Of a stretch of DNA of 64,000 nucleotides, positions 1 to 64,000 are shown piece after piece. The position numbers were made by a program, and so were the translations under genes. Position 1 is the stretch's first letter. Every line of letters begins with the position of its first letter. The DNA is from Utricularia gibba (Eukaryota; Plantae; Magnoliophyta), in NCBI GenBank assembly GCA_002189035.1, contig NEEC01000017.1:1550001-1614000 (forward strand). The letters are read 5' to 3'. A model generated the notes under the pieces. The model was not told the origin of the DNA and searched no databases. It worked only from the letters and a program-made list of their open reading frames with translations.

Positions 1-170
1 CATCCTGAGTCATCTGGGTGCCTTGAAAGTTTGCAGAAGACAGGATATGTAGAAGAAGATGGTGCAGAGCATAGAGAAGGATTGAAGGCGAGAACAGAGC
101 TGGATGATGATGCCGTCGCGATGCTCTCAGTGCTTTCGAGTTTGACAGCTACTTTTTCCCCTTCCCTCAT
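1..170 (-). CDS. 5' end of an unidentified gene running off the window edge (MREGEKVAVKLES..., Ser-rich)
   Basis: ATG at 170 and no stop for 56 codons to the edge. A GTGAG donor and site-II motifs upstream suggest a leader and promoter. No recognisable domain. Confidence 0.3.
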   Translation of the reverse strand, partial: MREGEKVAVKLESTESIATASSSSSVLAFNPSLCSAPSSSTYPVFCKLSRHPDDSG

Positions 171-906
171 TCGCACCTTCAACAACTCATTCCCATTCAC
201 TCATTATATCCCATTCGGTTTCCTCTAATTCTTGAACTTAGAGAACTTTTCTGCAAGATGTTCTTGGAAGGCGAATCTGTGGTGATGAGTTCAAAAAAGG
301 TAATGGGAATCATCCAGTGTTTTCAAGAAGGCTTTCTGTTACTGCAGCGAAGGCAGCCACAATGCTGCCCCTTGATTCACCTCAGTTAACGAAGAACTCA
401 CCCCTTCCGGGAGCAATGCAGCTTTTCTTTCCGCCATTCTCATGAACCAGTGCACCAGAAACTGCGATGCGAATTGAAGCAATGGAATGGATGCTTGATT
501 TACAGACGAATACGAAGGAATGGGAAGCTTTCTTCTCCCAATCTCTAAGCTTTTACAGAGAATCTAGTCCCAGGGTTCCTACTCTTCTTTTCATCTTCTT
601 ATAATTCTAGATAAATTCTAGTTAAATTACGATTTTTTTAAATTATAAATAATTATACTTTTAAATAGTTAGTATTGCATTTAAATATTTTAATTTTAAA
701 TCTAAAATTTTAAATTTATTGTAATAATATAAAATATAATGCATAGATTATATAATATTTTTATAATATAAATACTTTACAAAAATATGATTTTTTTAAA
801 ATTTATTCCCATTTCTTTAATTTTAACATAAATTAATTTTATAGTAATCATTCTCAAAAAAATCATATAAAACATAAATTTGTCATGAGGAGACATTTAG
901 GCCGAA

Positions 907-946
907 TGGCCCAACACTATTGGGCTTTAATGATGCCGAGGGCCCA
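907..946. promoter_or_regulatory. Cluster of site-II-like (TGGGCY/GGCCCA) motifs in a divergent intergenic region
   Basis: TGGCCCA 907-913, TGGGCT 921-926, GGGCCCA 940-946. Confidence 0.35.
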
Positions 947-1722
947 GTGTTGTGACCCATTCATAGAGGAATGCGGCAATGCCTGCTCGGAGAACTGACA
1001 TTTTCAGTTCTGAACCAGGAGTGGGATTCTGGAGTTGTTCGTTCTTTCCACCCATTTTCCATAACCGGGTTCATAGAACTTGGTAAGGAGTTGACTTTTT
1101 ACAAAGGAATAATAAATAATATTATTTTTGAACCAAATAGACAATCATCTTCATTAATAGTAAAGTGAACTGTAAGAAGAAACTTGGCAATGGCGGGGCG
1201 AAATGGGACTGGTTATCCCCTCCAGCGAAAAGCTACGCATAAAGAAAAGTGAAGGTCAGATATGTCTGGATTTTAAATTTTGTTATATATATATGTATAT
1301 ATACATATGTTTGTATGTAAAAGTTGGTATACGTTCAGCTCCGGAGGTGAAGAAACCGATCCCTTAATCGAACGTTGGAGTCTAGTTGTCTTGATTCCTT
1401 TTGCTTTGTGTTTGCTGAGTTGTAGGGCGTTTTTCAAAGAAGCCCAGTTCGTGTTTATGGGATTTTGCGGCCAGACGTATACTGCTGTTTCTTTGCCACC
1501 TTTTCTTCTTCGTGGTCGTGGGTGTTTTTCTTGTTTCGTTTTTTAAATGGGTCACTGTATTGAGTTTTGTTTGCTCTACGGGATGATTATCGACTGATTG
1601 GCAGTGATCTTGGATCTGGAATCAGGGCAATTGATGTTCTGGAAGAGGATCAACGCAGTGGTGAACGTTGATGAAGATCTGTTGAGATCAGTGTTTTTCT
1701 GGTTTAGAATAGTGGATTTCTC

Positions 1723-3211
1723 ATGTCTGGTAATTCCGAGAAGCGGAAACAGCCGCACCCACGGCGGCTAATAGCACTGTCGATCTTCGTCGTGATTTCA
1801 TTCTCAGTTTCCCTTCTGCAAACCCCGTTTCATCAATTATCTTCCACATCCAAATCAGGGATCCGGTAATTGTGATAAATGCTTCGTCCAATTCGCATCT
1901 GGAATCCCCTGTCACAATCCGTGGCTCATCTGCAGAAACCAGTTCAAAAGCAGAGACTGTACAGAGAAGAAACAACTGCAATGGACCTGAGCCTCTTCTT
2001 AGAGTGTATATGTATGATTTGCCATCTAAATTTCATTTTGGGTTGTTGGGGTGGGAAGGAGATGATGAAAACCAGACATGGCCTAGTTTAAGTGATCAAA
2101 ACTTGATACCTTCATATCCCGGTGGCTTGAATTTGCAGCACAGTGTAGAGTATTGGCTAACACTTGATCTTCTGGCATCATCATCATATACTGGAGATTT
2201 TTCTAGGCCTTGCGCTGCAGTCAGAGTCATGAATTCAAGTGAAGCAGATGTAATATTTGTACCATTCTTCTCATCTCTCAGCTACAATCGGCATTCAAAG
2301 AGCATCGGTAGACATAAAGCTAGTGTTGATAAGCTACTGCAGGAAGAACTGGTGAAATTCCTTGTACATAGAAAGGAATGGAAGAAATCCAGGGGAAGGG
2401 ATCATTTGATTGTAGCTCACCATCCCAACAGCTTGTTTTATGCAAGGAAAAAGCTGAGTTCCTCCATGTTCATTCTTGCTGATTTGGGCAGATACTCTAC
2501 TTCCATAGCTAACATTGAGAAGGATATCATTGCTCCCTACAAGCATCTGGTGAGATCAATCCCAGCAGCCAGTTCTGCAAGCTTCGATGAAAGACCAATT
2601 CTGGCTTACTTCCAAGGAGCAATACGTCGCAAAGATGTAAGCTTCATCGTCCCCTTTTCAACCCAACCTCAATCACCATAGCCTTTATTCTCTTTTTCCA
2701 GGATGGAGTCATCCGGCAGGAGATCTACAACCTTCTTAAAAACGAAGAAGATGCCCACTTCACAGGCGGAAGCGCTCATGCAAAGGGAGTAAGAGAAGCA
2801 GGGAAGGGGATGTCTTCTTCCAAATTCTGCCTACACATTGCCGGAGACACACCTTCCTCAAACCGTCTCTTCGATGCCATTGCGACTCACTGCGTCCCCG
2901 TGATAATATCTGATGAGATTGAGCTCCCATACGAGGACGTGCTCGATTATTCCAAGTTCTGCATCTTCATCTGGTTTGAGGACGCCGTGAAAAGAGGGCA
3001 CATTGTGAAGCTTCTGAGGAGCATCAAACGAGATAAGTGGAACCAAATGTGGGAGAGATTGAAGAGCATTAGTGGGTACTTTGAGTATCAGTTTCCTTCT
3101 CAGCCTAACGATGCCGTGGATATGATCTGGCGAGCTGTTCATCGCAAGAAAACAGTCAGATTCTTGGATTCTCACAGGAAGAACAGATACAATCGATCCC
3201 ACCTTCTCTAA
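1723..3211 (+). CDS. Exostosin-family GT47 glycosyltransferase (ARAD1-like), 2 exons (1723-2636, 2702-3211), with an apparent -1 frameshift at about 1820-1826
   Basis: Motifs LRVYMYDLP, GGLNLQHSVEYWLTLDLL, SSKFCLHIAGDTPSSNRLFDAI. N-terminal signal anchor (RRLIALSIFVVISFSVSLLQ) starts at ATG 1723 in another frame. 65-nt GT-AG intron at 2637-2701. Confidence 0.9.
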
Positions 3212-3624
3212 CCCCTTAGAAAGGATCACATGGTTTTGATTTTGAAGATACAATATTTAGAGATTAATAAATTCAATAAAATAATTGTTTACTATTGTGA
3301 ATGGAAGATGATCATTGCAACTCCAAGATGACGTCATATTAACATAGATAAAAAATATATTTTGAACACTAATATTTGATTAATCAAAATTTTTATTTAT
3401 TTACAAAATTTGGGGTTTTGGGTACTATTTGTTGAAACCAAAAATTATTTAAATCTAAATTTATTGAATTTAAATATTCAAAATTTTGGTCATCTTCTCG
3501 AAATTAGGATTTTTTAGTGTAACGAAAATTATTATTTACTTTATATAATTTAGGGATTTAAAAATAATTTATTGATTGAAAATCTGGCGGGTGTGGACTT
3601 GTAATGATGGGTTAAATAGGCCGC

Positions 3625-3660
3625 GGCCCATGAATCAATTGATCTGCAACTGGGGCCCAA
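3625..3660. promoter_or_regulatory. Site-II motifs upstream of EMB514
   Basis: GGCCCA 3625-3630 and TGGGGCCCAA 3651-3660, about 70-100 bp before the ATG of a ribosome-biogenesis gene. Confidence 0.4.
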
Positions 3661-3730
3661 ATTCATTCGGTTTAAAACTGGCGACTGAATAAAGAAGGAT
3701 GAAGAAAATATCTAGGTTTTAGGGAGAGCA

Positions 3731-4885
3731 ATGGCCGACGGTGAATCAGAAACCCTCGCTGGGACAGACCCGTCTCAGTGTCGCGATGAAGGTGGTTCCA
3801 AGCGGGCTAGGGAGGATGCGGAATTGGAGAGTAATGGGGAAAAAAGGGCGAAATTGGATAGCGAAAAGGTGGCCGCAGCGAAGGAGGAGCCGGGGAAGTC
3901 ACTAGAGCCTCCTCAGAATCTTGATGAGTGCGCGTCGAATAATGGCGAAGGAACGGCTAAAATCGATAGCGAGAAGGAGCCAGGGAAGTCTCCTTCAGAT
4001 GATGCGGAGATGGAACCGTCTGCTGCAGATGATGCGGAGACCGAACCCAAATCGGTGGCTGTGGGTCCGAAGAGTTTCATCACTTCGGTGGAGATGTTCG
4101 ATTACTTCTATAAGCTCCTCCACGCATGGCCACCAAATCTGGACGTAAATAAGGTGTGCTAAGATCACTGCTTTGTGTATTATTCTCGCAATGATTCTAT
4201 TACCCGTCTATTTTCGCTTCTGGGTATTCCTTTTCCGTGCGTGTATGTTTAGGAAGCCTAGTCCTTAGCTCCTCTCTTTAGTCAAACTGCATGTTTTCAA
4301 AATCATGAATTTACCCTTACTGGATTTCCGAAGTGTTTTTGGTGTTCCTGCCATTCCTTTCCGTGTCTCGATTTGAAATTTTGAGATCATAGCAGTGGAT
4401 CCATGTGTGTTTTCTGTATATCCTGAATGTAAGACTCTGGCAAGCTTTGGTAATTTGCAGGCATTGCAATGCACTACTACTTCGCTTGCTAGCTAGGGTT
4501 AAACTTCTGCATGCTAATGGCTATTTCATGTACTTACGCTAGCTGCATCCATGTTACCCGACTGACTGATGATGTGGTGCTACTTTCTCAGTACGAACAC
4601 ATGGCGCTGCTGGAACTTCTGAAGAAGGGGCATTCAGAGGCAGATAGAAAGATCGGCAAAGGGATCAAAGCATTTCAAGTGCGCTTCCATCCCCAGTTCA
4701 AAAGCCGCTGCTTCTTTCTCCTCCGCGTAGATGACTCCGAGGACGACTTCAGCTTCAGGAAATGCGTCAACCATATACTCCCTCTGCCGGAAAGCATGCA
4801 AATAAAGCATGACGCCAACAAAGCCTTGCGAGGGAAAGGCGGCGGTAGAGGCCGCGGCCGCGGCCGTGGGCGTGGTGGAAAATGA
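3731..4885 (+). CDS. EMB514: DUF3223 nucleolar protein EMB514/DOMINO1-like, 2 exons (3731-4153, 4592-4885)
   Basis: MFDYFYKLLHAWPPNLDVNK|YEHMALLELLKKGH...SRCFFLLRVDDSEDDFSFRKC, acidic N-terminus, Gly/Arg-rich C-terminus, in-phase GT-AG intron. Confidence 0.85.
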
Positions 4886-5266
4886 ATAAACTTTTCAGAT
4901 GGGTAGATGACATCAATCAATCTATCGCCTTCTCCCAAAGCTTGCAGCCGTTTTTGGGTGTTAGATTTTGAACCCTTTGGATATTCTTCTTGTCAGTATA
5001 ATATCATCATTATCAGCAAACCCAGTTCTTTATTCCGCTAATACATGATTCTGGATGATAATTAATACACTTATGAAACGAGGGGCGATCAGGGCAGAGC
5101 AACGTTGTCCTGATGGAGGTGTCCGGAAGTGATGCGAAGGCCGTGTCCGTGTCAATGTGGACACCCCGTCAGTGTTCAATAAACCACACTGGCTCAAAAT
5201 AACATCAATTCGTCTTCCCAAAGGAACCAACTTGCACAATTGCAGGTTTGAAACAGATGGATCAAT

Positions 5267-6501
5267 CTAAGTGGAGCAGCAGGACAAGGATTTGGAAGTA
5301 CCCTTGTTGTCCAAGTCGATGCTGACGCGGTTGACGGACAAGTCGGCCTTGTAAGAGTCGGAGGAGAGCATTTTCCGGCTGACCTTGTCGTGGATTTCAC
5401 GAATCACCATGTTGAAGGCCTGGTTCACGTTGGTTGAGTTCAGAGCAGAGGTCTCCACGAAGAACAGGCCTTCTTCCTCCGCAAGGGCCTTCCCCTCCTC
5501 TACGGTCACCTCTCTGATGTCCACAAGATCACACTTGTTCCCCACCAGCATCCTCGCCACCGCCGTGTCGCAGTGAGCTGCAGCAGCATCGTTTGCTGTT
5601 ATTACTAAGCATGGAAAGCACAAAGCAATATAATGTACCTTCTTGGATCAGTTGATCCCACTCATGGAAAGACAAGGAAGAGCATATAGGAAAAGGACTC
5701 AAAACCATTTCCAACTTGAAGAAACCAGCCAACGGTGACATCAAAGAAAGCCAGTTCAAGCCTTAAAAATGATGGATTCAAGAAGACAAAAGCCTCCCAG
5801 AAGATAGAGCAAATCTTTTAAACGGTTCGAACGAGAAATGAATAGGCCATGTTGCAGACGGGATGTTTCCAGGGCTAGGACGGTTCTTAGAAACAAGAAT
5901 GGTAAGAACCCGTTGATTGCAATAGAAATCTTCCAAACTCTGAAAAAACAAATCGAACAGAACCCCAGATCCAAGAATGTTGATTTGGGATATCAGCCGA
6001 AACAAAAAGAAAACATCTTGGTGCATTCTGATGCTTTCCTACAGTTAAGACTTGAGTAGTAAATGGCAAACATCTGCTTGCTGAGTACTAAGCGCATCAT
6101 TATTAACAATTAGGTGTTGAAACAAAGAAAACCCTAGTGAAATCTAAGACGGAATTCAAACGAAGATACTCACTGTTAAGTTCCTCGAGCCATCGCTTGA
6201 CGCTCTCAAATGTCGATTTCCTGCTAATGTCGTAGACGATTAAAGCCCCCACTGCGCCGCGATAGTAAGCAGAAGTGACGGCGCGAAACCGCTCTTGTCC
6301 AGCGGTATCCCATACCTGGGCTTTGACCTCCTTTCCGTCAATATCGACCACCTGCGTCTGAAACTCGACGCCGATCGTGGCCTTAGAGTTGTGGTCGAAC
6401 TCATCGCGCGCGAATCGGGAAAGGAGATTAGATTTGCCGACGGCGGAGTCTCCGATGACCACGATCTTGAACAGGTACTCTTCGCCGGCTTCCTCCCCCA
6501 T
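5267..6501 (-). CDS. RABA5: Rab GTPase of the RabA5 subgroup, 2 exons (6501-6174, 5577-5267)
   Basis: [31 protein letters not shown]-terminal CCST prenylation motif; 212 aa after splicing. Confidence 0.92.
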
Positions 6502-6896
6502 ATTGTTGTAGCAGACGAAGTGGCGTTGTCGATATTTGAAGGAAGAAGAAGACAATACTGAAATGTCATTATCTGCGCCGCGTGATTTAAGTAAGATTGA
6601 GAAAATAGTCTCCGCGCCTTTTCATTTTCAAAAAAAAATTAATTCTTTTTTCTTTTCTGAAATATAATATTCCCTTTTTCGATACTCTCATTTATGTCAT
6701 ATACTTATTTAGGTTATTTTGATTTCATAATTTATTTTGTTCAAATAATTTAGTAATTGTATATCACATGGATACTAATACATATTTAAAATAGAGGAAT
6801 TATTTTAATCATGAATAATATATTTTTCTCAAAAGTAAAAATATAACATTATAAAATTTAGATATCTAATATTAATAATATCGTATCAGAGAAATA

Positions 6897-7528
6897 TAGA
6901 TTTAGGTACGAGATCTGATCCGATGGGTTGTGGGTTGAAATTGCTGGGTCATAAATTAATTTTGTGACTCGACATATACGGGTCGATGGGTCATAAAGGT
7001 CGACTCATCCCGAGTCACAAGTTGACTCACAATAAAGTAAATTGAAGTTCTTTGATATCAAGATACAAATTGTACATTTGAGATGTCATGAAAATACACT
7101 GAGGTTGTGTTTGATAATAAGTATAACATGAGATATATAGCATCCAGTATAATAATAATATATTTGATAATTGCGGTTAAATTTTTTTGGGATATTTTTT
7201 TATTTTCTACAAAGCATAAAATTGTTCTCATCAACATACTTTATTTTTATAATTTCAATCAAAATAAATTTATATCAGAATAATCTATATCAATATACCT
7301 ACCAAACACAAACTGAAGTCATTTGATGTTCAAATACTGCAATATCATGTTTTCGGTGTTTGAAAGACACATTGCGTGTACTAACCCATACTCATTGAAA
7401 GACAATATATGCTTATGCATCTTAGAGTCGTTTCGTACCCATTTTTAACGATTACGGATAACGGGTTGCATCCATCACGGGTCAACCCGCAAGATATCCG
7501 GATCTATCCGTATCTGTGCCCAGCTCTA
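6897..7528. mobile_element. Degenerate non-autonomous TIR element (hAT- or Mutator-like)
   Basis: Right end GCCCAGCTCTA with a degenerate left end TAGATTTAGGTAC; internal GGGTC/GACCC repeats; flanked by direct repeats AGAGAAAT(A) 6888-6896 and AGAGAAAT(G) 7529-7537. Confidence 0.6.
7103..7313. mobile_element. Tourist-like (PIF/Harbinger) MITE nested in the element above
   Basis: 14-bp TIRs GGTTGTGTTTGATA / TACCAAACACAAAC (12/14 by eye), 3-bp TSD TGA on both sides, AT-rich 211-bp body. Confidence 0.7.
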
Positions 7529-8047
7529 AGAGAAATGTGAATTTACTAATTTTTTACTTGGGTCATCTAATTTATATTGAATTAATTTCGGTTTAATTTG
7601 TCTATTATAGTTAAATATTAAATACTTTATAATTAATATTTTATTGAAATTTCATCGTCTGTCGTCTCGTTAGAGCCGACGGGTCGGCAGCTCTGCTGGG
7701 GGAATGCTTCAACCGCATCCGTCACGGTACCCGTTTGCTTGAAGACAGGGGAAGTAAATTTGGTTTCTTTTGGTTTTGGAATTCCAACAGGGCTGCCGCT
7801 GGGAAAGAATGATGCTTTATCGCGAAGGAGGATTTGGTTGCGTAGGGCGGGTATGAAGGAAACCCACCCGTTTATCTCTTTTTACTCGAGGATCAAACCC
7901 TTGTCTTCCGTAGTCTTCACATAATCACATCTACACCATTTGACACGTACACGCATTCTGTTGCCGCTTGCTGTGTTAGTTTTATATATGTGCGGGCGTC
8001 AGGGATTGGGTTTCATTTCGTTGATGCGAATTGAAGGGTTTTAGCTA

Positions 8048-10160
8048 ATGATGGTGGAAGAGAGGTCAGAGATAGTATTCTTCGATGTGGAGACAACGGT
8101 TCCGACGAAACCGGGACAAGGTTTTGCGATTCTGGAATTTGGGGCGATTTTGGTTTGCCCCAAGAAGCTCGTGGAACTGCGGAGCTACTCCACGCTCGTC
8201 AAGCCCGCTGATCTATCCCATATATCATCTCTCTCCGTCAGGTGTAACGGGATTACCAAGGAGGCTGTTGTTTTAGCGCCTGCTTTTGCTGATATTGCAG
8301 ACGTTGTCTACGATCTCCTGCACGGTAAATTTGCAAACTTTCTGGGAATTGAAAGTTCGGGAAGATAAATTATGAACGATCCTTTTCTGATTGTGTATGG
8401 TTTATACAGGAAGAATATGGGCTGGGCATAATATACTGAAATTTGATTGTGCCCGAATTAGAGAGGCCTTCGCTGAGATAAACCGGCCGTCCCCCGAGCC
8501 AAAAGGAGCTATTGATTCGCTGGTGCTGTTAAGGCAGAAGTTTGGCAGGAGAGCTGGTGACATGAAGGTAAAAGCTCCGACCTTTGATGGCTAAGTATTT
8601 TTTTGAATTGGCTTTTTATCATTTAACTGCATTGTTCATCTTTGAATCCAAATTTGTGATGCACGTGCGTTATGGTTCCCATTCAACAGAGATACTCACT
8701 TCTGTTATGTCTTTTCTAGATGGCAAGTCTGGCAACATACTTTGGTCTTGGCCAGCAAACACACCGGTAAGTGCCTTTCTCCCTCTGTTGACAGCAGGAA
8801 TGTTTGGCTTGAAGCTGCTGAGTTTGCTACCTTGGCTTCATCTGAATATTGAAGAGAATCCTATAGCGGTCAAATTAAACTCTGTGTTGGTTTTTTCCAG
8901 GAGTTTGGATGATGTTCGCATGAATCTCGAAGTGCTCAAGTATTGTGCTACTGTTCTTTTCTTGGTAACTTTTTTACTTGTATCATTGTTATGATCAGTA
9001 CTAGAAATTTTGCCGTTGGCCGGTTGGCCTGCTACATTCTATATACCCGTAGAACTCTTGATTCACCTGGTTATGCCTGCTGTTTTTTTTGCTGGCAGGA
9101 ATCCAGTCTTCCTGATGTATTCACGGAAAACAGTTGGGTATTTCCCACTGCTGTTACCAGAAGTCGAAGAAATGGAAAAATTTCACCTGAAAGTACTGGG
9201 CAGAATGAAAGTAGGCCATCGTCTAGTGTCAATGCTGTTATTTGTTCAGCAGAATCTTCCACAACACCTTGTCCAGACAAAAATAATACGATATTTTCCC
9301 TAGTAATGCCTCCAACTGAAGATGTGGCTTCGCCCCTTGTTGAATCAACTTCAGCACAGATTGACCCTTTTGATATGTCAACTCTTTGTGATGAAATGGA
9401 AAAGGAGCAACCTGATGAAGATAGTATGGAAGAAGAGAAAAATAGCTTAGTGTCAGAGGAATCTTCCAGCTCAGTAGGTGATCGGAATCCCCATAGCAGT
9501 GATAACTCCTTGGAGCCTGATGATGTTTCTATACCTTCAATATCTGCGACTCTGGTACCAATTTACACTGGATACCGGAAAATACAGATACTGCATCAAG
9601 GCTCAGAGCTCCAACTCCGGTGTAAGTACCTGAAAGTTCGCTTTGGTGTTAGTACGAAGTTCGTTGATCATGCTGGCCGGCCGAAATTAAACTTCGTGGT
9701 GAATCCACCACCAAACCTTCTTCTGGTTTTGGAAAAAGCTGATAGCCTTGCCAAGGAACTATTTGATGATTCAGGAAGCTCATCCGACTGGCACCCAGTT
9801 GTGAACAAGAAGCCAGGCTACTACAACTATCCTACTATCAGATTGCAGTAAGTTCCTATCTTCAGTAACCTGTATGTACATGTTCTAATGTTATGAACTC
9901 ATGGCCTCATTGTAAACAATTTCAGCATTCCCACAGTAGCAAGTGGAGAGACTTCGAGACTGGAAACTGAGATCTTGGAGAAGGATGATACAGGCACGAG
10001 AAGAGTTGAGCTCAGTGGTGCTGATGTAGTAGAGCTGGATTCCCTGTTATCTCCTGGAAATTTGGTGGATGCCTCCTTCTCCCTCGACTCCTACGACTAT
10101 CAACAGAATGCTGGCCTCCGTTTAGTTGTAAAAAAACTGATAGTTCACTCAAGCAGATAG
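8048..10160 (+). CDS. NEN1: DEDDh exonuclease NEN1/NEN2-like (NAC45/86-dependent exonuclease), about 6 exons
   Basis: EIVFFDVETT, IWAGHNILKFD, MASLATYFGLGQQTH|RSLDDVRMNLEVLKYCATVLFL; GT-AG junctions keep the frame. Confidence 0.85.
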
Positions 10161-10478
10161 GTTGGCATAGACTGATTCCTCTAACTAGTTGATGGATTAG
10201 TTGCTCTTACATTGTCTTGCTTCTGTCCCCATAGATGTATTTGTTTCTGACTGCTGATTTATGGCTATGAAACCTGATGTGTTCACTTTATCAGTTCTTC
10301 TGTTAGCATAGAAACGAAACACAAGTTGTGATAACAAGCTTGAAACCAGTGTTCTACAACCTACATGAATGAATAGAGGTGCATCTCAGAATTAAGAGAC
10401 ACAGGCTTCAGCACTGCCATCAATGGAGGTGTATGAATCAACAGGATTCATGAAGGAGACAGTCATGGATGGATCATC

Positions 10479-11410
10479 TCAGTATTCATCTACCTTCACG
10501 GAATCACGAACGATGTCGTATGCATCTTTGGATCTGGGCTTCTTGACTGCGCTTCCGGCGGCAGTGAACCAAATTTTATCAGATTTGTAGCCTTCGGTAT
10601 GGATGGTGGTGACTCTGACCCACACCAGCACCTTTGTTTTGATCCCCTCGATGCCGGAGAGCTTTCCTCTGGTGAGTGTGGCCTTCACTCGGTTCGAGTA
10701 CCTTACCAGAGATGAGTCCTTGAAGCAAATCTCACCAGGAGATGGCAAGTAGACGATGAGTTTGCTCTTCGACTCGTCGAACTCATAGCATGTTATGTTC
10801 TGGGGAACAGGCCCGCTGGTAGATTGTATTCGCGGAGGAGGTCAGGTAGCGATTTCAGGGGCTTACCTGGAACAAAAAACAGAGGAATTGTGAAGAAGAG
10901 CACAGGACTGGACTCTCTAGAATGCTTGTTTCTATTCAGAATTCTCAGAGGCAAACGCAGAGTTCTCTGAAGAATCATCATACCTTTGAGCTTATTGAAA
11001 ATCCATTTGGCCTTCTCCTCCACAGTGTTTGACAGGGTCTGTGGAAAAAAAGGACTACATTACAAACAACTACAGACGATTAAGGCAGCCAAACAATGAA
11101 TCAGTCTGCGAAACACTGTCATTAGACTAAGGCTATAGCCTCGATAGGCATGAAAAACATAACCCAGATCTCAAAATCAGACGGCGCCATCAAAAAGACC
11201 ATAGCTTGCAACAAACAAAAAGAACGCAGGATCAATGGGGTGCAATATAGGACAACCCAAGTCGATTTCAGAAAGAAAGAGTAATCGAGAGGGAATGAAG
11301 GAGCGTACAGATAGATCTTGGGAAATGTTGGAGATTTCTTCCTTCGCTTTCTTGGACACCCAAAATGTACCTGCTTTGAAGCTCTCCACTTTCATCAGCG
11401 CTTTCTCCAT
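10479..11410 (-). CDS. DUF538 family protein, 3 exons (11410-11309, 11038-10984, 10866-10479), with an apparent -1 frameshift at the G-run 10802-10805
   Basis: MEKALMK..GTFWVSKKAKEE, KPLKSLPDLLREYNLPAGLFP, and after correction NITCYEFDES...GKLSGIEGIKTKVLVWV. Confidence 0.85.
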
Positions 11411-11436
11411 CGCGATTCAAAGGAAAAAGGGAGATG

Positions 11437-11464
11437 CTTCTTCTTCCTCTTCTTCTTCTTCTTC
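11437..11464. repeat. Imperfect (CTT)n microsatellite in the DUF538 leader; a (CT)n(CA)n run follows near 11675-11697
   Basis: Seen directly in the sequence. Confidence 0.8.
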
Positions 11465-11816
11465 ACTCTCACAGACACACTACAACACACTTTTTGGGGA
11501 TGAGGGAATGAGAACCTGTTCTCTCTTTAACCCAGGCAGCATAGGAGGGGGAGGGGAGGGGGAGTAGAGGAGGACAGCTCATTCGGCGATGGCGCTTTGT
11601 CAACTAACTGAAATTGACTGCGCGCCATCACAAATGCTTGGGACTCGAGAATCTAACCACATCTCTCCCCATCGCTCTCTCTCTCACACACACACACGGT
11701 ACAGTAACTGGATGACAAATCTGCGAAAAATTATTTTGCAGTGAAGGGATCTTTAATCATAAGGATGACAAGGGAGGAGCTTTGCTGTGAAGGAAAATCT
11801 TTGCCTTGAGAGAGCA

Positions 11817-14667
11817 CTAGCGATGGAATTTTTGCCTCCCAAAGCAACGTCTTAGCGAAAATCTGGAGGACTGGTATTCTTCTTCACTCGATCTCTGACG
11901 AGACAAGTGCTTGTAGAATGCCTCTACGGCTCCTGCGACTCCATCTTCTTCCCGTACCACTTTTGCTACTTCCTCCGCTTGCTGCTTCACCTGCACCGTT
12001 CAACCCAATCAGCACAAAGAGGGTGTTTCATGTTGCTTGAGCTGATGAAAAGTTGAGAACGTCAGCTTGCCTCCGGATCGAGCATGAAGCGTATGGCATC
12101 TACGAGCTTATCAAGGGAGAACTCATTGATGGGAATTGGTGCTGGGCCTACTCCTCTGGCGTACACACGCTCGCCCCAGAAGGGCTGATCTCCGAAAAAC
12201 GGTACAATGGTGGTCGGGCACTGGAGCATGGAAAGGTCGATGATGAACAGTGAGAAGACAAAAATATTGATGGAGATGGTTATACGAGAGAAGTGGTGAT
12301 TACTCCGGCCTTGAGACTGGCTGCTGTGGTCCCAGCTCCACCGTGATGAACCTGAAAGGATGGATCGGAACTCTGAAACCCAGAAAACAAGAAATCCTGA
12401 AGAACCATCAGCAAGCAAAGCAAAGTAGCATCATACCGCAGCTGCACATTGAGGGAAAAGCCAATCGTGGGGACAGTTATCCAGCAAGTATATGAAGTCC
12501 TTAGGCTCTGCCACTGAACAAATTTTAATGGGAAGCTATTGAAATATGGAATTTTGGATGAGTTTATGAAACAACATACATGCTCCCAGTCCACCCCAGC
12601 CTTGAGTAATGATGCCGCGGCATTCAGTTATCTCTAGAGCTTCAACGATGATTTTGGTCAATTTCTCAGGCTCTTCCACTGGCTGTAAAAAAGCAACAAA
12701 GTTGGCAAAAAAGACAGTGTTTTGATATGTACATGGCGTTTGGCCAATGAAAAAAATGGACTTACAAGACTTCCAAATCCGAAGTATATAGGCACTTTTC
12801 CAGAGTTTAGCCACTCAACAAGTGAAGCGGGCGGAACGTAACCCGAAGCAATATCCAGGAAACAGAATCCAACAACATCAATAAGCTTTCCCCAGTCTGA
12901 GGCCACAAAAGTTTAGCATGTATGACAAATATGTTACCATTCCAATGGTGGAAACATAGAAAAACCTACCCTTTGGTTTAGGAACAAGATGGGGACTCCA
13001 AATATATGTGTAAGGGACTTCAGGTGGAGAGCTGTAGAAACCACTTAAGTACTTAACAGGCTTTAGTCCAAGTTCTTTCTTCCTGAACTCGTTTATCATA
13101 TCACGTATCCCCAACCAGATAAATGAATCGACTATTTGATAAGATAACTGCAAAAGAAAAAGCCATGTCTGTTGTTCCTTATCTGGGTGCTTTAATGATT
13201 ACTGTATTATACTAACTTTATAGCCAACTTGCTGCCGCACGCGAGCAAGAGGATGTGGGAATTCACTTGTAGGCCTGCTTGAGAACAAACCAAATCATAA
13301 GCCATGTTCGGTAGAGCCAGCTGAGGAGAAAACAGAAGCTGAGGAAGAAAGCCTACGTCCAAGGCATAGTGAATATAATATGCAACGGCACGTTCAGTGC
13401 TTCAGCAACATCGGAATGCCCTGAAAATAGAATTCAAGATTCAGTCTTTCACGAAATGGGAACTTCCTGCAAAAATGGATGTATCAAGGAAGTTGTTATG
13501 CAAAGCACCCATTGTACCATATGCAGGTGGATTGGCAATTATTGCATCAACTTTGAATGGAACATTAGTATCTAGATCAGGGTCTTTGCACGCTGGAAGT
13601 AGAGAGGAAATAATGTCTTTGAGTTGCTTTCGTTGAACATGTATATCTGAAGTCCCAGAAGGTAGAAACCCTTTATTCTTCACCATGTCTGCAACAAAAT
13701 ATGAGATTAAATGATTCATTGAAGCTCTTAATTTTCATCAATGTAAGAGTTGGACTACAGAATCAAGAAGAAAATGGGAACTTACAGGCAGCTAGAACTT
13801 TTGGATCTCCACCCAGAGGGTAAAATTCCAAGCCAGCAGACAAGACAAATTCTTTGAAGTTTGAGTGAGTTGCAAGTCTGACTCTATGACCATCTGCCTG
13901 CCAGAAGACTAATTTTGATTTACATTGCTCTGGAAACTAGCTTATTCGATGAAGTGGAAACCACAGCGGTTGTTCACTAGTACATATAATGGGTTTCTTG
14001 CTAGTTGACTTGGAAAAACAAGTGCTTCTCTTGTTTTTAAACAATCGTTCAAATAAATGGCTACACACACCTGCTTACCTTCAAACGTTTTGCAATGGCA
14101 ACAAATGGCTGCACATCTCCCCTTGTTCCCACAATCAGTATCACGATCTGAAGTGGAGGCAACAACTGTTTCTCTTCTATTTCTGCAGTTTCTTCTTCAT
14201 TCTCTTTATGTACACTGGATGTTATTAGTCTGTTGCTAAAATCGAGAGATGGAAGTTTAAGATCTGGAGGAAGTTCAAATTTTACAGTTCCATCAAATTG
14301 AATCGTGGCAAAGCTCTTCAACCATTTTAGCTGTCACAATGCAAGTAAAAAACTCCTTACTCTTTATTCGAAAAAAAAAAACATCCCTTACTTTAAATAC
14401 TACTTTTCATAACTTAGAAGAACAGGCATTGAAAAATCAGATGCTGAAGCCAAACAGTGCACTAGCATATTTTTATAAAACCAATGATCTGCTTCATATA
14501 GGCGATTAGCTGTATGTAAACCCTCATAAGCTAACCTTCTTTCTGAACGAGATTTTTTCATCAAAGAGCTTTTTATCCCAATTAAAATGAAAGCGCTCTG
14601 ACTTGTTTCCCTCAGTCATGCTATGACTGGAGGGTGAGATTGCAATGCCTTCAGTCGGGTTGCTCAT
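11817..14667 (-). CDS. UGT80A: Sterol 3-beta-glucosyltransferase (UGT80A-like), multi-exon
   Basis: LQIVILIVGTRGDVQPF, GHRVRLATHSNFKEFV, DAIIANPPAYG, PIYFGFGSL, VHHGGAGTTAA, PFFGDQPFWG; stop TAG at 11817. Start ATG 14667 is tentative because leader exons lie upstream. Confidence 0.9.
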
Positions 14668-15693
14668 GGAATACCTTTCTTTACGTTGAATCCTGTGAAC
14701 ACAGACACAAATGGGACATTCAACCATGGATCCCATGAACACAAGATATTAAAGTAATCTGAGGCAGAAAACACCATTTGTACTTATTGCACCAAATACA
14801 TTTGCTATGGAAAATGTTCAACAACGTACAAATAAAGGACTTTTCGAATGAAAAGGCCAGTCAAAAGTACATATGCAAGCCAACATTTTTGTGTTGAATT
14901 CTATTCTGATTTTCCATAAGATAACACCATGGCAATATCAAACACCAAGATGTTTGAATTCGTGAACAACATCAGCATTACACAAACATCGCATCCCAGT
15001 TGACTATCGAATCCCCTGCAAATCCTCTCCATATTTTTTCCATCTCTAGGCCAATTTGACAACCACATCATATGCACACAACATACAAAACAACGGCGGA
15101 AAATAAAAAAATGATGCCACACCAAAGAAATTACCTGAAGAACAAGATATCGATCCTTAGCGAAACCACACTAAGGCTCTCTCATTTTCCTACAAGAAAG
15201 TCAACATACCCTTTCATGACATCAGTACGCTTTGTTAAAAGATGAAACCTTTCTGCAGGTGTTCTTTGCAGAAACTTTAATTCCCTGCTTTCCCATTTCA
15301 ACACTCATAAAAGCAACGTGAAGGACAAGGAGATGGGTGGGTATAAGTTGACTTCTAGACTGAAAAAAGATGCCTTCCACATCTTTTTTCTCGACGTAGA
15401 TTAGCAGACTACATACTTGCTCCCAGTAGACAATAGAAAAAGAAAATAAGTCTTTCAACAGCGTAGTATTTTGAAAGTTCGTGGCACGGATGCCACCTTG
15501 ACGACATTCTTTCTGCGACAGCCCTTATATATCTTCACTTCAAGCCGCATGAAGAATTCAAAGCAATTCAAAAAAGCATTTTATTTTTAATTCGTATATC
15601 CTAAACACTAGGCAGTCGCAGCGTTACCTGTAGAGCTACTGACCACAACAACAATTTCAACTCAACGGAAAACAAAACAAAAGCGAAGATGGC

Positions 15694-17287
15694 TCAATAC
15701 ACATGGGCCTCGAGTCTGGGCTTAGGGTGCACCACCAACGGCTCCGCCCGCTGCAATGTCAGCCCATATGCTTCTTCCATATTCAACGCCTTCGCAGATT
15801 TACCACCCACGATGTCAAAATCGAACCCTTGGACCAACGTCGCTGTCAAAAGCTGCACCATTCGAATCCCTAGACTCATCCCGGCGCATATCCGCCGCCC
15901 AGCGCCGAACGGAATGATCTCAAAATCGTTGCCTCGTACATCAACTTCCGTCTTGTCGCCACCGGGAAGGAACCGTTCTGGACGGAACTCGAGCGGATCA
16001 CGCCACTGCTCCGCATCTCGAGAAATCGCCCAGACGTTCACGAGCAGCGTTGTTCCTTTTGGGATGAAGTAGCCGTTGATCTCGCAGTCCTTGTCCGCGA
16101 TTCTCGGCAGCGAGAGAGGTGTCGATGGATGGAGGCGGAAATTCTCCTTCACGATCGCTTGAAGATACGGCAGCTGCGGGAGATCTGATTCTTCGACGAG
16201 GCGATTCTTCCCGACGACGGAATCGATCTCTTTCTGCGCCTTGGATAAGATCTCCGGGTGGCGGAGGAGCTCGGCAACTGCCCATTCGACGGTGCTCGAG
16301 GTTGTGTCGGTACCGGCAGCGAAGAGATTCTGGGAAAATTATTATTAGTTGAAGTTGAATACTTTTTTTAACTGAAATAAATAATAAAGGTACCAGTAGT
16401 AACGCTTTGATTTCCGTGTCAGTAAGCTTTCCTCCCTCGGAATCATCGACATCCTTGAGGGAGATCAACGTCGAGAGAAGGTCCACGTGGCCTGTTGACG
16501 CATTAGAACCGTTGATCTTGTGATCCTCGAGAATCTTGCTCAGAAATGCATCGAAACGTCGATGAATGTTCTTCATCTTCGCTGCGACGCCCTGCAAATC
16601 TAGAGGCTCTAAGGGCGGGATGAAATCTCCGAGATTGAATATTCCGGCGGCTACCATCAGCTCCACCACCAGATTCTTGAACTCCTCAGCCTTCTTATCG
16701 CCGCCGCCGCTCTCGTGGCTCACCACGCGCCGCCCTAGCATCACGCGTGCGATCGCGTTAGTGGCGCAAACGTTCAGCATCTGGCCCAGCCTCACCGGCA
16801 CATTTCCAGCAGTAGCCAGATTCCTCGCCAGAACCCCAACCTCCTCCTGCCGGACATGGCGGAAGTCGTCGAGCGCCTTCGCGGAGAAAAGGTGGAGAGC
16901 ACAGATCTTCCGGAGGAGGCGCCACCGTGGGCCGTAAGGAGCGAAGACCAAGTCCTGGTAATTATAAGCAACGTATTTAGCTCCGGCGTTGGGCGGCCGG
17001 CTGGAGAAATTAGCATCATACGTCTTCAGAAACTGCTCCGCCACACTGCCGGAGGCAGCGACAACGACGTGTTGGAATCCCATCTTCAAGTGCATCAGCG
17101 GCCCATAAGTCTTAGCCAACTCCGCCATAGTCTGGTGGGGCTTCATCCCCAACTGCAGAATGTTCCCCAGTATCGGCCATGGCGTCGGCCCCGGGGGCAT
17201 CCGCTTTCCCCCGTGGCTGCGCCGGTTGAGGAAGGCGAATACTAGAAATATGAGCCCGACGACAACCGCAAAAGCATACATTGCCAT
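15694..17287 (-). CDS. CYP75B: Flavonoid 3'-hydroxylase CYP75B, copy 1 (canonical), 2 exons (17287-16394, 16329-15694), 509 aa
   Basis: PPGP, VVVAAS, AGTDT, ENFR/PERF, heme motif FGAGRRICAG, SRS6 AYGLTLQR; 64-nt intron. Confidence 0.95.
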
Positions 17288-17585
17288 TTGATCCACCGTG
17301 AAGTTGGAAGAGACTAGCCCATGAATTTATCACAGTGGGGGAGCCGCTGTGAGACTGAACAGCAGCTACCGTCTGTGGAATGGTAGCTGAGACCGCCTGG
17401 CGGCATCCCTTTTTCCCACATTATTGTACAATTTTTTATCGTAAACTTGGGGTATTTCAAGAAATAACAAAGTTGACAATAAGTAGTTACCGAGAATAGT
17501 AGGATTGTGCTCGGGAATTGGAATGTGGGAAATTGAGGGGTTAAAATTTCTGGATTCCCGATAAGGAAGCTGGGAGTTGAGTAAG

Positions 17586-17601
17586 CACGTGGAAGTTAGA
17601 T
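17586..17601. promoter_or_regulatory. G-box plus MYB-core-like element about 300 bp upstream of F3'H copy 1
   Basis: CACGTG 17586-17591 and AGTTAGAT 17594-17601. MYB/bHLH site pairs are typical of flavonoid gene promoters. Confidence 0.4.
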
Positions 17602-18057
17602 GGCGAGGAGCGTGCTGGATCCACAAGGTTGGATGTGTGGCGTATAGCTCCTAGCCGTACGACTTGCAAAAAGGTATGTATTATTTGGTGATGATTTGCT
17701 TGCATCACCTAATTAGATCGCGCTTGTTCCACGACATCAGCGGACGGACAAGGCGCCTCGTCGTCCTTGTGCTTGAATTAAGGCGTGGGTTTGGCTTCCA
17801 AAACGCAAACCAGATTCTACAGTAGATAGGTGGTCTAGTCCACTCGACAAATAAAGCATCTGGGATTTTGGATTATCGTTTTAAGAATTGCGCAGCCAGT
17901 TGAAATGGGAAAACAGTGGGGGGGATGTTACGGGTCACAAGATTACGGATCACAAGATGGAGGTGCACAGTGCAGGGCGGACAACCAGAGTGAGATCATT
18001 CTTGTGGTGCAAGTGCAGGGCGGCTCCAGAGTCGTGGCAACTAACCGCCACTCGCCT

Positions 18058-20029
18058 TCATGGCTCAATTACAAACATGGGCTGCGGAACACAGAGAGAG
18101 GCACTGGCCATCACACGCTCCTTGTCTTCAAAAAAACAATTGTCTTGATATGTAGTAGTAAATAGAACGTACCGTATCCACACTGACGGGCTTCCCATCT
18201 TCCACGAGTATTTCGACAATGGTGCCGGACTGATCAGCCTGCAAACACGGAATAAACACCCCCAGAAGTTAATTGGTCATCAGAATCGGGCATTGCATGC
18301 AATATGGAGGGAGCTAAATTGATTTTCAGTCTCGGGGAATCACCGGAAAAGAACAGCCTTAACCTGGTATATTAAAGATTTGCAGCTGAGAGGAACCTAC
18401 CTACCCAAGTTGATAGTTTAAAGTTTCTCAGCCTAACAATAAGGTTCAGCAATACTCTAGTAGCACTGGTGATCCTAAACGTGAGTGGGAGGACGGTGGA
18501 TCCTGATATAGGTGTGTACGGTTTATAAGTTCAGATATTCCGGTGGTGTGAAGTTCTCGTATAGAAGATCTTCAGCAGAAACTAGCCACTAAAAAATGCC
18601 TTTGAACTTCTACTATGCTCAAGACAGCAGTAATTGCCTAGAAACACACCATGTAGAAACAAAAGGTGAAAAGAATACCCACTGTGAGATTGCAAGCATA
18701 CCTCGATTTCATTCATCAGTTTCATAGCCTCAACGATGCATAGTACTTGTCCCTTTTGAACCTTATCTCCAACCTAAAAAAGAAAAAAGATGCGAAAAGT
18801 GTATGGCAGTAAATCGGCAATTTTCTCAAAGAGGCATGAAGTTCTTTTGAAACAAACCAAGCTATCAACGCAGCTCAGTCTTAGTGCTGCATTGTAAAAG
18901 TAAAGAATCAATAAATCTTTTACCTTGACAAAGGGAGGGGTATTAGGTGCAGATGATCTATAAAAGTTTCCTGCCATTGGAGATTTGAATGGGGGATATG
19001 AGGATTTGGGTTTTATAGGTGCCGCCTGTTTTGGTGCAGGCTGCACCAGCGGAGCTGCGGCAGGAGCTGCAATTGCAGTAGTTATCTGAGGAGTTGGCAT
19101 AGCGTGATGAACCGAAGGGGGAGCAAACAGAACAGGGTTTGCAACTGAAGGCTGAGGCAATGCTTCTTTTTTCCTGATAACAACTTCAAAATCTAGTTGT
19201 TTCAATTCCAGTTCCACAATATCTTTTGCATCCACAAGCCTGCCATGCAACAAATCGTTTCGTCAACACAAAGTACGGAATGATCAGTCGTCGGACACTA
19301 AGCATGAATTTACTTGACAAGATTTGTCACTTGAGCCATAAAAGCTGAAAGAGAATTTTCTGAAACTGGGAGTTGTTGGTTTTCCGAAATCAGGGGAAAA
19401 GGTGCTTCGAGGGTGGCAGCGGCATTCGGCGCTTTGTCACCAGTGGCCTCATAAGAACAAAGTTACAGAAAAGCCTCAAGTCAAAAAAATCAAAATCAAT
19501 GATTGACATATCAGCATTGCATCAAACCCACATACATCTGGTTGAGCATGAACCCTGAAAACATCAGTTTGAACCCGGTTACACCCCTGCCCAAAAAGAA
19601 AAATTATTAGCACAAATCCTCAGATACACATGAAATATCTAAGACCTTTTCAGTCAGTTGGGACCTTTTCCTCAAAAGTTTCTTTCGTTGTTTTGAAAAC
19701 GATTTGAATGAATTAGCCTAGCTACCAGATTTCCGTTAGCTGCAGAAAGATGTGTTCAGACGAAAGAATAAAGATGCAAGGAGATATGGACATCATATTT
19801 CATCCACAGATCCAATAAGCAAAAATGGTGAGCTCTCTCCCGCAAAAAAACAATGCAATAAGCTCACACAACGAACATGTGAGTGTGGAGCCGCTGTCAG
19901 CGCCAATGCAGGCTTCGCCTTGGCTTCAGAAACTGAAAATGAAGAGAGAAAAAGAGGCTTCTGAATCGAGCGCGTCCCCACAGACAAGGGGGCCGAAATC
20001 TTGGGAAAGGAATTCCCGAAAGAAGCCAT
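18058..20029 (-). CDS. BCCP: Plastid biotin carboxyl carrier protein of acetyl-CoA carboxylase
   Basis: Transit-peptide-like N-terminus, Pro/Ala linker, KSPMAGNFYRS, biotinylation exon VGDKVQKGQVLCIVEAMKLMNEIE, last exon PMFVIEP* at 18081-18058. Confidence 0.92.
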
Positions 20030-20336
20030 TTGTGAACGTATCACAGCCTACAAAAACAGATCAAATGCGGGAAACTTGAGAAGCGGCCTGCAATTGCAAC
20101 TGAACTCGGAGGAAGAAAGATCCCGGAGGGTAGAGGCGATGAAACTGATGCAAAAGCGGGTAAGAGAAAGACGGCGGGCGAAAACTACGAGGATCTCAAG
20201 CGACGTCGTTTTAAGCTATCGCAGTTAACGGTCAGTTGATTTATCCGGCCCACGAAGTAGCAGAAGCCCCACCCATTTGCAAAAGATGGCCTGCAATTTT
20301 CTTCCGGGTGTGGGCTCTGTTTGTAATCATCAGGCA

Positions 20337-20463
20337 TTTCCCGCGCTAGAAGTTCGACAGATTCCCGCCTCAAGTTTCAAGCAGGAGAATTTTCCCGGCG
20401 TTTCAATCTGTATAAATCAGTTGAGTTCAGCGATCCCTTCTCCTTCGCTTTTTAAATTGCCGC
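20337..20463 (+). promoter_or_regulatory. Four E2F-consensus (WTTSSCSS) sites upstream of RPA1B
   Basis: TTTCCCGC 20337, ATTCCCGC 20361, TTTCCCGG 20391, ATTGCCGC 20456; DNA-replication genes are classic E2F targets. Confidence 0.6.
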
Positions 20464-20541
20464 CGTTTTTATTGAAGTTTAGAGTGACTGGGCTGCTTCT
20501 TCTCTGGTGATTTGAAGTTGATAATCAATTGGGGTGGAGCA

Positions 20542-23411
20542 ATGGCAGAAGATAGTAACGGAAGAACGTTAACTCCAGATGCTATATCTCTCATTCTTGC
20601 AAACCCTTGTCCAGATTCGTCCTCAGATTTACCGGATATTATCGTTCAAGTCGTGGATCTGAAGCCGACGGGATCCAAGTACATGTGCGTGATTCTTACT
20701 TTCACTATATTGTTGCTTCAATGTTCTGTATTTTGTTGTGGTGATTTTATACAGTTTCTGCAAACCCATTTGCTTGGATGATCAATTCAGATCTAAGAAC
20801 TATCTGATTTCCTGTTTTTATTTTGTATTTTGTATTTTTAGGTTTTCTGCAAATGACGGAAAAATTAAAATGAAGGCTTTGCTTCAGTCTTCTTTGTCAT
20901 CTGAAGTGATGTCTGGGAAAATCCAAAATCTGGGTCTTGTCCGAGTTCTTGGCTATACTCTGAATGACATCCCTTCAAAGAATGAGAAGTAAGCCATCCC
21001 CATCACCTGTTTGAGTTTGGTAGCGACTCTAATTTTTTTTTTCTTCAGATATTTGATAGTGTCAAAGTGTGAACCTGTATCTCCTGCTCTTGCTGAGGAG
21101 TATGCTGCGGTGAAGACTGAGAAACAGGAACCAGCCATGAATAAAAATGAAGCTGGTAACATAATTCTGAAGCCAAAGCAAGAATTTGTGTCTAAATCAG
21201 CCGCTCAAATTTTCCATGAACAACATGGAAAGTAAGTTTTATGTACTTTTGCTTTTCATTTTTGTTTGTGATGTTTATATTCTGGTGCATTCTGTGAAGC
21301 TGATGTGTTTTGTACCAAATTGTCATTTCAGTATGGCACCAGCACGAATGGCAATGACTAGGCGAGTCCAACCACTTGTTTCTTTAAATCCTTATCAAGG
21401 GAACTGGACTATTAAGGTTAGGGTGACTGGGAAAGGAAATATGAGATCTTACAAGAATGCTAGGGTGAAGGCTGTGTTTTCAATGTTGAGCTGACCGATG
21501 AAGACGTAAGTAAAAATACAGTTTAGTGATATTCCTCAGCTTCTCACTTAGAAAAAAAACTTAATCCTTTAATTTCTTGCATCGTTTCAGGGAACTCAGA
21601 TACAGGCTACCATGTTCAATGAGGCTGCAAGAAAATTTTTTGACAGCTTCCAGCTGGGGAAAGTCTATTACATATCAAGGGGGACTCTGAAAGTGGCAAA
21701 CAAGCAATTCAGAACAGTGAAGAATGACTATGAAATGACCTTGAATGAAAATTCTGTTGTGGAAGAAGCACCCAGCGAGGCAGCCTTCATTCCTGAAACG
21801 AAGTTCAATTTTGTTCCTATTGATGAACTTGGTCCTTATGTCAATGGAAGAGAGCTCGTAGGTAAGAAACCCTCGTAAAATTTACTGCACTAGATTCCTC
21901 ACTCTTCATTGGATCAACAGCTGTAGATGCTGTGCAGATGTTATTGGTGTTGTTCAGAGTGTATCTCCTACAATGAGTATCAGAAGAAAAAGCAACAATG
22001 AGATGATACCCAAGCGTGAGATTACCATAGCTGACTCAACGTAAGTTAAGTTTCCTCAGCTGTATATAATCGTCTCAAAATTGTTTTTCATTACTTACAA
22101 GACGATTTACAGGAAGAAAAGTGTGGTGGTAACTCTATGGGGTGATCTTGCTACAAACACTGGACAAGAGCTACTTGATATAGCTAATGAATCCCCGTGG
22201 TGGCAATCAAATCACTTAGAGTGGGAGATTTTCAAGGTGATATAAGTTGGGCTTTCAGAGACGATTTTGCCAATACTAAACTGGCGCTACTTTTATTGGT
22301 GATTCAGGCGTATCTTTGTCTGCATTAAGTAAAAGTGTTGTAGCTGTCAACCCAGATACCCCTGAGGCGCAAAATTTGAGGACCTGGTTAGAATACTTAT
22401 TTTGCTCAGCTAACATATCATCTCTTCAAATATAACTTTCAATATATATATGACTTGGATATATTTACACAGGTACGACTCTGAAGGCAGGGACACTTCC
22501 CTGGCTCCCGTGGGTTCTGGTCATGTACCCAGTACCAAATCCGGAGGTCAATCTATGTATTCTGATCGAGTGGCATTGGGTTATATCCTTGGCAACCCAT
22601 CCCTTGGAGAGGGCAAGGTATTATGCAATATATGAATTCCTACTGTTCCTGTTTCAGTAAAATAAGGCTATTGTAGGTCAAAGACCGATTTTTTTAGTTC
22701 TGTCCATTACATCTTATGTCAAAATGGCTTTTAGTAGCTTTCTTAATCCATTTACAACTCACCTTTGTGGCAGGCTGAGTTTTTCTCCCTAAAAGCATGC
22801 ATCAACTACATCAAGCCTGATCAGACGATGTGGTATAGAGCTTGTAAGACGTGTAATAAGAAGGTGGTTTCTCAAGGGATGGATGGGTATTGGTGTGAAG
22901 GATGCCAGAAGAATGAAGAGGAATGCAGTTTGCGGTATGACATTGTCCAACAAAACGTTGTTAACACCGAAAGTTCTTGCGGAACATCTACTAATTCGGT
23001 TTTCATGTAATTTCTCAGATATATAATGGTGGTTAAGGTTACAGATTCAACTGGTGAAGCATTTCTATCCCTATTCAACGATGAAGCTGAGAAAATCATG
23101 GGATGTTCAGCTGACGAGCTAAATGAACTGAAATCTCAGGTTCATATTCTGAATTCTGTTTATTTTTCCTTCTGTAGTATTGGTGATTTTTCTTAACAGG
23201 CTTATAATCTATTCGCCAGGAAGATGGTTTCCAGATGAAAATGAAGGAAGCCATGTGGGTTCCCCACATTTTCCGAGTCAGTGTTGGTATACACGAATAC
23301 AACAATGAAAAGAGGCAACGGATCACAGTCAAGGCAGTTGCTTCAGTAGATTATGCTGCTGAATCCAAGTTCATGCTCGAAGATTTACTCAAAAATGTTA
23401 AACTAGATTAA
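20542..23411 (+). CDS. RPA1B: Replication protein A 70 kDa subunit B, multi-exon, with two apparent -1 frameshifts (21463-21465, 22193-22196)
   Basis: RRVQPLVSLNPYQGNWTIKVRVT, MFNEAARKF, zinc finger YRACKTCNKK...WCEGC, C-terminal VDYAAESK. Confidence 0.92.
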
Positions 23412-23597
23412 CCTTAACCCGTTTCTCTCCCTAGAAACAGGAATTATGTTAAGCTCCAGGCTAACTCTTGACATATAAGTTTTTTCTGGAGTTGTGAAGA
23501 AGGTATTATTTTGCAACTTGCGGTTTCCTCTAAGAAGAAACCAACCAAAAAATGCACTCAAATGTCCTGTGTATCTCAACCATGTCACACAGGTTGT

Positions 23598-25318
23598 TTA
23601 CGTACCTCGTCTTCTTGATGGGAAGCTGTTGCTCCATTCCAGGTACCTATGCAGGCTCCCGGTGAAGTCCGTGAAGAGTCCATCAACCTTCATCTCCTTG
23701 ATCCAGAAATCATATTCCAGGTATGGATCTTGACTGAAGTTGAAGTGCAAGAACTTATTCTCATTCCGGTACGTGTAAGGGTGCACCTGCAACCACTTGC
23801 TGTTTAACACGAATGCAGTAGCAGTAAGAAAGATGCATATGAACTGAACAAAACCTGGATACTACGAGCATGAGCTCTGGTTATGAGATCTGTGGGCTTC
23901 TGCAGATAGTTGTCTACTACAGGAGCAAGTGTATCCTTCCAGGGTCCGATCCCAACAACATAATCCTTGATGTAGTCCAGATATCCATCTGATGTGATCT
24001 CATAGAACGACTGATTCCTTGGTAATGGATTCACATCTCCTTGTTAGCATCCAGCATAACATAAGCAGAACCTAGAATTCATGCACCCACAGACAGAAAC
24101 AGCACCTGGTTTGTGTCTTGAGTTGAAATGATAATGTCGTCAATGAGGAAGATTTTGGGGAGATCAGTCAGCGTGGAAACATAAACCAGAGACGAGGGAG
24201 CAAAGGATTGGACGAAACAAGGCTGTTTCAGCCACTGCTTTGTCAAGTAAGCACCTTTGTATCCATACTTGGTGAGTGTCTCCACGAACTTATCCTCCAT
24301 TTTCTTCCCACCCGGCCATTTCACCTGCAACTTCCACCAGTCACCCGCACTGCCGCATTGTTACAGAAGGAATGAGAGACTCACATGCTGATTGATGAAC
24401 ACTGGATTCTTGATCTCTGGATAAATGCCCACAACTCGAGGAGCATCGAGAGCAATCAAGATGTACTCATCGAAGGTGATTAGAGGATACTTTCCTGCAG
24501 CAAAAACAGATCATCAGCTCCAACAGGGAGCAAGAAAGAGCATGGCCAAGCTCTGGTTTTCATCAATAAAAAAAAGTACCATTATATTGCTGATCCCGGA
24601 AAGAGTACCTCTGCTTCAGTCGCAGTGTTTTCAGTTCATCCAATGTGAAGTCAACTGCGATCAAATGCCAAACATACAGATCACAGAACATCCCTTGAGA
24701 GTCGGGAAGCAACAGAAGGTGGCAACCCACCTGTGAAAAAGCCGGTGATGTTTTCTCTTTCGACTTCATAAGTTCTTTTTCTGTCAGCAAACTCCTTGTG
24801 ATCGGCAATGTCCGTCATTGCATCAAGAGTGACATCATGGAAACATATAAGGAAGCCGTCTTTGGAGGCCAAAATATCAGACTCTATGAAATCAGCACCT
24901 TCTTCAATAGCTCTCTGCAATTCCACCCAAACACAAATGACGCTATCCACTCAAAAAGAAGAACTAAATTCGGCGTAAACAGGGATAATCACCCTGTAAG
25001 CAGGAGCTGACTCTTCAGGCATCTCCCCATTTGCACCACGGTGAGCAATGTTGTAAGGGCGAAGCGTTTGAAGCTGTTGTTTTTTACTATCGCTGGGCAG
25101 AGTGTAAGGAGCCCACAACACAACAAACAGCAGCAATAGCAGCGTCGCGAGGCCTACAGGAATTGATTTTTTCAGCTCAATCCACAATCATACCAAATTT
25201 CCAAGCCGAGCTAACTTCCCCGTAAACCCAGATCAAACAAGCATATGCAAGATCAAAAGATACCGAATTTACGCAGTTTGTTCGACACCATAGATGTGCA
25301 CTCACGGTGGAAACCCAT
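23598..25318 (-). CDS. GDPD: Secreted glycerophosphodiester phosphodiesterase (GDPD5/6-like)
   Basis: 13-nt first exon ATGGGTTTCCACC, signal peptide, RPYNIAHRGANGE, EEGADFIESD, GIYPEIKNP, VHPYTYRNE, VDGLFTDF. Confidence 0.9.
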
Positions 25319-25809
25319 TATCGCAGAGCGAAGGCAGCAGCTCAAGAGCTTTTGTGATGCACCCCAACAGAGAAGCAAACCAAAATTTTTCGAAGTCCCT
25401 GAATCTTCAAACAAAGCGGAGGGGTTAATTTAAAAACCTGTACTTCGCAACAACAAAAGCCACCACATAGAGAGGAACATTCCCCAAAAGCCAACTGGGA
25501 ATATCCCCTTGCAAAATTCAGAAAGCATCCCAACATGTAGTAAATAATAACTAAGCTTCAGAACCAAATCAACCTCGGATCGGTTCAGTTCAAAAACCCG
25601 ATTTTAATGGATCAAATCCAATTTTAACGGAACAAACACGTGTTTTTTATTGTAATAAATCATTATTATTAAAAAATATATTAAATTTCAGTAAATTATC
25701 AATCAAAATTGATAATTTTTTAAAAATATAGTACTAGATTTTTGTAGTTATTTAACGAAAATTTTTTGAGTTCTTTTATGCGTATTTCAAAATTATTCTC
25801 TATATAATA

Positions 25810-25925
25810 TCTATAAATAAATCATACACACTATCATCATTTACATAATTTTCATGTTTGAAAGTTTTTATTGTCCACAACTTGTGATTCCCGTGCACTG
25901 CGCACGTAGGCGCGGTAAATCTAGT
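25810..25925 (+). mobile_element. Helitron-like 3' terminus, possibly a tiny non-autonomous element
   Basis: GC hairpin CGTGC-actgc-GCACG 25892-25906, then CTAG 25921-25924 followed by T; candidate A|TC 5' end at 25810 is tentative. Confidence 0.45.
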
Positions 25926-26398
25926 GTGGATTTGCAGTAAGTTGTTGTTGTTTTTTTATATATAAAAATATATTAATATTTTTAATCATTAATTTTAATA
26001 ATAAATAGTTATTCATTTAATGAACTAGTCAAAATTTTAATTCATTTTATCTTTTCATGTCGTTCATCTCGAGTATTCGATAATCATTCATTGATTGTGC
26101 CGTTGTTCACCATTCAAAGTCTAATGATCATTATTTATTAGTTATTGTTTTAATTTTAATTTTTTTTTGTAATATTCAATTTGTGATTAAAAATAATTTT
26201 ATTTTGATATTTTCAAAAATAATTTAAATATTTATTAAATTGAAATTAATCCAACACACCCATAATTTTTCAAATCACGAATTGACACACTCAAAATGTG
26301 AATTGACGAATGTAGGCACCCAATCACACTCTACAAGCGCGTCAAAAGCAAGAACAAATTGGCACACTTCTTGGAAGATTGTAATACTAATATAAATA

Positions 26399-28056
26399 TC
26401 ACAGTTTTAACATCTTATTTTTAACATAGAAGAAGCAAAAGGGGAGAAGGCTTACTGGGCATGGGCTGGACACATGGGCCTCGAGTCTGGGCTTTGGGTG
26501 CACCACCAACGGCTCGGCCCGGTGCAATCCTTGCCCATATGCTTCTTCCATGTTCAACTCCTTCGGTGACGTACCACCGACGATCTCAAAATTGAACCCT
26601 TGGACCAGCGTCGCCGTCAAAAACTGTACCATTCGAATCCCTAGACTCATCCCGGCGCATATCCGCCGCCCCGCGCCGAACGGAATGATCTCAAAATCGT
26701 TGCCTCGTACATCGACTTCCGCCTTGTTGCCACCGGGGAGGAACCGTTCTGGACGGAACTCGAGCGGATCGCGCCACTGCTCCGGATCTCGAGAAATCGC
26801 CCAGACGTTCACGAGCAGCGTTGTTCCTTTTGGGATGAAGTAGCCGTTGATTTCGCAGTCCTTGTCTGCGATTCTCGGTAGGGAAAGAGGTGTCGATGGA
26901 TGGAGGCGGAAATTCTCCTTCACGATCGCTTGAAGATACGGTAGTTGCGGGAGATCTGATTCTTCGACGAGGCGGTTCTTTCCGACGACGGAATCGATCT
27001 CTTTCTGCGCCTTCGATAAGATCTGCGGGTGGCGGAGGAGCTCGGAAACTGCCCACTCGACGGTGGTTGAGGTGGTGTCGGTACCGGCGACGAAGAGATT
27101 CTGAGCACATTTTTGGACTTAGTTGGCAAATACTGAAACAGGAAAATATTGAAACGTACCAGAAGCAATGCTTTGATTTGCGTGTCGGTGAGCTTTCCTC
27201 CCTCGGCATCATCAACATCTTTGAGGGAGATCAACGTCGAAAGCAGGTCCCCGTCTCGTCCCTCCGACGCATGAGAACCGGTGATCTTGTGATCTTCAAG
27301 AATCTTGCTCAGAAACGCATCGAAACGTCGATGAATGCTCTTCATCTTGGCTACGACGCCCTGCAAGTCCAGGGGCTCTAAGAGCGGGATGAAATCTCCG
27401 AGATTGAATACCCCGCCGGCTTCAAACAACTCTGTCACCAGGTTCTTGAACTCCTCGGCTTTCTTATCCCCGCCGCCACTCTCGTGGCTCACCACGCGCC
27501 GCCCTAGCATCACGCGCGCGATCCCGTTGGTGGTGCAAACGTTCAGCATCTGGCCCAGCCTCACCGGAACATTCCCAGCGGTTGCCAGGTTTCTCGCCAG
27601 AACCCCAACCTCCTCCTGCCGGACGTGGCGGAAGTCGTCGAGCGCCTTCGCGGAGAAAATGTGGAGAGCACAGATCTTCCGGAGCAGGCGCCACCGTGGA
27701 CCGTAAGGGGCGAAGACCATGTCCTGATAATTATAAGCGACGTATTTGGCTCCGGCATTGGGCGGCCGGCTGGAGAAATTGGCGTCATAGGTCTTCAAAA
27801 ACAGCTCCGCCACACTCCCAGAGGCGGCAACAACGACGTGTTGGAATCCCATCTTCAAGTGCATCAGCGGCCCGTAGGTTCTAGCCAACTCCGCCATTGT
27901 CTGGTGGGGCTTCATCCCCAGCTGCAGAATATTCCCCAGTATCGGCCATGGCGTCGGCCCCGGCGGCAGCCGCTTCCCGCCGTCGCTGCGCGGGAAGAGG
28001 AAGGCGAAGGCCACAAATATGAGCGCGAGGATGAGGGCAAAAGCTTGTGCTGTCAT
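26399..28056 (-). CDS. CYP75B: CYP75B copy 2 (divergent F3'H paralog), 2 exons (28056-27160, 27100-26399), 532 aa
   Basis: Highly similar to copy 1 with the same single intron position (59 nt) and intact heme, PERF and AGTDT motifs. SRS6 reads AYGQGLHR and the ORF has a C-terminal read-through tail. Confidence 0.92.
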
Positions 28057-28439
28057 TTTTTCCAACGTGATGAAAGACTCGAGCCACCGAGATGTTAAAT
28101 TTATTGTTCCGACCCAACTGCCATGAGTAGGGGAGGCTGTAGAGATGAGCGGCAGTTGATACCTCAATTTTTTGTAGGTGTGAATAGAAGACGCCTTTCT
28201 TAAAATAGAGAATTTGCATTTTATGTGAAAGTTAATGCATTTATTTATAAAAGAACCCACCGAGGAGCCGACACCTAGGAAGCCGAAAATATGGGTAGAC
28301 GACCTATTTATATTTATTTCTCACTAATTAAAATTAAAAATTATATTTATTTCTCACAACCAAGTCCAAGTACAACATACTATGATTTTGGATTGTCCTG
28401 CCCTATATATTTTGTATTAAAATAGGAATGATTTTAGAT

Positions 28440-28454
28440 AGTTAGATACACGTG
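28440..28454. promoter_or_regulatory. AGTTAGAT plus G-box upstream of F3'H copy 2
   Basis: AGTTAGAT 28440-28447, CACGTG 28449-28454. Confidence 0.3.
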
Positions 28455-28487
28455 TGCTCTTTGTATTGGCTATAATGTTCTTTTTTT

Positions 28488-29147
28488 TCAAGGCATTAAT
28501 TTATTTGAGAGAATTTGAATATTACTGAGGATTGCTAAGGTGTTGCTGAGGTACTCCTGCGACTTCTGCACCTCCGACTTGAGTGCACTCAGAGCCGTCG
28601 ATTTCGTCTCAGCCAATCCATCGACGCAAGTGTCCTGATCGGTCATCGCGGCGCTGATCCACGTCTTCAGATCGCCGATCTCCGCCTCCGAAGGCATCTT
28701 TTCCCCCCGGCCGACCAATTCCGCCGATTTCGCGAGGCTCTCCGCCGCGTCGTCGAGCAACTCCCTGCAATCTTGCATCGCCATCTCCGACGTCGGCGTG
28801 GATGAAATATTTTTAAGCCTGGAGACTTGGAGAGTGCCGGCGCGGAGAGAGAGCTTGAAGAAGCTCAGAGGAGTTTCAGCGGGGGGATCGTTGAGAGGAG
28901 CCATGGAGGAGAGGCAGGATTCTGGATAACGAGTGACGGCGCAGACAGTTCTGAGAGGTTCCGATTTCTCGGTCTTGGTTGCTGAATTGAAGGTTAGGGC
29001 CACGATCAGCGATACTAAGATGAGAACACTGATTGCCACGGCCAAAAACAGCCAGAAGCGGCGACGGCTCTCCGGCGGCTTCCGATCCGCGAGGTTTTCC
29101 GTTGGATTCAGTTTGCCGTAGCCTTTACCAATGTTGCGGGACTCCAT
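28488..29147 (-). CDS. PMEI/invertase-inhibitor domain protein with an N-terminal signal anchor, intronless
   Basis: GYGKL..RRR then a hydrophobic helix; LRTVCAVTRYPESC, MQDCRELLDDA, DLKTWISAAMTDQDTCVDG. Confidence 0.85.
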   Translation of the reverse strand: MESRNIGKGYGKLNPTENLADRKPPESRRRFWLFLAVAISVLILVSLIVALTFNSATKTEKSEPLRTVCAVTRYPESCLSSMAPLNDPPAETPLSFFKLSLRAGTLQVSRLKNISSTPTSEMAMQDCRELLDDAAESLAKSAELVGRGEKMPSEAEIGDLKTWISAAMTDQDTCVDGLAETKSTALSALKSEVQKSQEYLSNTLAILSNIQILSNKLMP

Positions 29148-29347
29148 TGTTGCAGTTGCGGAACTCCTCGAGAGGGCCGAGGGGAGAAGCTCTGAAAGTT
29201 CGTCAGAAAGTTCGTATTTTGCTATGTGCCAGTGTCGGTGGCCGCGTCATCGTTGATTATTCCATTTTATGGCTCTATGTGCATCTGTCGTTGAATCAGC
29301 TATAAAGATAGAATCTTTTCCAAGAGCCCTGAACCAAAAAGAATGGA

Positions 29348-30510
29348 CTAAGATGTACAACAGAGTCTAGCAAATGTTAAATAGCCAGTATGCCCTCTGG
29401 TTTCCCCGCATTTCCTAGCAACCACAGTATGAGTTTTCGAAGTTTCCTCACCATTCGTGGATCGCTGCCTCTTCTTGCAGGTTTTGAGGGTAGCCAAACC
29501 CCCATCACCATCTTCCCAGCTCCCCATACTGCTTTCTCTGACTTCATAATGGCTGAGTAGCACCTCGAACGTTCGAATGTCTGGGAAGAAGCAAAGGCAA
29601 GACATCAGGATTCGGTGTTTTGGGGATTTCGGATGAAAGGTCAGTGGAAGGAAGGCGAACAAACCTGTGAATGATGACCTTAGAGCTAAGCATGATTTCT
29701 GCACTTGCTCAATACATGGAGAGAAGGAGCAGATGACTCCATCTTGCTGCAGCATCCGTGCTGCTGAAGGAATGGCTAGCCATGGCTGTGGCAAGTCGAG
29801 GAAAACGGAGTCTGCTCGTCCTGAAAGTTCGTCTGGGAACCCCTCACCTTGTATGTCCCTCACACCTACGGTCACCAAACTGCTCAATCCACAGGTTTCG
29901 AAGTCCTCCCTGAAGAGAATGACATGAACTTGTATGATTAACATTCAACACGAATGCATAAAAACTATTTCTTTCACTTGATGAATTGTTAAAGGTGCAG
30001 CGTAACGACAATGTGATATCAGCAAGGAGCTAGAGCTGATGTCTAATTAACAAGCATCTCACCTGGCTGATGCAGCCCTTTGTTCATGGAAATCAAAAGT
30101 GTAGACATGGCCGTTTGGCGCAACGGCTCGGGCCACAGATGTAGTCAGGGATCCACTCCCAGTACCTGACTCGAGCACTACACAACCAGGAACCAATTCC
30201 AAGTACATGATAACAAAACTGATGTCGGCAATGTACAGAATCTGAGTCCTGTGGCTCAAAACAAGAGTCCACAGCTCAGGCGTGGGAGCCAATAAATACA
30301 CAAATCCACCTTTATTGCTCAAAACCTTTGATCCGAAAGGCTTCCCGATCCAATCCGAGTGCTTAAACGCACCAAATCTATTCTGCAAAACCCCATTAGC
30401 AGAAACCTTAACGGTTTCATGCAATCGTGTCTCTCGTATACTATGACCAAATCCCCCTCCGTTATTCGCCGATCAAATGACAGACACTTGGTAGGATCAC
30501 TAGGTAACAT
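29348..30510 (-). CDS. TRM61: tRNA (adenine58-N1)-methyltransferase catalytic subunit, 3 exons, with an apparent -1 frameshift at about 30413-30417
   Basis: DLVIVYERHD, SHRTQILYIADIS, VLESGTGSGSL, DSVFLDLPQPW, CSFSPCIEQV, HTGYLTFA. Confidence 0.9.
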
Positions 30511-30806
30511 TGCAACACAACCAACCAAGTCCTACACAACATTGAATAAAGAGCTCAAATTGCCAACAGGAAAACAAATCTAACATCTTTACACAAGACG
30601 AGAATCATAAAAATGCAAAGCAAAAAAACAAATGAAAACAAGAGGATTTCGACTGCAAACTTCTGTAAAAAAAATTCCCGCCCTCACGGAAATAGTCAAT
30701 TGTAAACAAGACAAGAGAGAATAGCAGTCGGTTAGTTGTGCAAATTGAGATCCGCACAAAAACCTTATCTGAGATCACATGGCCTTACCCAGCGCCCGTT
30801 ACGACG

Positions 30807-30814
30807 AAACCCTA
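30807..30814. promoter_or_regulatory. Telo-box in the TRM61 leader/promoter
   Basis: AAACCCTA, typical of translation-machinery genes. Confidence 0.4.
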
Positions 30815-31146
30815 GAAAGCGGCGGGCCGGCGGCGGACGACGAAACGAGGACACATTACTGCGAATTTCCTATTTTAACTATTTCTTTTTTAGAATTAAT
30901 TTAAATTTGTATAAATATAATTACTAGTAATAATATTTTCGTGGCTTTTCAGTCTTACCCAAGAGATGGCCCCGGGGGCGGCCCATCCCGGAGGCCCGGT
31001 TACCAAACAAGCACCTCAACCACCGTCACCGCCCGTGATTCCCGTTCACAAAATCGGAACGGAGCTTTTATTTGATCTTATCCGAATCCCATTTTCCGCC
31101 GCTCTATATGTACTGATAAGATTCCAGCTCTCCGCAGTTTGCGAAG

Positions 31147-32471
31147 ATGAGGAAGCCGGCGTTTCTTCTCGGATCCCTGATCATTTTTTCATTCTTGTGG
31201 ACATCAGCCGCGACCTGCAACTGCAACCGTGGGATCTACGAGCTCCGCCGAGGAGATCTTACTCTCAGAATCACCAATTACGGCGCCACACTCCTCTCCG
31301 TCATCCTCCCTGATAAACACGGTCAGTCTCCCATTCCCGATCCCGCGAATGCGCTTTTATAACACCCGTTGAGAAATGGAACTATCAGTTCTTCGCTCCA
31401 TTGATCGGATTTCTTTCTGGGGTACCGGGTATAGGGAAGCTTGACGACGTCGTTCTGGGTTTCGCGAGCCTTGATCAGTACAAGGTGAGTGCTGGATGTG
31501 GTAAATGCGACGGTTATTATTTTATTTACTTGCTTATTTTTTTTAATATTTGCAGAATGATACGACTTATTTTGGTGGGGTTGTCGGCCGGGTTGCTAAT
31601 AGGATCGGCCACGCGACGTTCACCTTGAACGGCACTAGTTACCACCTCCCGCAGAACGATCACGGCAACACCCTCCACGGCGGCAGAGTCGGATTTAGCG
31701 ACGTCGTGTGGACCGTCGTCGAGCATGTTGCGGATTCCCACTTGGCTCTCTCCTATGATAGCTACGACGGCGATCAAGGTAGTTTAGGCTCTTGGGTGTT
31801 GTTTGAACGTTCGATCTCTTACGTTTTTTTTTATTATTCCGGCAGGATTTCCTGGCGAGGTATCGGTGACGGTGACGTACATAATCATGGACAAAAACAG
31901 GTTCGCCGTGAAAATGCAAGCGACGCCGATAAACATGGCGACTCCGATCAACATGGCCTCCCACTCGTATTGGAACCTCGGCGGTCACAGAAGTGGCAAC
32001 ATCTTCTCCCACACCCTTCAGCTCTACGCCTCGGCGATCACTCCCACCGACGACAGCCTCATCCCCACCGGCGAAATACTCCCGGTCCACAACTCCCCCT
32101 ACGATTTCCGGCAGCCGAGGACGATCGGAAGCAAATTCAACGAAACATCCAGCGGCTACGACATCAACTACGTCGTGGATGCCCCCCCGAATCACAAACA
32201 CTTGCTGAAGGTGGCCGCGGTGCGCGAGCCCAAATCCGGCCGGAAAATGGAGCTGTGGAGCAATCAGCCCGGTGTCCAGTTTTATACAGCGAATATGATG
32301 GGTGCGATCAAGCAGGGCAAAAACGGCGCCGTTTACGAGAATTATGCGGGCCTGTGCTTGGAAACCCAGGGCTTCCCAAATTCGGTTAACCAACCCAATT
32401 TCCCGTCGCAGATCGTGACCCCAGGATCCGAATATTTGCACGTCATGCTCTATAGGTTTACTGCTAATTAA
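31147..32471 (+). CDS. Secreted aldose 1-epimerase (galactose mutarotase-like), 4 exons
   Basis: Signal peptide, ITNYGATL, YFGGVVGRVANRI, NTLHGG, NMASHSYWNL, GLCLETQGFPNSVN. Confidence 0.92.
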
Positions 32472-34781
32472 TTTAAAATTCATATTTATTTTCCTTTTTA
32501 TTTTTTTTCCGTTTGCTTATTATCACTTTATATACACATTTTAAATAAATTCTACTAAATTAACGTATGAATTATGAAGTATTTTAAGTATGAAAGTTAA
32601 AATATCCCAAATTTCAATCAAAACTATTTTATTTCAAGATAGACCTAAATCCCGTCAAAAATACGAAATTTCGACGAAAACTTAAAACCTTGCTCAAAGT
32701 ATAGTATGAAATACTAGAATACATCTGTACGGACGTAAACTTAAAACCATTGCAAATTTTAACATGTGTGTCCATGGGTATGATATTGAGGCAAGGAGGA
32801 GTTACTTTGGGTCCTCCATCATGAACCATGTGCTTCATGATCATCATATTCCCTGTGAATAGGGGCTTGGGGACACTCTACTCTACTCTTGACTTCTCAA
32901 CCTCGTCTTCCTAATGCACTCTTCCATACCCTCCTCCATGCCACTTTTCAATAATTTCAAGTTTGTATCTATACGCTCTCATTGCATCTACTCCATAAAC
33001 TATATCAATTGAATACAATGATAGTATAAGTACGTGTTTGTTGGACTTATTTACGTATTCGAGCACATGTGTGTCGAATACTGTATTTATGTATTTATGT
33101 GATTTATAAAATATTTGTATGACGAATTTCAATTATTTTATCAAAATGTGTTTTATTAATGAAGTGAGTTTTAGTTATTTTAAATTTTTTAAATATAGTA
33201 ATATTTTATATGCATATCGAATAATTTAAATCTTATATAAGATAGTTTCCTCTCAAATGAATAGAACAAATTGGATTACAATTTCAAAATTAAATCTGCT
33301 TTCTTAAATTTATTTATTTATATCCAAAGTAGAGTGAACCTTTTGTTGTGTATATGGTTATATCCCTAATGCACTTATCCCCACCTCAATCCAAAAGCGA
33401 AGTCAAACCCTAACAAGGATTAAATGTATGTAGTGGAACTGTACCTAATTTGCAAATTCAAAGCACTTAAATAAATCCACCCCACAGTCCCCATCCTATG
33501 CATTCCCATGATTTTCAACTAGTAGATCAACACCACCCCTTCTAATTTCCTAATGATTCCCATACGTTTATCATCGTTGTTTTTACCCAAATGCTCTGTT
33601 AATCTCTGTTTTTCTAGTAAGCCAAATAGAATATCATGCTATTGACTTAAAAAGATCAATTCAAACCGCTAATCAGTTCGTGATGGACGAGATCTTGAAA
33701 TCTGTAATAATGAATTCGTATATGGATAAATTATATAAAGGATAAGAGAAATATATGACAATATAATTTTATCTCAATTCTTATTCTTTCATTATTTTAT
33801 TTCATATTCGAATAATTTATTTCATTTATCAAACATTATGTTTTACTTTTTTTCATTTAATTACTTCCCTTTATACTTTCTATCAAATATGATACCTCTA
33901 TTTCTTAGTTCTATCGGCTGGAGAACGAATTCACCAATGTGTGGCTGATAGGTGATTACAAGAACATTTAAAATATATATTTTTAGCAAACAGGTGAATC
34001 AATCGGGTGAACTGATTCATTCATTCGAAAACATTACAAAAATGATTCGGGTTATGCATCTACATTAAAAACGTAAGGTTACATGTTCGTCTTGTTTACT
34101 TGAGTTTCATATGCGCATGCATCCGAACCTAAATTTCAACGCCGCGCTTCCGGCTGTTTATGAGTTGATTAATCAAATTAGGAAGTGTTTCTTTCCAACT
34201 TATGAATTGACTTGTGTATTATGAAGAATTAAAGAATGAGTAACTAACAGAGACGCAAGGGCAAGTTAGAATCCCCACAATTAATAACATTAATTTCTTT
34301 ATATTTTCCTTTTTCTTTTGACTTTGAAACCGTAGATTAAAAAAACCAACCATATGATACATTATTTTTTTATACCATGCTCAATGGCCTTTATATTTTC
34401 TTTTTTATGCTATTATTTCGTATACTACAGTAATATTTTTATTTTGTTGTACAGATTAATTGTCCGGATTAAATAAATTTAAAAAATTGACAAATTCATT
34501 TGACATTTACCGATGTATCCATGGCGTGGCCCAGCCACATTTAAGAATAAAGAACGACATCTATTGTTGTAGGGAGATACGCATGCTGACCCATGGTATT
34601 CCCATTTTACCCTTAAAGAAAGTTGAAAAGATGTCTCAGTTCAGGGGCAGGAAGGTAATGCAGGATCTAAAGGGTTCGCGCGCATCTTAACGGCAACGAC
34701 ATTCGTGGTGAGGATTTGAGGGGCTATAAAACGAAATGGGTACCACGTGTTTGACAAAATGCAAGGGAAGCTTGGAAGAGT

Positions 34782-37700
34782 ATGGAGTTGCAGGGAGGGT
34801 GGCGTTTAGTGTTGCAGCAGTACAGAGCTCTGGTGTACAAGAATTTGCTGCTTTCGTGGAGAAACAGACAGGCCACTTTCATCCAGCTCTTCTCTTCATT
34901 TTTCTTCATATTCCTTATTTTCTGTATCCAGAAGGCTGTTCAGGGGAGCTTCTTCTCCTCCTCTTCTTTCAAAGATATCTACGATCCTGAACCGCTGGTT
35001 GCGCCGCCGATCACCGCCTGTGAGGACAAGTTCACCATCGTATTACCATGCTTTGACTTTGTATGGAGCGGGAATGAAAGTGAGAGAGTGACGGAGATTG
35101 TTAGAAGGATTCGGGAGAACAATCCCGGCCGTCCCATTCCCGAGCAAAAGGTTTGGAGCTTGTTATTTTGATGATCGTGAAACGTTGATTAACAGTGGAA
35201 AATTGTTTTTTAAACTCCGTGATTTGACAGGTTAAAGGATTCAGAACGACGAGTGATACAGAGGATTGGCTTGCTAGTAATCCAATGAAATGCCCTGGTG
35301 CTCTTCATTTTTTTGATAGAAATGCTACAGTGATTAGCTATGGCGTGCAGACCAACTCTACCCCACTTGCTAGACAAGGAAGGTTTGAGGATCCTACTTT
35401 CAAGTTTCAAATTCCTCTTCAACTCGCCGCAGAAAGAGAAATAGCACGATTTTTAATTGGAGGTAAGGTCTCTGACACGGTACAAAATTCTTCAGTTCTT
35501 TAAGTAAAGTGACAGTTAAAAAATTATGCCTTCTTTTTCTTGTTGCAGACCCAAACTTTAGTTGGAGTGTCAGCTTTAAGGAATTTGCTCATCCTGCAAC
35601 CAACTTTTTTTCTGCTGTGCAACAGGCTGGCCCAACATTTTTCTTGGCGGCTGCCATGTTTTCTTTTGTATTCCAAATGAGTTCTTTGATTACAGAAAAA
35701 GAACTTAAACTTCGCCAGGTACTCAATTTTTTAGTGATATCCTAAGGGCTATGGAGAATTCACATCTTGATTGCTCTGTTCTTTTTTTTTTTTTTTTGTT
35801 GGACAGGCATTGACGATGATGGGACTGTATGATACTGCATATTGGTTATCATGGTTTACATGGGAGGGGATACTGACTCTTATTTCGTCACTGCTACTGG
35901 TTCTTTTTGGCATGATGTTCCGATTTGATTTCTTCCTTCGCAACAGTTTTGCAGTTCTCTTCCTCTTGTTTTTCTTATTCCAATTGAATATGGTATGTCA
36001 ACGGTCGATTAGGCGAATGTGTAGTGTATATGTAATTTTTTTTTGTTAAGGTTGTTGCTTCTTCTCACAGAGTGGACTTGCTTTCATGCTGTCTGCTTTT
36101 TCCCGCAAGTCTTCCTCATCTACCACAGTTGGTTACTGTGTATTCATCATTGGTTTTATATGTCAGGTTTGTTTCGGTGGATAAAGTTTACGATTTCATT
36201 GTAAGACAAATGATATCTCTACCGATGAGAATATTCTTTTCACAGGTAGTTACAGCCTTTGGATTTCCATATAGTGATAATTTCTCGAAGCCATTTCAAA
36301 TCGCATGGTCATTCTTTCCTCCGAATCTTCTCACGGAGGGCTTGAAGTTGTTAACTGGTGCAACTGAAACTCCTCAAGACCCAGGAGTCAGCTGGAAGGA
36401 CAGGAATACATGTGCACCAAATGATTCACAATGTATGATTACAGTTGTAAGTTCGATCTCATATTCTTTACATTTCAGATATATTTCTCCAAGAGTAGGC
36501 CAGTTTATTTCTCATCTTTCTATGCTTCATTCATTTCAGAATGAGATCTACATTTGGTTTGCGTCAACGTTCTTCCTGTGGCTCATACTGGCACTCTATT
36601 TTGACAATATTATTCCAAATGCTTCTGGTATGAGAAAGTCATTGCTATATTTTATGAGTCCGGGCTACTGGACAGGCAAAAATGGAAGCAACGGTAGATA
36701 TCGAAATTTATGCTTTATGAATCCGAGTCAGGTTAATTTTAACCCATCTATGAAGTCGTAATACTTCTCAAGTTTCAGAGGGGAGTTTCTGCAGAAGTAT
36801 GAATTCAAACCTACTGGTTGAAGATATGATTCCGGATGATGAGGATGTACTTGAAGAGGAGAGGGTAGTGAAACAGCAAGCTGCTGAAGGCCATGTTGAT
36901 CCGGACATTGCGGTTCAAATACGTGGCCTTGCGAAAATTTATGATGGTGCAACAGGGTGTGCTTGTTTTAGTTGCAGCGTAGCATCTTCTTACCATGCTC
37001 TAAGGGTAAACGTGCTTTTGAAAAATAATGGGTCTCTAGGCTTGAATATTGATTTACTAAAAGTTGAAAACTGCAGGGCCTCTGGCTTAACATTTCCAAG
37101 GATCAGCTATTTTGCCTTCTTGGTCCCAATGGAGCTGGAAAAACTACTGCAATTAACTGTTTGACTGGAATTGCAGAAGTTACAGCCGGAGATGGTATGT
37201 TGTTTTTCCAAAATATTCATTTGTCTATGAACACTGATAATATCTCAATGATAAATCCCCTGTTTTATAGCAATCATATACGGAAATTCCATCAGAAGCT
37301 CAGGCATGCCGAAGATTCGCAGGATGATAGGAGTTTGCCCTCAGGTTCATTTTCTGGTTATCCTTAAAATGCATGCTGATCTTATTATATTCGTGTATAA
37401 GGGGATGCAGACATATACTTTCTAATGATGATGTTACACAGTTTGACATCCTGTGGAATGAGCTTTCTGGTGAAGAACACCTTTTCCTGTTTGCTAGCAT
37501 AAAAGGCATAATCCCGGGTTTGATTAAATCAGTACGTATAAAAGACTGGTGCCATATTTGTTTACTGTACAGTGAAATATTGTATTCATCAGTTCCCTAC
37601 AACAACAGGCCATAGATAAATTATTGGCTGATGTCAAACTTACTGAAGCAGCAACAATGAGGTCCAGCAGCTACAGTGGGGGGATGAGGCGTCGACTTAG

Positions 37701-38875
37701 TGTTGCTATCGCACTAATTGGTGACCCGAAGCTCGTTTTCTTGGATGAACCGGTGCATATGAATCAACCCTGTTCTTGTGCACTCTGCATTTTGATCATG
37801 GTTACTTGTATCCTGATGAAGCTTTCTGTAAGTTGTAGACTACAGGCATGGATCCCATAACGAGAAGACATATCTGGGATTTGATCGATGCAGCTAAAAA
37901 AGGGCGTGCAATCATACTAACCACCCATTCCATGGAGGAAGCTGATATCTTAAGTGACAGGATTGGAATCATGGCCAAGGGCCGACTCAGATGCATCGGA
38001 ACTTCGATACATTTGAAAACCAAGTTTGGATCTGGTTTCGTTGCCAACATAAACTTTACCAAGGGTACAAACAGTGGTGATAATCACCACATAGCAGTCA
38101 AGAGCTTCTTTAAGTCAGTAAGTGAATGCCAGTCTCGTATATCTCTCAAATCTCCATCATTTTGAGTTGAACGCATCATTTTCATTGCTGCAGCGTCTGG
38201 ATATCATTCCAAGTAAGGAGAGCAAGTCGTTTCTCACCTTTGTTATCCCCCGTGAGAAGGAGAGACTGTTGAAGGTGGAGGGAGAACAATGTTCTCCCCT
38301 GTGTTTCAAGCTCATTTCTTTGGATGCCTGGATCTGAATTTCTAATGAAATGTTTTCCTTTTGGGACAGGATCTCTTCTCCGATCTGCAAAGGAGACAAA
38401 AACAGTTCGGCATTGCTGATATTCAGCTCGGTTTAACTACCTTGGAACAAGTATTCTTGAACATAGTGAAGCAGACAGAGTTGGAAAACGCTAGTTCTGT
38501 TACAACCATGGCATCTCTTACTCTCAACTCTGGATTCTTAATCCAAGTAAGTGATCAGCACCATCACAACTTACCTGTAGTCGGTAACTGACATCCATCT
38601 CTGTCTGTGGTAACCTGCAGATACCTCTAGGAGCCAGATTTGTCGGCATCCCGGGATCAGAAACACCTGAAAATCCAAGAGGCGTGATGGTTGAAGTGTA
38701 CTGGCAGCAAGATGATTTTGGGATGCTGTGCATCTCTGGGCACTCGGTTGAAATGCCAATACCATCTCACATCAAATTAGGAAGTGTTTCACAACCATGT
38801 TGCATCAAACTCTTCCACAGAAGGAAGCCCATCCGTGGTGTGGTCATTCATCCATCGGAGGTGATAGAAGAATGA
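34782..38875 (+). CDS. ABCA2: ABC transporter A family half-size member (ABCA2/ABCA9-like), multi-exon
   Basis: KNLLLSWRN, Walker A GPNGAGKT, signature [12 protein letters not shown], Walker [20 protein letters not shown]-terminal [11 protein letters not shown]. Confidence 0.9.
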
Positions 38876-39075
38876 GAATGAAGTTTTAGAATGACAAGAT
38901 TGGAATCTCAGAACACTCACATCTTCAAAGTGTTTCAGAACTCTGATTTTTGGCATGAAGAAGCACACACTGCATGGTAAATGAGTGCTATTCATCAGAG
39001 ATAGTTTTGTTTATTGCATTTTGAAAGAATGTAGAAAATCCTACTTTCGCTGCACAGCACACTTGTCTTTTTTAA

Positions 39076-39275
39076 CAGTCTGTTTGGTACAACTTATGTT
39101 TCAATAGAAACACTTCTAGAAGCGATTATCAGACAAAACACGTGTCGTTTCTGATTCATATGAAACTGAAATAATGAAGTGCTTCGATTTTTTTTAGAAG
39201 TGCTTCAAAAACAATTAAAGCGTTTATAGAATTAATTTTTTAAAATTGTTTTTTGAAACAGTAACAAACAGAGCC
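39076..39275. mobile_element. Tourist-like MITE 200 bp downstream of the ABCA stop
   Basis: TIRs CAGTCTGTTTGGTAC / GTAACAAACAGAGCC (11/15 by eye), TAA TSD at 39073-39075 and 39276-39278. Confidence 0.7.
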
Positions 39276-39768
39276 TAACTAAACACTCTGATAAGAAAAT
39301 AAGAAAGCAGAAGTGCACAGAGCAAAAACGCTAGTGATTCTCTTTAAGAAAAACATAGAAGAAAATGTGTGCTTTTAGCAAAGACACTTTATGTCAGGAA
39401 AGGATCAGATCCAAAACAGGTCCGCCAACTCAACAACTTGACTCCATGTGAACTAGAAACAAAGGCTAGACATGTCGTGAGGATATGGGAGAATAATAAC
39501 CTGAAAAACCAAGCCAGAAAGATTCGGAATGACGTGAAAAGATTGCTGCATAAAGAGATGAGGTGAGTTCCGCTCCATGTGTCGTATAGGAGGAATCCTT
39601 TTCTGGGAGGGGTGGCATTCTAAGGATCGCAGATTGTGAAGAAGGATTGGTGTATCACACCTTGGACGAGAAGAGTGTTGTGAATAGAAGCAGCAGCCAT
39701 GGCCGTCCCAGGAGCAGCGCAGCAGCACGCACCGGAGGGACTAGTGAGTGATGAAGAAACCCATGTGC

Positions 39769-40287
39769 AATAGCCCATCCTTCATCCTGGCCCAGCTATC
39801 TATCACACAGCCTGGCCCAGCCCATTGCTCCAAGGTGCAGCCCAAAATAATCCTAGTCCAGCCCTCTATTCTGTGAACTGGCTCATAACAGATTTGGGTC
39901 ATAGATGACCGGGCTGAGCTAGAAGAGACATGGGCCAGTCCACAGAATAGCCCATTCTTCAGTTGTCTGGGCCAGCCCATTTTTCCAAGGTGAAGCCCAA
40001 AGTAATCTTAGTCCAGCCCTCTATTATGTGGACTGGCCCATAAAAGATTTGGGTCATAGAAGACCTAGATGGGCTAGAAACAAAATGAGCCAGTCCAAAA
40101 AATAGAGGGCTGGACTAGGACTAATTTGGGCTAAGGCTTGGAAAAATGGGCTGGACCAGGCTGTGTGATAGCCAAGTGGGCCAGGCAACTGAAGAATGGG
40201 CTATTCTGTGGACTGGACCATGTTTCTTCTAGCCCATGGGCCAGTCCACAGAATAGAGGGCTGGACTAGGATTACTTTGGGCTGCAC
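39769..40287. repeat. Foldback array of AGCCCA/TGGGCT-rich subrepeats, two forward and two reverse (unclassified TE-derived)
   Basis: 39835-39886 vs 40236-40287 inverted, 49/52 by eye; 39927-39965 vs 40186-40224 inverted, 37/39 by eye; longer imperfect arms 39769-39889 / 40085-40204. Confidence 0.85.
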
Positions 40288-41052
40288 GTTTGTGCTTAAA
40301 TCATCATGAATCACGTTTTACTTACTTACACCACACTGAATATTTCCAAGGTTTAAACTGAAGTGAATGAGCGAACTCGCTTCCTTGCCTTGTTATGGAA
40401 AGGTGTGGTAGTGCACTTATTTCAGAAAAACCTCTTTGGAATGAATTCCCCTCATAATTGCCTGCTTGCTTGTATTGCCAATCAATTTCCTGTGTTCTTT
40501 CTTTGAGTCACTTAGATTATAATAATATCCCCTATTCTAATTGCACTTACCTCACCATTAATCAATGGAGGGTGAGTTGGCATTTGTTTTTTTAGCTCCA
40601 CATTATGGGGAAATACTAGGTGTGGAAAAAACTCAGTTTTTAAAAAAAATTAAAATGAGTTTTAGGTTTTTTTTTTAATTATAAAAATTTGCATTAGAAT
40701 CATATTAATATGTAATATTAAAATGGTTGATGTCACCATAAATTAGTTATACATCATATCATATTAATATATAATATTTCACATTATTAAAACTAATTTA
40801 TCATTATATTTTTAAAAAAAATCCAAAAAACTTAAATTGAAATGGATTTTTTCGAAAAAACCTACAAATTCCAAACTCAAAAAACCCACCCCTAGGAAAT
40901 ACGCGACATACCTTTTTCCCCAGCCATGACCTTTTCGATTCAAAACTGAAACTACCGCCGACGGTTTTGGATAGCATATATAGCAACTCCCCATACTCTT
41001 CTGAACTCGCTCGCCGGAGTTCCTCTCTCCGTCTGTATTCTGCTCTCGATCC

Positions 41053-42854
41053 ATGACGGGCGACGGAGTAGCGAGAAGATGCATCTGGACCAAGCACGAC
41101 TTCTTCCCGGAGGAGTCGTTTCAGAGCTGGGGAAACTACACCCGAGCGCTGAAGCAAATTCCGGCGCGCCTTGTGGATAGGGCGCTGACTCGGTCAAACT
41201 TGGAGTCAGAGGTGGAGATCAAGGTGCGAAGTGGAAATCAGATGAAGAGGACGCTTTCGTGGTGGGATTTGATGTGGTTTGGTATGGGCGCGGTCATCGG
41301 CGCTGGACTATTTGTTCTCACCGGCCAGGAGGCGCGTCGGTCCGCTGGGCCGGCGGTCATCATCTCCTACGTTGTTTCCGGTGTCTCCGCCTTGCTAGCC
41401 GTCTTCTGCTACACCGAATTCGCTGTTGAAATCCCAGTTGCCGGTGAGGATTTCGCTGTTCCTACAAATGATCATTGACAAACTTGAGATCTTACTCTGT
41501 TTCTGTTTGTCTGTTCAGGGGGTTCATTTGCGTACCTCCGGGTGGAACTCGGGGAATTCGTTGCCTTCATAGCCGCCGGAAATATTATCCTCGAATACAT
41601 GATCGGGGGAGCGGCGGTGGCGCGTGCTTGGACGTCCTACTTCGCCACCCTCTGCAACCACGAACCCAATCAATTCCGCATCTACGCGCACGGATTAGCA
41701 ACTGGTTACAACGAGCTGGATCCTATCGCCGTCGTGGTGATTCTAATCATCTGCATCATCGTCGTGAAGAGCACGAAAGCCACTTCCAGGCTCAACTACA
41801 TCGCCACCATTGTTCATATTTTGGTCATCCTCTTCATCATAATCGCGGGCCTGATCAAATCGAACACCAGAAACTACACCCCCTTCGCGCCGTACGGCAC
41901 CCGCGGCATATTCGCCGCTGCCGCCGTGCTGTTCTTCGCCTACCTCGGCTTCGACGCCGTATCCACCATGGCGGAAGAAACTAAAAACCCAGCCAGAGAT
42001 ATACCCATCGGGTTGGTCGGGTCGATGGTGATCGTCACCGGTATCTACTGCACCATGGCGGTAACTCTGTGCTTAATGCAACCTTACGGAGAAATCGATG
42101 TGAACGCTCCATTTTCCAAAGCCTTTAAGGCGGTGGGGTGGAATTGGGCGCAGTACCTTGTTGCCGCCGGCGCGCTCAAGGGAATGACCACCGTGATTCT
42201 CGTCGGCGCCGTCGGGCAATCCCGATACCTAACTCACATCGCCAGAACCCACATGCTCCCACCGTGGTTCGCCAAGGTGGACTCCAGAACCGGCACTCCA
42301 GTGATCGCAACCGTGACGATGATGGTCTCTACGGCGATAATCGCCTTCTTCACAAGCCTCGGAATCCTCTCAAATCTCCTCACCATCTCCACACTCTTCA
42401 TCTTCATGCTGGTTGCCCTCTCCGTAATCGTGAGACGTTACTACGTAACCGGCGAAACATCACCCAAGAACCGCTACACATTGATCGCCTTCATCGCCCT
42501 AATTCTAGGATCCTCCATAGCCACAGCTGCGTATTGGGGACTGAGCGCGAACGGGTGGATCGGGTACTGCTTCACGGTGCCGATTTGGTTCCTGTCGACT
42601 TTGGGGCTGCAGCTTCTTGTTCCGATGGCCCGCCGGCCGAAGCTGTGGGGGTGCCGCTGGTCCCATGGCTGCCGTCGGCATCAATCGCCATCAATATTTT
42701 CCTGCTGGGATCCATAGACAGGGATTCCTTTGCCCGGTTCGGGATCTGGACCGTCCTGCTTCTGGTTTATTACTTCTTGTTTGGACTCCATGCCTCCTAC
42801 GACACCGCCAGACAGACTGAAGCTGGAGTCTCTCAGGCCCAGGCCTATATTTAG
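41053..42854 (+). CDS. CAT1: Cationic amino acid transporter CAT1-like, 2 exons (41053-41443, 41519-42854), with an apparent -1 frameshift at the G-run 42647-42651
   Basis: LSWWDLMWFGMGAVIG, TEFAVEIPVA|GGSFAYL, GFDAVSTMAEETKNP, C-terminal GVPLVPWLPSASIAINIFLLG in the shifted frame. Confidence 0.92.
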
Positions 42855-43153
42855 TACTTAGGTGTAATATATGTACTTAATCAATAATTTTTATTTAAAT
42901 TATAATTAAAATTTATTGTATAATTAGATATAGAATAAATAAAATCAATCTATAAAAGTTATTGTATAAATAGATATATAATAAATACAACATATCAATT
43001 CATGTTAATATATATAAATTATGTAATGATACACATCAACTCGTGATTCGAGACAAATCTAACATGTTATCCGTCAAGTTAGACTCATGGCTCATGCTCA
43101 ACTCCGCTGTTGTTTTAAAAAGGTAGTTGAAGCACATACATTGACAACGATCA

Positions 43154-45878
43154 TCAAGATGATGAATCCGATTCATGCAATTCACTCAAACCAGGAGACA
43201 TCACTTCGTTCTCCAACCACATCAGAACTTGCTGCATCGACGGCCGCTCCGCCGGATTTCTATCTGTGCATCTCAACGCGATTTCCAGAAGCTCCTCCAC
43301 CGTCTCCGCATCTGCATCGCCGCATCGTCTGTCCGCCGCGTCCTGGAGCTGCTTCTCCCTCGACAGGACGCTCATCTGCGCGTGCTTTACTGTGTCAGTT
43401 TCATATGATGCAGTGTGTGGTTCATTTCAGGATAGCTTATGTTCTGCATACCCAGCCTACGATGTCCAGTCCCCTCTCAGAAAAGGCTGGATCGTCTGGT
43501 CGTTTACCGGTCACCAGTTCTAAGAGGACAACACCGAAGCTGTAGACATCAGACTTGTCACTTCCGCTCTGCAAGTGCTCTGGAACATTTTGAAGAGGAT
43601 GCAATCATCAGTTGATATGAACACATGTTTATATTTCCAGTCTCAGAGAAACAGGGGGATACCTGGAGCTCTCCTCACATGAGCTTCTTCATCCAGGAGT
43701 AGTTCAGCATGCCCGAAGTCAGAAACATGAGGTTCAAGGTTCTCATCCAGGAGAATATTTCTTGATGTTATGCCATGGTGAATGATTCTAGGAGAGCAAT
43801 CGTGGTGCAGATAAGCTAATCCTCTTGCAGACCCAATAGCTATTCTCAGACGAGCATCCCAGTTCAGCAAATGGTCTTCAGCTGCGTGCACAGCTCGCTG
43901 AAGATGCAGTAGTGCATGCAATAAAGGAAACTAGAGTTGGATCACAGCATACCATGCAAGAGATCCTCTAGGCTTCCCATTGGCAAGTAGTCATATATAA
44001 GAAGCTTTGCTGTGGGCAGCCTGCAGTAGCCTCTGAAAGTCACTAGATTTATATGCCTGATGCTAGCCAAGATCTCCAACTCTCTTTCGAAAACTTGATC
44101 TGAGCATTCCCTTGCTCCATCGATCTTCTTGACGGCAAAGGTTCTGCAATCGTTCATTACCATTCTGTACACTGTACCAAATCCTCCAACCCTGATGATA
44201 TCATCTTCACCAAGTGACTCGATTTTTTCGACAAGCTCGCAAAAGGTGTAAGGAAGATCGCCATGAAAGGTAGTAAGCTCTGTTTCTGGACAATAAGGAA
44301 AACAGTGTCAGTCATATTACCTTTTTATTTTTATCTCAAGGTATGTTACAAGATTTCAGGGGTGTCTGCCATACTTGATTCCTGATAAACTTGCTTCTTC
44401 ACCTCTGTGTATTGATGCGCACGTCGTTCCCTCTTCATGAGGATGTGTATACGGATGAAGCACAAGAGCATAACAACTGTGAATCCGAACGCAGAAATAG
44501 CACCAACTACAAGTAGTTTTGTGTAGTTCCAGGACTGCTTGTGCACTGCGGAGCAAACACATAACAATAAAAATAACGGAGAAACTTGAGCTGAAGGATC
44601 TCTATTAGACTGAGGATCAGTTGAGCTGGTGATACCTGTTGGTTCATCACTTTCAGCGTGAGGCAAAACAGCAGGGAAAGTCAATGAGCATGGCTTATTG
44701 ACTTGCTGTCCACAAAGGTGTACATTTCCATCAAACCTATGGATTAAGATAAAGGCTTAGATCTAGACATGACAGAAAATCTAAAACAACCTGTGGAAGA
44801 TCGAAAGACATACGACATGCTTCTGAAATTTCGTAGCGTTCCAACAACAGGGATTCCACCAGATAGGAAGTTTGTTGATAGATTTCTATGGACATTGAAA
44901 TGAACTATCAGTAAACAGTTGCTACACATTCATTGTCAAATTGAAGTGGCAAGACTTACAAGTATACAAGAAGTGATAAGTGGCCAAGAGAAGAAGGAAT
45001 GCTCCCTCGTAGCAAATTACTCGACAAATCCCTGATGGAAAGATCAACACATTTATTTACTCAGGTGGTAATGTCCAGAATTTCGGCTACTATTTGATGC
45101 TATCACATTTTTCTTACAGTATCCGAAGCATAGAAAGATTTCCAAGAGCTGAAGGAATTCCTCCTTGAAAGTAGTTGGCCCGGAGGTATCTAAATACAGA
45201 ATAAAGATGACTTCAAATCGCAAATAACAGAAATTTGTTCTTCGTTTACACTTACAGGGCTCTGAGTTCAGAGCATTGAGCAATCTCATTCGGGATGCAG
45301 CCATGTAAATTATTCTGGTGAAGAGCCCTGAAGTTGGCAAACGGCAAATCCACATGATTAGACAAAGTTGTCAAATCCATACATGAAAAAGTCAAGGAAC
45401 TTACAGTCTTCGCAATTTACTGAGTCTGCAAATGCTAGGAAACAAAACCCCTCCAAGCTCCATGTATGGCATGTTTCTGCAAAGCAATATCATATTGAAT
45501 GTAATTGCAGTAAAAAAAAAAAAAAAACACAGAAGAGACTCAACATACATCGAGATTACTCTATTTTCATGATGACTGCAAGAAATGCCAGTCCACTGAC
45601 ATGGAGTTTCATCTGTTTCTCTCCAGTTTCTAAGAAAGTTTTTGCTGTCATTCAAGCCGGCTTTTACTTCCAACAACACAATACCTGCAAAAAAGAAGAC
45701 AGTCAAAAAGTTCCACTCCATCAACGGTTGAGCCTGAAAGACACAAAATTTATTCAAAAATCTAAAATGATCGTGAATTTAACACTATACCATCAGGAGT
45801 GAGAGCCAGGGAATAAGTCCAGAAAAGGGTGATAGCCAGAGCTTGCAGACAGACGACACAATGGCCATTTTTCTGCAT
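43154..45878 (-). CDS. LRR receptor-like kinase (FEI-related/At5g62710-like), 13 exons, kinase domain degenerate (pseudokinase or decaying gene)
   Basis: Signal exon ending ALTPDG, 72-nt LRR exons, [10 protein letters not shown] cap, TM helix, [22 protein letters not shown]; catalytic HRD replaced by HHG. Confidence 0.85.
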
Positions 45879-46334
45879 TTTTTATTAAAGAATGGATTCT
45901 TCGCCTGTTGAAGCCGGATGAAATAGCTTCCTAGGGAAGAGTACGAACAATGAAATGAGTTAGGAACGTACTTATTAATGTTCTAAAAGGCGAAAACAAC
46001 ATGATTCTTTGGTGTCTTTTTTTCTTTTCTAGTTAGCAAGTTTTTTTTATTCTTTTATAGCCTCAATTTAATTCTTTATAAGCATTTATCAAGCAGGAGC
46101 TATTGCATTTAATGCTATTATTTTCAAAAGGCTGGTGTAGGTCGATCTTGTGGAGCTGATAGAACTGTCAGCCCCTTCATGCAAACAGACATAATAATGA
46201 ACAATCTTACACTGACAATTGTTCCATATCTTCATTATGTGCATTATTTGATACAACTCACATCGACATCCTAGATACCGTTGGTTCACTTCTAGGTTTT
46301 TGAATCGAAGTACCTGTCTGATAAGGCTCTGTTT

Positions 46335-46745
46335 TCATATGGCGTGCCACTGCCAATCGTGTGGATGTCCATGAACTTGAGCTTCCCACTAGTTCCACAT
46401 GACCTTCAGTCGTGTGGGTACCCTCTGCCAGTCTGCCTGTACGATGAACAGATCAAAGCTGATCAGCTTGTTACATCTCGTAGGTCTGTCTGTACCTTGC
46501 AAACAACTTGAGTTCAGAAAAGGTGTTCTTTTGTAAGTGGCCATTGTAACCCACGCTGCTCTGGTCTGAAATTTCCACCAGGTGAAAGCTATCTGCAAGA
46601 CAACAGCATGGTGACAGCAAGTAGGATATAGAAGATTATGTTGTAGAGTCAGAACCACACCTGCCCACCACCAGCAAATTCCTTCAATCGTAGTGAAACC
46701 CCTGTAAAAGCTATGGAGCAACTACCAAGAAGAAGTTGCTCTGAA
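46335..46745 (-). pseudogene. Decayed 3' relic of a plasma-membrane H+-ATPase gene (last exons with introns)
   Basis: Nucleotide similarity to the AHA exons at 49130-49760 (e.g. TAGAAGATTATGTTGTAGAG is shared); frameshifts and stops; donor GCAAG|GTACAG matches the functional GCAAG|GTACAA. Confidence 0.8.
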
Positions 46746-46806
46746 TTACTAGAAATTGCTGTGAATGGGATGTCTCAAGAAGGTAATGCACCATCTAATT
46801 CTTTCA

Positions 46807-48729
46807 TCACCAATAGTCTGCACAAGAACAAGAACCCACTTTAAAATGATGAAACCGATTCAAATCTCTCACAATGATCTCCCTGTGGTATAAGTTGGAT
46901 ATGAACTTCATCACAGTATGACAATCCACACATATCCTGAGGTTCTTTGTGATTCGAAGAACAGTTCCAGGAGGAGTATTCAACAGCCCAAAAGCAACAG
47001 CCAACTTCTCACTATGTGTGGTTAGAGAATGCTCCTTTTCCTCTTGGCTAACATCATGCAACGAGAAGCAAGTATCTGGGACATATCCTGCCGCCTTTAT
47101 TTTATCTGAAAGTTCCTTGAGGAATAGCTGAATATTCTCCACCAGAGCATAAGATGCATCTCCTCCATGAAAAAGATGGGATATTCCATTGATCTCAATC
47201 CAACTACACCCAGGGTTTTTCTTTACGCTATTTGATTTCTGCAGGGCTCTCAAATTGTTCACTTCCTCCCACATGTTAGCCTCAGCATACATGTTCGAAA
47301 GTATAGCATAGTTCCCACTGTTCTCTGGTTCGAGAATGAAAAGCTTCTCGGCTGCAAGTTCTGCAATTTCCAGGTTGTGGTGGCATCGGCTGGAAGCCAG
47401 GAGAGATCCCCAAACACTGGCCCCAGGTTGTATTGACATCTTCGAAATAAGTTCATATGCTTCCACCAGCCGTCCAGCACGACCCAAAAGATCGACCACA
47501 CAAGCATAATGTTCATGCTTCTTCTCCACCATATAAACAGAATCCATTGAATCAAAGTATCTTAATCCGATGTCAATGAGACCAGAATGACTACAACCTG
47601 ATAAAAGTCCAGTGAATGTAATGGCATCTGGAGAAACCCCTATTTGTAGCATTGATTCGAACATCTCAGCTGCATCCTTACCAAATCCATGAGAAGAATA
47701 AGCAGTGATCATTGCATTCCAGGCAACCAGATTCTTAGATTTCCCACTAAGCCTATCAAAGCAGCTCCGGGCATCATTTAGACTGCCGCATTTAGCATAC
47801 ATTCCAATAAGAGCAGTTATCACCGAGGGATGGGAGTCCAAGCCCTTCTCCCGAGCAAATCTATGTATCTTTCTACCACGTTCCAGAGCAGATGGACTCC
47901 CACACGCTGGCAAAACGCTCATAATGGTAACCCAATTGGGCTTCACCTCTGAATCTTCCCTTGATATGGCGTCAAACAATCGTAAAGCCTCGTCGTCTAC
48001 GCCATTTTGAGTGTACCCTGATATCATACTCGTCCATGAAACAATATTCTTCTGTGGCATCTGGTCAAACAATGTGCGAGCAAAAGCAATTGCCCCGTCT
48101 CTCATGTAACCCGAAATCATTGCATTCCAAGAGGCAACATCCTTCACTGGAATTTCGTCGAACATCTTACGAGCATCGCCCATCACACCACATTTGACAT
48201 ACATATCGACCAATGACGCCGATACATACATATAAAAAATCCATCCGTCCTTCATGCACAACCCATGAGTACATTTCCCCATGAAATCAAATTCCAAGTC
48301 AGCCACGGACTTCAGAACGAATGGATATGTGAAATGATCCCCACGACGATTCAAAGAATGCATTTTGACATAAACCAGCAACGCATCCTCAGAAAACCTG
48401 TACAGACTGTACGCACGGATGATAGAATTAAACAGAAGATGAGAAGGGTCGTCAACAGAACGATATATCAAGGAAGCTGAGCATAAATCGCCAGAGCTGG
48501 CGTACATGGCAACCATTTTGGCCGCCACGAACGCCTCAGGGCGGACGCCGCGCATAACCATGTGGGCATGCACCTGTTGGCCTAGTTTCACCAGAGGCTT
48601 TCCGGTGAATGACTGAAACGTGGCTGCATAGGAGGAGGGCTGAGGTGCAGCTCCCGGTGCCGATACGAAAAGTTGTTGCAGAAGACTGCTCACTGTCAAT
48701 CTGAAACAAGATTGGTTGCCACATTTCAT
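46807..48729 (-). CDS. PLS-class PPR protein with E+/DYW domain (RNA editing factor-like), intronless, 640 aa
   Basis: PLS repeats ([22 protein letters not shown]), PGCSWIE, HSEKLA...CVDCH, terminal DYW. Confidence 0.95.
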
Positions 48730-49129
48730 TGATTCAGAAATCCTACGCAGTTTCTTGATTCAGCAAAAGAAATGGCGAGGAGCTCAGTGGAAGGCAACAT
48801 TCAAGCCGGCGACACGATTTATCGATTGCTTTTGTTTGAGTAACATATATATACAGTAGAAATCTAAGTGACAACAAGTAGCTTCAGAAAACTGAAATTC
48901 TCCTCATCTGTTCATAGGAAGAAGGATAGATCCATGGCTGATGGATGACAATGCATCCAAGACCTTAAACATTCAAAGGGGAAACGATTGCTGAGTCATA
49001 TCAGCTAGAGAAATCCGACAGCGCCATGACATCACATAGTGATGGAAGTACGAACCACAAACACAAACTCTCTTAAATTACAAATAACGTAGTATTCGTG
49101 ATGCTTTGAACCAAGGTGATCGGAAATGG

Positions 49130-52100
49130 CTATACGGTGTACGATTGCTGAATTGTGTCGATGTCCAGACCCTTGAGCCTCACCACCGATTCCACATGGC
49201 CCTTCAGTGTGTGCAGCTCTCTCAGCCTGTATCATTCGTTAAGCCCACATCAACATATGCCTTCTTTAGTTGGAAGAAATCCGATGAATTTCACTACAGA
49301 AAGTTCAAGTTTGTACCTTGCGATTTCAGCTCGCCTTTTCGCTTCTTCAGCTAACTGGTTGAGTTCAGAAAAGTTGGTGGTCTCATTGAACAATTTGGTA
49401 TCAGGAACTTGCAGTCCATGGAGTGTTCTTTGTGCATGGGCCCATTGTAGCTCGCGCTGCTCTTTTCCGAAGTCCTTCTTCCTGGTAAAAGCAATCTGCA
49501 AAAAACAGAAGAGAAGTTGAGGAAGATTGATGATCCAATGCGACACATCTAAGAAAGTGAGTCCCAAAGCAAGAAGTTTTACCCTTTTCTCAAGAACAAG
49601 ATCCCAGGCCTTTCCACTGAGAGCATAACGGGTGAAGAACTTGATGATATCAAGTGGGATGTAGAAGATTATGTTGTAGAGCCAAATGACACCAGCCCAG
49701 CCCCAGCCAATTCCTTCGATCGCTGCAAAACTCCAGTTTGCATAGACAGCTATCAAGGTGGCAACCTGATGTGATGAAACATTGCACATCAAGGTTTCAA
49801 CTGGAGAAGAATTGCTAGGATGAACAGCAAAGAGATGAGGGTGCCAACCAGTTGGGCAATGATAAATGCTGCAACAAGCAACAAACCGGGGCGCTCAACG
49901 TAGGACCAGCTTCTTGATCTCGTGACAAATATCAGGGCCTGGCTTATTGTACTCACTTGAAGGTATATTGCTGAGGCAAGCTTTCTGAAGTCATCATTAG
50001 CAGTCTTCTCCAGGGTTGGCACCCCGAACGTTCTCTGTGAATTTCGAAGACTGTATCAGAAATTCTAAAGGAAAATCATTGATGACAAACGAAAAGAACT
50101 CAACAATTGGCCTACCGGAAAGAAGTCTGTTTGATATGCAGCCCAGAAGAAAATAACTGTCATCATTGCCAAGTAGCCTCCGAGGATGATTCCGGTGGCA
50201 AAAATCTCATCGAGCTTCCAGCTATCAGGTAGAGGAGACGGTTTAACTCTATCTTTTGAGATGGTCATTATGGTACCTTTATCATAAAAAGTAGAAAACA
50301 TTCCCAAGTAAGCAAGCCATAGATTAGATGGGATCACATTTCTTCTCCTGCATCCATAATGAGATTTTTGGAAAAAACTAACCATCATTCAGAATTGCAA
50401 TGATCAGAACCATGAAGGGTGGAAAGTCAAATTTCCATATGAGAGCAAGCAGCATGAAGCCAAGCTGAAAAAGTAGAGAAGACCAGGGAACCGAACACAG
50501 TTTAATATTCAGAAAGCGAGTATCATGAGAAATCCAATTTCACAAGGTAAAGTAGCTTACCACAATACGAATTGTGATAGAGACTGCATAAATCTGATGA
50601 AATCAAGAGAAACTAGTAAGTGGAAGCTTGGTCTTGAAATACTAAAAGAAGAAGAATGAAGACAAATAATAAATTACTGTGTAATTTTTCATCCGTTGGA
50701 AAATGGCTCGACTTGTCAAAACGGCACTGATTATAACACTGAGACCAGGTTCTGTTAGAACAATGTCTGAAGCACTACGAGCAGCATCAGTGGCATCAGC
50801 AACAGCAATTCCAATATCTGCTTTCTTCAGGGCAGGAGCATCATTTACCCCATCTCCGGTCATTCCACATATGTGCTTACTAGCTTGCAGGCGCTTAACA
50901 ATTTCATACTTATGCTCTGTTCAAATTATAGTATAATCCATCCATAAAATTTTTCATGTTAAGCATAGGACATTATGATATGAAGAAGAAAGCATGCTGA
51001 AGGGAGAGAATGGTGGTACCAGGGAAGACACCAGCAAATCCATCTGCCTTCTCTATGAGTTCATCAACTGGCAATGCAGCAATGGATTCGTCCTTGTTCT
51101 GCCCCAGCAAAGCAGAGGAGGGGTACATGTTGGTTCCCATTCCAAGTCTCCGGCCTGTTTCTTTTGCTATTGCAAGTTGATCTCCTGTTAAAAATAATCC
51201 ATCAGGAATGTGAATCTTGTTTTAGACAATACAATCATGCATATACTTGCAGACATCATTATCATCATGCCGATGCAGCCAATATTCTGAATTGCAAAAA
51301 TTTGATTCACCTGTAATCATTTTCACGTTCACTCCAAGATTTAGTGCTCTTCTTATAGTTTCCGCACTATCATGTCTTGGTGGATCGAAAAGAGGCATAA
51401 GACCAATGAACTGCCATGGCCCGCCAGGACTCTCTTTAGATCCTTCGGGAACTTCCTGCAATAAAATGCAAGACTAACGGCTTAAACTGCAGAAGCTTGG
51501 TGATAAGTCAAAATTAAGCGTATAACAGTATGCCGCAGGTGAGGGAGTGTAGCCAACAGTAGAAAATACCTGGTATGCCACAGCAAGTGACCTCAAACCT
51601 CTCTCTGCAAACTTGTCAATCACAGCATGAACACGTCTATCTATCTCCGATTTGTTGTGTGCAAGATTCAGAATCTATAGTTCATTTTGGAGTCAACAAT
51701 TAGGATGACAATGAAGAAAGAACGAAAATGGGTATAAAAAATAAACACCCATTGTTACCTGCTCTGGTGCTCCTTTTGTGACCCTGTGCCATTTTCCATC
51801 ACTGTCAATGTACGTCAATGCAGTTCGTTTGTCGGTTGGGTTAAAAGGAAGAAAATGCACTTCACGAATGCCAGCTCGAGCCTGTGCATGGGCAGCATAA
51901 GACAATTGGCAACCAAATTATACATACATCAGGAGGAAAATGAAAATGAAATACCTCCTTTGGATCAGCCAGCATCCCAACAATAGCAGTATCTATAGCA
52001 TCTTGATTTTCAGTTCTGGAGGCTCGGGCTGCCATTAGGACAACAGTGTCTGGATCAACACCTTTGGCAAAAACCTATTGAAAAAGAAACAAAATATATT

Positions 52101-53993
52101 AAGAATCCAACATTCACAGTATTACAGATGGATATCAGAAGATTGCCCTCTAACCTCAATGAGATTCTTATCAACAGTGAGTTTGTTTAGTGTCAAAGTT
52201 CCAGTCTTGTCACTACAAAGCACATCCATGCCAGCCATCTCTTCTATGGCGGTCATCCTCTTTGTAATAGCACCCTGAAAAATGAAGGGTTCAGCAGCTT
52301 CAACCCAGAGTTAGAGTACATGAGACGAGTAACCAACACTTTCCCAAAAACACAAACCTGTTGAGCCAAACGATGGGAGCCAATTGCCATTGTGACTGAA
52401 AGAACGGTAGGCATTGCAATCGGAATTCCCCCAATGAGAAGCACAAGAAGATTGTCAATACCAGGGCGGTACTGTCTATGTTGAATGGGGTACATTACAA
52501 CAATCTCAATCACCATCCCCAAAGCAATGGAGCAAATGCAGAAGTTACCAATCGCAGTTAAAACCTGATTATCATATGACGAAGGAAAAGCTTCAGAGAA
52601 ATGAATGAATCCATATTGTACAGAGATGATCAGATCAAAAGGTATAAAAGGTTAACCTTTTGGAAGTGCCCCACTTGATTTGTAGAATCAACAAGGTGAG
52701 CCGCTTTGCCAAAGAAGGTATGGACTCCAGTGGCAATCACAATAGCTTCAATTTCGCCCTGTTTGCATGTAGAACCAGAGTATACTCCATCTCCTGGACT
52801 CTTAGTCACTGGAAGAGACTCCCCAGTCAAAGCAGACTGCACAGATGTAATGCGTAATGTCATCATGTGAATTGATATATCTTTTTTCATTTCTCACCAA
52901 AAAAGATGAAAACCTGATCAATCTTCAAAGGGTCACCATCAAGCAATCGCGCATCAGCAGGAATTATGTCTCCTAGTTTAATGCTGATAATGTCACCCGG
53001 AACTAATATCGAAGCCTCTTCCTCACTCCACTTCCCATCTCTTAGTACCTGTGCATACAACCACAAGCGTTGAAGCTTTCAAAATGACTATTTTTCATCA
53101 TACTTCTCTAGTAAGAGTAGACAAGACCTTTGCTTTTGGAGCAAGACTAGCCATGAGAGCAGCAGCTGCGTTTCCAGCATTATTCTCCTCAATAAAACTG
53201 ATCGTGGAGTTTATCACAAGCAAAGTGATGATGCCCACAAAGTCTTGCCAATCTGGTGGCTTATTCTGCAAAATAGAATACCAAAAACTACTGAGTTTCC
53301 ACGAGGAAAGGAAAACAGAGTGCCATACAACAGAAACATCAACGCTTGGAAAAAAAAGGACACTTACTCCTCCATTAGCCAGAGCAATTGCCATGATAGC
53401 AGCAGCCTCCATAACCCATGATAAAGGATTCCACATAAAACCTAGGAACTTCAGGAACTTGCTCTCCTGAGGTGGCAAAGCATTCAGGAATCAGCATTTA
53501 CTATGGATTCTTAAGATAAATAGCAGAAACACACACCCATACTGGACACCACCCCATCCCACTTCTACAGCACCCACACCCACACTCACAAGTACACTCA
53601 CTCTAGCACTAGCACTACGTAAGCATGAGATAAAGTAGTTTTTGCACCGGAGCAACATCACTTCAAACCCATTAACTTCATAAAGCAAATCAAGTATCAC
53701 AGAATTGGGATAATCAGGTGAAATGAAATTTCAACCTTCTTCTCCTCAAGCTTGTTATGCCCAAATATGGCTAATCTATCCTCCGCAGATTCAGTAGAAA
53801 GCCCTCCTGAGGTACATCTTAAATTCTCAAACACCTCTTCAATGGGAATGTTCTCCTGTAAAGTAAAAAAAAAAAGTGCAAACCGAAATCAAAATGAATT
53901 CTAATCTGCGTCCCCGGAAGTAAGAACCAGATCCATTACCAAATCAACAGTTTCTTTCAGAACGGCATCCAAAGCTTCAGGTTTCTCATCCAT
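49130..53993 (-). CDS. AHA: Plasma-membrane H+-ATPase, subfamily I (AHA4/AHA11-like), multi-exon
   Basis: [60 protein letters not shown]-terminal YTV 14-3-3 motif. Confidence 0.96.
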
Positions 53994-54039
53994 CTTCCCA
54001 AATCTTCCAACTTTCTTCCCGGAACGCCAATAATGTAGC

Positions 54040-54057
54040 TTACACAAGAACCACCAT
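54040..54057 (-). promoter_or_regulatory. 5-codon uORF (MVVLV*) in the AHA leader
   Basis: ATG GTG GTT CTT GTG TAA ends 46 nt before the AHA ATG. Confidence 0.55.
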
Positions 54058-55498
54058 CAGCGACTCCTACACACAGATCACCAGATATGGTGTTTAAAGA
54101 AAACCAAAGGCAGAAAGCCTGAAATAATGCAACATGACCCACTGGGCACTGGTGAAATTGTTCAACTGTTTCGTAATTGCAGATAAAAAAATGTGTCTTT
54201 TCCACCCACACCGTAAATCTGTAACCTTTCAAGATATAAAAAGGCATTTCTAAGTAATGGGTATCAATGTTATGCATTTCCATTGTGTATTTACATCAGC
54301 AGTAACTTCCTTTCGCCCTTTCAGAAAAAGAAACAAAGACACTTGTAAAAAAATGTGTTCCTTTCACGTTTAGGCGCTGGAACAACGCACAATCAAGCTC
54401 GCAACTTGTGCAAAGATTCCACAAGCATTTATGCAATTACCTCCACCTTATAAAGAACCGAGAAAGTAGAGTTAGTGTTGACGATTCCTTGTCGACCTTC
54501 TTTCCTTGTTGACTTTGACACCCTCCTCCACTTGGACTTCACTAAAGCATGACTATGGGACTAAATGTCTGCATTTATGTGGACAAACGCAGCTGATTTG
54601 AGATCTGCGCCGAATTTAGATCCCTTCTTTCAGATGCTCACTCAGCTCACTCACGAATATATACAATAAAATTATTATAAAAATCTATAAATAATATTTT
54701 ATATCATTATAATTATTAAATAGATTAGTATTAAAATTAAAAATTAAAAAGTAAATATTTCAATAATTTATTTTAAAAGAATTACAATGATCATAATTAG
54801 TTATAAAAGGTATGGATAAAAATACATCCATACCTTATATTAATTTGATGTTAGAGAATTGATTTAATTTGAAATTATAATTGAGATTATGTGGAATATA
54901 ATCAGTTTTAGATTATATGAATAAAATAAGTTTTAGATTATAAAAATATTTTGTATGATAACATAAAATTATATTATAAAAGTTAATAAAATAAAATATA
55001 TAATGTAAAATTTAATATATTAAATTTTATATAATTTAAATTTTGATATAAATGTATTTTTAGAATATATAATAAGTGATTAGAATCTTTTATTTAATCA
55101 TGAGATTGATAAAATTTAATAATTTGTGAAGTTAATCACATAAAAGATTTTTAAATTTGATAAAAAAAAACGACTAAAGATTAGAATTTTCAAAAATTAA
55201 ACAGAATACTTTAAAAAAATTAAAAAAAAAACAGAACAAGCCTATCATCTCTCATAGAATTTATTTTTTTCAAATTTTAATATCATTAATAAAAAAGTAA
55301 TTTTCCAAACATAAATATAAAGAAACACCTTTTAAATAAAATGTATTGCATTTAAAAGATATCAGAAAAGGTTTAATTACTTAATGCAATTATGCATTTT
55401 TTTAAATGCACATGCATTAAAAAAACGTATTCAAAAGTTTCCATTTCATTTATAAAATTATTTATTCATTTAAATATGCCAAATTGAAGTAGACAGAC

Positions 55499-55516
55499 CA
55501 CGTGTGCCGCCACGTG
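55499..55516. promoter_or_regulatory. Twin G-box/ABRE-like elements
   Basis: CACGTG at 55499-55504 and 55511-55516, forming a GC island in AT-rich intergenic DNA. Confidence 0.35.
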
Positions 55517-55902
55517 CTACCGTTCGCTTTTTCCAAACTTTTATTTTAATTTTAAATTTTTTTCTCTGTAGTATCAAAAATAGGGTGAACAGGTATCACT
55601 TTCTCGAATTGGAATGCGATAGTTATGAAGAACTGGAGACCATGTAACAGGGATATACTTCAAATTGGGCGATTTGATGATGTTGCAGTCCTGCTGACGG
55701 GCACCCCAGAATTTGTTAAGCTCGCCTGAAGAGGGGGGAGATAGATATCAGGTAAGTGACTGTTGTCTCCACCATTTCTAGATCATGGGGTGCTGCTAAA
55801 GAGGCCGAAAAAAGAAGGGAAAATGGGGAGCTTGCAAGTACTTGTACCTGGTTCCCTTGATTCGATAATGGATACAACACGATGCATTTAGTTCTGTTCA
55901 TC

Positions 55903-58536
55903 TCATTCTTCCATGAAGCCGAAGAAGGGAATGCCCCTGATGATCAAAAGAAGCAAAGCCGTTGTTCAGAGAGTTGAAAAGGGGGGTCTTAGGGGTGGTG
56001 AATGTTTAGCTCTGTGGTTACATGGAGGACAAACTGCTTGTGTAGTTTAGCTTTCGAATGGGAGATCATGTTAAAGGGAAACAGGGGAAAAAAAAGACAT
56101 AGTCTCACCAGCCGCCGTGCCTGGAGAAGTAGTCATTATCGAGCGAAACAGCAAGAGCTACTGCTACTGCTCTTTCGGAGAGTGTCAGGGAACGGATTAC
56201 ATCTAACTCTTGAACCTGCATTGCATAGAGAGGGATGATTCAGAAATTTATACCATTTGAGTAAAACATGCCACAAATCTCAGAAGGTACCCCAGGAGCA
56301 GATCCAACATGAGAATCTGTACTTCCAAATCGAATTACGTATTGACCAGCATCTGTGAAGAGCTGCATTGTGGGAATCGAACAAAATGTTCATGTTCACA
56401 GCCATGACAATGTGCTTATTTTTAATCTTTCAACAAGGCAGGACTGTTTTTCTCATGAATAAGTTTCCAAAAGGAGTTACCTCAAACCCAACACCCCTCC
56501 AGTCACGGTCAATTTCAGCCAATACATTTCCATCTACATCCTTCAAAGTGAATGTCCAGTTCCAAAATCCAGGATTTTCAACAATCGCAAACTGCACATT
56601 ACTAGAACAAGGACAACCGCAGTTTGAAGTCTGAAAAAATGGAACAGAAAGGACACTGCTATTTTCTTTTTAAGTGTCAAACTAGGAAGGAGAAAAAAGC
56701 AAGAATCAAACTCCAGTTGAAGTGAAAATCATGCCTCCGTCATTAGATATATAAAGTTAAAGATTTGTAGGAATGCCATGGAATAAGGGAACAGCGAGAT
56801 GTTGTATTCCACAAATGAGTAAAAATTATTTCAAAAAAGGATAGTCAGGGTCTAGGAATAGCATCGTTACCCCAGGTATAAATCATATATTCTTTTCCAC
56901 AGATGCCATCTTTGGTGAACAACACCAATCTCCTGAAAGAAAAGCAATAAAGCAGCGTCAAAGATCTATGAAATTCCATAACAGTAGTAAATAAGACCAT
57001 AAAATCCAACCACAAAAACGTCACAAACATAAAAAATGGCCCACCTTTCCATTTATTTCAGCATAGATAGAACTTGTGATCCACCAGAAGGGCCTCCTGA
57101 TCTACTTGACAGCATTCATCAAATAGGAAAGCACATAAGAACTCAACAGAAGCATGCAATTAAGGGCATCAATAAATTCAGAAGCAACAAAACTTCTTAC
57201 CCTGAAGAGCTCGTTACCTAATGCATCAGTTATCATCGCTATAAAAGGTCGCCTTAGCCTAAGCAACTGCAAAATAGTACAAGAGCACCAGTTCACAACC
57301 CAATAAAAGAAAGAAATTAAAAATAATTTTTTTTCTCAAAATAATCCCAGTAAAGCCCAATGATGAATCAGACGACCACTTACAACTGTCAAGAATGATG
57401 ATGCAATAATTACAACTGCATTCATGGTTTAGTATGCATAAAATCGAGCAGCCAGATTACAGTTGAACCTAGAGGAACAGTACCTGTCTTGAGATCACAT
57501 TGCTTTGCTCACGAATGAAACCTACAGGCTAAAAAGAAATTTATGGAGGAAATTAGCTGTCTTTGACCTAGTATCAATCAATTACAGTTCACGCTGACAG
57601 CAAATGACCAAAAGAAACACAAATACACGTACAGATTGGGGATAGCACGCATCAACAACTGCATAGCGGTTTTCCTGCAACCATTATATTATATGAGGCT
57701 GAATGCATCAAGGATTGTCACGTTAGTTGGAAAGCCGTAATACTTTTTTTCCCTTTTCAAGAATTAAAAGCAAGTTCAGTCACTCAGCAAAAGAAATGTA
57801 GCAACTAAAGGAGATAGTCATTCAAAAGGCCACCATACCTGCTCGAACCCAAGAACCAAATTTGCCCATTCAATGTCCCTGGTTATCAGAAGATTGGACC
57901 TTGCAAGAAGAGGAGCAACCTTGGCCTGAGGTAGGATTAAATCATGGAAGGTTATGATGCTTTTAGAATTGGATATTCCTATTCCACAGAGTCATACTTA
58001 GATGAATGGAACTACACCTCTTCCGAAGACGCAGGTTTTAATATCCCAGACATAGATTGACTGGTCGGTGGCTGATTTAATTTCATTTTATCATGTCCTT
58101 CATCTAAAAAGGATTCACCAGAGAAAGATCTCTCTAGAATCCCCGAGCCAAGAGCTTTCCTGGTGATAGAATTTTCACCATTGCCACCTGGTTTAAGAAC
58201 CTTATGCCCTCCACTCTTCAACTGCTTCAGCTTCTTTTTATCAGCAATCCAAAGTTTAGAGAAAAAATCTCTTCCCAGGTTCGTGTCATTTGCATCATTA
58301 TGTATATGGTGCAAAGTCGCAGTCTTGCAACTCAAAATAGTAGGTGTCAAATGACACTGCAGGACAGAATTCACTGATGAACTCCTCCGTAAAAGGCTTC
58401 CGCAGAGGGCTGAAGAAGAGAACTCGTTTTGAGGACAATGAGTAAAATTCAGACCCATTCCCCTCATCATGAAACCTTGTCTTCCGCCCCGTCTATATTG
58501 GTACGCACTATAAGCACAACGCGTTATCCTCTTCAT
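55903..58536 (-). CDS. Phospholipid scramblase family protein (AIM25-like), probably mitochondrial, multi-exon
   Basis: ARSNLLITRDIEWANLVLGFEQ, RRPFIAMITDALGNELFR, RWHLWKRIYDLY, LSERAVAVALAVSLDNDYFSRHGG|WGIPF. Confidence 0.88.
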
Positions 58537-59327
58537 CTACGCAAACGCACATGCAAAAAAACATCAATGCTGCAGGAATGTGCATATTATACCCTAAAGA
58601 ACGAAAACCAGTCTTCCTAAAAACATGAGCAACCCTCCATACGTAAATTTTATTCCTTCAGCCCAATAAACCCGCACACTCAAAAGATGCAACAAAAAGC
58701 TGTATCTTCCAATAGCAGATCAAGATTTTAGCACCCATCCACCATTTCCCTTTAATGAAAATCCCAAGCTACGGAGAACAAGCGCCCCAACTAAAAGAAA
58801 ATTCAACACTTCCAGAAATCAAAGTACCGTAAACTTCACCAGCCAAGGGAAAAGGGAACATCAATCCGTGATCCGAGGATGATTAAGGAAAAAAAAGGAA
58901 GTCGGCGCAATCTCTACCACTGCAAAACAAAAGTCTAAAAACCACGATCGCACAGCCTGATTTTCTTCATAGAAACACGGAGCGGCCACTGAAAGTACCC
59001 AGAAGAAATTCTTTACTAAATCCCAAATAAAAAATACAAATTTGACGTATAAATATTTATTTTTCTTCAGTGAAGATTTGGTCTATAAGATTAAAATACA
59101 AATATTTTAATTATTTGCATTTAGATAAAATATTTAAATGTTATATGATATTTAATTAATAACTATAACTAACTACCCTTCTCTTACAAAATATTGCCCG
59201 TTTGGAACGTAAAAACTTTAAATTAATTAAAAAAAGTAAACTTCAATAAAACGAGGATTAACATAATAATTAATTTATAACCCTAATCCAATCAATTAAC
59301 ACACAATTTGATGCGTAAAGAATTTCA

Positions 59328-59920
59328 ATGCCTGGAGTTCTTGGAGATGCTGTTGGGGCATTTGCTGGGGCTGCTTACCTTGACAGTGGAAGCGGAATGG
59401 AGGCTGTGTGGAAGGTTGGGTTTCTTCCAAGGTATTTAGTTCCCTGGCCCTCTGTAACTTCGCTTGGACGGCGGTGTTTCAATGGTTTGCATTTCGACAC
59501 TGTGCTCTGTTTAGGGGTTCCAGTCCCTGTTCAACCACTATGGCTACCCCAGTAACGCTTCTGTGTGAGAGAACTACAAGAAAGATGCGTAGGCCGAGCT
59601 GAGGGGCTAGGATACGATACAAATTGGCTACATTCGGGAACTTGATGATGTGCTGGTTGGAGTTGAAGCTCTTGAATGGTAGTCTGTGCGCGTTGAAATT
59701 GGCCATTGACCTCGTACGAGTGATATGCTCACCAGACACTGTAATTTCACAATGGAGTTACTGGTGGGATCCGAACGTTCACAATGGAGGAGGCCCTCCA
59801 ATTGCAAAGGGATCCATCTACTGTGTGTTCATTAATACTCCTGATAGGGGTTGGGCAGATGAATGCACCGGAGATTCACTTGGGACGTCTCGATCCATGG
59901 TGTTCTTGATTCAAATGTTC
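59328..59920 (+). pseudogene. DCL1: Decayed DICER-LIKE1 3' fragment (end of RNase IIIb, dsRBD1, dsRBD2) with retained introns
   Basis: PGVLGDAVGAFAGAAYLDSG..AVWK|, MATPVTL, VRELQERC..AEGL, NWPLTSY, GGPPIAK..INTPDRGWADECTGD; frameshifts, stops and a large deletion. Confidence 0.75.
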
Positions 59921-60739
59921 AATCTTTACAGAGCTTCAGAAGCATATTGGAACACTGACATTTCCAATGAAACTGCTACACGAAAAACACCATACATTTA
60001 TACTCAAAGTTCGTGATCATTTTGCATAACTTCCCTCAACTCCAACTCCCCAGATTTTCCCTCTAACTGAAGTGTCTTGTTGGCCTATTGGATCCCTTTT
60101 AACTTCTTACAACCCCCCTTTTTTTTCCGAGCTTTTATTTCCTTCTTTCACTTCTACAGGTTACTTTAGGGGGGAAAAAAAAGAGGGGAGGAATCCGTTC
60201 TTCTGTAAAGCTGAAGATGAATCATGGTACTGCCTTATCCTCTAATCGAACTTTATTACAAGTATGAGCCCCCCAGAAGACAAAGCTACAGTTGCTATGA
60301 CGCCTAGACTCTTAGCTGCATGTCGGGGCCATGTTGGAGTCTCTGTTGGACCGATTGGGGGTGGACTGGAGGGGTTCAGGCTTGCTTTGGGCAATCTTTT
60401 AGAGCAATGTCACTCTTGTACCGGTTCGTGTTTGGTTGAAATTGCTGGTCGGGGGGACCGGTTCGGTTTCAAAGTTCACGGTGGAACTCGATGCCACGCT
60501 CTGTAGAAAGGTATCATGAAATTTCATTGGGGAGGAAAATTGGAAAAAATAAAGAGAGAGAGGGGAGAGATTCCCAAGGGCAAGCCGGCAGTGCGGTGTA
60601 GAGAGAAAAAGATACGCACTTTCTCTCTCTATATCTCTGTACCACATCAAACCCAAGCTGCCCGGAGGGGAAAAGACTTCAGCTCAGCCGCCGCCTCGAG
60701 CGCTTCTGTGGTTTCTCTGTATTGGCCTCTTTTTTGTCA

Positions 60740-61278
60740 ATGGATTTAGGTGAGACCCTTTGTCCCTTTTGAAATTTCTTTGGGTAAACGGGTTCCATTG
60801 TGAATTTGTGATGGATGCGACGATATCCGCGTTTTCGTTACAAGGCTCTCTTTTTACCTGTCGCCTAATGTGAAAGTTTCTGACTTTCCTTGGGATTCAT
60901 CAAGTTGAAATCGGTTCCCTGAGTTTCTTCCGTCGTGGGATTTGTTGGGATTGCTGTTGGATTGACTTCTTTGAAGCCAGTCGTGTAATTATTAGAAAAT
61001 TTATGCCCACTTTTCTTCAGTTGTTTCCTGAACCACAGAATCGGGTATGTGTTTTCGTAGTCCCCACGTTTTCTCAATTCTGCTTCGTGTTCACTTCTTC
61101 CGTTTTCTTAAAGTTCGCATTTTTATGCATCCGTTGTGCAATTTTTTTGCCGTATCAGTTCTGTGTAGGCTTACGCAGTCCTTCATAACTCTTTCCAGCT
61201 CTTCTTGTAGGTGGTAAGTTACTTCAGATGCTTCCTGCGTATGATGCATCAGCTGTCCACGACCTGAAGGATTTATAA
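60740..61278 (+). promoter_or_regulatory. Predicted spliced uORF (25 aa) in the SMR-PPR leader
   Basis: ATGGATTTAG|GTGAG donor at 60750, acceptor at 61210, in-frame to TAA 61276-61278. Confidence 0.3.
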
Positions 61279-61319
61279 CCAGTGGTTTTGCAAGAGACAT
61301 CCTTGGAGCGCTCTGCGAC

Positions 61320-63845
61320 ATGATAAGAGCAAAGCACCTTGGTAGCTTGTCCCACTCTGCCAGATCCTTGCTGCTAAGTGGATCGAGATGCAGTCCCACA
61401 GATGGAAGTTCCTGCACCTGCTCTGATGATGAAGCTCATGCTTCTGAAAGGCCTCTCAGAGGCAATGCACAAAGCTTGAAGGCATCGCCCACGATATTAT
61501 CCAAGGCATCAGTCAGAGTAGGTTTGTTATCTTCTCTTGATTCGGAAAAAACAGAAACCTCCAAAAATCCAGGTGGTTGCTCTCCATTGCAAAAGTCAGA
61601 AACTGTCAAGGCTTCTTCAGAGCGAGTTTGCTCTGTTGGGTATTCTGATGATTCAGAGGACAGTGCTTTTTCATCTTCGCCTCATATAGCAGACCAATTC
61701 ATGAAAGCTGGCATGGCGACTGTAGGAATTTTATCTGATTTAGTGAATTATAGGATCCCATTGACAGAGGGCAGTGCATTAAGGACCACTCCTGTAACTG
61801 CGATGGTCAGCCATGCGAGGCCAGTATCCGCTGTCAAAGCAGTTGCTACAAGAAGCTCAAGGAAGGACAAAATTTCTGCAACATCAAGTTCTCCCTCAGC
61901 ATCAGAATCTGTTCATGAGCTTGGGGATGGTACTCAAGATGGATCTTGTAAATCAGTTTTAAATAAGGAAATGGCCAATTTTTCAAGCAATGTATCCGGT
62001 GATATCTCTACAAGAACTAGTGATAATAGAAGTTCAATCTTTCAAAAGCCAGAGGGGAAGTTTAGGGGAAGCAGGGGAGAAAGCTTCAGTGGATCAATAA
62101 GGAAGGTGAAAGCAGTTCCTGGAGCAGCAAATGGAAGTCGTCAATTTCTGCTTGCTAGTACTGTATGTGAGAAAGTTTCTCTCATATTGCATGGTGGCAA
62201 ATGGGGTCCTGCGGCTGAAATGGCCCTTTCAAAGCTAAACTGCTCATTAGACGCATACCAGGCAAATCAGATTCTTAAGCAGCTCCAAGATTATACAGTT
62301 GCTCTGAACTTTTTCTACTGGCTAAAACAACAACCAGGTTTCAAGCATGATGGTCATACGTACACCACCATGATTGGTATTCTTGGCCGTGCCAAGCAGT
62401 TTGAGTCCATCAACAGATTACTTAATCAGATGGTGAATGAAGGTTGTATGCCAAATGTGGTCACTTATAATCGTCTGATTCATAGTTATGGAAGAGCAAA
62501 TTTTTTGAATGAAGCTATTGGTGTTTTTGATCAGATGCAGAGATTAGGCTGCAATCCTGATCGTGTAACTTACTGTACACTGATTGATATTCATGCAAAA
62601 GCTGGTTATCTTGATGTTGCAATTGATATGTATCAGAGGATGCAAGAAGCTGGTCTTTCACCAGATACATTCACATACAGTGTAATTATCAATTGCCTTG
62701 GAAAAGCTGGACATTTGCCTATAGCACACAAGCTTTTCTGTGAGATGGTTAACCAGGGGTGTGTGCCTAACCTTGTGACTTACAATATTATGATTGCATT
62801 GCATGCAAAAGCTCGGAATTACGAGACATCATTACAGTTGTATCGAGATATGCAGAGTGCAGGATTTGAGCCAGACAGAGTAACTTACAGCATTGTAATG
62901 GAGGTTCTTGGTCATTGTGGCTATTTGGATGAAGCTGAGGGTGTTTTCCATGAAATGAAACGAAAGAACTGGGTGCCGGATGAGCCTGTTTATGGACTCC
63001 TTGTTGACCTTTGGGGGAAAGCAGGCAACGTGGAGAAAGCATGGGATTGGTACCATGCCATGCTTGATGCAGGTCTATGTCCCAATGTCCCGTCTTGTAA
63101 TTCACTTCTTAGTGCTTTCTTGAGAGTGCGCCGTCTACCTGATGCATACAATTTGCTGCGGAGCATGCTTAACCTTGGACTCAAGCCTTCTCTTCAAACT
63201 TACACTCTGCTACTTAGTTGCTGCACAGAATCGCAGTCACCGGCGGACAAGTCTTTTTGCTGTCAGCTGATGGCCACTACCAGTCATCCAGCCCATCTGT
63301 TTTTGCTGTCCATGCCAGCTCCATCTACGGACGGGCAGAATGTTAGAGACCATGTTAGCAGCTTCTTGGACATGATGCACAGTGAAGACAGGGAAAGCAA
63401 GCGCGGTCTCATGGATGCAGTCATCGACTTTTTCCACAAGACGGGTCTGAAAGAGGAAGCTGGCTCTGTCTGGGAAGTAGCAGCACTACGAAACGTCTAT
63501 CCAGACGTTGTGAGACAGAAGAGCTCATGCTACTGGCTCATAAACTTGCACGTTATGTCTGATGGAACTGCTGTCACTGCACTCTCGAGAACACTTGCCA
63601 GCTTCCGCCGTGAAATGCTGGCCTCCGGGATCTGCCCCAGCCGTATCGACATCATTACCGGTTGGGGCCGGAGGAGCCGCGTAACTGGAACCTCCCTTGT
63701 TAGACAGGCTGTACAACAACTTCTCAACGTTTTCAGGTTCCCATTCTTCGCCGAAAATGGCAATTCCGGATGTTTTGTTGGCTGTGGAGAGTCGCTGAGC
63801 GAGTGGCTGATGCACTCCTATGTTGAAAGAATGCATTTGCTCTAG
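61320..63845 (+). CDS. P-class PPR protein with C-terminal SMR domain (At1g18900/At1g74750-like), intronless, 841 aa
   Basis: MIRAKH N-terminus, tandem 35-aa P repeats, SMR motifs INLHVMSDGTA and IDIITGWGRRS. Confidence 0.93.
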   Translation: MIRAKHLGSLSHSARSLLLSGSRCSPTDGSSCTCSDDEAHASERPLRGNAQSLKASPTILSKASVRVGLLSSLDSEKTETSKNPGGCSPLQKSETVKASSERVCSVGYSDDSEDSAFSSSPHIADQFMKAGMATVGILSDLVNYRIPLTEGSALRTTPVTAMVSHARPVSAVKAVATRSSRKDKISATSSSPSASESVHELGDGTQDGSCKSVLNKEMANFSSNVSGDISTRTSDNRSSIFQKPEGKFRGSRGESFSGSIRKVKAVPGAANGSRQFLLASTVCEKVSLILHGGKWGPAAEMALSKLNCSLDAYQANQILKQLQDYTVALNFFYWLKQQPGFKHDGHTYTTMIGILGRAKQFESINRLLNQMVNEGCMPNVVTYNRLIHSYGRANFLNEAIGVFDQMQRLGCNPDRVTYCTLIDIHAKAGYLDVAIDMYQRMQEAGLSPDTFTYSVIINCLGKAGHLPIAHKLFCEMVNQGCVPNLVTYNIMIALHAKARNYETSLQLYRDMQSAGFEPDRVTYSIVMEVLGHCGYLDEAEGVFHEMKRKNWVPDEPVYGLLVDLWGKAGNVEKAWDWYHAMLDAGLCPNVPSCNSLLSAFLRVRRLPDAYNLLRSMLNLGLKPSLQTYTLLLSCCTESQSPADKSFCCQLMATTSHPAHLFLLSMPAPSTDGQNVRDHVSSFLDMMHSEDRESKRGLMDAVIDFFHKTGLKEEAGSVWEVAALRNVYPDVVRQKSSCYWLINLHVMSDGTAVTALSRTLASFRREMLASGICPSRIDIITGWGRRSRVTGTSLVRQAVQQLLNVFRFPFFAENGNSGCFVGCGESLSEWLMHSYVERMHLL

Positions 63846-64000
63846 AGATTTAGCCTTAGTACCAGGAAGATTGTTGTAAAGCTTCGCGGTAATCAGGAAC
63901 ATTGAGGCTTATTTTTTGAATCCATCAGAATGTCTGCTTAGCAGTCTCCATTTAGTTCTGTAACTAGCTCTTGGAGCTTTCATGAGTCATGATGTTTCAA

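Follow-up and report, generated by a model that had tools for sequence, protein, structure and literature searches.

A young CYP75B duplicate of Utricularia gibba with Thr-to-Gly in SRS6: a candidate flavonoid B-ring hydroxylase of altered specificity

Introduction

Hydroxylation of the flavonoid B-ring at its 5' position has been re-invented from flavonoid 3'-hydroxylase (F3'H) in Asteraceae, grasses, Medicago, and montbretia, and is a textbook case of how repeatable enzyme evolution can be at the level of single residues. A pair of CYP75B genes in the carnivorous bladderwort Utricularia gibba raises the question of whether this has happened once more. Both genes lie within the window, the whole 64,000-nucleotide stretch of DNA analyzed here, and the second of them (copy 2) carries Gly at a position of substrate recognition site 6 (SRS6) where the first (copy 1) has Thr. 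The original prediction, made from the sequence alone, took copy 2 for an independent, convergent recruitment of 5'-hydroxylation beside a canonical F3'H.

The significance of this residue is established. The sections of PMC9009181 and PMC3091711 that treat it, citing Seitz et al. 2007, give Thr at SRS6 position 8 for F3'H, and Ala or Ser for F3'5'H, in agreement with the original prediction; they name position 5 (Tyr/Phe) as a second critical site, and describe residues that F3'5'H enzymes generally conserve, both in the CR1 region and at SRS6 position 5. The class I and class II enzymes of grasses are distinguished by Y-x-x-T versus F-x-x-L (PMC6686259). According to the part of PMC8426635 that deals with Lui et al. 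2020, the Medicago enzymes MtFBH-4, MsFBH-4, and MsFBH-10 depend critically for their 5'-hydroxylation on a Thr-to-Gly replacement in SRS6, at a site where grasses carry Leu. The replacement had been attributed to a Medicago CYP75B138; its occurrence in Medicago stands, but the name does not, CYP75B138 being CcCYP2 of montbretia and not a Medicago enzyme.

We read copy 2, with a probability of roughly 45%, as a functional B-ring hydroxylase of altered specificity, whose pocket was remodelled in SRS2, SRS4, and SRS6 while selection maintained the gene. Within that reading, 5'-hydroxylation specifically is a tentative assignment, made by analogy, and less probable than the change of specificity itself. 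The original interpretation receives partial support, which extends to the residue and its published significance, to the independent origin, and to continued selection.

Results

A pair of CYP75B genes with unrelated flanks

15694..17287, minus strand: copy 1, canonical CYP75B flavonoid 3'-hydroxylase gene (reading frames, splice sites, Pfam p450)
26399..28056, minus strand: copy 2, divergent CYP75B paralogue (reading frames, Pfam, RNA contig over the splice junction)

Copy 1 comprises exon 1 (17287..16394), a 64-nt GT..AG intron (16330-16393), and exon 2 (16329..15694, including the TGA), and encodes a product of 509 residues with the C-terminus ...EAHVY-stop. In copy 2, exon 1 (28056..27160) and exon 2 (27100..26399, including the TGA) flank a 59-nt GT..AG intron (27101-27159), and the product is 532 residues long. 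Both exons of both genes match the Pfam p450 profile (PF00067), with the exon junction at profile position 267/269; for copy 2 the scores are 122 bits (exon 1) and 227 bits (exon 2), against a gathering cut-off of 22.8. The F3'H gene of Genlisea aurea has its intron placed identically, and the two-exon structure is common to all three genes.

A distance of 11 kb separates the two copies, with unrelated genes in the interval and on either side; Pfam identified one gene each of the GDPD family, PMEI, and GCD14/TRM61 among these neighbors. At the nucleotide level, the copies resemble each other in the coding region only (15699-17275 versus 26470-28044, 89% identity), and homology stops exactly at the CDS borders. 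Within the window, no similarity was detected between the flanks or promoters of the two genes, and no third CYP75B copy was found in its 64 kb. The whole-gene difference of 10% respects codons and leaves about 50 residues that differ between the proteins; none of these lies within residues 179-207, the stretch around CR1.

Copy 2 belongs to CYP75B, as its placement in the F3'H clade and its identity to Sesamum F3'H (73-76% over exon 1, above the 55% criterion) indicate. It has all P450 motifs in common with canonical eudicot F3'H (Sesamum indicum and Salvia miltiorrhiza F3'H1, 73-76% identical to copy 2 exon 1), but departs from canonical F3'H at 16 conserved sites and is without the defining Thr, which copy 1 has as Thr489.

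SRS6 of copy 2

15757..15759, minus strand: Thr489 codon ACA of copy 1, SRS6 position 8 (alignment of 175 homologues)
26519..26545, minus strand: SRS6 of copy 2, E-A-Y-G-Q-G-L-H-R, with the Gly490 codon GGA at 26528-26530 (alignment, DNA contig X2)
26651..26680, minus strand: heme-binding motif FGAGRRICAG of copy 2, intact (motif check)

Copy 1 has the canonical SRS6 AYGLTLQR (E-E-A-Y-G-L-T-L-Q-R), and copy 2 has AYGQGLHR (E-E-A-Y-G-Q-G-L-H-R). Codon comparison shows that CTG ACA TTG CAG in copy 1 corresponds to CAA GGA TTG CAC in copy 2, that is, five substitutions in four codons and no indel, which amount to L488Q, T489G, and Q491H in copy 1 numbering. Position 5 of SRS6 in copy 2 is Tyr, as in F3'H. 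The PPGP, AGTDT, ExxR (ENFR), PERF, and FGAGRRICAG motifs are intact in both copies. These observations bear out the original prediction on the two copies with Thr489 and Gly490 (their positions being correct when read on the minus strand), on the number and kind of substitutions, and on the intact heme, PERF, and AGTDT motifs of copy 2.

To place these residues, 175 full-length CYP75B homologues were aligned, one per 90%-identity cluster, from Lamiales, legumes, and other eudicots. Gly490 does sit at SRS6 position 8, in a column that is Thr in 172 homologues, Lys in two, and Gly in one. The single Gly, the only one in the alignment besides that of copy 2, belongs to a Lathyrus sativus protein (P0159, AFGLGILR). 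Copy 2 therefore carries the sequence hallmark of FBH-4-type enzymes, Gly in the Thr column of position 8. Leu488Gln is without precedent, since the residue-488 column holds Leu, Ile, Val, or Phe, and Gln in 0 of 175 homologues; the residue-491 column is Gln in nearly all of them.

As a matter of local substitution density, the SRS6 cluster is not significant. In permutations, the probability that the densest four-codon window holds at least five differences is 0.93, and comparable clusters of differences occur at codons 1-10, 208-211, and 262-268. The density argument is therefore dropped, and the case rests on which columns changed.

Origin and constraint

In a maximum-likelihood tree, copies 1 and 2 group together as sisters (100/99), with the F3'H of Genlisea aurea as sister to the pair (100/100), which places the genome in Lentibulariaceae and dates the duplication to after the split from Genlisea. 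With the duplication inside Lentibulariaceae, the predicted independence from legumes is upheld. The tree contained no CYP75A sequences, and the exclusion of copy 2 from CYP75A rests on its best matches, all of which are F3'H.

Pairwise comparison of the two copies gives a dS of 0.31 and a dN/dS of 0.17, divided very unequally between the branches. The protein branch of copy 2 (0.13) is about eight times longer than that of copy 1 (0.017). Over 425 codons, with Genlisea DNA as outgroup, synonymous and non-synonymous changes number 35 and 8 on the copy 1 branch and 26 and 30 on the copy 2 branch (Fisher p = 4e-4), corresponding to omega values of about 0.07 and 0.37. An amino-acid relative-rate test counts 4 changes for copy 1 and 20 for copy 2 (p = 0.001).

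This acceleration could mark copy 2 as a spare duplicate that is being lost under relaxed constraint, its pocket changes and missing stop codon being early decay and its product inactive or badly impaired; relaxed constraint would also give such a five-fold rise of omega over copy 1. The value for copy 2 is nevertheless significantly below 1 (p = 2e-4), and at a dS of 0.31 its 509 homologous codons contain no frameshift or premature stop. A branch that is faster, yet has an omega below 1, implies that copy 2 was never long free of purifying selection. Decay is the alternative that survives best, although on balance we consider it unlikely, and several of the observations below bear on it from one side or the other.

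Distribution of the changes in copy 2

L113M, minus strand: SRS1 departure of copy 2 (conserved-site comparison)
27415..27435, minus strand: SRS2 cluster of copy 2, residues 208-214, with M211F, V212E, A214G, and the adjacent V208T (conserved-site comparison)
27035..27091, minus strand: I-helix/SRS4 of copy 2, AGTDT intact, with A302V, S310T, and A317S in copy 1 numbering (conserved-site comparison)

Copy 2 departs 16 times, and copy 1 three times, from residues that 80% or more of the homologues share. SRS ranges, which hold 20% of the conserved sites, contain nine of the 16 (hypergeometric p = 0.001 at a conservation threshold of 0.8, 0.004 at 0.9, and 0.001 at 0.95). Those counted in SRS4 are S310T and A317S, and those in SRS6 are L488Q, T489G, and Q491H. 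The ranges are generic plant-P450 numbers taken from PMC9800874, on another family, and are approximate, yet they enclose the expected motifs in copy 1. A search for a solved CYP75 structure found none, the nearest being CYP76AH1 and isoflavone synthase.

Sixteen departures at otherwise conserved sites are what a decaying gene might be expected to show. Decay would, however, be expected to reach structural and catalytic positions too, which are unaffected: the catalytic motifs are all intact, and the changes concentrate in substrate recognition sites instead of being spread over structural ones, a pattern that remodelling of the pocket predicts. Positions 178, 208, 211, 212, 214, 310, 489, and 491 are also altered in two other, independently divergent lineages of CYP75B paralogues. 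Of the 16, the Lathyrus Gly-type protein has five in common with copy 2, among them A214G and T489G as identical replacements (p = 0.024), and the Lys-type pair from Orobanchaceae has seven and eight (p = 0.002 and 0.0008). On sequence grounds, the site pattern argues for an altered function, though not for which one, and a paralogue constrained in folding and freed from F3'H duty would look similar.

The same sites speak to a further alternative, namely that copy 2 is still an F3'H, making 3'-products only, that has been retained for its expression pattern or dosage while the SRS6 changes were tolerated. The regulation of the two copies must differ, because their promoters and flanks share no detectable similarity; Tyr has been kept at SRS6 position 5; and the Medicago Gly-type enzymes, as described in the relevant part of PMC8426635, keep 3'-hydroxylase activity. 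Set against this, the presence of Thr in 172 of 175 CYP75B proteins argues that F3'H function selects for Thr, nine departures in the pocket are hard to square with unchanged specificity, and a functional shift is suggested by the parallel changes in other divergent paralogues. We judge an unchanged F3'H to be improbable.

Lost stop codon and transcripts of copy 2

26399..26470, minus strand: C-terminal read-through of copy 2, SSPCPVSLLPFCFFYVKNKMLKL (comparison with copy 1)

Copy 2 ceases to resemble copy 1 at 26470, where, in place of the normal Tyr-stop, 23 further codons (26470..26402) lead to a new TGA (26401..26399). The original prediction did not mention this lost stop. The 23-residue tail is hydrophobic, and it could impair folding or mark a first step of decay, which makes it a real risk to function. 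Its coding sequence includes GTAAGC, a possible splice donor. We infer that copy 2 folds with the tail in place.

Transcripts confirm part of the gene model. A 56-nt contig from RNA run X8 spans the splice junction, linking 27100 to 27160 exactly and omitting the 59-nt intron; every base is that of copy 2, and seven of the 56 differ from copy 1. RNA run X5, from a second study, contains an exact 345-nt contig of copy 2 exon 1. None of the four runs yielded an RNA contig over 26399-26740, so that the SRS6 codons, the tail, and the 3' end are without RNA confirmation, and the sampled-word shares for this part are low in all RNA runs. The suggested RNA check was thus borne out for splicing and for exon 1, but not for SRS6. 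Expression of copy 2 looks low, although contigs show presence, not absence. RNA support this patchy and low, and lacking over 26399-26740, is in keeping with decay; the intron, on the other hand, is still correctly spliced.

Run X8 also contains copy-2-like contigs at 96% identity. Half of their differences from copy 2 carry the copy 1 (ancestral) base, which makes this sequence a sister of copy 2; it may be an allele, come from another strain, or represent a third paralogue. T208, F211, and E212 are shared with copy 2, and the ancestral Q85 and A214 are kept. The 18 synonymous and 13 non-synonymous codons that separate the sister from copy 2 lie below neutrality (p = 6e-5), and such constraint on a 96% identical relative likewise speaks against decay.

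The concern that the GGA codon might be an error was answered by a DNA contig from a separate study (X2), an exact match to 26528-26833 that spans GGA and CAA, but not CAC. An exact-match scan of JGI metagenome contigs with a 30-nt stretch of SRS6 gave no match. Although no independent RNA or DNA contig spans 26399-26527, which holds the tail and the His492 codon, an error of assembly or sequencing is a very improbable source of the SRS6 difference, the missing stop, or both, since five substitutions without an indel are not the error type of long-read assemblies, the X2 contig comes from another study and agrees exactly, and the difference between the copies respects codons throughout the gene.

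Discussion

Copy 2 compared with other divergent CYP75B enzymes

The Medicago enzymes MtFBH-4, MsFBH-4, and MsFBH-10, taken here from their description in part of PMC8426635, resemble copy 2 in being CYP75B duplicates with Gly at SRS6 position 8 beside a Thr-type paralogue that was kept. Copy 2 differs from them in the Leu-to-Gln change at position 7, the Gln-to-His change at position 10, and the 23-residue C-terminal tail. It also arose in Lentibulariaceae, separately from the legume Gly-type clade in the tree, so the two have no common descent. As the duplication is internal to Lentibulariaceae, any likeness to the FBH-4 type is convergent, and copy 2 is not a member of that clade. Searches for the Medicago proteins themselves, with legume F3'H and the Lathyrus Gly-type protein and in the Medicago truncatula 90% cluster, gave only Thr-type sequences.

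The A3'H/C5'H enzymes of grasses (CYP75B4 type) are likewise CYP75B paralogues of F3'H with changed SRS6 and SRS4, under selection (PMC6686259). They carry Leu (position 8) and Phe (position 5), where copy 2 has Gly and Tyr, and they form an ancient clade conserved across grasses, whereas the copy 2 duplicate is young (dS 0.31). CYP75A-type F3'5'H, defined by Ala or Ser at position 8, Phe at position 5, and membership of the CYP75A clade, is a poor match as well, given the Gly and Tyr of copy 2 and nearest relatives that are all CYP75B. With the F3'5'H of Asteraceae and CcCYP2 of montbretia, copy 2 would share, in its candidate activity, 5'-hydroxylation that arose inside CYP75B and not CYP75A. 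In Asteraceae, CYP75B-derived F3'5'H is said to have been described by Seitz in 2006 and 2015.

The paralogues of Orobanchaceae (Phtheirospermum P0023 and Castilleja P0047) are Lamiales CYP75B proteins that, like copy 2, are changed at positions 178, 208, 211, 212, 214, 310, and 489. Unlike copy 2, they have Lys at position 8, with a second Lys replacing the preceding Gly, and form a separate clade.

A possible route to altered specificity

If copy 2 is a functional hydroxylase of altered specificity, its history would begin on the bladderwort side of the Genlisea split, with a duplication of copy 1, the canonical F3'H. The codon path from ACA to GGA would take two steps, through either Ala (GCA, the F3'5'H state) or Arg, of which Ala is the more plausible. 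By analogy with Medicago, Thr-to-Gly would remove the side chain that holds the B-ring in its 3'-presenting pose and leave more space next to the ring. A B-ring already substituted at 3', most likely with a methoxyl group (as in chrysoeriol), might then bind flipped, so that C5' faces the heme and 5'-hydroxylation follows, which is the reported mode of action of the Medicago CYP75B enzymes. The changes in SRS2 and SRS4 would reshape the remaining pocket. Leu488Gln could spoil flavonoid binding or, equally, aim the enzyme at another substrate; more remote is the prospect that a Gln-Gly-Leu-His pocket would confer an activity new for CYP75B.

Taken to its end, this route would give a further independent origin of a CYP75B 5'-hydroxylase, in a carnivorous plant of the Lamiales, through the same Thr-to-Gly replacement as in Medicago and with a pocket set (178, 208, 211, 212, 214, 310, 489, and 491) that changed along with it. 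We put this forward as a conjecture that is somewhat doubtful at present. A recent annotation of flavonoid genes in U. gibba names one F3'H and no F3'5'H, which fits copy 1 as the working F3'H and the presence of flavone synthesis. Full-text literature searches found no paper that reports tricin, tricetin, myricetin, or delphinidin from Utricularia.

Significance

The residue and its effect are known from Medicago, so copy 2 would be a new instance and not a new principle, and the practical gain is modest. Its value lies in the setting: a young duplicate (dS 0.31) near an unchanged parent is a clean natural experiment. The two proteins differ at about 50 residues, copy 2 accounts for 16 departures from conserved residues, and nine of these are in the pocket, which is few enough for swap mutants to reveal which substitutions besides Thr-to-Gly are required. 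Should copy 2 prove to be a 5'-hydroxylase, its pocket would offer a reusable set of residues for re-aiming CYP75B enzymes, and bladderworts would be predicted to hold 3',4',5'-substituted flavones or anthocyanins. The CYP75B 5'-hydroxylases, known from four lineages, would then gain another, and with it a cheaply testable case of repeated evolution.

Divergence between the two copies

The canonical F3'H gene (copy 1) and its divergent CYP75B paralogue (copy 2) differ by 10% overall, but by only 3-5% over a tract at codons ~316-450 (26650-27050 in copy 2, 15950-16280 in copy 1). Within this tract dS is 0.10-0.25, compared with 0.38 in exon 1. Judged from these divergence values, the tract may be an old gene conversion, ending short of SRS6. 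Copy 1, otherwise conservative, carries the substitutions L30M (~17198-17200) and P404A (~16012-16014; RDPEQW to RDAEQW) in columns that are 98-99% conserved among homologues.

RNA run X8, which holds a spliced contig specific to copy 2, also yielded contigs that are 96% identical to copy 2 (window 27020-28090). At about half of the differences these contigs have the copy 1 base, and their codons differ from those of copy 2 by 18 synonymous and 13 non-synonymous changes. T208, F211, and E212 are common to the contigs and copy 2; unlike copy 2, however, the contigs retain Q85 and A214, the ancestral residues. The contigs might derive from an allele, from a different strain, or from a third paralogue at another genomic locus.

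The read-through tail and neighboring features

The segment encoding the 23-residue read-through tail of copy 2 (26399-26470) contains GCCCATG twice, 13 nt apart, which suggests that the stop codon was lost through a small duplication or indel. The tail also includes a GTAAGC resembling a splice donor, as well as an AATAAG. Three further genes in the window were assigned using Pfam:

Neighboring genes in the window (Pfam)
24684-24950, (-), GDPD family phosphodiesterase gene
28491-29147, (-), pectin methylesterase/invertase inhibitor (PMEI) gene
29351-29944, (-), tRNA methyltransferase subunit GCD14/TRM61 gene

Self-BLAST of the window additionally identified clustered short direct and inverted repeats (50-140 nt, 82-94% identity) at 39769-40287.

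SRS6 position 8 in other CYP75B proteins

SRS6 position 8 is Lys in two Orobanchaceae paralogues of the homologue set, Phtheirospermum japonicum P0023 and Castilleja foliolosa P0047, and the preceding Gly is likewise replaced by Lys (ETYKLKLQLA and ETFKLKLERA, respectively). Of the 16 conserved positions altered in copy 2, 7-8 are altered in these proteins as well. They constitute a divergent CYP75B clade that is, as far as could be seen, uncharacterised. Gly itself occupies position 8 (AFGLGILR) in P0159, a Fabeae CYP75B of Lathyrus sativus, which additionally has A214G in common with copy 2. The Lathyrus sequence suggests that, among IRLC legumes, Gly-type CYP75B enzymes are not restricted to Medicago.
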